A stretch of DNA of 64,000 nucleotides from assembly GCF_006345805.1 (NCBI RefSeq), contig NC_043012.1:50654001-50718000 (forward strand), written 5' to 3'. Positions within the stretch are counted from its first letter, which is position 1, and each line of letters opens with the position of its first letter. Positions 1 to 64,000 of this stretch are shown here, in pieces. A program made the position numbers and the translations under genes. Below the pieces are notes generated by a model that had not been told where the DNA came from, did no database searches, and saw only the letters and a program-made list of their open reading frames with translations. This DNA comes from Octopus sinensis (lineage: Eukaryota).

Positions 1-610
1 ATTCGATAACGTATACACAAATCTACCAGCAGAGAAGGATATGGTTACGTTTGAAGATTTCACTAAGACATATTAATATGAATGATGCTCATTTATATTG
101 GATTATGACCGAAAAATTATACGAGGACAAGTTGCCGAAATGACATCTCTCCGATGGATTTCTTGAGTAACGTTACTCGATAGAGTGCACAGCATGGTGA
201 TCAGACATTTTGTCCAGATTGGGTCGCATTGTTTCCCAAAGAGAGGTCACAGATCCTATATTAATGACATATCGCAGTAAAGAATCGCAAGATAGATTCT
301 GCAGGTCGAGTCAACCGACAGAAGACCTAGCGGTAGATTAACAGACGATTAATTGGTTAATATCCACAATTTCAGTTGATCACGCTTGGGAATCAAGCTG
401 AATTTTGTACTTCTTTTAGGAAATCCTGTGATGCCTAAGGACTCTTACCCTACATCTCTTTTAGGTATAGTGGGCGAAGAACATGAATATATGATAGTAA
501 GAGCAAGACTAAATATCACATTATGATGTCTTTGGTAAAGTAATAATACTGATGCAACTTCATAGTTTACATTTTTCTTTGATGTAACTCTCGTAAGCAA
601 CGTTTTTATT

Positions 611-790
611 AATAATCCTTTCTACTATAGGTATGAGGTCTGAAGATTTGGGGCAGAGGGCTGGTCGATTACATCTACCGCATTGCATGACTGGTACCGT
701 TTTTCATCGAAACCGAAAGGATGAAAGGCAAAGTCGACCGCAGCTCAGAATTTCAACCGACGTGCTAACGATCCTGCCAGTTCGCTGCCT
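611..790 (-). mobile_element. tRNA-derived SINE, family A (degenerate copy)
   Basis: Reverse complement begins AGGCAGCGAACTGGCAGGATCGTTAGCACG (A-box-like head), contains GTCGACTTTGCCTTTCATCCTTTCGG and ends TAGTAGAAAGGATTATT; many copies in window. Confidence 0.8.
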
Positions 791-803
791 TACCCTTATC
801 GTT

Positions 804-1243
804 AATAACCCTTTCTACTATAGGCACGAAGCCTGAAGTTTTGGAGGAGGGGCAAGTCGATTAAATCGACTCCAATATTTCACTGGTACTTAATTTATCG
901 ACCCTGAAAGGATGAAGGTCAAAGTCGACTTCGGTGGGATTTGAACTTAGAACGTAATGGCAGACGAAATACCTATTTCGTTACTACCCACAAGGGGCTA
1001 AACACAGAGAGGACAAACAAGGACAAACAAACGGATTAAGTCGATTATATCGACGCCAGTGCGTAAGTGGTACTTATTTAATTGACCCCCCGAAAGGATG
1101 AAAGGTAAAGTCGACCTCAGCGGAATTTGAACTCAGAACGTAACGGCAGACGAAATACCTAATTCTTTACCACCCACAAGGGGCTAAACGCAGAAAAGAC
1201 AAACAAGGACATACAAACGGATAAAGCCGATTATATCGACCCG
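804..1243 (-). mobile_element. SINE family A concatemer (~187-bp units)
   Basis: GACGAAATACCT..CCCACAAGGGGCTAAAC junction recurs at ~963 and ~1149; same core motif as other family A copies. Confidence 0.8.
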
Positions 1244-1528
1244 GACAGTGATATTTGGAGATATGAGGTTCTAGAGAAGACCCGTCCATGTAATTGAGTG
1301 CAAGAAGAGTTGTGTTCACTCACTCTACCCTAAGAAATCGAACTACAACCCATCTTCTAACTGCGTATATTTCATGATTGTTTTCTAATCCCCTTTCTTG
1401 CCCTCACTGCCCTACTCATTATATTGCTATTTTTCTAACCAGGTTCTACATCCTATTTTTTCCTACCCAGGTTCCACGCTCATACTCTTTTTACTTGTGA
1501 GTATGACCTAGCACTACACAGTTCTTCT

Positions 1529-1529
<1 letters not shown>

Positions 1530-1580
<51 letters not shown>
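1530..1580. repeat. (CT)n microsatellite
   Basis: Direct reading. Confidence 0.95.
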
Positions 1581-1585
<5 letters not shown>

Positions 1586-2231
1586 CTTTTACTGTTTCCT
1601 ACACTCTCTCTATTTTCCTTTGGTCTTTCTCTCTCCCTCCTTCTCTTGTTTTTCGTCTGACTAGGTAACCAAGTATCTCCTTTACATCAGCACACTAAAC
1701 CACGCGCCTTAACACTTCAAATATGTATATATTGAGAAAATATAGTTCGAGATTTATGCTACTGTAATGGTAATAGGTTTGAGAAAAAGGAAACATATTT
1801 CTGGCATAAAATACACTCATAAAGGGTTTAGAGAAATATATTGACCGGAGTATTCCTTGTACTACTGGCGGTTATTTTGCAGGTCACTTTTGTCAATCGC
1901 TAATATACGGTATCGTAAACAAAAGAACATTGTTTGTCATACGGTGTTGAGGTACAATCAAGAACTCGCACACACACAGTTCTATGTATTTATTAATATA
2001 TGTATTGATATAATAGGGTAGAAGGCCAGCGAGTTCGGGAGAGTGGTAAGCGGATTACATCGACAGCAGTAGACAACTGGAATTTATTTTATCAACCCTG
2101 AAGTTATGAAGAGCAAAGTCAACCACACCGTAATGTGAAATAAGAAGGTAAAGATGGCCGAAATATCCCAAATAATCTTGTCCGGCGAAATAACAATTCC
2201 GCCAGCTTGTCAACTTAACGAAAAAAGGAAG

Positions 2232-2450
2232 AATAATAATTCTATCTACTGCATACACACGGCCTCAGAATCAGGGGAAGGAATTAAGTCGATTACATCG
2301 ATCCCAGTGAGTAACTGATACTCTAATCGAGCCCGAAAGGATGAAAGACAAAGTCGACCTTTGTGGAATATGAACTCAGTACGTAACGGCAGACAAAAAA
2401 CCGCTAAGCATTTCGCCGAGCATGCTAACGATACTGCCAGCTCGCCGCCT
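2232..2450 (-). mobile_element. SINE family A, full-length monomer
   Basis: Head AGGCGGCGAGCTGGCAGTATCGTTAGCATG on minus strand, B-box-like GAGTTCATATTCC, shared core. Confidence 0.8.
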
Positions 2451-2476
2451 TAATATAATAATAATATAATGATAAT

Positions 2477-2520
<44 letters not shown>

Positions 2521-2524
<4 letters not shown>

Positions 2525-3135
2525 GCCCTGATGCAGTACCAATGCCCTGATGCAGTACCAATGCCCTGATGCAGTATAAATGCCCTGATGCAGTACCAGG
2601 CAGTGGCTCTCATGGCTTCTGATCTTAACTGATTGGAAGTGTTATCATGTACATTGTTTTGTCTTGGTATAAAATATGGGCTACAGCAAATATTCTGCTC
2701 AGTACCACAGATTTGGTTGTCAGTTGTTTGACCTTAACCAGTTGAGCATGTCCCTTAGTGGCTGACGATATGTGCATCTCTGATCACGAGCAGAAGTAGT
2801 GGGGGGGCATCATAGCCATGTGTTGAGAGGGATTCTTTGGGGTTTGAATAATTCACCTCTGGAAACATGGGTGGTTCTTTCAACATCCTTAAGCAACCCT
2901 TATTTAGGGACCTTTTGAGCGGGATGGGCTACTCAACCTGAAGAAAATTCTAACTGGGCCCCACCTGCAAGGTCATGTGCTGTTTATCTTGATATGAGAT
3001 CACCATGTTGCGCACATATGGTTGAAATGCATGTGCCTGGTGTACCTTTATCAGACGGGTAGTCATGATGGGTATATTGGGCTTCGTATATTTTACCCCA
3101 GTGTCACTTTGATGGCATGAACTGCTCTCTCACTC
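2521..3135 (+). mobile_element. Non-coding ~560-bp interspersed element inserted in (AAT)n, first 19 nt tandemly repeated
   Basis: Near-identical inverted copy at 33394-33950, degenerate copy at ~4840-5165; both intact copies flanked on each side by (AAT)n. Orientation inferred from the AAT strand of the R4 LINE. Confidence 0.85.
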
Positions 3136-3159
3136 AATAATAATAATAATAATAATAAT

Positions 3160-3361
3160 GGCTTAAAATATTGCCACAAAGGCAGCAATTTTGGGAGAGG
3201 GATCAGTCGATTACATCGACCCCAGTGTTTATCTGGTACTTATTTTATCGAACCCGAAAGGATGGAAAGCAAAGTCGAAGTTGAACTGAGAAGGTAGCGA
3301 CGGGCGAAATACCACTAAACATTTCGTCCAGCGCGCTAACAACTCTTCCAGCACACCACCT
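3160..3361 (-). mobile_element. SINE family A (degenerate)
   Basis: GTCGATTACATCGACCCCAGTG and CCCGAAAGGATGGAAAGCAAAGTCGA motifs shared with other copies. Confidence 0.75.
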
Positions 3362-3414
3362 TATATAATAATAATAATAATAATAAACAATGATGATGAT
3401 GATGATGATGATGA

Positions 3415-3486
<72 letters not shown>

Positions 3487-3490
3487 TAAA

Positions 3491-3540
<50 letters not shown>

Positions 3541-3819
3541 TAGTTTAATTTTATCAATATAGAATATTTGAAAACTGTATAAGACGAATTATGAAGAGAA
3601 GTCACAAAATATGTATATTTTTAAGAGAAGGTGTGAATTCTTAGAATGGTGTACATCTACTTAAATATATGTAATTCATAATATAGGTATTTTGCACAAC
3701 GTTTATCACAATATTTAAATGACACTCTTTCATTTCCATTTGTTTTTAAAACTGATGTTTCAATTTCACCTCAATTTTCATTTCTAACTTTGAATATATT
3801 TTTCATCGCATGTGACTAG

Positions 3820-3985
<166 letters not shown>

Positions 3986-4143
3986 GCGCAAGTGTCGGTG
4001 TGTGGTGAGAAGCTTGCTACAAAACCACATGGTTCCGGGTTCAGTGATACTACGTGGCAACATGGGCAAGCGTCTGATACTATAGCTTGGGGCCTCCCAA
4101 AACCTTGTGCCTGGATATTCAGTAGCTGAAAAAGCCCCGTCGT
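3986..4143 (+). mobile_element. tRNA-derived SINE family B (CORE-like), 5' part
   Basis: GTGTGGTGAGAAGCTTGCT..AACCACATGGTTCCGGGTTCAGT head followed by CATGGGCAAG (CORE-like); copies at 40400, 46500, 55076. Confidence 0.7.
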
Positions 4144-4396
4144 GTGTGTGTGAAGGCATATAGCTCTTTTAAATTGAAAACGCAGTGCACGGGCATGTTA
4201 AACAACGACTTGGGTTAATCAGGAACTTCTGTAAGACTTCAAATTCAACTTACCCCAATGAATTTATTCTAAATGATTTGAGATACTAGTCCTGCCTTGA
4301 TTTTGAAATTTATTCTAGGATATATAAATAAACACACACACACACACATACATATATACATATATATAATGCATACATACACACACACACACACAC

Positions 4397-4467
<71 letters not shown>

Positions 4468-4839
4468 TTTAATCTTTTTACTTGGTTCAGTTATTTCATT
4501 GCGGACATGCTGGAGCACCGCGTTACAAACACATTCATACATAGATGCGCATGCATATGTGTAAATATAAAAGATCATTATATTGTCTCATCACATCCCG
4601 TCTATGTTACTGAAATGAGGGTGCTGATGGAGCAAACTAAAAATAACTATATTTACCAATAATCCCAGTATTGTTAGCTAAAATTCGTAATACAAGACGT
4701 ACAAGAACTGTAAATCAACAAACAGGAAACATTATATGAACATAAATATTCCTCTCTGATACACTGAAATTTAATAAGTAAACTACACTATTCGAACCAA
4801 TTTTTATTCATTATGACTCTCAAACTCATATTTATCTCA

Positions 4840-5165
4840 GCTACCATGTGCATCACTGATCTCGAGCAAGGGTAGCGAGAGCACACCAGAGGCATGTGTG
4901 GAGAGTGATACGTAGGGATTTGAATAATTCACCAACGGAAACGTTACTGTTCTATTCATCATACTTCAAACAACACTTATTGAGCGTCATTTTCGACCGA
5001 GATAGCCTACTGGACCTGAAGACAATTCTAACTGAGCCCCACTTGAAAGGTAAGGCGATGTTTGTTCTTCATATGAGGTCAGCAACACGCGCACATATGA
5101 ATCAGGTTATGATGCACGTGTCTGGAGTATCCTTGTCAGACGGGTGTATTGGCCATGCGGTGCAC
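4840..5165 (+). mobile_element. Old degenerate 3' half of the (AAT)n-targeting element
   Basis: ATGTGCATCACTGATCTCGAGCA, TTTGAATAATTCACC, ACCTGAAGACAATTCTAACTGAGCCCCAC, TCAGACGGGT match 2770-3060 in order. Confidence 0.75.
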
Positions 5166-5286
5166 TAACAATAATACTAATACTACTAATAATAACGAAT
5201 AACAACAACAGTTATTCTAACATAAAGATAATCAGAAAATATTTATAAACACCAAGATACAAATGTTGGTATATTTGTACTCGTAT

Positions 5287-5327
<41 letters not shown>

Positions 5328-5401
5328 TATACATATATATATATGTATATATATGTATATATATATATATATTAATATATGTATATATATATATATGTGT
5401 G

Positions 5402-5436
<35 letters not shown>

Positions 5437-5601
5437 ATAGCTATCGCCATACTAATATGGCATTCTTATAAAAATAAGAATAAAGCTGTCCGCTTATTAG
5501 CTCCATGAGGCCATCGCCTTAAGTTAGCTATTGATACACAAACTGTATCCATATAACCTTCGAACAAGGGAGGTCAGTCGCTCCACACTACTTGACCGGC
5601 A

Positions 5602-5643
5602 GCTACAGACGCGTTTCAGGGTATTGCCCCTTTTCAATGCAGC
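5602..5643 (-). ncRNA. Minimal type-I hammerhead ribozyme, U3-A8 core
   Basis: Minus strand: GCUGCA-UUGAAAA-GGGG caaua CCCU-GAAA-CGCG-UC/UGUAGC; 6-bp stem I, 4-bp stem II, palindromic ACGCGU stem III. Confidence 0.8.
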
Positions 5644-5963
5644 GTAGCCAGCCAGTAGGTGTCGCTTCCGACAATCTCTGTTCGATGGTTTTATTTACCT
5701 AGTTTCGGTGGAATACATCCACTTGTTTTCAATAATAGAAATATTAAAATTACTAAGTCTCTCTAAAAGAGAACAGCGGCAGCGTTCCCGGAAAATAATA
5801 GCTATCGCCATACTAATATGGCATTCTTATAAAAATAAGAATAAAGCTGTCCGCTTATTAGCTCCATGAGGCCATCGCCTTAAGTTAGCTATTTGATACA
5901 CAAACTGTATCCATATAACCTTCGAACAAGGGAGGAGAGTCGCTCCACACTACTTGACCGGCA

Positions 5964-6005
5964 GCTACAGACGCGTTTCAGGGTATTGCCCCTTTTCAAT
6001 GTAGC
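5964..6005 (-). ncRNA. Minimal type-I hammerhead ribozyme, second copy
   Basis: GCUACA-UUGAAAA-GGGG caaua CCCU-GAAA-CGCG-UC/UGUAGC. Confidence 0.8.
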
Positions 6006-6191
6006 TGCCGGTCAAGTAGTGTGGAGCGACTGACCTCCCTTGTTCGAAGGTTATATGGATACAGTTTGTGTATCAATAGCTAACTTAAGGCGATGGCCTC
6101 ATGGAGCTAATAAGCGGACAGCTTTATTCTTATTTTTATAAGAATGCCATATTAGTATGGCGATAGCTATTATTATACATATATATATGTG

Positions 6192-6257
<66 letters not shown>

Positions 6258-6898
6258 TATATGTACACACACATATACATACACCCCCGCATACATTTAC
6301 ATATGATTTTGTATTTACGTATATATATGAATGTTTCTCGTATGTGTATATGCGTTGTACATAAACATATGTATAACTGTGTATACTATAAGTACATCTA
6401 CAAGAATCGTCCAATGATTGATAGTGCTTTACTTCATGTTTGTGTTTCTAATTATATAATACATTTTGGCTTGAAAAATATAATAAAATTACATCGAAGA
6501 TATATCGCTTTCCCCCTCCGGAGAATAAACTTTCGTTAAACTTAAGTAATGTTACGACGGAAAATTTATTCAAATTAACGCCTTGAAAACCTCAACGCTC
6601 TGCTAAAATAGGCGTCTTTCCAAAATTTTATTCAGTACAGCGAAATTTGATATCCTCTGTCTCATGTTTATTTTTTTTTTTTTGTAATTTATTTATATAT
6701 TTTTGTCATCAAGTCTTCTTCGAATTATCTAGAATAACTATGTCTGTCTACATATATCTATCTATAAACATATATGTGCATGTGTGTACACACGCAGATA
6801 TATAGATATATATACATGTGTGTGTGTGTATATATATATATTCATGCATGCACGTGTGCATGTGCATATATATGTGTGCGTGTGCGTGTATCTATATC

Positions 6899-6932
<34 letters not shown>

Positions 6933-7387
6933 AGTATATACACACACACACATATATATATGCGTATGTAGAAAATAATTTAGAAATATAGACAAATGTA
7001 TATGTATATCTATCTATATATATATATGTATGTACGTGTGTTTGTTTGTGTGCTTGTGTGTGTGTGTGCATGTGTGTGTGCGTGTGTGTGTGTGTGCCTC
7101 TGTGTGTGTGTGTGTGTTCGTATATGTGTATGTGTGCATGTTTGCTGATAGAAGTGCCCGATAACAGACATAACGAGATCTAATACATTCCTATAACCAC
7201 TGAAACGTAAATTCACGCTTACAAATCTGCATGCATTTTATTTCAAATAAATCTAAAAATATATTCTGTTACGTGCTCATCTGAATCAGGCAGTACATCA
7301 TTGACATGTGTCTGTATATCTATATCTATCAATCTATCTATATATATATATATATGTATGTATGTATGTATGTAGTATGTATGTATG

Positions 7388-7442
<55 letters not shown>

Positions 7443-7459
7443 GTATGTTATATATATAT

Positions 7460-7490
<31 letters not shown>

Positions 7491-7495
7491 GTATG

Positions 7496-7573
<78 letters not shown>

Positions 7574-8837
7574 AATATACATGTAAGCGGAAGTTGTTAT
7601 AAGGTGAGTGGGCATGTGCGTAATATTTGAAGTGAATTGCATATCTCGTGGTCTTTTATAAGAGGAATGTATGCGTAAGTTCGAAGATTCCTCTGAAATT
7701 CTTAAGCTCTGGAATTTAGTCTCTTTACGCATTATGTGAGGGTATATATCAATGTTAATCAAACTGCTCGTAGATTTCTGCATTTTCTATCTAAATCATA
7801 CGTTATGATCTCTATCATCTATTGGGAATGCTAACAGCAGGATAGATATTTCGACGGAAGTGAGATTCACAAAATATTTTATCGTGTAATTCTCCTGCAT
7901 TCATACAGACGCAAACATATGCACACCTCACACCATCAACGCATAGATAATATAGTTTTGTGAATTAATTACTATTGGTGTTATGCATATACACAAACTC
8001 CCCCCACACACACACATACAAACGCACAGACGTGTATGTGTGTGTGTCTCTGTATTCATTTCGTGTACGAACGTACACAGAAATGGATGCTGTTTGACAC
8101 ATATCTATATATATATATATATATACATGCTCGTCCATGCATGTATAAATATACATAATACAAATATATATAAACGTATATATAACTATATATATATATA
8201 TGTATATATGTAAACACACACACAGACACACACATATATATATATATATACATACATATATGTTCATACATGGAAGCATAAATATAAACATCTATATACA
8301 TATACTATCGCACACATATCCACTTTCCAACATAACACACAAACATTTATTCATGAATGCGTGTGTTTGTGTGTATGTGCGTGGGTTTTTGTATTCCTGT
8401 GAATATTAGAGAAAGAGAGAGAGAGTGAGAAAAGAGAGAGATAGTGAGTGAGTGAGTGAGTGAGATAGAGAGAAAGAGGGAGAGAGAGGCAAATATAGAG
8501 AATATGGTTTTCATCATATGCAACTACATATACTGATGTGAATCAGAGAGAGAATTTTTAAATATATAAATATATCCCTTCTCCCTTTCGTTCATCAATT
8601 TTAAGTTCACACTACGACCACCATCAAAAAGCTAACAAAACAAAATCCCGTTACGTACAATATGTTTTATGTCGAATAACAATAAAAAACACTTCTTTAC
8701 AATATAAATTTACGAATGAGTAAATTTATGTATCTTTATATGTTCTTTGTGATACTAGTCGGTATAATACGTTACGAATATGACCGTATTCTCTGCCATT
8801 TTTTCTATCTCTCCTTCAGTTAGACTGATATGCAGGA

Positions 8838-8884
<47 letters not shown>

Positions 8885-8989
8885 AAGAGATAGAGAGACA
8901 GACAGAGAGAGAGAGACAGAGAGGGAGAAAGTGAAAGAGAGAGAATAATTTTATAAAATTATTTTAGCATTTTCTATCCTGACTTGTTT

Positions 8990-9029
<40 letters not shown>

Positions 9030-9924
9030 TATATGTATATAGACATATATACGCATACACACACACGCATATGTACCTGAATATATGGATTGTATGCATA
9101 TGACAAAACTGATGATAATAAACAAGTTTATTATAGTCATTGAAGCATGATTTGGGAGAGCGCGGAATAAGGAAACACCATATTATTTTATATATTTAAT
9201 TCTATTTGGTGTTTCTTATTGTCGGCGAATAATATCAGCGATATTTACACCTTACAATTACGTTCTTGCTAAAATTTCACTGATTTCGAAAAAAAGTTTA
9301 AACAACCACTAAATATTTCCGATTGTCTCCGACAGAAGGATTAAATTGTAGAAGAATGGAACTAACGAATTCCTCGTTGTCCAAAGAATCATAGGTAATG
9401 CCACCCATTTTGGTCTTTAAACAATACTTTGTGAAATATACAACCTTATCTAGCAGCGCACCATCAAGGAAATCAAATTTGGTTTGCAAACCAAAAATGT
9501 GAAGGCATCTCTCGTCATATTGAAGAATATTTTCACACCGTTCATTTAATACCTCATTATTAAATTGCAGGAAATTTGCTTAATTACTTTTCCAAACCTT
9601 CTGAATTACCATGTGATTTCTTGTGAAACATAATGCATCATCTCAGGAATCAATAAACTAAAATGTGCATACATTGTAATCAGAAGTGGTGGAATTGCCA
9701 GGGAAGTATCTATGAAGTAAGCTAACAAACTTCTCATGCTATATATTTCATACAGAAAAACAATTCCGTTCACGAACTAAACCCTTCGTTTTTGTGAACA
9801 TTTCAAAAACCCGAGTAAGACAAGCATTCTTGAGATCTATTGCATAGTATAACGTTAGATTAGAACGATGTTTTGAACTGATAAAAAAATACGTATTTGA
9901 GAGTCAGTATGCATTCATATATTA

Positions 9925-10112
9925 TGATAGATCGCTAGCCACTACACATTCTTTATTTTCTGTCCTTGTTTCTTTCTCTGATCCTTTCTGTGGAAGAGCG
10001 TAGAGTAGAAATGATCAAGACATTTTCACTTACCGAGCGTTATACTAATACATGTTTGTTATCTACACCACCTGTCTCTGTCCTTTCTTCGTTTGTGAAT
10101 TCCCCCCTCCCC
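9925..10112 (+). mobile_element. ~190-bp (TA)n-associated repeat, family H (decayed hammerhead-like motif)
   Basis: Homologous to the reverse complements of 31015-31213 and 62316-62500 (GATAGATCGCTAGCCACTACACATTCTTTATTTTCT). Confidence 0.75.
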
Positions 10113-10132
10113 TATATATGTATATATGTATA

Positions 10133-10178
<46 letters not shown>

Positions 10179-10213
10179 ATATACATTCATACATATATAT
10201 ATATATATACGTA

Positions 10214-10259
<46 letters not shown>

Positions 10260-12379
10260 TATATATGTATGTACGTATGTATGCATATACATAGCTATGT
10301 ATAAGTTCAGCCCTATCCTTGCCACTCAATTTGGAATGTTCTTCCGCGATTTTATCATTTCTCTTTAAATATCTTTAGAGCAACAATAATTACACCATTT
10401 TCAAAGAAAAGAAATGTCTATGATTGTTGTAGGACGGGTATTGGCAATGTTTCTCGAGAAGCGGTTTGCATAACAAATGCATAATGATAGGACAGACGAC
10501 ATATTGACGGTTATTTTTCGTTTACACGTCCCTTTCAAAAAGGGCTGTGACCACAGTTTGTCCGCGACTGATGTAGGATATCTGTGCGGAATAACCCTTA
10601 AACTAAGTGGAGGAAGATTTTACTGGAAATATCAACTCATACAAATAATTTTTGTATGAATAATGACATCCAAGAATGTATGTAAATATCGAGTATTTTC
10701 ATAAAACCACAATCTCACTGAATATTGGTTGCTTTACTGTAGACCAGTGGTTCGAAGCCTATGTTCCGCAAAGGTAGTACTGGTGGAGGGAGGTCTGTGA
10801 ACTAAATTCAAAATTTTATATATTTATACACACACACACAAGGGAAGGCATATTAAAAGGAGTCCGTGGGAAAACTCATTTACATAACGGGGGTCCTTGA
10901 CAGGAACGACTACTGTAAGCAATACATTCACGACTAATATTTGAACGTTATCAAATGATAAAAAAATGACTAGAGTAGGAATGCGTACATATAAGCATAT
11001 ATACATACATACATACATATATACATACATATATACATACATATATACATACATATATACATACATATATACATATATACATACATACATACATACATAC
11101 ATACATACATACATACATAGATACATACATATATACATACATACATACATACATACATATACACATACATATACACCATACATACATGCATATATACATA
11201 CATATATACATATATAAATATATAAATATATAGATATATATATATAAACATATATATATTTATATATATATAAATACATATAAAAATATATATATAAATA
11301 TATATATATATAAGTACATTCACACACTCCACCACACACACACACACACACACACACACAATATATATAGTTACTATCAAACATAAGAATATATATCTGT
11401 ATCTATGCGTACGTTGTGTGCGCGCGCATGTGTGCGTCTATATATGTTTATGTTTTGAAAGAGTACGGAACGTTCGTGAGTATACATACGTTCCTACGTA
11501 CATACATTTAACTTGTCAACCAACATCAAAGCTATGTTGTTCTAACTGGAGTTTTATATTTCTTTGATGTGTTTCACCAGTAAACAATAGTTCAAAAAAG
11601 TATCATTTGCAGTGTATATGACTGGCCCTGTTTGAGACTTATAAACAGGTTTGTGTGGATAACCTATTGTATATTACACTTTTTTTTTCAGCGTTTCCTC
11701 TTCTGAATTAAATTAATCCAGTTGAAGTATATATGAATCAGATCGTTACACCCCAATGTTACAAATAAAAAGAAAATATGTTTTTGCAAAATAGCATAAC
11801 TTAAATGCTTTTTTCACTTTCTAGGAATTTTTTCGAGCGTTTATGCTTAAAACATATTATAAAAGTCTAGAATCAGCTCATGTATGCCCTTGTAGAGGAA
11901 ATGTACCTATCGTAAACGTATCCCTATATAGGAAAGCCTGGGTCAACATATGTCAAAAGGATCATAAGGACCATTCTCTAGTCTTCCTTTAAGACTATTC
12001 GGTAAACTTGTATTTTAAATAACTAGGGGAATGTGTGAATGAGCTGTACAACATCCACTCCATTCTTACACTCATACAGCATCGGTTCTTTGTGTAAATG
12101 ATATACAAATATGTAAACATTATCGACTGGAATGCTGAGACATCAGAACCTAATTACACATTCTAATTACAGTTTTTTCAAGCACATTTCTTTCTCGATA
12201 TCTAAATTATTAATACATTTTAAAGACTTCTAGTAATGCTGGTTAATGGCGTCTGTACGCTGCTTTAGATTAAATATATCTGAGCACAAATTTCTTAAAA
12301 TTATCCACTCTAAGTGCTTTTGTGAAATCTGACAAATTTTTAGCAGGGCAGTTCTTATTTTCTAAAAGTTCGATTAAAA

Positions 12380-12590
12380 TAACCCTTTCTATTTTAGGAT
12401 ACGAAGCTTCAAATTTTGTGGGAGATTGGAATAGTCGATTACATCGATTCCATTGCTCAGCTAGTACTTATTTCGTCGACCCAGAAAGGGAAAATAGCAA
12501 AGTCGACTTTGACTGAATGTGAAATCTGAACGTAAAGGCGGACGTATTGCCGCTAACCTATTTGTCCGATGCGCTAACGATGCTGCAAGA
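12380..12590 (-). mobile_element. SINE family A (old copy)
   Basis: AGTCGATTACATCGA, GCAAAGTCGAC and GCGCTAACGATGCTGC motifs. Confidence 0.65.
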
Positions 12591-14418
12591 GCCTTCAATT
12601 TATTAATAACAATTAACGATCACTGAAAACAAGGCAACAGTATATTGGCAATGATGTAGAACATAGAGAGTTATGGCAAATTTTACACCCATTAAGCAGT
12701 GAAGAAATGTTAGAATCCCATTCGTTCTCATTGTACTATATTCTTCCTTTCTTCATAAGTAATAGTTACAAATATATTCTAAATATTTTCCCTATAAATT
12801 TCATTCCTTACAAGTTTTGTAGCTAACACTTTTCTTTATCACAAGTTTCACTTCGGGGTTATTCGTGCTGTATGCTTAGTTAAACTCACTTTGAAATCCT
12901 TTTAGATTCTCCTGAGTCACAGATTTATTCGGTAAATATATTTCAAGCTACTTTGTTTATATTTTCTTTTTTTTTATATCCCATTTATCTAATATAACTT
13001 ATGTCGTCTAATCACCATTATCTTACTCATCATTGCCATTGTCTGCTATATTTTCCTTCTCCTGTTTCTCTTGTAACAAGGGTTCTGTCTCATTGATTAC
13101 CACTTAAGATTTAATTCATATATGTATTTTCTTATCTAAAATCGTAAATATATCAATCGGAGATTCAGACAGCTTTCTGTAATCTCGATTAATCTATGTA
13201 TTGACACAAATTCAATTTTGTTCTGTGTCAAGGAAAAAAAAAAAGTAGGTAACTGAAAAAATCTGAAAACCTAATCCTGACAGCAAACCAACGCAAAAAA
13301 GTGATAAGAAATGCGTTAATAATACCATTTGAAGATTATTTGGGTGTCTGTAGAGCAAAAACATAACTGTTTTAACGAGATGACCTTTTTTGCTATTTTC
13401 AGCCGTCAACAACAGAAGCGCTTTCATTTGATCTCGTCACGTCTATGATATTAGCCGAAGAAAGCAGCTGCCTAGGAATACAGATGCAGAATACCAAACT
13501 GAATAAACAAACAAATTTAATAAACATCAAGAGACTAAGCCGGTTAAAACATCTGAAAATGGGAAAAAGAGAATAAATATCGGGGCTAAATAACAGTTTG
13601 ACAGCAATCGGAATTATATTGTTATATTATAGTTTCTCATCATGTGATTTTGTAACCCACTGAAAGACATAGATTGAAACACAAGCTACTTGATGGCTGA
13701 GTATTCTATTCTGTTTCGATTTCTGTTCGAACCTATTTAACTATAGTCACACAATGTTCTTGGAGGAGACACGGTAATCGTAATATCTGGATGATTGAAT
13801 GTGCTCAAATTGATGAGAATGTGGAGTTACAGTATCGGGTTCATGTGAATTTCAACAATTGCATCGAACTATACATCACTTATGGAGGAAACTATGTCGA
13901 ATAGAATTATTGAAATATGCATTTTCGCCTATTTATCCCTGGTTCTACTCCCAACCTCACAATACGAGATATCAACTGATGCCCAATCAATTTTTGTATA
14001 TACATGTACCTAAACCAGTATAGACCAGTACTTCATCTGAAATCTTAATTCGAACATTTTACAAAGTGATCGAAAAAATCTTTCAAAAGAAGAATATCTC
14101 TAAAGTTTCTCTTTCTAGCTTAAGTAAAGTTTAGAGGTACTGTAGCAAAACTGGTCATTCCGTATTAATCTAATGCATAGAAAAAGGAATATTATAATTT
14201 CAAAGAAGTAAAATAGGGACTTAGAAATGATTGAATGGCTGTGTGTATGTGTGTCCGTGTGTTTGTGTGTGTGTCTGTGTGTGTGTCTGTAAGTGTGCGT
14301 GAGTGTGCGTGTGCATGTGTGTATACGTTCATATATCTACCTGTGCATCTATCTATACATACATACGTAATGCACAAACATGAACGCGCAGACACATTCA
14401 CACACACCGGTGTATATG

Positions 14419-14478
<60 letters not shown>

Positions 14479-14664
14479 ATGTATATATATATAGAGAGAG
14501 AGAGAGAGAGGGGGGTGGAGAAAGAGAACAATACATGACTATAGACGACTGTTCCACTGTGTAAATGAAACAAGTGTGCGCGCTAAAACAGTTTCTTTTG
14601 AGCTGCAATACTGTATCGAATACGAACTTGAATCCCGCTTAGCTACGTTTATATACATATATAT

Positions 14665-14895
14665 AACAATTGCAGTGTGAAAGGTGTTTATAAGCCATTT
14701 CAGAAGCACACAAAAACCGTTAGATTCACTAGTGACGAAAATATTTTGAAAAATTAAATATAGATGTTGAAGTGAATCTAACGGTTTTTGTGCGTTTCTT
14801 AAATGGTTTATAAAGTCCTTCCACGCTGCAATTGTTTTCGTTCCAGCACACGATCTCAGATCAGGTCACTTGCCATGCAAGTACATCTCCATAAT
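14665..14895. mobile_element. Fold-back element in (TA)n (arms 14665-14730 / 14771-14836)
   Basis: AACAATTGCAG..AAAAACCGTTAGATTCACT mirrored by AGTGAATCTAACGGTTTTT..CTGCAATTGTT. Confidence 0.75.
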
Positions 14896-16319
14896 ATATA
14901 TATATATGATCATTGGTGGTAAGATTTGGCTGTCAGGGAGTAGCTGGATACCTTTTCCTGAAGAGACACAGGGCATCGAAATTGCTTGATATATCTGTTA
15001 GGACGCCCATAGCAGACGATTGTAATCTGCTAATGAGAAAAATTTCTGTTCTCTTATGCACCATACAATTATATTAGAAGAACGCCATAGGCGAATATGC
15101 CCATTTTTGGCGTTCCAACAAACCATCCACTTGTTAATTTGGAGATAAAGATGGCTTTTTTCTTTAATATTGCTTCTGTCGGTAATAAGTACTTTTAATA
15201 AGGCAGCTGGCAATTCGCGACATCAATGCCTGAAACGTTACAGCAATTCTACGTATCGATGGCACCGAGATGTTGCTGATATGAGGCGCGTGGGATCCTT
15301 ACACAGAAGGGACATTTTTGAAATTTTAGAAAATAAAAAATGTAAAAATATGAAATTGCAGCTTATTTTGTTTAATCATTTCTAATTTTGAATAGAATTT
15401 CGGATTTCGTGACAAAGGTGCAAAACCGTATGGTGTTGTTTACATCAAGATTAAATTTGTTGATACCTCTGTTAAGGATTTGTCGTCATTATCTTCCATT
15501 CCTTTCTTTCTTGTACTGAATTTTATTACATAATAATCATTTCTTTTGTCATTTGTTCGGAAGATATTAGGGATGGTTAGGCTCCTACTTACAGAGATTA
15601 TCCTATTATAATGTCACATATGATAACCATCCATACATGCGTTTCATTTGAAGTTTGCAATGAAACATTCCATTCCTTTCTATGTGTAACTTAAAAAAGA
15701 AAACTAGTCATAAGCAGGTGATTAGAGGAACTGTTTTGTGCTCGACAAAATAACTAGTATTTACATTTAGCTTTTCAAGTAGAAATATAATCGACCTCAT
15801 ATTTCTCGTTTAACCTTCCTTAGTCAATAAAAATGCTATAAAATCTAACAAGTACTAGATTTGTTGAGATTGTAATGGTAGACTTAAGGACTTTAATGTA
15901 TTATGAAATTAGGAGACGATATAATGAATTGAAAGTGCTATCGTAAACTGATTAAAGTACAGCACAAATAAGTGGTGATAATCAAAAACACGAAGTCATG
16001 TCATGCGGTGATCTTCATCTTTATGTAGGTAGATAAACATTACCCTTGCTTAACGCGTAATAGCAAACCTGACGAGTGTTACATAATCAGTATCGGACCT
16101 ACCATCGTTATAAGACCCAATCATTGCTGTTTGCCTAATTTCCTTCATTGTGATTATTTTTAAAAGACAATAATATATTCTTGTAGACTTTAGGTTTCCG
16201 AACAGGAAGGTTGTAGATTTTAATATATTAAGGAAATATTTGAACCCAATATTAAAAGTAGTATAAACAAGTAAGAGGGAGGCATTGATGCAAATATTTT
16301 TGCAACACATCACTTCAGC

Positions 16320-16830
16320 CTATATATTTTGTTTCCTCATCTCTCCTTTCTCAATAAAGGATCTCAGTTGTTCACATAACTTCCTACAGTTTAATTGAGC
16401 GCTGTATAAATTACAGTTAATTCGACTTGAAAAACGCATATTATGTGAAAGCTTTTGCTCAATAACTGCCTCATTGACTCCATGCAGATTGCTTCGTATA
16501 TGAATATCCGTCAATATCATGTTTTGAATACTCTCACCAAGAGATAGAAAGGTTTTCATATCCATTCAACAGCTGCAAGAGCCACAGGTAACTGAATATT
16601 TAACAGAAATTGCGATAATCTTAAATATATCCAATATATTTCCCCAGGATTGGAAAGCGTTTCAATTCATGCTTTTCTTGAACGATTCGCAAATAATTTT
16701 CCTAATTCAGTGAATGAAGACACGTAGAAAAATATATTCTTTCAATAAAAAATGCAAGCAAATGTTGCATTATATTCCACAACACTCCCCACCTAATGCG
16801 CCATGCAGCCATTTCATCTTTTAAAAGGAC
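16320..16830 (-). pseudogene. Possible highly decayed hAT transposase C-terminus
   Basis: Broken minus-strand peptides FPILGKYI and LPVALAAVEW resemble the hAT dimerisation motif (FP..L..LPVS.A..ER.FS). Confidence 0.3.
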
Positions 16831-18575
16831 GGTAACTAGCCTGCCTCGAACTGACGATATATTTTTCGCCTGTAATTACTGATATTTTTTTCTGATATTA
16901 TCTGGTGCTGTCTATTATATGATGCATTGTCATTGCTGTTCTTTATTCCTAAAATACTGGTAATCCACGAACAGTTTCGCATATCTGAAATTATATTGCG
17001 TCATATGACACGTACATTTTATTTTTTAGATTATTAGAAAGTGATCTGCAGAGTGAATCTCAGTGCGATTTATAGGTGAAAGCATGTCCCGTAAAAAAAT
17101 AAAACAGAGCGATGCCCAATGCAGAAGTAGAAGCTGATTGCAAATAGGAATTTCCTATATAAAGCAAAAAGCCCACGAAATCCACCCAAAGCGTATAATG
17201 AAGAAGAGTATAGTAAGTACCAAACGCATTGTCTCCGGATGCTTACTCGAACTCATTGGAATATATTGCAAATTGGAGATTTTACATAGAGACTCTTGTA
17301 CCATGCTTTTAAAATACGAATGGGAAAATGGATGTATAAACATGCACGAGAAATGTTAGATTCTATTTATTCAACTACAAGCAAACAATTTACGATATAC
17401 AAGAGAAAGCGAAAAAGGGCAAAGTGAAATTCTAAGCTGTGAAATAAAAGCAAGCATTGAACTTCCGATGTAAATGATTAATCAGCTTGTTCAAACTTAG
17501 TAATAAACTGAATAATATAAACTGACCAGGTCTGAGTAAAATTTACGATGAAAAATTTTGCATTGTAAAATCTAAATTATCCCCTATATGAATATAAATA
17601 CCTATTATAAAATTACGAAATATTGATCCAAGTAACATACAGCGTATTCGTAAATGAGGTGAAGAAGTCGGACACATAAAACGGGGCAGGACAAACATGA
17701 GAATTGAAGGAAAATCGAACGCCGAAAGTACAAATAATCCATTACATTATATATAATGAAGACCGACGACGTATTCAAAGTTTTATACTTATGTCCGCAC
17801 ATAAGAAGCATGTGGATATTCGGGACAAAATAGATTTTAAAATAAACAAACCTTTGAATGAGCACATTGTAATGTGGCAGGAACTTCAAATACATCTATT
17901 GCTGTTTCAAAGTAATCAAAAGAATGTGATGTAATATATATTTAAAACAAATGAAACAGAATCAAAAGCACTACCGGCTTTTTTTATTGTTATAATTATA
18001 GAGTGACATAGTCGCAATTATAACCGCGATGTAATGCAACAAGCTGTCTATTGCATCAGTGAAGATGGAACAAAAAGCAGCTTAATTTGCTGCTAGTATT
18101 CAAAATCAAACTAAAATTTGCGTTGGCCAAATGAACGCTGCTTTGAAAATTTGAATCTCATTTTCATGAGTATATCATTCATAGGTCACAGTTATAAAAG
18201 ATACATATAAATGATACTAAACATCGCGAAATGAGAGAAAATATAAATGGGAATACCCTTGCAAATGTTCGGTAATTAAAAAGACTTGTTTAACAATAAA
18301 TAAATAATAAAAGGTACCAATTTGTGACAAATGTCCTATTACATAATAGAAACATCCTGTTTCATATAATACACGATTATACACTGCAAACAAATGAAAG
18401 CATAACAACGAAAATCCACAAATACACAATATATATAACTCATTTGAAACTGGAAAAAAAAAGAGCGAACCAGACATATACTAAGATAGGAGGCACCGAG
18501 AATGAAACATACATTTCACCAAATCAAAAAGAGAATAAGTCTATTAAAATCCAAACTAATAATTATGAGAAGATT

Positions 18576-21565
<2,990 letters not shown>

Positions 21566-21611
21566 AATAATAATAATGATAATAATAATAATAATAATAC
21601 TAATAGTGATT

Positions 21612-21890
21612 TAAAACTGGGAATGGAGGCTCTAATCTCTGCTGCCTAAGAGCAAGCACAAAGAACAAACTACATAATAGACAACACATCAGAAAGTGAT
21701 GGGCAGAATTTGTGGACAAAATGTGAAACGGTATGTCATATTACAAGCCATACCGTTTCACTAGCCCCGAAGGAATATGAGAGGAGCTTATATTCATTGG
21801 ACACTTTGGAACAAGTATGGACTTAACAGAGAATAAAATTGTTACGACCACAAACCCGATGGCATCATCGAAAATGATATTGCAAAGATC
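21612..21890 (+). pseudogene. Older fragment of a second R4-clade LINE (zinc finger/RLE region)
   Basis: Broken peptides EALISAA*EQAQRTNYI, RICGQ, ETVCHITS, YIHWTLWNKYGL, YDHKPDGIIEND parallel the adjacent LINE C-terminus. Confidence 0.7.
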
Positions 21891-23427
21891 GCGAGTGTGT
21901 GAAAGTGTGTGTTGTCATGTATGAATTTTTTGCATGTATGTGTAAGTGGCACTAACTCTATCTTTATCTCTCTCTCACACACACACACTTACATACGCAC
22001 ACATGGATTTTGCATGTATGTGTGCATGTGCATATGAGAGAAAGAGAGAGAGGGAGTAATTGTATGTTCTCATACCATATAGTGAACTGGATGTATTTTA
22101 ATGAAATTTTCGGGGTTGTGGCTAATTTTAATACAATACATATGAGTACATTTTCTTAAATGTTTCTCTCAGTAGAATTATACGCATACGTGAAATATCG
22201 GACGAAAGGGAGACGTTAGATTGCAACCCTGCCGTGAAAAATGGCTTTGGGTTGCTCCCGGCGAATATATTTTGTGTAAACAGGGTTATTGAGGTGGTCA
22301 TTCAGCTCTGCAGTAATTTGCAGATGTACTGTTTGTGATCCTTTCTAAAAAAATTTGGTTTTTCTTCTGGAGATTTGTTGCAACGAGTTGGTTGTTCCTT
22401 CTGTCTCAAAGTCTGTCATTACTTTTGAGACAGTACTTCTTGATAACACCAAACATTTCGGCTGTTTTCTTTACGCTATCGCCTGCCATACGAGTACCAA
22501 CAATTTGATATCTTTGATAGCCGATAGATGCGTCGTGTTAATGAATTTCAATTACCTTTTTCTAATTATATCTAAAAAGACGGGTCATTCGAAGTTTTCT
22601 TTCCTCAGTCAAGTACCAGCTTATCTTCACAATTTCGGTTGATTATACTTGAGATTACACCAATCTGGCCATCCCCAAGGGAAAACTACTAGATTCCTTG
22701 GAAGAAAGCAGCGAATGTATACAAAAAAAGGACGGAAATGTAGGACAAGGTTACACAAATACAATAAAAATAATAGTAACAGGTCATAACAATAAGAGTC
22801 TTTCGACTAAGAACGAATTAAATTAAGCTGGCGTGTTTGGAAATGAAGCCTTACGGCAGGGATACAAGATTTCACAAACATAAGGTGGAATATCGATGTT
22901 GCGCGGACAGCGGCCGGACGAATAAAGAATGAGCAGGCTTGGCCGCACGCCGGTCACGTGGGATGAGAAGAGAGAGAAGTAGAAGCAGAGGGACAGAAGA
23001 ATTAAGGAGGGGCGCGAAAAATCACAAGGGACACAGTGAAGTGAAAAGTGGAGGGAAAGTGAGCAAGAAGAGAAGGCTTGTCTCTGTGTCAGTGTTTGAC
23101 TTCCACCCCGACTTGACAATCGGTGTTTGTGTGTTTATATCACCTGTAACTTAGGAGTTCAACAAAAACAAAGATTAGAATAAGTATGCAAAAAAAGGGT
23201 TAGACTGATTGCACCCTCGAAGTTGGTACCCCATCTACAGTGAAATGACTGAAACTAAAGATAAAAACACATGTGTGTGCTGTGTGTGTTTGAGTGTGTA
23301 TGTGTGCGAGCTTATGTGTCGAGAGAGTACTTTTAATGCTTGTTTGCTTGTCCAACGTTCTGCTAACTGAAAATAATTATCTTTAAATACCTCATACATC
23401 GAATCGTTAAAGAAAAAGAAAATATGC

Positions 23428-23489
<62 letters not shown>

Positions 23490-23506
23490 ATACATATATA
23501 TAATAT

Positions 23507-23597
<91 letters not shown>

Positions 23598-24066
23598 ATG
23601 TATATATTTATAACACAATATATTTTTATATACTTAGCCATGCTCAATGGGCCAGCACCTATCTTATTATAATGCTTTGAATTAGCATTGTTTTATACTT
23701 GTTCCATTTTGCAATATTTAAAACTTTAATGTATATAAACTTGCTATCATATTTCTATTTTTGAAAAAAAAAGTGCATTCCTACTTACTGAAAATATGCA
23801 TTGACTTATTAACTGTTTCATTTTACCAGCCCACACACTCATTCTGATTATTATTATTATTATTATTATTATATTATTATTATTAATATTATCATTATTA
23901 TTATTATTATTATTATTACTATTATCAATATTATTATTATTATTGTTGTTGTTGTTGCTGTTGATATTATTGTTCTTGTTGTTGTTATTATTATTAATAT
24001 TAATCATCATTATTGCTGTTCCATACGTGTATAGATATGTATATATATATATACATATACATAGAC

Positions 24067-24097
<31 letters not shown>

Positions 24098-24189
24098 ATA
24101 TATATATTATATATATTATATATATATATAATATATATATATATATATAGTATATATATATATATATATATGTTTATATAAATATATAT

Positions 24190-24235
<46 letters not shown>

Positions 24236-25428
24236 TATATATATAATATATATAATATATATACACATATACATAGATATACATATATATACATATATAT
24301 AATATATATATATTATATATATATATATATCTATGAGTATATGTGTATGAGTGTGTGCATTTAAGTATATTTTGTCTACGATTTATTACCATATTAGCTT
24401 CTACTAACTACAGGTCACTTATAATGTGCATTTTTACAACTAGCCTCTCCTCACACCTTCGACACCCACGCTCTTAGAGTGTCAACCCATTATTAGTAGA
24501 ATATATAGATAACTTGGCCGAAGTTCAAAGTGAAGCGTATTACGCTGTATTAATGGTAACGCCGAAGTCTGTGGTATCGTTGGTTCTTGTAGTCATGCTA
24601 ATATTAGTAGTGGCGATGGGGCTGACGCTGGAGAACACCAATTACTCGTATAACGAGTCACTAATTTCAGATCTTATTGTTGCCAATTTCAACACGAAAT
24701 ACGTTAAATTATGTCCTAATTGAGAAATTTACTCCAATCAAGAGTTCTTGCCCAAAAAGCTATAAACTCAACATGAAAATAGACGAAAATTTTGAGGGCA
24801 AAGGTTAAAGGCGCAGACAATGATGAAAAGATGTAAGAGGGCAGGGAAGCTGGAAAGCAAGTGATCAGCATATATCTACTACAAATATGATACTTGATGA
24901 AGAGGCATTTAAAAGAGAGGGGAAGTTTGACGATGTGTGAACTGAGGACTGATGGATGTTGCGAGAAAGAAAAATGAAGTGAGGTATAGATAGAAAGAAA
25001 GAGAGGAACATTAATGTAAAATGCTAAAAAGATAGCATGCAGAATATATCCAAGGATGAGGGGGTGGGGCAAAGGAATATAAAACGAAAAAGAGAGTGGG
25101 AAAATGATGCATAGATGGAAACAAGCATATATAAAATATAAGAATATACCTTTGCCTGTGTGTGCGTACTTGTGTAAGAGTACAATTTTTTCTGTGCGTG
25201 TGCATGCGTGCGCGTATGTGCATGTATGTGTGTGTACCAATTACGAAGATTGCATATTTAGATGATCAGTGTCTGACAGAGCTTAGATAAGGATATGTAC
25301 AGTATGGAAAGAAAGGAAAAATTCTATATAATTACAGAGGTACTCACACACACACACACACACTCAAAAACACGGACATAACCCACCCACAAGCAGACAG
25401 ACACACACACGCACGTGTGTGTGTATAT

Positions 25429-25488
<60 letters not shown>

Positions 25489-25626
25489 ATCTATATATTT
25501 AAATGAATATATGAATACATATACATATGTATAAATATTATATGCATATATATATATATATTTATACATACATATATTCACACATACATAAATACATACA
25601 TACATATATATATATATATGTATATA

Positions 25627-25676
<50 letters not shown>

Positions 25677-25850
25677 TAAGAAAGTTGGTTTGTGAAAGCA
25701 CGTGGGTGAATATATAAAAAATAGTAAAGAATGAAAAAACGACAGAAGGCTTAAATGTTAAAAAATATATATATTTGCGTCAATATGTCTGAAGAATATT
25801 AGGAAATTTTTTAAACAATTTTTTTTTCCTTTATAATGACATAATTTTTA

Positions 25851-25889
25851 AAGAAAGACCGGTTTCGCATTTAGCTTTTCAAATTTCTT
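25851..25889 (-). ncRNA. Minimal hammerhead, U3-A8 core, left pLTR
   Basis: AAGAAA-u-UUGAAAA-GC uaaau GC-GAAA-CCGG-UC/UUUCUU. Confidence 0.7.
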
Positions 25890-26035
25890 GTGACGTTATG
25901 TTTATGTTTAATATAGTTATCCTTGTGTTTAAGCTCCGGAGAGTTCTAAATAAGGGAAGGTAGTGGGTGATTTCTTCCGGTGTAAGCGAGATAATCGCTT
26001 AAAATTTTTTTTCCTTTCCCTTAATGTGAATTTCT

Positions 26036-26371
26036 CTATATCAGTATGTTCGGATGGTTGAGTCTGGGCTTGTACTTTTCAATGAAGAATGATTCCTTGT
26101 TTAGTCTAATTTGTGCTGATGATCCGAAAGCACATTGGTAAAATGGAAAGATTAAAAATTGTGGTAGTAGTTGCTTTGCTCATTTCTCAATGTGCTCACT
26201 AAAAGGTATAATTCTATATTCTGGGAATGCAATCTGTTGTCGATGCAGTGTGCATCTACGTCTGAGTGATAGTCCCGTGGAACCCACGTAGTCTTGGTGG
26301 CAGCCCGAGCATTTTATGACATAAATTATGTTTTCAGAGGCACAAGTAAAGTTAGATTTGATCTTGAATTT
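26036..26371 (-). pseudogene. GIY-YIG endonuclease domain of Penelope-like element
   Basis: KFKIKSNFTCASENIIYVIKCSGCHQDYVGSTGLSLRRRCTLHRQQI..HIEK*..RLNKESFFIEKYKPRLN; one internal TGA; absent from ORF track. Confidence 0.9.
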
Positions 26372-26554
26372 CTAAGCCCAAACACAACCATCCGAACACA
26401 CTGATACAGAAAATTCACATTAAGGGAAAGGAAAAAAAAATTTAAGCGATTATCTCCCTTACACCGGAAGAAATCACCCACTACCTTCCCTTATTTAGAA
26501 CTCTCCGGAGCTTAAACACAAGGATAACTCTATTAAACATAAACATAACGTCAC

Positions 26555-26593
26555 AAGAAGTTTGAAAAGCTAAATGCGAAACCGGTCTTTCTT
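26555..26593 (+). ncRNA. Minimal hammerhead, U3-A8 core, right pLTR
   Basis: AAGAAG-u-UUGAAAA-GC uaaau GC-GAAA-CCGG-UC/UUUCUU. Confidence 0.7.
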
Positions 26594-26750
26594 TAAAAAT
26601 TATGTCATTATAAAGGAAAAAAAATTTGTTTAAAAAATTTTCTGATATTCTTCAGACATATTGACGCAAATATATATATTTTTTAACATTTAAGCCTTCT
26701 GTCGTTTTTTCACTCTTTACTATTATATATATATATATAATATATATATA

Positions 26751-26801
<51 letters not shown>

Positions 26802-26834
26802 CATACATACATTTATATATTCATAAATATATAT

Positions 26835-27545
26835 AGTAAGTAAAGTGAGGAAGAGAATTTCGGTTATGGCCACGTGGTGAGTTGTAAAGCGAAAGATATA
26901 TAATAATAGAAGTGCATAGTTAACATGGTTTCGATACATTTAAAATGAAGGCGTATTATGTTTGTTGACCGGTTTCGCTTTCACTAATCAAGACATTGAA
27001 CTTCATATTTTCTTAAGAAGATTTTAGTCCATGTCTGTGTATAAAAAATTTGTGAATGAATCAACAAGTAGAAAAATTGAAGGGGAGGTAATTAGAGTCA
27101 AATATTATTCGGGATAGTGGAGATAATTCCTCGGTTTTGTGATGGGATAAATAAACAAAATCGCATAAGATAAAGCAGTGAGAAGGAATATGTACACTGA
27201 TATGCAATTTAAATTGAAATATGTACCGAGACCAAAGTTTGTTATACGTTCATATTTAGGCGTGTTCAGTATTTTTCCATAAATAAGTTTTCTTTATTCA
27301 AACGTTCTTATACAGAAATCGTTTCTTTGCACTTCTAGATGGGGAAAACTGTGAAATATACTTGCCGATTCCCTGCATATCACTCTATGAGTCTTCTAAA
27401 ATTTATCTCTCTATACATTGAGAAACGGAACTTTTCCTTATGTAGTGTGGTTCTCTGTCTAAGCTAAGGGACATCCTTGTTTGTCCTCTATAGATGTGTC
27501 CACAACCTGGGGTTGTGAGTTGATATATACATCAGTATTTTAAGA
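26835..27545 (-). mobile_element. Second, older Penelope-like element remnant (GIY-YIG 27242-27531 plus 3' pLTR)
   Basis: Minus strand CIYQLTTPGCGHIYRGQTRMSL..RQRTTLHKE..ERLNKENLFMEKY*TRLN; downstream decayed hammerhead at 26962-26996. Confidence 0.75.
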
Positions 27546-28000
27546 GGAGGTGTGTTTGCTCACTTTGTTTCCCTCAGTGTTTTAATACCTCTTTTCTTGG
27601 CATGTTTAATTCTAACATCTATAAATGAGGGTGGAATTCAAATGAATTAAAAGAAATTAGCTCAAATCTGGTTATTCTAATTAACAAAATCGATGGGTTA
27701 AATTACTGCATCCGGAACAGCTGGAAATGAAAAGGGATGACCAAAACCGTCATTGAAATATACTAATGTCCGCACATTTGATTAAAAGCCGCATTAGCCA
27801 CACTTGAAACAAAACCTGAAACGCTAGAAAATTTACTTTTTGGAACATGATAAAAAATATTGGTATGGCAGAAATATATGAAAAATTGATGAACTCAACA
27901 GCATTTCTCTTCTCAAGCAAACTACACATTAAGCAAACTAAATATATATGTGGAAAGTTGAAAAGGAACACAAGAGTTGATATATAAGAAAAATAAGTCA

Positions 28001-28464
28001 AGGCAGAAAATGCTAAAATAATCTTATACAAACATTTTAGTACCGGTTTCAGTCATTCAGACTTTTCAACTGTAAGTATGGAAAATTTTTAAAATTTGTA
28101 AAAAGTTAAAAGAAAAGTTTTTTAAAAGAATATTTGCGTAGTATTCAAATGCAAGGGGCATTTACTTTGTTTCTGCCTACCACCTGTATTCCTTTCTTAT
28201 ATTCTCTCTTCTCTTTCCCCTTCTTCTTCGTCTTCGTCTTCTTCCTCTGCGCCACCTCATTTCCTTACCTGTTTAGAATAATACCGACGGAAATATTATA
28301 AACAATACATTCAAAAGAGATGTCTCAAGAATTCAATCACTACTACCATCCACAACAAGTCACTTTCAGGGCACTTGATCATTTAACATCTTACTACTAT
28401 CATGGTACTCCAACATTCCCCTTCTTCGCCTCCTCCTCCACCACCTTATTCTTCTTCCTCCTCT

Positions 28465-28498
<34 letters not shown>

Positions 28499-28664
28499 TT
28501 TCTTCTCCTTCCTCTTCTTCTTCCTCTTCTCTTTTATTCTTCTTATTCTTCTTCCTCTTCTTCTCTTCTTCTTCTTTTTCTTCTTCTTCTTCTTCTTCTT
28601 CTTCTCTTCTTATTCTTCTTCCTCTTCTTCTTTTTCTTCTTCCTCTTCTTCTTCTTCTTCTTAT

Positions 28665-28696
<32 letters not shown>

Positions 28697-28741
28697 TTTT
28701 TCACTATCATCCTCATCATCGTCATCATCATCACCATCAGT

Positions 28742-28792
<51 letters not shown>

Positions 28793-29105
28793 TTCTTCTT
28801 CTTCTTCTTCTTCTGCTTCTTCTTCTCTTCTTCTTCTTCTTCTTCTTCTTCTTCTTCTTCTTCTTCTCTGCCAAGAACTTCACAACGACCTCGAAACCAC
28901 AAGAGTAAACAAGAGAGACAGAGAAAGGCAGAAACAAAGAAAATGCCCCTTGTATTTGAATATTATGCAAATATTCTTTTAAAAAATCTTCTCTTTTAAC
29001 TTTTCCAAAATTTAACTATTTCCCACACTTACAGTTCAAAAAGGCTCAATGACTGAAACCAGTACCGAAATGTTTTTTTATAAACACTTTAGCATTTTCT
29101 ACCTT
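28001..29105. mobile_element. Diverged inverted pLTR-like pair (28001-28178 / 28926-29105) with decayed hammerheads
   Basis: AGGCAGAAACAAAG..ATGCCCCTTG..TTTGAATA..CTTACAGTT..ATGACTGAAACC.GTAC present in both orientations. Confidence 0.7.
28420..28868. repeat. (CTT)n/(CAT)n trinucleotide tract
   Basis: Direct reading. Confidence 0.95.
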
Positions 29106-29181
29106 CCTTTTTTTCTATATATGTATATATATATATATATGCATGCATATGTATATATACATACATATATATATGTATATG

Positions 29182-29229
<48 letters not shown>

Positions 29230-29281
29230 TATACATATATATATATATATTATATATATATATATGCATGCATATGTATAT

Positions 29282-29312
<31 letters not shown>

Positions 29313-29385
29313 CATATATATTCTTATATATACATATATGCATGCTTATATACTATACTATATATATATATATATATATATATAG

Positions 29386-29437
<52 letters not shown>

Positions 29438-29479
29438 TTATACATACATATATATATATATATTATCCTCCCATTTGAT

Positions 29480-29910
29480 ATAAATTTAAGCGTTCACTTC
29501 TGAACTAACTAACTCACTCGGTGAGAGCCTCAGTTCAAATCGCACGTGCCTCGAATGGGCTGGAGTATTTCTATTTTCGATGTATTTGGGGTACTTGTGC
29601 CCATGACTTAGTATTTGCTTCTTCCATGGGTATGAGTAAGTATCTCATTTATTTCTTTTGCCACATGTATCACTGACGAAGAGAGGTCTCTTAGTAGCTA
29701 ACTCTGAAATCGGTCCAATATGGTAATAATGGAATTTTTTAGAAATTTCCGTCGACCTTTTTTCGAGTAGCGTGCGTATTGTGAAAAAATTATATGGTTA
29801 ATGGACAATTTATGAATTGTTTATAAATGTAACCGTTAAAGGTATTTTTTAATATGCTGGCCATTGATAAAATTTTTTTCGAGAAAATATTTTTTTTCGA
29901 AAAGAATTTT
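29480..29910 (+). mobile_element. Probable pLTR-like insert between (TA)n tracts with decayed hammerhead (29665-29722)
   Basis: CUGACGA-AGAG..CUCU-GAAA-UCGG-UC; stem I not intact. Confidence 0.45.
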
Positions 29911-29932
29911 ATCCTCACATTTGATATATATG

Positions 29933-30022
<90 letters not shown>

Positions 30023-30654
30023 GAGAGAGAAAGAGAAAGAGAGAGAGAAAAAGCAGACGAGGTGTCCAACACTGAAGTGAGGAAGAAATATTTTTTCTTC
30101 TTCTTCTTCCTCTTCTTCTTTTTCTTCTTCTTTTACATATACATATATGCATACACACACACACACACACACATACACACACGCATATATATATATATAT
30201 ATTTAAATATAAGTCACTGTCCTGTCCTTTTTACTGTTTTTACTGTTTTGTTCTCACTTGTCCTGTTTTAGTTACCAATTTTACCCTCCGCAAAAAATTC
30301 CAAATTCTATTTCATTTGCTTTGCGGGAAGGACTGTTTCAACGAAGTTGCATTTTGTCCTTTTCTTGGAGCGTGGAGTAGATGAAACAGGGACAACTGAA
30401 GAAGGGAAATATTCTCTATGTTGTATGTCTCGTTTCTCTCCTTGTTATTTTGTGTTTTCGTTGTTCGAAAAAAAAGCCGTTTCTATGTTTTTGTTTCTCA
30501 TTGTTTTCAACGTTATTTTGATGCCCTGTGCCCTTATATTTATGTAGATATACATATATGTAGGTATGTACATATATGTATGTATATATGCATATATTTA
30601 TATATTATTTATATTATTACATGGGCGAACGCCGTGCATCTTTTTCCAAGTAAG

Positions 30655-30702
<48 letters not shown>

Positions 30703-30705
<3 letters not shown>

Positions 30706-30912
30706 GAGGTGCAATGGCCCAGTGGTTCAGGCAGCGGACTCGCGGTTTTGATTCTCAGACCGGGCGTTGTGAGTGTTTATTGAGCAAAAATACCTAAAAC
30801 CTCCACGAGGCTCCGGCAGGGGATGTTGGCGATCCCCGCTGTACTCTTACGCCACAACTTTCCCTCACTCTTTCTTCTGTTGGCGTGCTAGCTTAGCCAG
30901 CGGGGTGGCGTC
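30703..30912 (+). mobile_element. tRNA-derived SINE family C (internally deleted)
   Basis: GTGGAGGTGCAATGGCCCAGTGGTT head and body match 48784-48960. Confidence 0.8.
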
Positions 30913-30913
30913 T

Positions 30914-30995
<82 letters not shown>

Positions 30996-31014
30996 GTGTG
31001 TGTGTATGTAGGGA

Positions 31015-31213
31015 GAGAATTCATAAAAAAGACGAAAGGCGAAGACAGGCGGTGTAGACCACCTACAGATGTATTAGTTTAGCGCTCGGGAAGTGAAAAT
31101 GTGCTTAACGTTTCGAGTCTACACTCTTTCACGGAAAGGAACAAAGAAAGGAACACAGAAAGAACCAAGGAGAGAAAATAAAGAATGTTTAGTGACTGGC
31201 GATCTATCATGGC
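31015..31213 (-). mobile_element. Family H repeat with hammerhead-like motif (31103-31138)
   Basis: Homologous to 62316-62500; minus strand GAGU guag ACUC GAAA CG UU. Confidence 0.75.
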
Positions 31214-31249
31214 GGACAGAGACACAGGCTTAATCGCTTAATCCTCAAG

Positions 31250-31412
31250 TTTTTCATTCTCTCTCTATTTATTTTCTTTAATTCTTTTCTGCTGAAGTGC
31301 GTAGGCACGAAACGCAAAAGACTTCCTAATTTTCAGTGAGTCAAACTAATACACATACTTGTTGTTCATACATCCGCATTCGTCTTTTGTTTTCTGTAAA
31401 TTTCAACCATAC
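31250..31412 (+). mobile_element. Family H-related repeat, inverted relative to neighbour, hammerhead-like motif 31284-31320
   Basis: CUUUU-CUGCUGAA-GUGC guag GCAC-GAAA-CG-CA-AAAG then AAACTAATACA..TTCGTCTTTTG as in family H. Confidence 0.65.
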
Positions 31413-32464
31413 TTATATATATATATATATATAGGAAGATTGATTTTGAACATTGTCCCTTCGACTTATCACTTCTAATTTGGTGGCCTTGTGCAAAAAT
31501 TTGAAATCTATATTTTGCATGGTTATTCATCTCCTAAACTTGAGATCAATTCTAATGTCGCCTGGAAGAGACCTATCGAAGCAACCAGACAGGTTTTGAA
31601 GATCAAGTTTTCCTGTCAAAATTGCTGTTAGGACAAGAACATGCTGTCAACGTATCTGAGAAGATAGAAATCCCACTGATATTGACTGCAAAGTATATTG
31701 ATACAAATTTGACGAAGCTTGTAACGTTTTCTAAGACTTTACTCCTGAACATTCCATAAAAATTGCAAGACGAGTTTACGACGAGCTCATCTGCTGTGCG
31801 CCATCAATATAAAACAATTTTGGAGAAGTCATTCACCATTTAAGTTGATATTGATGATGAAACATGAGACCTAAGTTAGTGGCCCCTATAGCTTTCATTG
31901 CCTCACCCTTTCTCGCACTGTTGTGATAATCTTTGGGATTAGAACGTACTTTATAACTGTATTACAATTCTTATTTATTCCCTTAAGTATTTGCCTTTAA
32001 ATGTGTTTATTGTCCAGATTGTGTAATATGTATGCTTTAAAAAGATATATGTTACTTTCACACATACGTATGGCCCATGGGGCTTATTCTATCGTCGTCG
32101 CTATAAAAAAAAATTAAATACAATAAAAAATAAATATATATAATTGTGGATCGCATAATCACCTAATCATATAATGAGGAAATCAATGGGGTAACAAGCT
32201 TCGCCCTCATTGAATTCAACGTCACGGCAAGTTTTTTTCAGGTAGACATTACAGCTGCACAACGATATTCCTGTACATCCCCCACCACACGCACACATTC
32301 CACAGCCACAGGCATAAACGCACTCTCAAACGCACACACACACACATGTTTGTAACTTTCATGTTTTAAATAATTAATTTACCAGCACGACAACCAAAAA
32401 CGAGTGGCTGGCTTCCTGTTAATGAGTATAATGCCACACATGATATATACTTTTATATTACATA

Positions 32465-32830
32465 CTAGCACTATGACCCGGCGTTGCCGGGTCATAGTGC
32501 TAGTGCATGCATATACAGCTGCGTGCGTGCGCACATACACGCGAGTACTGTTCAAATCTCCGACCAGTCACATACAGGTAGCTGGCATTCAGTTGGCGTG
32601 TCAAGTTTCGGGCATTTTGATTGGGTTTTGTACAGAAAATTCACAAAGAAGTAACTTCTATTGATTTTTTCATGGCTTTGCCGGGTGACTCGGAAAACGG
32701 AGAGATGTGCACGGCCACCATTGGATAGTTTTGAATGACCATAGAAAGTGTGAGCCCTCTAACTAAAATATTGTGGATATGTAAAAAAGACACATACACA
32801 CAGACATACATTTTGCCGTTTATATAGAGA
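32465..32830 (-). mobile_element. Non-autonomous Helitron
   Basis: Minus strand starts TCTCTATATAAAC after host A, ends with a GC-rich hairpin and CTAG before host T; no TSD. Confidence 0.8.
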
Positions 32831-33310
32831 TACGGACGCGCGCGCATATACTATATCAACTTCTTTAATGCTAGCGTTTGGAATTGAAGAAAACTTGGCT
32901 ACCAAGTTTTGCATATCAATCGCTTGCGCTAAAGCCTGTACTCGAGACGAATTCTTTATCTGCGTGCACTGACAAATCTTAAAAAAGCATTTATCCTTGT
33001 GCATAATCCTGGTAAATCCAATCAGTACTAATGCTTGAGATGCTAGGATAACATTTGTTGTAGTTTAACCACTTTTTGCGCAATCATTTTTTCTCCTCTC
33101 TGTTCCTCAAAATCTTCTACTATTCAATAATTTTTCCATTAACTTTTCTTTCTTTTTTATTCAACCTCTAATTTTTAGTTTCAATTTCATTCAATATAAT
33201 TTCGCATTCGGTGATTAATTTAGTTTGTCGAGGAGGAAGATAGAAGGGGCTCTGAAGTTACATATATATTTATCAATACTTTAGAAATATTATTATTATT
33301 ATTATTATTA

Positions 33311-33393
<83 letters not shown>

Positions 33394-33950
33394 GAGTGAG
33401 AGAGCAGTTCATGCCATCAAAGTGACACTGGGGTAAAATATACGAAGCCCAATATACCCATCATGACTACCCATCTGATAAGGGTACACCAGGCACATGC
33501 ATCACAACCATATGTGCGCGACATGGTGATCTCATATCAAGATAAACAGCACATGACCTTGCAGGTGGGGCCCAGTTAGAATTTTCTTCAGATTGAGTAG
33601 CACATCCCGCTCAAAAGGTCCCTGAATAAGGGTTGTTTAAGGATGTTGAAAGAACCACCCATGTTTCCATAGGTGAATTATTCAAACCCCAAAGAATCCC
33701 TCTCAACACATGGCTATGATGCTCCTCCACTACTTCTGCTCGTGATCAGAGATGCACATATCGTCAGCCACTAAGGGACATGCTCAACTGGTTAAGGTCA
33801 AACAACTGACAAGCAAATCTGTGGTATTGAGCAGAATATTTGCCGTAGCCCATATTTTATACCAAGACAAAACAATGTACATGATAACACTTCCAATCAG
33901 TTAAGATCAGAAGCCATGAGAGCCACTGCCTGGTACTGCATCAGGGCATT
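33394..33950 (-). mobile_element. (AAT)n-targeting ~560-bp non-coding element, second copy
   Basis: Reverse complement of 2579-3135 with few substitutions; (ATT)n on both sides. Confidence 0.88.
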
Positions 33951-34387
33951 TATTATTATTATTATTATTATTATTATAATTATTATTATTATTATTATTA
34001 TTATTGTTTGTGGTGATGGTCATAACATTGACCGAAGTAGCCAAGCTTCTTGCTAACATGTGGAAGTCATTTATATTGTAGCTGCATTGCTGTTTTTGTA
34101 TCTCTGGTCGAAGCTTTACTGCTGTTGCTATTGTTGTTGCTACTGTCGCTCCTCTGTCTCTCCCCGCCGCTCATCGACGAACGAAACTCTCGAAACTATT
34201 TGTTACTAACATCGAGCAAAAATTCTAAATTTTTCCACGTGGAATAAAAAATTGGACAAATTCGATATGTCCTCGAATCACTAGTCCTCAAGCATTCGGC
34301 AAGAGCAGATTATAACAAATGAGTTTCCATTACTGCTGAATTGCTAATTAAAGATGTTAGAACGAGAACCTTATTTCTGATAAGATA

Positions 34388-34602
34388 ATCCAGCGAGCTT
34401 GCAGAATCATTAGCACGCCACGCAAAGTGCTTAGCCTCATCTTACCCGTCTTTACGTTCTGTTTTAATGCCCGCGGCTTCAACTTTATGTTACATTCTTT
34501 CGGTTTTGATCAAATAAGTTCCAGTAGAGGACTGCGGTTGATGTAATCTACATACACCGTCCCCACAAATTTCTGGCCTTGTACCAAAATGTGAAATCAA
34601 TA
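34388..34602 (+). mobile_element. SINE family A (old copy)
   Basis: CAGCGAGCTTGCAGAATCATTAGCACGCC head; decayed core and tail. Confidence 0.65.
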
Positions 34603-37600
34603 TTAAGTTATTTATATAACTACCTGAATAAATATTTTTTTAGACCCTATTCAGACCTTATCCAGAAGACATATAATCAGATGCTTTCCTGTCATACAAA
34701 TATAAGTTAGTGAATGTTTGGAAGTTATTACTCGCATGGCAATCGGTTGGGTAGTAAGAGTCTTACGCTCTTTAGAAATATGTTATCGGGTTGGTGTGTT
34801 TAATATTTTTTTCGTTTTAAACTTTGTTATGCATTACATACCATTAAATTTTAACTACATTCTGTTTTCTTTCCATCATTTCGACTTAATCACGGTCTGG
34901 AGGATGGTTAAATGAAAGGAAGTAACATAACTAATTGCATGCTAGATTACACAGACGTATCCATAATCCAGGCTTCGATGGCATGTCAATGTTATACTCA
35001 TGGTAATTGTCTATAATCGTTATATAATAACAACAAGAATATTATATTCAATCAATTTATGTTCGCTCTTTCATATGAATGAACGAAATGAAACGATCCA
35101 ACATTTTAGCTTGTGCTTAGAGAACGCTCTTTCAATTTATAGTATTTTATTGTCACATGTGTGCGAAATTTGCAATGAATTGTACATAATAGCTAATTCT
35201 AATCTTAATATTTGAAGGAGATTTTATAACGTCTTTAAGCTGGATTACTGTGAGAAGTCAGAAGTCTAATGCTACCTGCTCTCACACTTCAAGGGAAAGA
35301 AAAGGAAGCAAAAGTTCTTCGACTGGTTGTTTGCCCCTCGCATTTTTCTATTCAAATGAAATTGCTCCTAACGTCATAATTAACGAGATTCAACGAGCTT
35401 TAATTTGGATCAACTTTGCCAAATGTAAACGAATTATTTCTAATAAATGACGCCATGAAAATTTCGAAAACCGTTATACAATATTCTAATTTATGAGGGA
35501 GTAGGGGATTTCATTCTTGATATATCTTAAAACCAACTGTTGCAAAGTGCGATGCCGAACAACTGGATGCCACTAACACAGATTGCATTAGACAGAATAT
35601 ATCACTTTCCATCTGCAAATGCATATGAATACAATTAGCATCTCAACGTATGCAACGCAAGGCAAAAGTATAATATTTCCAATTTTGGAGAGGACTTACG
35701 TCTTCTCAAAGATCAACATATTGCAGCAGGTGCTTCCAGTTTCTACCAATTTTTCATTATTTTAGTCTAAAATAACCTATTTATTGAATATAAGTGGATA
35801 TTTTCGTGTATAACTTGCAAAGTAATAGGAGGGAATTACATTATATGCTTGCTATTGGGTTAGAATGAGATGATATCGAACTTAACGATTTAGTATATAT
35901 GGTGATGAGAAATATTTATATGGTGATGTATCTTGATGTATTTAAATAAATGCATTGAGAAAACTTGTTTGCATATCTCTTCTTTGCCAAAGAGCATCTG
36001 AATTTAAAGTGACAGAAGAATTGCCTTAAAAGATCTCACATAGTGAAACAGCAAATAGAACATTGATAAAACTATATATTCTAGAGAGCAAACTTTCATT
36101 TTAGAGCCTTCAAATATTCCTGTTTTGCTCAAATGCTGAAGCGAAAACTACGAATGCATATAGGGTATGGACATACATAAATATGTTAGAAATTATTTAG
36201 AAAATAAAAAGATATTTGACACAGCTGAATTGAATGCTTCACAAGCGCTTAAGAAGATTAAATAACTGGAATTTTTTCTCATATATTATTTTCACTGTTG
36301 CTGCAAAATTTGGTATTCTGCCTACAACAACCAACTGAAGGCAGCTTGCGAGTGATTTCTTGCCCCTTTACTTTTTAATGAGTATGATCTTATAGACGTA
36401 TTCTTCACTTAACTGCGTTTATCTTGAATTCTTTCTCTGCTTCAATCATTCGGAGATCAATTATTCCTGCTAATGCGTCGGATGTACTATAAGTTACTGC
36501 TCAATCGTCGTGTTCATCTTAACAAAAATTGATACAAAGTTATGTAATTTATTTCTTAAAAATTCCGTTGTAAGAAATATTAGCTCAATCCTGGTGTCAT
36601 TTGCAACTGGGATACATTGAGTAGATAAAAGAAAACGATAAATATGTGCCTTTTGACAGAAATGAAGGTTAAACACCAGCAGATAAAAGAACAGAATTTT
36701 CCGATATGCTGAAAAATTATGTACATATGACCGATCACAGTATCATACATCATTGTACTATACAGTTTCAACATTTTGTATTACTTGCAATTTTGCATCG
36801 TAACTATTCGATGTAGGTTTCTAGACCTGCCTGATACGTTCAACATATGATTTTCTATCTAAATTTATATTTGGCAGTACGAAATTAGCGCAAGTCAGTC
36901 GAATGGACTGCTCTTCTTTTGCTAGTAGTGTTTGTTCGTTGCTCGGTTAATCTCGTCCACATAGATCACGTGGGATATCTACAGTGCACATGGTACAGCT
37001 GTAACTCATTGGTACGGATTCACGCCAGCTTTTGGAAATATGCTGAATCGTCCTCTTTAATCTGCAAAGTGTGGTGTGAAACAAATTAACTTCCACGTTA
37101 GTTCGCTCTACAGTTCTGATGTGTATAGGGGTTAACTTAATAAACTAGTAAAAAAATAAATGAAACACTATCGAAAATATAACAATTACTGCACGTCTAA
37201 GCACACACATACAGTATAAATATTTCAGTTAAAAACATCGGGTATAGCAATGTAAAATATTAAATAGTTACAAGCATTACCAAGTGAAGAGTTTGCAATA
37301 ATTACATGCCATTTCAGTGTTATCAGAAGTTACCCAGTAATTATTGCATTTTAATGAAGTACCCACGCATACAAACACACACTCACACACACACAAACAC
37401 ACACACAAAAAGGCACATAACGCGCGTGGGCATACATACACACCAACACATATATGAATCGGAACTATGAAAATATACATGTGATATACAAAATATATAT
37501 CAATCATAACAAGTATGCTATTTATCTGCTTTTGTATATAAATTATTTTTACGACAAATATCAGGAATGTCAACTTAATGATCAAATTTGATACATATAA

Positions 37601-37742
37601 GGATATACACATTTCACTCACGCAAATATGTGCACCCACATGTGGGCGTCTATACGCACGTAAGCACACACATGCTGTCATACACATAAATATAAAAACA
37701 TGTACACAACTATGTTTGCATATATTTAATTTATATATCGGT

Positions 37743-37773
<31 letters not shown>

Positions 37774-37845
37774 CATGCATACATATATATAATACATGCA
37801 TACATATATAGATAGATAGATATAAATATATATATATATATACGC

Positions 37846-37903
<58 letters not shown>

Positions 37904-37972
37904 GCATACATATATATAAATACATGCATACATATATAGATAGATAGATATAAATATATATATATATATATA

Positions 37973-38012
<40 letters not shown>

Positions 38013-38031
38013 TATATAATATATTATATAT

Positions 38032-38068
<37 letters not shown>

Positions 38069-38993
38069 TTATGTATGTATGTATGTATATATTTATGTAT
38101 GTATGTATGTATATATTTATGTATGTATGTAATTTATATATCGGTAATTATTTATGACTTCCATTAATTTAGCTACTTTGCTTCGGAACTAAGAGTAAAG
38201 CAAATTTACAAATTATGTACATGTGTACACTCATACTGTGAATATTTGCGTGTCTCTCTGTATACATGCATGAATGCGTATATTTTATTCATATTTTCAG
38301 CACTAGCGTAAATATGGCGCCTGGTTGTCTCAGTCACTGCTGGACGTTGTAGTCGCAATGACGTGTTCAGTTTAATAGCAAAAGATGACGCTTCACTTGT
38401 AATGCTATTATTGTCAAATAAGTAGAATTAAAAAATAATAACGAAAGGGACATTGGCTTTTGATGTCCCACAATGAGATGTTTGCAAATAATTGTATAAT
38501 TTGAACGATATTTACATGGCCAGCCCAATCATTGAAGTAATGGTTGAAAAGGTAGCTAAATAGATAGATAAATAGTAATTACCATAAATCTATTTATTTT
38601 GCTATCTATATGTGTACGTTCAGTGTGTGGGTGCGTGTGTAGTTGTGCGTATCTGTGTGTACACAGGCACACATACCCTCACATCCACAAGCATTGACAC
38701 TCATAGACAGAGACACTCATACACGCATACATACATAGACGCACACACGCATACAGACAGACATATATGTATGTATATACATATATATATATATATAGAG
38801 AGAGAGAGATATATATATACATACATATATATACACGCCAACGTGTATATGAATGTAAACTCAGAAAGACAAAGACTTGTACTCCGGGATAATAAGTTTA
38901 TCTATCTGTTAAACTATCTGTCGTGTTGTCTTCCTGTCTGTCCCTATATCTCTGTATCTCTCTATGTCTCCTCCTCTCTATCTCTGAGTATAA

Positions 38994-39050
<57 letters not shown>

Positions 39051-39899
39051 TATACACACACACATATATGTGTGCATGCATGTGTATGTCTGTGTCTGTA
39101 TATGTGTATATGTATATATATATATATAATATATGTATGTATGTGCATATATATATGTTTGTGTGCGTGTGTGTGTGCATGTATGCTCGTATGTCTATGT
39201 ATGTACGTACATATGTATGCGTGTATACATAAACACTTAACCGTAGATAGGGAATTCAGCCGGTGAGAGTTATCGATCAGATACTATAGTATTCTTCTAA
39301 CTAATGATTATACCTCTTTGGCCTTTTCTTAAGATGAAATCTTTAACGGTCACTGCTTAACCACTACCACCAAATCTATAATGAATTATTTGCTAGAAAT
39401 TACTTCAAATAACACATGGTCTAAATGGAAAATCACAGGCACTGGTAAAAGGAAGCAAGTGGGTTTAATTCACTATTCAAGATGAATGTTATACTACATT
39501 AATAAGAAACATTTGAGCCCTAGTAACTATAAACTGCGAGGAAACAGGCATTTCGACTTGCATAACATTAATGTCATCCATAAAAGCTTAAACAATTTAT
39601 TTTCTAAATACATTGTGCGTGAAAAAATATATCTGCACAACCCCTTGATTATATTCAACTTTCATCATTGATATCTCTTGGCTGCCAGCATAGAACATGA
39701 TGTTTTTCAAAAGCATTGATATGACCAATAAGCCTAAAACAGCTTCATATGATTGAGGGACTCGTAGTGGATATTTTCACAACTATATATTCGTATGATA
39801 TAATAAACGTACCAAGAAACCACGTAAGCTAAGCATTCAATTATATTACGCTGGAGATTCCTGTGCCAGAGGACAGAAGCCTCAAAGGGCTTGAAATAT

Positions 39900-40190
39900 A
39901 TTTCATTAATACAGCTTATATTCATCATGAAAAAGCAGGTTTTCTCTGCGCAAATATTTTCCTGTATGAATTTTGGCAGAGATATTACATAACCGAATCA
40001 GAGATTTCTAATTGCTGGAAGCAATACATCTTGGACTTTCCTCATGCGTATTATTATAGAATACCAAGTGATATTCCCAGATATGTTGAATTCAATAAAG
40101 GTCAAATAGGTAGGGACTCAAGCGTATCGTCACCTTGAAACTACGAGATTTCGTGATGCAACTGCCGAGAACTTTTACATACGTTAGTGG
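39900..40190 (+). pseudogene. Possible decayed hAT (Buster/Charlie-type) dimerisation domain
   Basis: YEFWQRYYITESEISNCWKQYILDFPHAYYY resembles EFW....YPEIS..A...L.PFP.TY. Confidence 0.35.
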
Positions 40191-40399
40191 GTGAAAACGA
40201 AGTGATTCAGGAATTTGTTTCAATATTCTCGAAGAAATATTGTAAGCTGAAATAGAATGGTAGCAAGTGACATACCTATATATATCTATATAGAAAGTGA
40301 ATGATTAGACCTAGCTTGAATTTATTTACATTACAAAAGAAGGTTTGCAAATGCATTGGTTATATAGTTTAATGTTACACCTCATATGCTAAATTTCTA

Positions 40400-40548
40400 G
40401 TGGAGTGGCTGTGTAGTAAGTAGCTTGCTTGCCAACCACGTGGCTCCGGGTTCAGTCCCACTGTGTGGCATCTTGTGCAAGTGTCTTCTACTATAGCTTC
40501 GGGCCTTGTAAGTGGATTTAGTAGACGGAAACTCAAACAAGCCCATCG

Positions 40549-40587
<39 letters not shown>

Positions 40588-40748
40588 ATGTGTGTGTGTG
40601 TGTGTTTGTGTTTGTGTCTGTGTGCCTGTGTTTGTCCCCCTAGCATTGCTTGACAACCGATGCTGGTGTGTTTAGGTCTCCATCACCAAGCGGTGCTCCA
40701 GCACGGCCACAGTCAAATGACTAAAACAAATAAAAGAGTAAAAGAGTA
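40400..40748 (+). mobile_element. SINE family B (CORE-like) with internal (TA)/(TG) tract
   Basis: GGAGTGGCTGTGTAGTAAGTAGCTTGCT head; tail GCGGTGCTCCAGCACGGCCACAGTCAAATGACT. Confidence 0.8.
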
Positions 40749-42489
40749 ATCGTACGATCATATATTAAAAAAAGTATACGTTAAATTTTACCTTGAAATA
40801 CATAATCTTTTGTCAAACCGTAGTTATCTAGGCATATTCGTAATGGAGGCCTAGTCAAAGACGAGATCAAGTAAATTTTCTAATATATCCTGTGTTCCCG
40901 TGGTGAAGCAGATGGAAACGACGTGTCTTCCCGGGAATCAGTTGTTCCACGTTTAATAAATGATATACAAACTAAGATTATATGAGATTGAAAAGACGTC
41001 CTCAAAGATCAATGCTTAAGCATTTAAGTATCTAATCGGTTACATTCCCTGCTTTTTGGAGTCCTAAATTCAAATGATGTGAGAAAAATGAAAAGCCTGC
41101 TCAATAACGATCATGATGTCTAATTTTATAACAATATTAATATATTTTGTAGAAAAGTATAAATCGATTATAGACACACACACACATATGTTTATGTGCG
41201 TGAGTGTGTGTGCTTGTGCGTATGTGTGTGAGTGTGCGCTTGTGTGCTTGAGTGTATGCATATATATTTTGACAATTAGCTGGCACTTAATTTTAGCAAT
41301 AAGGAAAAGACATGCACACACCAAATTGTGTGACCTCGTGCTTAAATTTACACACTAAGTCACCTACGCGGGCGCGCAAACTCACGCATTTCACTAATTG
41401 CTTTAGGACCTTTTGTAACTGTAAGCAGTTACCTCGGTCCAACACCTCTTTTATAAGAAATAAGGAGTATGTGCCAAATCTAAATGCTTTATAGCAACAT
41501 GTTAGAATAAAAAGACTTAGTATATCCGACTCAGGTAAACAACTACAGGTAAGGTAATGAAACAATTAAATCAAATCTCCCTGTAAAAACTTTCCACTAA
41601 CTTCAAACGGCTGCGTAACTACATATTTTGACGACTCTAATTGCTCACCACTCTGGAATGACTATTAGATTATGATTTTAATTTAAAGTAGACTAAGGAA
41701 AAACAGAATAACATTAAGTGATGATATCGAGCATTGTGCTGACATAGATATCAGAAAAATGACAGTTTAAGGGAGGTAGCCAATCGGAACAGTAGACTAA
41801 AGAGATGTCTTTGAGTGAGCAGCCAATCAGGACTTGAATCCAAATCTTAAAATATACATACACATCGCAATGTCACCTTGAAAAATACTTTGTTCCACAT
41901 GCAAAAGAGTAATACAAACGAGGAAAAATTCTACTCCAAAGAAAACGATGCAGTGTGTAAAATAGATTGTGATTTTCTAAAATCTTCATGGTCCCATTTG
42001 CTAACATAATTAATTTCTATGAATCGTACTGAATTTAAATAATCTTCTATCATATCTAATTGCAATGAAATTTATCAAAATTTTTATATTTCGAAGTTTC
42101 ATATTCTTGAAGAAGATATTGCGCACTTTATGTGATTCTATTATGAAATTTATTAAATATTTTATTTGCGAGCATGATATAAAACTACGGAATATTTGCT
42201 TGTGCATTCACTTACCTTTATATCTAAATCTTTACCTTTAGTTTTTTAAATTTACCATTGAAAAGAAAGAAAAAGAAAAACGAAAGTCAAACTGAAAAAT
42301 CCTGAAACCGGTAGAGTAAAGTTTTGAAGTAAATAAATAAATACAAGTATACGCTCTTTTAAAGACATACGTGCATTTAACCCACTCAAAAAAATCAATT
42401 TTCTTCTCACTCATACCACACACATATATATACATCTAAGTAATATATGCAGACGTACCTACATAAACATACTTATAAAGGTGTGTGTG

Positions 42490-42528
<39 letters not shown>

Positions 42529-43062
42529 ATGGACTCTTCCGTACGTCCAATATATTTATAGTGATTAAATGTTTATTTGTGCCACCCATTAGGTCACTCC
42601 CTCCATCAAATCGACCTTGTCTAAATAGGTGCTCGGTGCAACACGCGGAACGTGTCGAAGTGATCGCAAAGCAAAACACGAGAGGAAATACACCACCGGT
42701 GTCTAGGAATTGGGGCCACTTGGCCATGCGCCCTGAAGTATGCATGTGTATATGCGTATATATATATATATATATATATAGGCTATGAGAGGTAATGGTG
42801 TCAGTGAGACACAAATGTGTCAAGTAAAGCTGAATAAGTGCTATGGATAGACCATAGTTAAGTTCCAGATTTGTCTCCGAGGAAGAGATATAATAAATAT
42901 CCTATAAATAGCCGCAAGACCTATTTATAAATGTTCTAAAATCTACACAGCCTTGGTTTTTATCTCATTGCGAAAAACTTTTTACACACACACACACATA
43001 AATATATATACACTCTCATGTATATATATGTATGTATATATATATGTATATAAATATATATG

Positions 43063-43171
<109 letters not shown>

Positions 43172-43176
43172 ATATA

Positions 43177-44344
43177 CACTGCGCGTCAAATTATTAGGTA
43201 CCTCTGTTTTTTTCGCAATAACAGAGTATTTATTCGTTCGAATCAAGATATTTTTCCATGATAATAACACTCATCAAAATAATTCTGATCCAACCATATG
43301 TAAAGAAACAACGACATCCTTTTTACCGTCCTAAATTATTAGGTAGGTTTAATAAAAATGCTAATTATGCAAAAACAAATATGTATATAATGCGACAGTT
43401 AATTTTTAACAACAAATACGTTCATAACGGACTTTATAATGAACATAATAATGTTTGAATAGAAATAATGCAAGAAAGATGACGTCATAAAGTTCTTAAT
43501 GATGGATGTATGATCCTCCACATGAGAGACCGTCCTTGACGCGCTTATCTATTTAATTGTCAAGTAACTATTTCAGCTGACGTAATACTATCAGCAGTAT
43601 CCACAATAGCTTCCCAGAGCGCATCTTTCGTTTAAAACTACCGTCCATCTTGATATATCTTCCTCTTCGGAATACTAGGGTAGCACAACATTCGTCAGTA
43701 AAAAAGGACTTTTGAAGAATCTATCTTCATGTAGCCTCTGCCCATTTGACTCTATTTTGTTTCTGGGCAACCTTCAGTGGAGGGACCTTGTAACAGGTTG
43801 TACGCGCTTCGCTACCTGCTTCAAGAGATGACACCTGGTAGATTTCGAAATGTCTTCCCTACCACAACGTTTAAACACTTCTCGACTAGTCAGGCACATG
43901 TTCTTCGTAACGTCCCTCACTATACATGACAGGGTACGCCAGAAAAACAACCCACGATTTACCATTGTCAGCCCTCGAAAAGAACAAAACGCTCCATAAA
44001 TTTCTTCACAGTTCGATGATCTTTTCCTGTGATCTTTGATATTTCCAATGTCATTTTTGTTTTTCCAAGCTCTGAGATGCTGGTGGACTTTTCATTTGAT
44101 GTTAAATCACGTTTTTTACCCATAACACATTTATTGGGCACTTGCTTAACGATTTAGGGCGGTAAAATTTATGCTATTTCACAAAAATGGCCGCCGTTTG
44201 TTTACATCCTCACGGATCCAATATATTTTACTACGGTATACGCAGGCAAATGTTGCTATCATTCAGTTGGAAAATATCTGGATTCGAACGAATAAATACT
44301 TTATTTCGAAAAAACTGCTCTCTCTAATAATTTGACATGCAGTG
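43177..44344 (-). mobile_element. Tc1-family DNA transposon, internally deleted
   Basis: Imperfect ~80-bp TIRs CACTGCGCGTCAAATTATTAG / CTAATAATTTGACATGCAGTG, each flanked by TA. Confidence 0.88.
43496..44123 (-). pseudogene. Tc1 transposase remnant (paired HTH plus C-terminus; DDE region largely missing)
   Basis: MGKKRDLTSNEKSTSISELGKTKMTLEISKITGKDHRTVKKF; LTSREVFKRCGREDISKSTRCHLLKQVAK; KRKIYQDGR*F*TKDALWEAI. Confidence 0.8.
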
Positions 44345-44525
44345 TATATGCATGTATATATTTATTTGTATATCTCTGTATGGGTGATGAAATATATGTA
44401 TGTGTGTATGAGTGTACACGCCTATCTGTGTGTCAGTGTGTGTGTGTGTGTGTGCACGCGCATATTTTGATAGCTACTGTTAGGAATGCGTAGGTGGATT
44501 CAGGATTAAAACTTCTTATATATTC

Positions 44526-44932
44526 ATTTCTTTATTGCCCGCAAGGGGCTAAACATAGAGAGGACAAACAAGCACAGACAAAGGAATTAAGTCGATAACA
44601 TCGATCCCAGTGCGTAACTGGTACTTATTTAATGGACCCCGAAAGGATGAATGGCAAATTGACCTCGGCGGAAGTTGAACTCAGAATGTAACCGCAGACG
44701 AAATACCTATCTCTTTACTACCCACAAGGGGCTACATACAGAGGGGACAAAGAAGGACAGACAAACGGATTAAGTCGATAATATCGACCCCAGTGCTTAA
44801 CTGGTACTTTTTTAATCGACCCCGAAAGCATGAATGGCAAAGTCGACCTCGGCGGAATATGAACTCAGAACGTAACCGAAGACGAAATACCGTTAAGCAC
44901 TTCGCCCGAAATGCAAACGATTCTACCAGCTC
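44526..44932 (-). mobile_element. SINE family A dimer
   Basis: Two ~183-bp units joined at GACGAAATACCTATCTCTTTACTACCCACAAGGGG. Confidence 0.85.
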
Positions 44933-46499
44933 TACTTCTTATATGATATTGTGAAATAGGAAGCTCTCAACATTTAATGGTAATAATACCTAACACAATA
45001 TTATTCGGTACTGTCTTTCAAGGTACCAATGGCATATTTGCTTTTCTTTAAAATCTGAAAAAAATAAGGGAACTTACATGATCCTGAAAACCACAATAGA
45101 ACACATACAGTGTAAAATATGATTCCGTTTAGTACTTGCACTTGTGTTATTCTAACAAAATATATTTCATACGAAATTAAACCGTTTAAATGCGCCTGTA
45201 TATTGATTAATGTAAAATAATGAGACTATTATCTTCTCTGCTGGAAAGACAAGGTGATACTGCCAGAAACACGTTTTGGACGTTGAAATTAATGAGCAAA
45301 CTATTAGCACAATGTCAGTCATGAAACAATTATCCAGCAAGTATCTACATTTGTTTTCTTTGCAAATAGAGACTGCTATTTCCAGTCACAAGTTTCTCCT
45401 TATCTCTCTGTCTGTAGGTATGATTCTCTTTCCCCGTCTATTTCCACTACCACCACCACCACCACCAATAGATTTCGTTCACCATGCTCTTAGTTAACAA
45501 CTAAAACGAAAAAATAAAGAATATAAGATATTCGTAATATTCTTGTTTGTTTTTGATTGAATCAATATGACTACATTCGTGCTACCATTATTATACCATT
45601 GGTATCACAAGTATACCTTTACTTATTTGTCTCTGTACGTGTTCATCATGATAACAATCTCCATCAATTTATTATCGATAACATCATCATATTCGTCGTC
45701 GTCCTCATCATCATCGTCGTCGTCGTCATCATCACCATCACCATCTTCATCATTGCAATAATGAAACGATGTAGGTAACATTCTAATTATGTTCGTAACG
45801 AAATGCTTCCATTACAGTTGACTAAGTACGTCAGCATTCTGACGACGCCGTATCAAATTTCTGAAATATATCTTACACTCTAATGCTCTACATGTCTCAA
45901 CTGTGGCATACATTCGAGCACTGCTAACCCAGATTAACTAGTATTATTGTCCATACGTTAAAATCTACAGTTACACGGCTAAGACCCAGAAAAACCATAT
46001 TGTAAATTAGAGGCCACACTGTAATGATGCTTTGTAACCTAAACACCGTTTTACATCTCTGGTTATCACGTAACAGTATCCCCAAAATTTATGCTCACCT
46101 GAAATTATAAACTAGGTATATAAATCCTATCAAAAGCCATCAACTGTTCTCTAATGTGCTTCCATTTTCCAAAGCTGCAATTTTCTCTCCGTCAGGCACG
46201 CATAGTCCTCCTTCAGCCACCTTGGTATATACTAACAATTGTCGTTCCGTGTTTGGAAGACCATCCGAGGACGATGGTAGACTTTAAATCAGTTTCATTT
46301 CTTTCTGTTGTCTACATGTTACAGTGCTTGTTGCGCATCCAGATAATTGTGGTTGTATATATGGATGAGAGCATATCGTTTGTACTTGAAATGTTACAAT
46401 AACATAGTTGTAGACGTTCAACATCTCGGCAGTATGACCGGTATAACTGAGAACTTGAATTTATTGTGACTTGGCTGTTCCAGTCGTTTGAATGCGGTC

Positions 46500-46830
46500 G
46501 TGGTGAAGCACCGCATTTAGTCGATCAAATCAAACCCAGAACTTATTCTTTGTAAGCCTAGTTCTTATTCTATCGGTCTCTTTTGCCGAACCGCTATGTT
46601 ACGGGGACGTAAATACACCGACATCACTTGTTAAACGTGATGGTGGGGGGAAAATCACAGTCACACAAATAAATACAAACACACACACATGCACACACAC
46701 ATATATTTATATATATTCGACAGGCTTCTTTCAGTTTCTGTTACCCAAATCCACTTACACGGCTTTGGTCAGCTCGAGGGTATAGTAGAAAACACTTGGC
46801 CAATGTTCCACGCAGCGGGACTGAACCGGG
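46500..46830 (-). mobile_element. SINE family B (CORE-like)
   Basis: Reverse complement matches 55076-55430 (GAATAAGTTCTGGG, CCCCGTAACATAGCGGTTCGGCAAAAGAGACCGATAGAATAAG). Confidence 0.78.
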
Positions 46831-46935
46831 AGGCTATCATGAGGTCTGATACGCCACGATTTTTACGAGTCTAATAGTTACATACATACACGTATACATA
46901 TACATACATATATATATATGCACATATATATATAT

Positions 46936-47010
<75 letters not shown>

Positions 47011-47379
47011 GCGAAGGGAAGAAATGGAGCCGAACGAAGATTCTACAAAATTCCTTTTTATTATTTTCTACACATGTTTCAAAGGCTGCAAATTCCCAAA
47101 TTCGGATTGAATAAGGAGACCATTCTGGTGTGATTTTTGCTACACATGTATCGGTTAAATTTTGAATAATCCGTAACAAGATATTCATATATCCATTTCA
47201 TTAAATATATATATATATATTATATATATATATATATATATAAATGGCGGTGCCCCAAAATGGCGGTGCCCCAGCATGGCCACAGCTCATAAGCTGAAAC
47301 TGGAAAAATCAAAATCAAAATATATATATATATATATATAATATATATATTATATATATATATACATACATACATACAC

Positions 47380-47411
<32 letters not shown>

Positions 47412-48214
47412 GTGTGTGTATGCATGCATATATACAGACATACACAGATACATGCATGTATGGATACATACATATATCCATCCATCCGTCCATACATGCA
47501 TACACACATACGAACATACATACACACATACATATGAGATAGTTGTTCGTACGCGAAAGCTCCTCAATGTTAAAGGAAACTTCAACGTTTATGGATATGT
47601 AAACAGGCTATACTTCCCGCGCATGGGTGGTATCAGTGGTCTGAAATATGCATTGATGTCATATGAAGCAAGTATTGTGACCCTGAAACATTTGCAAATA
47701 GTTTGTAAAGTCATTGTTTCTGTTAATATGAATATGTCTTTGAGTATCAGAGCGAATAATGCTAACTATGGACAAACGCATCGAAACCTCCAGCTTCTAT
47801 ACCCAGATTATAAATTTATATCTCTACCAATAATTTGTGAGTAAATATTTGACAGTCTTGATAAGCATGGATGGTCAGAAGAAAAAATCAAACAACTAAC
47901 ACGCATGTTGCAAAAACAATTTATAAGTGGAAGAGTAAAATTAAACAGCATTGTTCTGAAGTTTAAAATGTCAACTTTTTATTGTCTACAAATTAACGCT
48001 GGGTCTTTGTATCATTGTTAGTAACAACCTCCTTCCTTAAGGGAGGAAGTTTAAGAGTTAAGAAGGGAAGCGAACATATATACACACATAAGTACATTCA
48101 TATACTAATTGGAGAAATACATACACGCGCGTGCACACACACACACATACACACATACACACACATATACACAAAGGCATGAATTCATACACACACGTAT
48201 GTATGTATCTGGGC

Positions 48215-48242
48215 AGATAGATAGATATATAGATAGATAGAC

Positions 48243-48329
<87 letters not shown>

Positions 48330-48330
48330 C
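48215..48330. repeat. (GATA)n microsatellite
   Basis: Direct reading. Confidence 0.95.
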
Positions 48331-48783
48331 ATACCATAGATATTTAACAAATGTTTTTGTTCTGAGCAGTTTTCATATAGGAATTATCATCCTATTCCAT
48401 TAGTACATACCAACCAATAATGCAACGTCTTAGATGGAAACTCGCAAACAAAAAGTTTCATTGCTTAATTTTTAACCATACATGTTTGCTTGATTGCTGT
48501 TATGATTGTTAATTCGGCAACGTCACGCACTTACGTCCTGTGTCTTTTATTACTTTTTACTACTGTTACATGTATTGACGGTGGAGATTGTTTAGGGGGC
48601 GTGGAAACTGAACTTTTATACGTTATATAATTTGTTTCATTCACAGTTTTCCGTTTCCGATTTGTCGTCACAAGGCTGAAAATTCAGTACTTGTGTCAGC
48701 ATTTCAAATTTACACAATTCGAAACGCAAAAATGCTTTGAACATGTCTTATATTCCCATTCTCTATATCCATAATATTTGGCC

Positions 48784-49175
48784 GTGGAGGCGCAATGGCC
48801 CAGTGGTTAGGGCAACGGACTCGCGGTCATAGGCTCGCGGTTTTGATGCCCAGACCGGGCGTTGTGAGTGTTTATTGAGCAAAAACACCTAAAGCTCCAC
48901 GAGGCTCCGGCAGGGGATGGTGGTGATCCCTGCTGTACTCTTTCACCACAACTTTCTCTCACTCTTACTTCCTGTTTCTGTTGTACCTGTATTTCAAAGG
49001 GCCGGCCTTGTCACTCTCTGTGTCACGCTGAATATCCCCGAGAACTACGTTAAGGGTACACGTGTCTGTGGAGTGCTCAGCCACTTACACGTTAATTTCA
49101 CGAGCAGGCTGTTCCGTTGATTCGGTTCAACCGGAACCCTCGTCGTCGTAACCGACGGAGTGCTTCCTTTCCTTC
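48784..49175 (+). mobile_element. tRNA-derived SINE family C, full-length, 12-bp TSD
   Basis: A-box TGGCCCAGTGGTTAGGGC, B-box-like GGTTTTGATGCCC; TAATATTTGGCC at 48772-48783 and 49176-49187. Confidence 0.9.
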
Positions 49176-49748
49176 TAATATTTGGCCAATTACATCAAGT
49201 ATATAAATACAATTTAAAGACGGTAATCTTGCAAGCGTTGATTGAATTCTCATTTATGATAAGTTGCAGTATCAAGGGGGAAATTCCTCTACCTATTTCG
49301 GCATACCTGAATATTTTCTCCACAGGCATCAGCCCAACCAATCTGAAGCTGAATATCGTCAGTACCGATCTTTATTATTATATAGAGGAGGGACAATAAA
49401 GGCACAGTAAACAAGCTGTCCCCTTTTCTGTGAATTATTACAGGAGTCCTAAAGACCATATATGTATCACCGTTTCAAACTAATCACGTATTCAACTAAT
49501 ACTGTGAATGTAGAACATCCCATCTCACTTAGATTAGTAATTGTTTATTGCCACCTACACACGCTTAACACTCAATCTTACATCCACGAATGTACACAGT
49601 GCACATGAAGAGACACTCTACGACAAACAAAAGAATATATAATGTACTTCTCTAAGTACGTATGTACGCATGCTTACATGTATATTTGTATATGTGTGGT
49701 TATTTGTATAAACATATACATACACATACACGCATATATATAAGTATG

Positions 49749-49782
<34 letters not shown>

Positions 49783-49808
49783 CATGCTTGTATCTTTATA
49801 TATATATG

Positions 49809-49863
<55 letters not shown>

Positions 49864-49913
49864 TATATACATGCATATATATATATATATTATATATATA
49901 TATATATATATAT

Positions 49914-52155
<2,242 letters not shown>

Positions 52156-52156
<1 letters not shown>

Positions 52157-52485
52157 AATATTATTAGAGACAAAACCACTATTTTGCAAAACAAACAAGG
52201 AAAGACTTAATCAATACATAAAATTTTAATAAATAGTCAAAAAACCGCCACTACAATTGTTACTTGTCTTGATCGACAATCTTCAGGTGGACTTCCAATA
52301 AGTCAGTTTCAAATTATGACTTCATAATTTGAAACTGACTTATTGGAAGTCCACCTGAAGATTGTCGATCAAGACAAGTAACAATTGTAGTGGCGGTTTT
52401 TTTGACTATTTATTAAAATTTTATGTATTGATTAAGTCTTTCCTTGTTTGTTTTGCAAAATAGTGGTTTTGTCTCTAATAATATT

Positions 52486-52486
<1 letters not shown>
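52156..52486. mobile_element. Near-perfect 331-bp palindrome in (TA)n with hammerhead motif in each arm
   Basis: Arms 52156-52319 / 52322-52486, 2-nt spacer, one indel in a homopolymer. Confidence 0.9.
52351..52393 (+). ncRNA. Hammerhead motif with A13U (mirror copy 52248-52290 on minus)
   Basis: CCAC-CUGAAGA-UUGUC gaucaa GACAA-GUAA-CAAUUG-UA/GUGG. Confidence 0.7.
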
Positions 52487-52525
<39 letters not shown>

Positions 52526-54186
52526 TGGGTAGGTGGTTGCATGTGTGTGTGTGAGTGTTAATGTATTGATACTATGAGATTACAATACTGCAGTATACAT
52601 TTCATAAATAACCACCAACATCATGCTATTAGCATAACATTAGGAAGAAAATCATGCATATCAATTTGGATATGATTAGAAAATAAGAATTCGTGTGTCC
52701 AGAGGAGCTAGGAAGAAATTAGATAACGTCATATGTAATGAAGTCAATGTTAGCCGCCCTAGATACCGAGGCAAAGACTACAATAGCATACACAGGGAGT
52801 GTAACAAATCAGATTGAAAACACTGCATAGGGCAGACAAATATCATTGAGTGTAGTTTGTAGAAGAATTACCCTGCAGATTTAGGAGGGCTCTTAAGGAG
52901 ACTATATTTAACTGCAAGATTGTTGGGAAGTTAGGGAACTCCATCAGATCGGAGTTATGTGGTACGTACCAATTCGAAAATAATACATGCACTAACATGA
53001 AGTGCGTGGTATGTAACATTAACCCTAACCCTGGCATTGTCTGTAAAGCTAGAAGTGTAAACTCCAGCATAAAGTGTACAGAAGTTGCACTTTACAGTGT
53101 GGACTTGATGTTTCTAATTCCATTTATTTTAAGTGGGCGGTCCCACTAAATGCCTCGTTATTAGCGACAACGCATGAACGTATGCATGTCCAAGCCCGGA
53201 GTGACCCCATTGTCCCTTGTCAAGAGAAAAGGTTCACTATTTGTAATATCCGGTATTCTGTTTCTGTCATTTTTGTTTTAGGTCAGAACCTACTCCTTCG
53301 TACGAGGATCCTGCCTGCAAGTTCCCCATGCTGAGAGCTAGTCTCTCAGCATTTAAAGAAAAAAAAACACGGCATACATTGAAAAGACATCTGAAAATAT
53401 AGCCAAGAGAATAGACTTACATTTGAGTCAATATGAGGAAAAGAATCTGTCCTCCATACTCTATCACGTGCCATAGACCAAGATAAGGGCATACTGGGCC
53501 GACTTGGCATCCGCATTTTATCCAAGCACCCGAAGGACATATCACTCATTCAAATACAGGAGTACGTCCTCTTAAATGAAACGCCCCACCCCCGTACTAA
53601 AAAAGATCTCCTTGAAGAAGTTAGAGATATCACAATACCTACATAGGTATATCTGCTAATTAGCGGTTATGTAGCAAATATATATGTAGGTAAAGAGATA
53701 GATATGTAGGTAGATAGGTAATACAGACGGGGAAACACATACACACAAAAGGAGATAGAAAGACATGGTGATATATAAACAGTTACTCTACACATACGGA
53801 GACACCCATCCATACATAAGAGATGGACGTACATAATCATGCAATCTCACACATATAGACACAAACAAACACCAAGACACAAGGAAACAGAGGTATAAAC
53901 ACAAATATACACACATATACATGAATACGTAAACACACAAGCACGCACAAATACATGCTAACATATGAATAGGCAAAATACATACACACGTATATACACG
54001 CATACATACACATATACACACATACATACATACATACACAATACATACATGCATGCATACACATATACAAATGTGTATACTCAAGCAGATCAGCACGCTG
54101 GCTCGCACACATATTTAACAGGATCTTCGAATAGACAAAAGGCATGCAGCCCCGATAACGTATAGAGTCAATATCCATTGACTTTA

Positions 54187-54254
<68 letters not shown>

Positions 54255-54444
54255 GGTTAATAATAATAATATTGATAATAAACGAATGGAAATTAACCCG
54301 GTGAGAGTGTATGACTTTCCTTAGTCACAACAAAATTTGTTTCAACACACGAATAAAGGTAAAGAATCTTCCAAACCAGATATAAAAGCGAAGTATATAT
54401 ATAGTATGTATATGTATATATATATATGTATAAGTCTATATATG

Positions 54445-55010
54445 ATTCAACATATTAAAGCAGACTTCAAAAAATTCATTCATATTTAAGTAAATGGAGG
54501 TGATTAGATGCTAATATGCATGATTTTTTTTCCATTCATGTTGTTGTACAATTGTTTCGTACAGAAAGACAAGAAATTCATTTTAAGAATCTTGTGTTGT
54601 GAAAAACGTACTCGTCTGTAGTGAAAAAAAGACAAAATCTAAAATTACGTTCGAATTACATAGGCGTGGCGTTATTACTGATTTTGTGAAGTTCTTGGTG
54701 TCATGTTTATTTAAACGAGTTTTGTTCAAATAGACGTGACTCCAAGAGCAATAACACTTAACAAAATGAGTAACAACACTATACCTATGTAATTTTAACG
54801 TCAGTTTAGATATTCTTCTTTTTTTCTTTGGCCACTGACGAGTAATTTTGATAACTCAGATTCTTAAAACGAATTTCCTGTCTTTCTGTATGAAACGTTC
54901 GTATAGCTACTTGAATTTAAAACAAATCATCATACATATTAAAATCTAATCACCTCCATTTACGTAAATATGAATGAATCTGTTGAACTCTATTTTAATA
55001 AGTTAAACCA
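54445..55010. mobile_element. Old fold-back element in (TA)n with long-stem-II hammerhead remnants
   Basis: Arms ~54445-54680 / ~54769-55010 (ATTCATTCATATTTA.GTAAATGGAGGTGATTAGA mirrored); CUGACGA-GUA..UAU-GAAA-CGUUCG-UA at 54831-54907. Confidence 0.7.
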
Positions 55011-55017
55011 TATACTT

Positions 55018-55075
<58 letters not shown>

Positions 55076-55430
55076 GGCGCAGGAGTGGCTGTGTGGTAAG
55101 CAGCTTTCTTACCAACCACATGGTTCCGGGTTCTTCGACAAGTGTCTTCCACTACAGGCTCGGTCCGACCAAAGCCCGTCGTATATATGTATATATATAT
55201 AAATATGTGAGTTTGTGTGCATGTTTGTGTGTCCGTGTTTTTACCCCTAGCATAGCTTGACAGTCGATGCTGGTGTATTTATGTCCCCGTCACTTAGCGG
55301 TTCGGCAAAAGAGACTGGTAGAATAAGTACTAGGCTTACAAAGAATAAGTCTTGTGGTCGATTTGCTCGACTAAAGTTGGTGCTCCAGCATCACCGCAGT
55401 CAAATGACGGAAAAAGGTATAAGAGTAAAA
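55076..55430 (+). mobile_element. SINE family B (CORE-like), internally deleted
   Basis: AGGCGCAGGAGTGGCTGTGTGGTAAG head; tail GGTGCTCCAGCATCACCGCAGTCAAATGAC. Confidence 0.8.
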
Positions 55431-55602
55431 GTGTAAATAACTTTAAATTATCTACGCTAACTTACACTTGTACATTCACAAGTATAGTATGAAGGAAGAC
55501 CGTTAGAAATCTAAAAATTACTCCAATTCATGGACTAATTCGCATTCAAATCTCTTAAAACTATATATATATAAATATATATAGTCAGTAAAATATATAT
55601 AG

Positions 55603-56293
55603 TCTGAGTATGCATTGTCTGGAGACTTTTATTTGCAGTTGAAGAAATAGCCAAATTTTTGGCTGCTATTTCTGAAAAGTTCGGTGTGTGGTAAAGTGAA
55701 TTTTTTTACTTTACCATATTTTTATAAATTAATACTTCAAATATACCGTAAATGGTCTTTACATACCGAATACTGCTTGGTCGAACTGATTAACAATTAA
55801 TTAATTCTACCCCTTTTTTACTGACAATATAATGCTTTCTCTCCAAGAATTTGAACTACAGTTTTTGCCTCTGTAGGAATGTACTACTCTATGACTTACG
55901 TGGGTGGACAGGGAGAATAATAGATCTCATTTGTATTTTTGGATTCGCTAGTACTAGGTGTCTGGCATGGTTTGTCCGATGTTACAGATATCGGACGGGT
56001 ATGTTTGATTCTTAGTATTTTCAAATCTAAATCAGAAGAAATCTCTGAGCTGATGAAGGAAAAGTGGCGTTTTACCCACGAATCCAGAAACAGGCTGTCC
56101 TCGGGTATCTTATATGGATGTGATCTTTCATTGTTTTCCCTTATACCTATGTGAGTTATTTTCTGAGTATGCATTGTCTGGAGACTTTTATTTGCAGTTG
56201 AAGAAATAGCCAAATTTTTAGCTGCTATTTCTGAAAAGTTCGGTGTGTGGTAAAGTGAATTTTTTTACTTTACCATATTTTTATAAATTAATA

Positions 56294-56296
<3 letters not shown>
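55603..56296. repeat. 135-bp direct repeats 559 bp apart ending in (TA)n
   Basis: 55603-55737 and 56162-56296 differ by about one base. Confidence 0.85.
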
Positions 56297-56351
<55 letters not shown>

Positions 56352-57071
56352 TATATTTATATGACTGACTGAATTTTGCGAGTGCGCCTATCTGTGTGTA
56401 CGACCGTGTCTGAAAATGATTTTGTATGTCTTTGCATATGCGTGTGGGCGGGTATACATGCGTAGATGTTTATTTGGGAACTCAAACAGGATAATTTTCT
56501 GATATGCTTTTATAAATAATTTCCATAATACAAATGCAACGTGTCTTTTAATCATTTCACTTCATGTTATAAAATTGTTGGGTGAGTCATCAGGGGACAC
56601 ATTTTATTCATCAGGCGAACTAATACGGGTGGACTGTGCGAGAATAGGAAGCATTTCAAATATTTGGATGTGCATTGCAATCTATATGATTGAGTATTTA
56701 TTATCATAATTCAGTGCTGACTGTGGTTTCTATATCATAAATCACATTAAGGCATATCCAGCTGTACAAGAGATTAATATATTTTTCCTGAAGGCAAAAT
56801 ATGACCGAATTCTACAAAATTTAAGATTTATTCGCCTTGTCTGAATATGTAAGTACAACATGTAATAACATTTTTGTTTTTCTTGGGGATTAAGTGCGTG
56901 AACATTTCTTCATATTGTAGTTTTAGGAATCGGTGTGCTTTCATAGTGAATCCCTTTAATGCTAACTGCGCCTGTATTCCATTTACGAGATTTGACATCT
57001 ACATATGTGTGCGTGTGTGTTTCTGTGTGTATGTGTGTGAATGATGTACATATAAATACATATATATATAT

Positions 57072-57122
<51 letters not shown>

Positions 57123-57143
57123 AGAGAGAGAGAGAGAGACAGA

Positions 57144-57177
<34 letters not shown>

Positions 57178-59493
57178 CAGAGTGAAAGGGAGAAAGAGAG
57201 ATACAGATACGTGTTAATATATATATTATATATATATATACACTTTTGTTAATATATATAAATGTATTTATCTCTGGTTACGCACGTGTATGTGTGCGTG
57301 TGTGTGTTCATTCACACAAAATTCAGACACTCGCACACTCACTTATATGTATATCATACACTCACGCACTCACTTATAGGTTGCAAGTAAATAACTGCAA
57401 ATGCGTCTATGATGGCATATTTTATAACACAGAATATTCAAACATAAAAGGATCAGTTTCATTTTGAGTGGACGATCTATAAAGTAAATTGAGCAAAATA
57501 TCAGTAAACTCTATTACTGATATGTTAATATTTAATTGTGTGGAAAGAAAATTTTGAGGAAATTATGGAAGTTTATAATTGAAGCTATACACTGTATGAG
57601 AATATTACCGTAATGATTTATTGCTTGCATCTCTTTAATTGACACATTCTACTGTAGTAAATGTGTCGGACATCTATATATTAAATTTGATAGGCTGCGT
57701 TTAACATTTTCATAACTTTTTTTTTTTGCTTTGTACTGAAACACACTTTCTGCGTATTGCAAACGAGGGAGATTGTGTAAGTCTAAATATTAATGTCGCT
57801 ATCGAGGGAATTAGTGACGTAAACGATGTGTATCAAGTTCAGCAGGTAGTGGAAACAAACGCTGAATTGGCACCTGTTTCGGTTTGGTTCATGAAACTTG
57901 ACTCGCTTGTCTGCTTCATGTTATTGAAAGAAATCAAAATGGCTTTTCTGACGATCCTGTTTTCCCGAGAAATTAACTGAGTGATTGGTAATCAGCAGGA
58001 ACTTATTGCTTACATTGCATTAATATCTAATAGCTAAATATATATAGAATGAGTAGAGATTAAATTATAAAATTTCTCATTGCTTGTTATTTGTGTGTTT
58101 AATATAATATTCACATTACTTAGTATCAAAACTTGAAATTAGGATTATATTTTCCAGCTCATAGACGAAGCCAGACTCTAGGGGGTTAACCTATGATATA
58201 GACCCAAATTATTTGTATCTACACATTGAAAATATGAAGCCCAAATTTGAATTCTGTGGGAGTTAAAGTTCTTAAATAGTATGACATAGTACCCTCTATG
58301 CAGAAACAAAAAAATTAAAACCTTTCCTGGTTGTATAAAACTCGAGGGAAAGCTGAAAAACAATGCTTCAGTGGAGCCCACTCCATTTAAATGTTTCGGC
58401 TCTTGTCTCCATACATACGTCTCAGTTTAGGTTGGAGTTATCTTACGAATGTATTGCTGAAATCCTCAAGCATAGACAATAACCTTAATTTTCCCACCTT
58501 GCAGTCCTCTTCAATAGACTTTTGAGGTAGCTCTAGATTCGTTTGGCAACATTAAAGGGTAACTTTGATATGATTAGTTTTTACACCAAACCACTTCCTT
58601 GCATTCCATCATTTTCACTGTGCTCACGTTGAACTCTAAGTACCAGACCTTACATAAAAGTCACAGAAGTATTTTGACTGAAGGCTTATCGCTGCCATTT
58701 TCTTCGTCTACTTTCCCTTTTCTGTGTCATTCAGTAAACTGTCATTTCATATTCTAGGGGACTTGAATAGTTCTTCTACTACTATCAGAAATGTTTGATT
58801 GGCTACATTCACCGAGAGCTAATCCGTTACGTGTCCCTTCCGTGGTGACAGCCTCCGTGATATGCTAGGTTTGAAGCACATTCTAGATGAAGTGATTCTT
58901 TAAATACGATTGCTTATAATGATTGTATTTAGATAAGCAATAAGATTGTAGTTGATAATGACGATATATATGTTACACTATAATATGATATTCTCCACTC
59001 TCATTTAATGCTATACATGTTATGACCTAAAAGGCTAACGAATACATAAGGTAGGAGGCAATCATCCGAGACACTGGAGATGTTTACACTCTTAGTAATT
59101 CTATGAAAGGTCCTGTTTGTTACCATAACAAGTTTTGATAGCAAATACTATAGAGAAATCTTGTCAAGAACTGCATCTCAGTATTCAAAATGCACATTTA
59201 TTAGTTTCTGTGCTTCTAGGGAACGCACCAGTATTGCATCAATGCCCTCAGAAGAAACATTTTTTAATCGACACAAACCAGTCTGTCCTACTGGCATTTA
59301 GTTGTAAATAATAGATTACAATGTTAACCGGTGTTCCCACCGAAGTTAAATTCTACAGCCTTGTAACCTGCATTATGATTACTTGACACTGTCTTTTTGG
59401 CCTGGATGATGAATATTATTATTGTTTTATAAAAGTGACATTCGTGCGATTCAAATATTCGTGGAGCGCGAAAGTAAATTGATACCCAAGAGG

Positions 59494-59916
59494 GAAATAC
59501 CTGTTTCGTTACTACCCACAAGGGGCTAAACACAGAGAGGACAAACAAGGACAGACAAACGGATTAAGTCGATTATATCGACCCCAGTGCGTAACCGGTG
59601 CTTATGTAATCTACCCCGAAAAGATGAAATGCAAAGTCGACCTCGGCAGAATGCTAACTCAGAACGTAGCGACAGACGAAATACCTATTTCTTTATTACC
59701 CACAAGGGGCTAAACATACAGGGACAAACAAGGATAGACATAGGTATTAAGTCGATTACATCGACCCCAGTGCGTAACTGGTATTTAATTTATCGACCCC
59801 GAAAGGATGAAATGCAAAGTCGACCTCGGCGGAATTTGAACTCAGATCGTAGTGACAGACGAAATACCGCTAATCATTTCGCCCGGCGTGCTAACGATTT
59901 TGCCAGCTCGCCGCCT
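59494..59916 (-). mobile_element. SINE family A dimer plus start of a third unit
   Basis: GAAATACC at 59494, 59678, 59861 (period 184/183); intact head at 59916. Confidence 0.88.
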
Positions 59917-60455
59917 TTACAAGAGTGAAATACCGTTTGATTATAATAAATGCATTTGTAATAAAAGAAATGAAGTTAAATTTTCTTTAATATTGATATT
60001 TTTTTCCAATCTGTAATTTCTACAACCCTTGTTTGGATAACATCCATGAGTTTAGCATTTAATTGGTTGTCAAAAACAGTATAAAACATTTTCTATGCAT
60101 TTCGGAATGCGATCCACAATCTATAATAATTTGAATTTTATCTTAGCGATTTATATTTCAAAATGCGCCTTTTACATTTCTGATTATATCTGGATATTTA
60201 TTTGTTATTATCACAGACTAGGGAAATTAGTCTTATTTGACTTTAATATCAATCTATGGGATGTTTATTTTCATAATTATCAAAATTGACACAAGGTTCT
60301 GTCTCAGGGTCTGAGGGAAGTTAGAAATAAAAGTCATTTTCTCACTTGCACGCACACACATGAACAATCGCGCGTGCAGGCACATATACACATACATACA
60401 TGCATATTTGTTTATTTTTACCCCCCCCCATATATATATATATATGTCTGTATAT

Positions 60456-60487
<32 letters not shown>

Positions 60488-61059
60488 CAGACAGACAGAC
60501 ATGACGCGAAACTTTGCAACTCAGCCCTTTAAAATTTGCAATAAATAAATAAATGCAAATTCTCATGAATGTATGTGAGTATAAAAACCAAGCTATGATA
60601 GTCATATGAAATGGAAATCGTATCGCAGACTAAGTGTACTGCATATTTTTGAAGCTTTTTGATTTTTATACTTCACAGATAAAATCAAGAGAGGAAAAAA
60701 ACAACAGTATGTAAACCTAAAATACTTGCACTAAAATTGTAGTTTCTGTTATTGCCAAGATTTGAAGAAGAAATCTTTAAAATATATGACTATGTATTAT
60801 TTTGACTCTGTAGTATTGGCTTCACGTTTCACTGCTAAACGTATTATTCATTCAATCCAAATTTATGTTCCTGTCTATGTACTTTAAATTTATATAGCTA
60901 TTCAGATGGTAGATTTTTGCTCTTTGACCGTCTTCATCTGTCTATCATTCTTCTAATAATGAGGACTACATCGAATTAGGAAGCCGCAGCCATAATTTAT
61001 CTTTTCAGGGGCCACAGAGAAGGAGATATTTTTGACGTGATATTACTTTGATAAACTAT

Positions 61060-61420
61060 ATAAAGAAGAAATCATTAGATCAGCATCCATAAATTTGTAA
61101 AATGCAATATTTCATTGATTGTGTTCGCATCAGAGAGAAGCTAATACTGGAACAGAAAGAATATAGTCTCAATATATAAATTCTGAAGACTTGGGGGAAG
61201 CAAAAGCAGGAAATATTTCAAAGTTCACTACGTAACAAAGAAATCATCCAGGATAAATGGCTTTTGGTAACAGAAAATATTGCCATTGTTTTCAGAGAAG
61301 AAATGAAATGTACGTTTTATGAAGAACAAGAAAATTCATGAAGCTGTAAGAGAGACGAAGAAGCATTCTGCGAAATATTATATTCATTTGACCGATATAT
61401 TTTTACATAAAAATGCAATG
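61060..61420 (+). pseudogene. Decayed hAT (Buster/Charlie-type) transposase fragment
   Basis: Broken peptides DCVRIREKL, DKWLLVTENIAIVFREEMK, IHLTDIFLH in the order of HC..H.E.L, RWLS.GK.L.R.FELR.E, LAYL.DIF. Confidence 0.5.
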
Positions 61421-61657
61421 GGATATTGCAGCCGGAGGCAACTTACTGTTAACAAATATGTGATACTATGTTAAAAAAAATGTAAACATGTAATATACAA
61501 CCAGTCGAAATAGGTCAAGTTAGGAATATTTATAATGCTAACATAGAAATCCGTTTTCTTACAATATGAATTTTCATTTCTTTTTTGCATTTTCGTATTT
61601 ATACATGCACTAATAAATGTAGGATAATTAACGTCATTACTTACACACACACACACG

Positions 61658-61717
<60 letters not shown>

Positions 61718-62315
61718 CATACACACGCACCCGCGCACACACAGACAAACACAAAAATACACACACACACATGAGAGAAAATTATGAAAAAATTGATTGA
61801 TCAACATGGATAAATTTCTTTTGGTGAACTGGAGGACACCACCTTCTCCCGATTAAGCCGCTGTCTTCCAGTCTTTGAAGCCCCCTTCGTAGTATTATTA
61901 TTCTAGTTTATTTATGGCTTCGATGGGCAAAAGGAAAGTACCTCTAATTTCCTTTCTTTTCTATTCTTTCGTCGTTCATATTTTATTCGCTCTTCCAAAT
62001 TTTGAATCCAGCGTCACGATTTCTTTTCTCCTGATTTTTCGTGTACCAGTGTCCCCATCTTCAAACAGAACAGACCATGTTCTCCTAACCCGAATATTGT
62101 TTGGAGACAGAAGGTATGTTATAAAACCATGTCTAGACACATGTCTTCACCGTAGGAAAATATTAGTAGCTCGTACCTTTATACTGTGTAATTAAATAAT
62201 ATTTATTTCTCACAATACATGGAGTACTTTTTGTTGATCTTAATGAGACAATAAAATATATATTTATATATATAGTGGATGGTTGGGTGCATCCGTAAGT
62301 ATATGGCTACATATA

Positions 62316-62500
62316 GGAAGAATTCACAAAAAAAAGACGAAGATAGGTGGTGTAGATAACAAACAGATGTATTATTGTAACGCTCGGGAAAGGAAAAAGT
62401 CTTTAACGTTTCGAGCCTACGCTCTTCCACAGAAAGGAACACAGAAAGAAACAAGGAGAGAAAATAAAGAATGTGTAGTGGCTAGCGATCTATCATGGCG
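62316..62500 (-). mobile_element. Family H repeat, best-preserved copy, hammerhead-like motif 62401-62436
   Basis: CUUU-CUGUGGAA-GAGC guag GCUC-GAAA-CG-UU/AAAG. Confidence 0.78.
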
Positions 62501-64000
62501 TACATTTATATACACTTACGTACATACATGCATGCATGCATACATTAATACACGTATATGTTTTTAATTTATGTATGGAGCTGCAGATTAATTTCGAAAT
62601 AGTGAGCGTAGTTAATATGTAACAGGAAATATTCAATAATACAAAGTAAAGAAACAGTTCTTGCCGTTCTCTTCTCCATAATCCATAATTTCATAATCCA
62701 TTACTCATGGATGATAACCTCTAAAAGAAACAATACTGCAAAAATTACAGTAAAAAAATAATCCATTTAACAAATATGCTAAATTAATGCATTACGTGAT
62801 GAAAAGAAGAAACGTATTTCAAGGTTTTATGCATAAAACAATTAGTTAATCAACTATTGTTTCCAAAATCGATTTGGTTTCCTTTCACCTAAGGACATCA
62901 CAGCCACATTGTTATTCCATGGCAATTTCTCATCAGACCCCTTGTATACATACGGCGGTTATATTTACACGAGCTCACTATGATTCCTGTCAAACATTTT
63001 CAGTATTTCCCTGCTTCCAACGTTTATGCTTACATGTCCACTTACGTATGTACTTTACCTCCCCTCCTTTACTCATCACTCAGTCTTCTCTCATATACAC
63101 ATCAATTCACAAAATGTTAAAATTGAAATTTGCTGACTCAGCAACATATTTCTCTCCATTGCACTTTAGCGAATATAAGTGACTGCTTATTTCACACTCT
63201 TCCTTCAGAAACATTAAACAAACCTGTTACACTTCCATTCTGTTGACTGTAGGCCTTTCCCTATACTAAAAGTAAACTCTTCTCCTGACACCTTCTATTT
63301 TCCTATTTTTCACCCAAGAAAAAACAATTGATATATTAAAAGCGCAAATTGCTTCTCTTATTTCGTGACAATACAAAAAAAAAAAAAGGTAATTTTATTG
63401 CATCGCAAATGATTGTATGCGTATATAATAAAGTATATGTACATATGTATATACATGGATCACTCTCTCTCTCTCTTTATCTCTCTCTACCTCTCTTTCT
63501 ACCTATCTATCTCTATCTATTTATCTATATATCATATGTGACTGTATGTATATGTATAAGCATGCGTGAGGAGAATTTCAGTTTTCATTTATTAAAAAAT
63601 ACTAACTGGGAATTTTCGAAACTTACATGAAGGACTTATATGTTTACTTGTATGTTGTGTTGAGTTATTACTCACCGGGTTATAGTCCATGCTTCAATCA
63701 TCTTCCGTTATACGTTCAAATAATGATTTAATAAACTTTATCCTTCGGAGCTCTACTAATTAAATATAATAAAGATACACGTACTCTATACGCAATTTCG
63801 TTCAATTGTTTCCGTTGAGACTTTCCCAACAAAATTAACATCTAAATGAATTACTATACTCTATCGTTTTTCAAGTAGGAGGTTTAATATTTTTTCGTGT
63901 GGTTTTTAATTAATCTTCCGGCTTGTTTTCCATGTTTCGTGTCTACCACACATACACACTTATACACACTCTTATGCGTGAGTGTTTCTGTGTATGTTTG

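Follow-up and report, generated by a model that had tools for sequence, protein, structure and literature searches.

Sequence evidence for a non-LTR retrozyme-type family in Octopus sinensis with a predicted double hammerhead and Penelope-type insertion ends

The window, a stretch of 64,000 nucleotides of the Octopus sinensis genome (NC_043012.1, positions 50,654,001 to 50,718,000), contains a short repeat in which predicted hammerhead ribozymes lie within (TA)n. The locus raises the question of what this repeat is, how its ribozymes would act and which enzyme has placed it there. An earlier note proposed a retrozyme mobilised in trans by a Penelope-like reverse transcriptase (RT). We consider it highly probable that the locus belongs to a multi-copy non-coding tandem repeat, with a hammerhead predicted to cleave as a double hammerhead, which was likely inserted in (TA)n in trans by the RT/GIY-YIG protein of a Penelope-like element (PLE).

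Positions 5434-6174 of the window are one insertion in (TA)n, made of two arms that face each other head to head. Unit positions m1-m362 follow the RNA sense, with m1 the first base past the predicted cut; they correspond to window 5969 down to 5608. The minus-sense arm reads m327-362 + m1-362 + m1-175, i.e. 1.58 units. The direct copies, at 5434-5643 and at 5795-6005, share 98% identity at a spacing of 361-362, and the inverted arm (6000-6173) matches the complement of 5434-5607 at every one of 174 nt (100%). The earlier description of the locus as about 1.6 direct copies of a 361-362-bp unit plus an inverted arm in (TA)n, with no ORF, holds in every part; the longest stop-to-stop frame within 5434-6174 is 73 aa. 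The features are as follows.

5291-5436, no strand: left (TA)n target microsatellite
5434..5607, minus strand: partial unit m1-m175 that terminates the long arm; on its outer side lies the short (m175) 3' end
5580..5668, minus strand: predicted hammerhead 1 with extended helix I; the core together with the 6-bp helix I occupies 5602-5643
5608..5969, minus strand: full 362-nt unit, cut site to cut site; 42% GC, predicted branched rod closed by helix I
5618, likewise 5980, minus strand: U for the usual C at hammerhead position 11.1, by comparison with typical copies
5732..5794, minus strand: 63-nt 'tail' m176-m238, between the family's two alternative 3' ends; here in the middle unit only
5964..6005, minus strand: predicted hammerhead 2; cut site 5970/5969, with 5970-5999 native
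6000..6174, plus strand: inverted arm m1-m176, starting at the cut site; RNA sense on the plus strand
6174-6247, no strand: right (TA)n target microsatellite, no mirror image of the left flank

Other repeats are also present in the window. Broken ORF pieces of a non-LTR retrotransposon (RVT_1, zf-RVT) occupy 18767-21200 on the plus strand and are bracketed by (TAA)n tracts (18557-18687, 21566-21605); we take this element to resemble R4/Dong-type elements. Two-copy tandem repeats of 183-186 bp at 854-1240 and 59494-59868 are similar to each other and probably form a SINE-like family.

On the minus strand the hammerhead motif runs in the order helix I (6 bp), UUGAAAA, helix II (4 bp), GAAA, CGCG, UC and helix I'. 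The core is the U3-A8 variant of the type I hammerhead, which replaces the canonical C3-G8. Standard screens miss such families because of this core, and Rfam returned no hammerhead match at E <= 5 (3000-9000) or at E <= 10 (5540-6060). Rfam microRNA matches in this region of the window were set aside as (TA)n noise. Where complete type I hammerheads had been reported at 5602-5643 and 5964-6005, the coordinates and the GUC cut sites (5608/5607 and 5970/5969) stand, but hammerhead 2 is native only over 5970-5999 because the 5' strand of its helix I (6000-6005) comes from the inverted arm. The helix III palindrome ACGCGU is seen in both hammerheads, as had been claimed. The term 'minimal' does not fit them, since helix I has 6 bp and, in the predicted fold, continues beyond a bulge into a long extension.

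The same motif is widespread in the genome. The hammerhead pattern gave 2,240 genomic matches against 1 in the control. Among 156 de-duplicated motif contexts, a few of them false matches, the U3-A8 core is present in 153, position 7 is freely variable, and the helix III centre is palindromic in 142 (CGCG 111, CATG 28, CTAG 2, TGCA 1). Between subfamilies, helices I and II covary and helix III remains palindromic (ACGCGU, ACAUGU, ACUAGU); sister families have a fourth palindrome. A looser pattern (6,648 matches, control 675) reveals further families with ACCGGU.

Covariation was scored, against a structure that we specified, on 14 copies from 23 representatives, picked for diversity and for having no junction cut. 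Across these diverged copies 95.6% of cells pair, compared with 24-48% in slid controls, and two-sided changes occur in 8 of 23 pairs (among them 3/6 in helix I, 2/4 in helix II and 1/3 in helix III). The extended helix I is less clean in the 14 copies, with 90.6% paired and 4 of 10 pairs deviating by mismatches alone. 'Further pair types' were no better in these copies than in shuffles (481 of 500); the 14 rows are related and the shuffle numbers are therefore not probabilities. Read as support rather than as a probability, the covariation shows a putative ribozyme fold under selection.

The 362-nt unit has a predicted fold with z = -6.4, which none of 100 shuffles equalled, and the closed rod is kept in the consensus fold across subfamilies down to ~78% identity. 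When the whole minus strand is folded to minimum energy, the two ACGCGU pair with each other and the helix I strands are swapped. The earlier proposal that both ribozymes fold as one intramolecular, palindrome-mediated dimer is thus predicted by folding, with an inter-ribozyme helix III pair probability of 0.94 in the window, and is backed by covariation. When dimer folds were scored, 14 of the 22 loci supplied had a scorable pair and 8 were without one. Helix III has P = 0.51-0.94 in 9 of 10 other family pairs, P = 0 in the one family pair with unlike palindromes and P = 0.01-0.52 in 4 sister-family pairs. The predicted ribozyme is a double (dimeric) hammerhead in which a self-complementary helix III is retained despite sequence change; the geometry of such dimers goes back to Forster et al. 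1988, as cited in PMC4209133. Against it stands a published test of 9 predicted retrozyme dimers, of which only 1 cleaved (bioRxiv 10.64898/2026.07.22.740005).

The window copy departs from this pattern in helix II. Both of its hammerheads have U at position 11.1, where typical copies have C, and the predicted helix II register shifts as a result: the canonical register has P = 0.03 here vs 0.86-0.99 in other copies. The change may cripple both window ribozymes, and the copy is possibly inactive. Because both ribozymes carry the change, the window copy is a poor substrate for a cleavage test.

How the unit is distributed was followed across the window's own genome (2.72 Gb), stretches of which are given L numbers. 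A DNA search with the unit returned 1,465 candidates, and the best 40, which were scored, are full units of 95-100% identity, many of them in tandem. A 19-mer of the unit has 3,586 exact matches in the genome (control 0). The first 100 of these matches represent 54 insertions, which extrapolates to ~2,000 insertions. Arrays of 1 to ~7 complete units, with nothing between the units, lie on many contigs; the genome-wide search for monomer arrays that had been suggested thus finds tandem arrays, and the core is conserved in other copies. Older subfamilies (~75-88% identity) have the same unit length and ends, and units diverge by 0.65% within one young insertion vs 1.55% between insertions. These properties agree with a sequence-level definition of a non-LTR retrozyme: a unit of 362 nt and 42% GC, non-coding, dispersed in tandem without LTR organisation and stably self-paired. 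The 362-nt unit has no match to Pol III A/B boxes. Genome-wide tandem arrays, covariation and the predicted double-hammerhead fold support the retrozyme-type reading, and on this evidence from DNA we regard the repeat as a real and young non-LTR retrozyme-type family. Unit sequences are also present as contigs in four sequencing runs, guessed to be RNA although none is on record as such, and these contigs show neither strand, ends nor circles. A 392-nt contig (362+30) in two runs of unknown kind is explained equally by tandem DNA and by a circle.

Several loci show additional features. In L112, L146 and L148 unit variants alternate or form blocks within arrays, as would result from local amplification in tandem, from a multi-unit template or from an error of assembly. 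Insertions occur twice with common flanks in L004/L009, L186/L187, L072/L213, L111 and L205, through segmental duplication or assembly redundancy. A second retrozyme-type family with a 360-nt unit (L261-L272, e.g. L262:1251-1610 on the plus strand; 1,934 candidates) is unrelated to the 362-nt unit save around the ribozyme (U3-A8 core, helix III ACCGGU). It has the same closed rod, and its head-to-head arms end ~183 and ~226 nt past the cut.

The anatomy of the insertions carries the information on how they were made. We mapped 112 insertions, 54 in genome order via the 19-mer and 58 chosen by their long end (60 loci fetched, 2 duplicates removed). Arms are head to head in 69 insertions, 37 are one-armed and 6 are complex. 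Outer ends cluster at m167-179 or m231-241, which gives the family two 3' ends, 175 and 238 nt past the cut site. Both ends are canonical in 63 two-armed insertions, where the combination is long+short in 61, long+long in 2 and short+short in none; in the set not selected for an end, it is long+short in 28/28. Within 14 nt of canonical 3' ends (AT)3 follows in 73/82 cases of the unselected set, and long ends joined to (AT)n occur 1,162 times in the genome (control 0). Inner ends are variable, and ends are fixed on the RNA 3' side only. The arms overlap at the junction by at least 2 nt in 49 of the 69 head-to-head insertions, a raw count with no null. Inner (5') ends have a hot spot at m35-m55 (window 5915-5935) with 32/164 stops (p = 5e-7, one of 14 bins), and the m35-m55 strand pairs with m285-305 in the predicted rod. 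A target-site duplication is not discernible, the insertions lying inside (TA)n.

These insertions have the features of PLE-type integration, namely an inverted 5'-truncated copy, a tail at one end only and a microsatellite target. For PLEs, the hallmarks described are a truncated copy in inverted orientation and, at one end, a tail of 30-40 bp (PMC8557442). A purified PLE protein is reported to nick both strands and to extend them from two sites inside the RNA, between which the tail lies (PMC11167929). The 63-nt segment between the short and the long 3' end of the 362-nt family is a Penelope 'tail' in this sense.

Taken alone, the ends of the window copy are perfect inverted repeats in (TA)n, as would be expected of a TA-targeting DNA transposon (MITE) with 174-bp terminal inverted repeats, and the unit blocks or alternations in L112, L146 and L148 suggest local DNA amplification, as in satellite spread at the DNA level. 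We judge an origin of either kind extremely improbable. The symmetric short+short combination is absent from the other 63 canonical two-armed insertions, 37/112 insertions are one-armed, the inner ends vary while only the RNA 3' side is fixed, and a covarying ribozyme would be left unexplained. A MITE in particular, with its fixed symmetric terminal inverted repeats and uniform length, is largely refuted by the asymmetric ends.

Under PLE-type integration, the window copy is exceptional. It has two short ends, the tail is absent from its ends, and its inverted arm begins at the cut site as an exact copy of the far terminal unit; the inverted arm and 5434-5607 share a one-base deletion that the middle unit is without. 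An assembly fold-back artefact is considered unlikely, because the left and right (TA)n flanks are not mirror images. No piece bridging junction 5999/6000 was among those listed from four sequencing runs of unknown kind. The copy is a rare both-ends-short case, possibly produced by fold-back of the cDNA via helix I complementarity; twin priming at one site and gene conversion are alternative origins.

Because it has no ORF with RT and GIY-YIG, the element is not an autonomous PLE. Among 5,029 GIY-YIG candidates in the same genome, of which 150 were scored, two young families combine RT, a CxxxxCxxC linker and GIY-YIG. Both insert in (TA)n, carry the U3-A8 motif with a palindromic helix III (ACAUGU, ACCGGU) and have two 3' ends ~40 nt apart, and the second forms long+short head-to-head pairs in L243 and L244. 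Their cut-to-end distances are ~56-66 and ~94-105 nt vs 175 and 238 in the 362-nt family. Beyond the ribozyme core, no homology to the unit was found in 30 GIY-YIG loci, 20 wider loci and 6 second-family loci. Among the scored candidates, none was an autonomous element whose terminal repeat is homologous to the unit; as these are 150 of 5,029, the true partner may be unseen. The two families show that such a mechanism is active in this genome, and we treat them as helper candidates, not as proven partners. Since the insertion ends of the unit match those of Penelope-like elements, such elements likely copy it. The proposed mobilisation by a Penelope-like RT gains support from a tail and a (TA)n target that are common to autonomous elements of the same genome.

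The partial coverage of the GIY-YIG candidates also leaves room for a different identity, in which the repeat is a truncated terminal repeat (pLTR) of an unfound autonomous Penelope-like element rather than an independent retrozyme. It is common for truncated PLE ends to carry hammerheads and to stand in head-to-head pairs (PMC4209133), and L247-L253 provide cases here. A pLTR does not readily account for arrays of up to ~7 complete units with nothing between them, or for a closed rod kept across subfamilies to ~78% identity, and a PLE-RT match was found at 1 of 60 long-end loci, ~900 nt outside the element. We therefore consider the pLTR reading improbable.

Some further observations concern the Penelope-like elements themselves. 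AT-rich families with a U3-A8 hammerhead-like motif and ACCGGU, with short and long ends in (TA)n (L247-L253, L260), are probably the ends of other PLE families. At L097:7021 on the plus strand a hammerhead motif has the canonical C3-G8 and a palindrome that is longer (ACUCGAGU), and its downstream end is like the long end of the sister family. In three Penelope-like families (L091:2044, L242:2879, L097) the start of the RT/GIY-YIG frame has an in-frame U UUU UUA heptamer. An upstream ORF overlaps it in the 0 frame in 2 of the 3 families and is 44% identical between families. The heptamer is a candidate for programmed -1 frameshifting; no stimulatory hairpin was predicted at the site, and a literature search on such a frameshift returned nothing.

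Our preferred explanation, a retrozyme-type RNA copied by a PLE protein in trans, can be laid out as a series of steps. Tandem units would be transcribed. The rod of each unit is predicted to bring successive cores together, so that the palindromes pair as helix III and the helix I strands swap, a pairing for which covariation is seen. Cleavage would release a 362-nt monomer, and by analogy with published retrozymes a host ligase would circularise it. The PLE protein would nick both (TA)n strands and start reverse transcription at m175 and m238, where the ends are observed. Two cDNAs would run back variable lengths, mostly past the cut site, as the structure of the insertions indicates, and would be joined in head-to-head orientation, frequently where a few bases are shared. 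In the published model, the monomer circle is reverse-transcribed into tandems (PMC7229834, PMC7761336).

The same family and the same PLE partner are also compatible with an integration template that is an uncut multi-unit transcript, for which neither ribozyme nor circle would be needed in copying. This differs from the preferred explanation in mechanism only and agrees with its identity of the element; we give it close to an even chance, slightly on the lower side. The cut site does not act as an RT stop: among 112 arms that reach m6, 106 pass it and 6 stop within 5 nt (p = 0.24). A ligated circle would likewise read through the cut site. Terminal units share alleles that are absent from inner units in L136 (in register, both arms), L158, L144 and the window, which favours a multi-unit template because a monomer circle cannot give such sharing; similar patterns can arise by gene conversion between arms or by local tandem duplication, and in-register copying of both arms is not significant (36/96, p = 0.22, 33 loci). 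At sites covered by at least 3 units, 11 private alleles are fixed in all units of an insertion vs 23 partial and 95 single, and the fixed ones favour a one-unit bottleneck because a bottleneck predicts them. The helix II change in both ribozymes of the window copy is in keeping with copying of uncut RNA, as is the report that hammerhead mutants do not block PLE insertion in vitro (PMC11167929), whereas covariation indicates a ribozyme fold under selection.

A more specific proposal is that at least two unrelated 360-nt ribozyme RNAs form circles through cleavage as double hammerheads and are copied by a Neptune-type Penelope RT that primes internally at twin sites. We put this forward tentatively and hold it to be somewhat doubtful. 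If true, this would be the first animal retrozyme system with a helper class readable from insertion ends, and young intact helpers together with thousands of phased insertions would make the circle-versus-linear template question decidable in vitro. With one RNA and one protein, the identity of the helper, the part that the ribozyme plays and the model of a circular template can be tested directly, given a PLE tail in 61/63 insertions and helper candidates of the same genome with the same target and core variant.

What is new here is the insertion anatomy, i.e. head-to-head arms in (TA)n with two 3' ends. The literature search, which left most subscription papers and Repbase outside, found no cephalopod retrozyme and no such insertion anatomy for retrozymes, and the main text of PMC7229834 has no match for 'inverted', 'microsatellite', 'octopus' or 'cephalopod'. 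The animal non-LTR retrozymes described there (Cervera & de la Pena 2020, PMC7229834) include mussel repeats of 350-390 bp. The 362-nt family is like them in its non-coding tandem unit of 150-450 bp with GC below 50% and one type I hammerhead per unit, and in its self-paired rod closed by helix I with a weak palindromic helix III. It differs in the U3-A8 core, in (TA)n targeting without visible target duplication, and in head-to-head arms with two fixed 3' ends; a target-site duplication, if any, is > 4 bp in the non-LTR retrozyme definition. Expression as circRNA has been shown for the retrozymes of PMC7229834, whereas the 362-nt family is known here from DNA.

The U3-A8 hammerhead variant is known from Schistosoma Cercyon PLEs, with which the family has the U3-A8 core covariation in common (PMC4209133). 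Unlike in Cercyon, the motif lies in a tandem non-coding unit, its helix I is extended and its helix III is a palindrome of 6 nt. The family resembles EN+ PLEs with a CX2-5CxxC linker (Neptune/Nematis type; PMC8557442) and PAc of Anolis (PMC11167929) in its partial tandems, inverted 5'-truncated copy, one-end tail, microsatellite or AT-rich target and two internal RT starts downstream of the hammerhead. It differs from them in having no ORF, a tail of 63 nt vs 30-40 and ends 175/238 nt from the cut.

Animal retrozymes have no motif that reveals the mobilising retrotransposon, according to a review (PMC7761336). They have been argued to be non-autonomous PLE derivatives in a preprint (Li, Clavereau & Pollet, 2026, bioRxiv 10.64898/2026.07.22.740005), and the 362-nt family has PLE co-occurrence and a PLE-type ribozyme in common with the retrozymes treated there. 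That preprint draws its evidence, mostly from vertebrates, on co-distribution and on pLTR homology; in the loci compared here no pLTR homology was found, and an integration signature provides the evidence. The helper class of animal retrozymes, proposed so far from PLE co-occurrence and then from the homology of the 2026 preprint, is here proposed from the insertion ends.

Follow-up and report, generated by a model that had tools for sequence, protein, structure and literature searches.

The inverted repeat arm that begins at position 6000 of the window (the whole stretch of 64,000 nucleotides analysed here) is part of a single insertion of a 362-bp non-coding repeat of the Penelope type, which fills positions 5434-6174 with three pieces of one repeat and is flanked by two (TA)n tracts. 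Its two arms meet head to head exactly where a hammerhead ribozyme is predicted to cut. We consider it probable, at roughly 60%, that this is a two-arm insertion whose joint was set by annealing at stem I of the ribozyme rather than by cleavage. Across the family, cut RNA supplies at most ∼2% of the passes over the site.

The features of the locus are listed below; unit positions are numbered along the sense (minus) strand, starting from window position 5797.

5291-5433, no strand: left (AT)n target tract; no target-site duplication discernible
5434-5797, minus strand: left arm, copy 1; full monomer, 361 nt in the variant present here, plus 3 nt
5602-5643, minus strand: predicted type I hammerhead of copy 1; cut predicted between 5608 and 5607
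5732-5738, minus strand: second copy of the CTATTAT heptamer, at unit 60-66, where most arms of the family have their 3' end (the "tail")
5798-6001, minus strand: left arm, copy 2; 5'-truncated monomer, unit 159/161-362
5964-6005, minus strand: predicted hammerhead of copy 2; cut predicted between 5970 and 5969
6000-6005, no strand: head-to-head joint; 2-nt exact overlap at 6000-6001, T at 6002
6000-6174, plus strand: right (inverted) arm; starts at unit 191 and runs 3-4 nt past the monomer end
6175-6247, no strand: right (TA)n target tract

Read along the minus strand, the left arm consists of the truncated copy 2 (6001/5999-5798) followed by the full copy 1 (5797-5434), and it traverses two predicted cut sites. 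Copy 1 terminates at a fixed 3' site of the family ("+3"), marked by the heptamer CTATTAT, and carries three rare alleles (one A missing at 265-267, G358, and T180); the second heptamer, at 5732-5738, does not serve as an end in this insertion. The right arm is identical to copy 1 and crosses no cut site. Since the (TA)n tract to its right is not a copy of the left flank, it has a 3' end of its own. Two differences, an indel of 1 nt and a change of 2 nt, set copy 2 apart from copy 1 as well as from the inverted arm; the 2-nt change is unique to this locus among the loci examined. A search for the source locus of the haplotype yielded 23 matches to the G358 allele, none of them with the other alleles found here. 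At the joint, the hammerhead core of copy 2 remains complete and is closed by a ∼170-bp duplex (5798-6170); a transcript of this segment would, in either direction, fold into a long hairpin. Elsewhere in the window, an unrelated repeat of 183-186 bp forms two-copy tandem arrays at 854-1240 and 59494-59868, with more copies near 2049, 2284, 3205, and 12433.

The ribozyme was called by hand from its core and stems, and its self-cleavage is a prediction. In unit coordinates it comprises 155-196, with the predicted cut after 190 and the two strands of stem I at 155-160 and 191-196. In copy 1, stem I pairs 5638-5643 with 5602-5607 (6 bp, one of them G-U) and is accompanied by a U3-A8 core, a 4-bp stem II, and a palindromic stem III; in copy 2, the 5' strand of stem I now comes from the inverted arm. 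The core contains all the elements required for membership of the class (CUGANGA or its U3-A8 variant, GAAA, and an NUH triplet), and the U3-A8 core is present in 379 of 380 motifs retrieved with a search pattern that itself fixes GAAA and the GUC triplet. Core positions follow the customary hammerhead numbering, as in PMC4209133. The U3-A8 variant is described in the accessible part of that source. Scanning the window with Rfam at gathering thresholds gave no match. Stems I and II both appear in the free fold (z −2.7). One pair of stem II is G-C in the young subfamily, A-U in its sister, and G-U at 5434-6174, and variants of stem I pairs are G-U or A-U; judging from these sequences, both stems appear to have been kept through sequence changes, of which few are independent. 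The palindromic stem III expected of a dimeric active form is present, its hexamer being self-complementary and giving 6 bp in a two-strand fold. Older sister subfamilies (L141-L170 and L454-L469; ∼80-90% identity) have an altered stem II and the same tail, and direct internal deletions at L129, L361, and L456 have removed parts of the hammerhead or of the extended stem.

The right arm is, from 6000 to 6173, the exact reverse complement of 5434-5607 (174 nt, 100%), and 5607 is, on the sense (minus) strand, the first base 3' of the GUC triplet (unit 191). The initial annotation had placed the start of the arm at this very base and was correct in doing so; it was equally right that the arm cannot be extended past 6000 (5999 is A where the unit has C) and that 6002 is T, the direct unit having C at 5640. 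The bases TG at 6000-6001 are common to both arms, and 6000-6005 agree with the continuation of the left arm at five of six bases because stem I is formed by unit 155-160 pairing with 191-196. Given this overlap and the T at 6002, the right cDNA reached at least 193, and a stopping point at 191 is not demonstrated; the overlap leaves the true end uncertain by up to 6 nt. The T could alternatively derive from the G158A allele, which occurs in ∼9% of arms. Such an origin is unlikely, since copy 1 has G158 and consecutive units in an arm agree at 158 in 108 of 109 cases. Another locus (L334) shares this stem I joint but retains the C, and its apparent start is 194. If two cDNA ends annealed via the strands of stem I, they would form a 6-bp duplex with one mismatch; its resolution to T would yield the locus at 5434-6174, and its resolution to C would yield L334. 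As the 3' strand of stem I starts at the cut site, a joint made via stem I mimics a start at the cut even when the RNA is uncut. Stem I complementarity by itself can thus put a joint at the cut site, and the joint at 6000 on its own cannot settle whether cleavage took place.

In the 2.72-Gb, microsatellite-rich genome, the repeat has 1,100 exact matches spanning the cut site. A typical insertion lies within (TA)n and consists of two arms, 5' to 5', whose 3' ends are fixed and whose 5' ends vary; each arm carries up to about six 362-bp units in tandem, which are too short for a reverse transcriptase. The fixed 3' ends lie at unit 66 (the tail) or 3 nt beyond the monomer end; both sites terminate in CTATTAT, and (TA)n follows most of the ends shown. 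Among 214 distinct joints in the loci examined, 177 pair a tail-ended with a monomer-ended arm, four have two monomer ends (the locus at 5434-6174 is one of these), one has a tail on both arms, and in 32 an end is of another type or unreadable. The same pairing was found in 27 of 33 cases at loci not selected by their 3' end. At sites with allele frequencies near 50%, the two arms carry the same allele in 106 of 108 joints and, at another such site, in 169 of 172 (∼50% expected). Together, the pairing rule and the shared alleles suggest that one RNA feeds both strands of the target, and this rule is possibly more informative than the joint at 6000. The element behaves like a non-LTR retrozyme or a non-autonomous Penelope derivative. 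The head-to-head arms probably originate from twin priming at the target, and mobilization may occur in trans by a Penelope-like element. As for an autonomous partner, none of the 29 other loci of one young Penelope-like family shares sequence with the unit, and Pfam assigned no family to a protein piece from it. The loci L401-L430 represent a very young and abundant Penelope-like family, with proteins 90-100% identical over 141 scored places; it has a U3-A8 hammerhead-like motif of its own and a 3' region rich in pyrimidines, and no sequence in common with the 362-bp repeat.

Breakpoints were mapped in a sample that had not been chosen by 5' end. The first 100 of 358 matches to a monomer-end pattern gave 99 loci, which were merged to 96; after exclusion of 11 duplicates, of arms touching a locus edge, and of arms below 94% identity, 175 ends remained, one of which is the edge of a LINE insertion and was later removed. 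The sample covers part of the family, the pattern being present in 5 of 17 loci found by another route. A tail-end pattern (1,290 matches) is shared with the older subfamilies and was left out of the histogram. The 5' ends are scattered: two of 175 fall at 191-194, compared with a mean of 1.93 per 4 nt, and 116 of the 175 arms read through at least one cut site. The largest cluster in the sample comprises 13 ends at 238-243 (p 0.003 for the maximum), with further ones near 149-158, 201-208, 312-315, and 19-43. Joints are rich in microhomology; 57 of 86 overlap by 1-6 nt, and overlaps of 2-4 nt account for 44 of 63 insertion-free joints (18% expected).

A LINE inserts at one fixed site of the unit, 129-145, just upstream of the hammerhead. 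Its 5' side was seen at L081, L097, L098, L109, L119, L130, and L373 and its 3' side at L052, L097, L098, and L286; a target duplication of 17 bp is apparent when 5' and 3' junctions of different copies are combined. Its open reading frames contain zf-CCHC, RVT_1, and zf-RVT domains, and it looks Tx1-like. No retrotransposon targeting a retrozyme repeat is apparent among the titles retrieved by a literature search.

In the whole genome, a pattern for ends exactly at 191 retrieved 20 matches, seven of which are substitutions or indels. The remaining 13 are true ends and represent 12 events, which is a lower bound; 5-6 per base are expected (Poisson p 0.005-0.02, uncorrected for overdispersion). 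Nine of the events are inverted joints, with partners at 72, 101, 155, 204 (three), 231, 292, and 340, and three have no partner. Only the joint at 6000 uses the stem I partner, and 5 of the 12 events have no overlap with a partner arm, so stem I cannot account for the other ends at 191. The surroundings were covered by range patterns for 180-197 (a script classified 77 of 82 rows) and 201-217 (72 of 81). A pattern for 164-181, upstream of the core, was dominated by indels and by rows from the sister subfamily among the 100 of 385 listed and did not enter the counts. Other rows were read by eye (substitutions, indels, deletions, and one duplicate), and those with a variant beside the anchor were corrected by hand. 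Ends were captured when the test base was A or T, which gave 103 ends over 35 positions.

In this census, 17 ends fall at 180-190, 25 at 191-194, 35 at 203-206, and nine at 209-217. Among the single positions (A/T capture), 189 has two ends, 190 one, 191 six, 193 eleven, 204 sixteen, and 206 eight, which makes 191 the fourth (tied) of the 35 positions censused. After identical recurrent joints had been collapsed, 23 ends remained at 191-194 and 29 at 203-206. Relative to the genome mean of ∼5 ends per base (∼6 by the capture estimate), the two clusters are enriched 1.7-2.0-fold and 2.3-2.8-fold, respectively. Locally, the rate rises from 1.55 ends per base just upstream to 6.25 at 191-194 (p 8e-6 compared with 180-190, but 180-190 is itself under the genome mean). 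The two clusters do not clearly differ in size (25 versus 35, p 0.25) or in the number of joints with 0-1 nt of overlap, insertions, or no partner (∼15 versus ∼16), and per-base counts are overdispersed (variance 10.9, mean 2.9). Some 3-4% of the passes end at 191-194, and the excess amounts to at most ∼2%. No cut is predicted for the cluster at 203-206, which is located 12 nt further downstream and, in the predicted fold, follows immediately 3' of the extended stem's GC-rich portion. In the sister subfamily (10 ends from 16 rows), no end falls at 191, three fall at 192-194, and seven at 179-187.

Joints between the strands of the extended stem also occur at other offsets (192/150, 192/140, 194/155, 197/158, 201/138, 203/161, 207/151, and 207/156), stem partners being weakly enriched (12 of 68, p 0.09). 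When a cDNA ending at 191 was scanned for DNA duplexes, the 155-160 partner was outside the 12 best. Exact microhomology was considered as the cause of the 191-194 cluster and rejected, as its predicted relative rate is 1.0 for 191-194 and 0.6 for 191. Identical joints recur at separate loci: 204 with ∼230-238 (L309, L315, L316, L378, and L384), 204/286 (L251, L252, and L266), 191/204 (L039, L043, and L045), and 193/297 (L105, L329, and L333). Arm lengths differ among them where compared, so some position pairs are hot spots. Bases are inserted at the joints of L106, L095, L157, and L399, and one insert of 22 nt repeats the first bases of the arm; such insertions resemble the templated ones of microhomology end joining.

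The breakpoint histogram envisaged in the initial annotation thus gave a mixed result, as ends are mostly scattered with larger clusters elsewhere, and a local cluster does begin at 191. Under the annealing explanation that we favour for the joint at 6000, two reverse transcripts would have been primed on opposite strands of the (TA)n target, and their cDNA ends would have been joined where they were able to anneal, which here would be the two strands of stem I. In the family at large, 5' ends are likely set mainly by premature stops of reverse transcription, plus microhomology joining; the stops are clustered, probably through RNA structure, a link drawn from predicted folds. What speaks against a view based on annealing only is that the upstream edge of the 191-194 cluster coincides with the predicted cut, which the exact-overlap model does not predict. 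A reading that we regard as possible but doubtful is that the right arm was copied from self-cleaved RNA. Reverse transcription would have run off at the 5' end created by the cut (191), the cDNA end would have annealed at the 5' strand of stem I to a second cDNA made from uncut RNA of the same source, and the joint would preserve a genomic trace of germ-line cleavage. Besides the sharp edge, the twofold excess at exactly 191, the varied partners, and the three unpaired ends argue for it, as do the conserved hammerhead core and the changes on both sides of stem II between the subfamilies. Furthermore, 10 of the 12 arms starting at 191 are first-pass arms, that is, they cross no further cut site, compared with 53 of 90 arms ending at 191-362 (p 0.05-0.07), and same-end pairs make up two of six joints at 191 but 3 of 176 others (p 0.009, post hoc), as might be if such loci use two linear RNAs. 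However, 191 is not the mode (193, 204, and 206 are higher) in counts that are overdispersed, the 175-end sample contains no excess, the small sample from the sister subfamily lacks an end at 191, and the true end of the joint is blurred by stem I. A cut at 191 should also stop both arms if they derive from one RNA, yet the partner arm crosses more cut sites in five of the nine inverted cases, which a single cut RNA could not produce; two RNAs, one cut and one uncut, would be needed. Finally, minimal Penelope hammerheads cleave poorly in vitro (PMC4209133, accessible part), and RNA-seq reads starting at the cut are absent according to the available portion of PMC11167929. The initial annotation had called the joint a fossil of cleavage in vivo; of this, the small cluster from 191 with its sharp edge stands, and the scatter of the ends and the confounding by stem I detract from it. 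That a small share of the insertions (1-2% of passes), the joint at 6000 included, was copied from RNA cut in the germ line is therefore to be taken as a tentative proposal. If it were true, the 191-194 cluster would be a genomic record of the activity of a Penelope-type hammerhead in vivo; one RNA would normally serve both strands of the target, with two start sites spaced 63 nt, and rare same-end loci would use two linear RNAs, one of them cut.

Two further explanations are much less probable. Fold-back priming within stem I, the alternative named in the initial annotation, would have one cDNA fold back at stem I of copy 2 (30-nt loop) and copy itself into the inverted arm. The geometry fits, as the arms 5798-5969 and 6000-6170 enclose just the 30-nt core, and palindromes at inverted joints of Penelope elements have been read as self-priming (PMC3846280, in the part available). 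Such a process predicts the sequence of the adjacent copy 2, but the arm matches the distant copy 1 throughout. It departs from copy 2 twice, once through the missing A, a rare allele present in 14 of 611 units across the loci examined. It should also have continued into copy 1, but the arm stops at a fixed 3' site with a flank of its own. We therefore regard fold-back as very improbable. Hardly more credible, and if anything less so, is a fold-back artefact of assembly or sequencing. Among the pieces listed from four public runs (32 of 276), no contig bridges the joint, and contigs aligned to the element and the joint never span it by 31 bases on both sides, an outcome that argues in neither direction; one record of 38 nt covers 5972-6005 only and may stem from the G158A allele. 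Against an artefact stand the different flanks, the unequal arms, the end of the arm at a biological 3' site, and the 214 distinct joints with the same layout in the loci examined.

The question at stake is whether Penelope-type hammerheads, the function of which is called unclear in the accessible text of PMC8557442, cut in living cells, and whether transposition needs cutting. The main text of PMC13282606, in the portion available, does not mention ribozymes. No mapping of Penelope breakpoints to a hammerhead cut was found in the titles, abstract openings, and passages of the literature searched, which included few subscription papers, and the accessible part of PMC4209133 does not map breakpoints to the cut. 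With ∼1,800 young breakpoints, the family puts a figure on cleavage: nearly all templates are uncut at the site (multimeric or circular). Owing to the tail/monomer-end pairing and the shared alleles, it is also a genomic test bed for a mechanism with two start sites.

Such a mechanism has a biochemical counterpart in Anolis Poseidon, for which, in the available part of PMC11167929, both strands were extended from two adjacent start sites in vitro and cleavage was unnecessary. Endonuclease-bearing Penelope-like elements leave an inverted, 5'-truncated copy with a tail at one end (PMC8557442 and PMC3846280, as far as accessible). The family described here shares with Penelope-like elements the head-to-head inverted arms, the AT-rich targets, the mostly uncut templates, and the two fixed 3' ends one tail apart, with the tail usually on one arm; it differs in that the repeat has no open reading frame, the tail measures 63 nt instead of 30-40, and both 3' sites end in one heptamer. 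Animal non-LTR retrozymes, as far as the accessible parts of PMC7229834 and bioRxiv 10.64898/2026.07.22.740005 describe them, consist of short tandem units that are non-coding and each bear a type I hammerhead; they are dispersed in high copy number and have been proposed to be non-autonomous Penelope derivatives. The tandem units with a type I hammerhead and the lack of coding capacity are alike here, whereas the core is U3-A8 rather than C3-G8 and the short arrays occur in head-to-head pairs. The Penelope hammerheads described in the available sections of PMC4209133 likewise combine a U3-A8 core with a short palindromic stem III needing a dimer, and occur on opposite strands in pairs separated by 100-700 bp; in the present family, stems I and II (6 and 4 bp) have canonical lengths, not those of the minimal type.

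In R2, an HDV-like ribozyme sets the 5' end of the RNA and the type of the genomic 5' junction (PMC3774820, accessible part). The idea that a genomic junction may record a ribozyme cut, blurred by microhomology, applies here as well, but a pile-up of 5' ends at the cut, as would be expected from what is available on R2, is absent from our sample. A different parallel is offered by LINE-1. In its twin priming, two primers from the two target strands give a 5'-to-5' joint with microhomology, and the arms cover successive parts of the RNA. In contrast, both arms of the octopus repeat begin at fixed 3' sites and span one and the same sequence.
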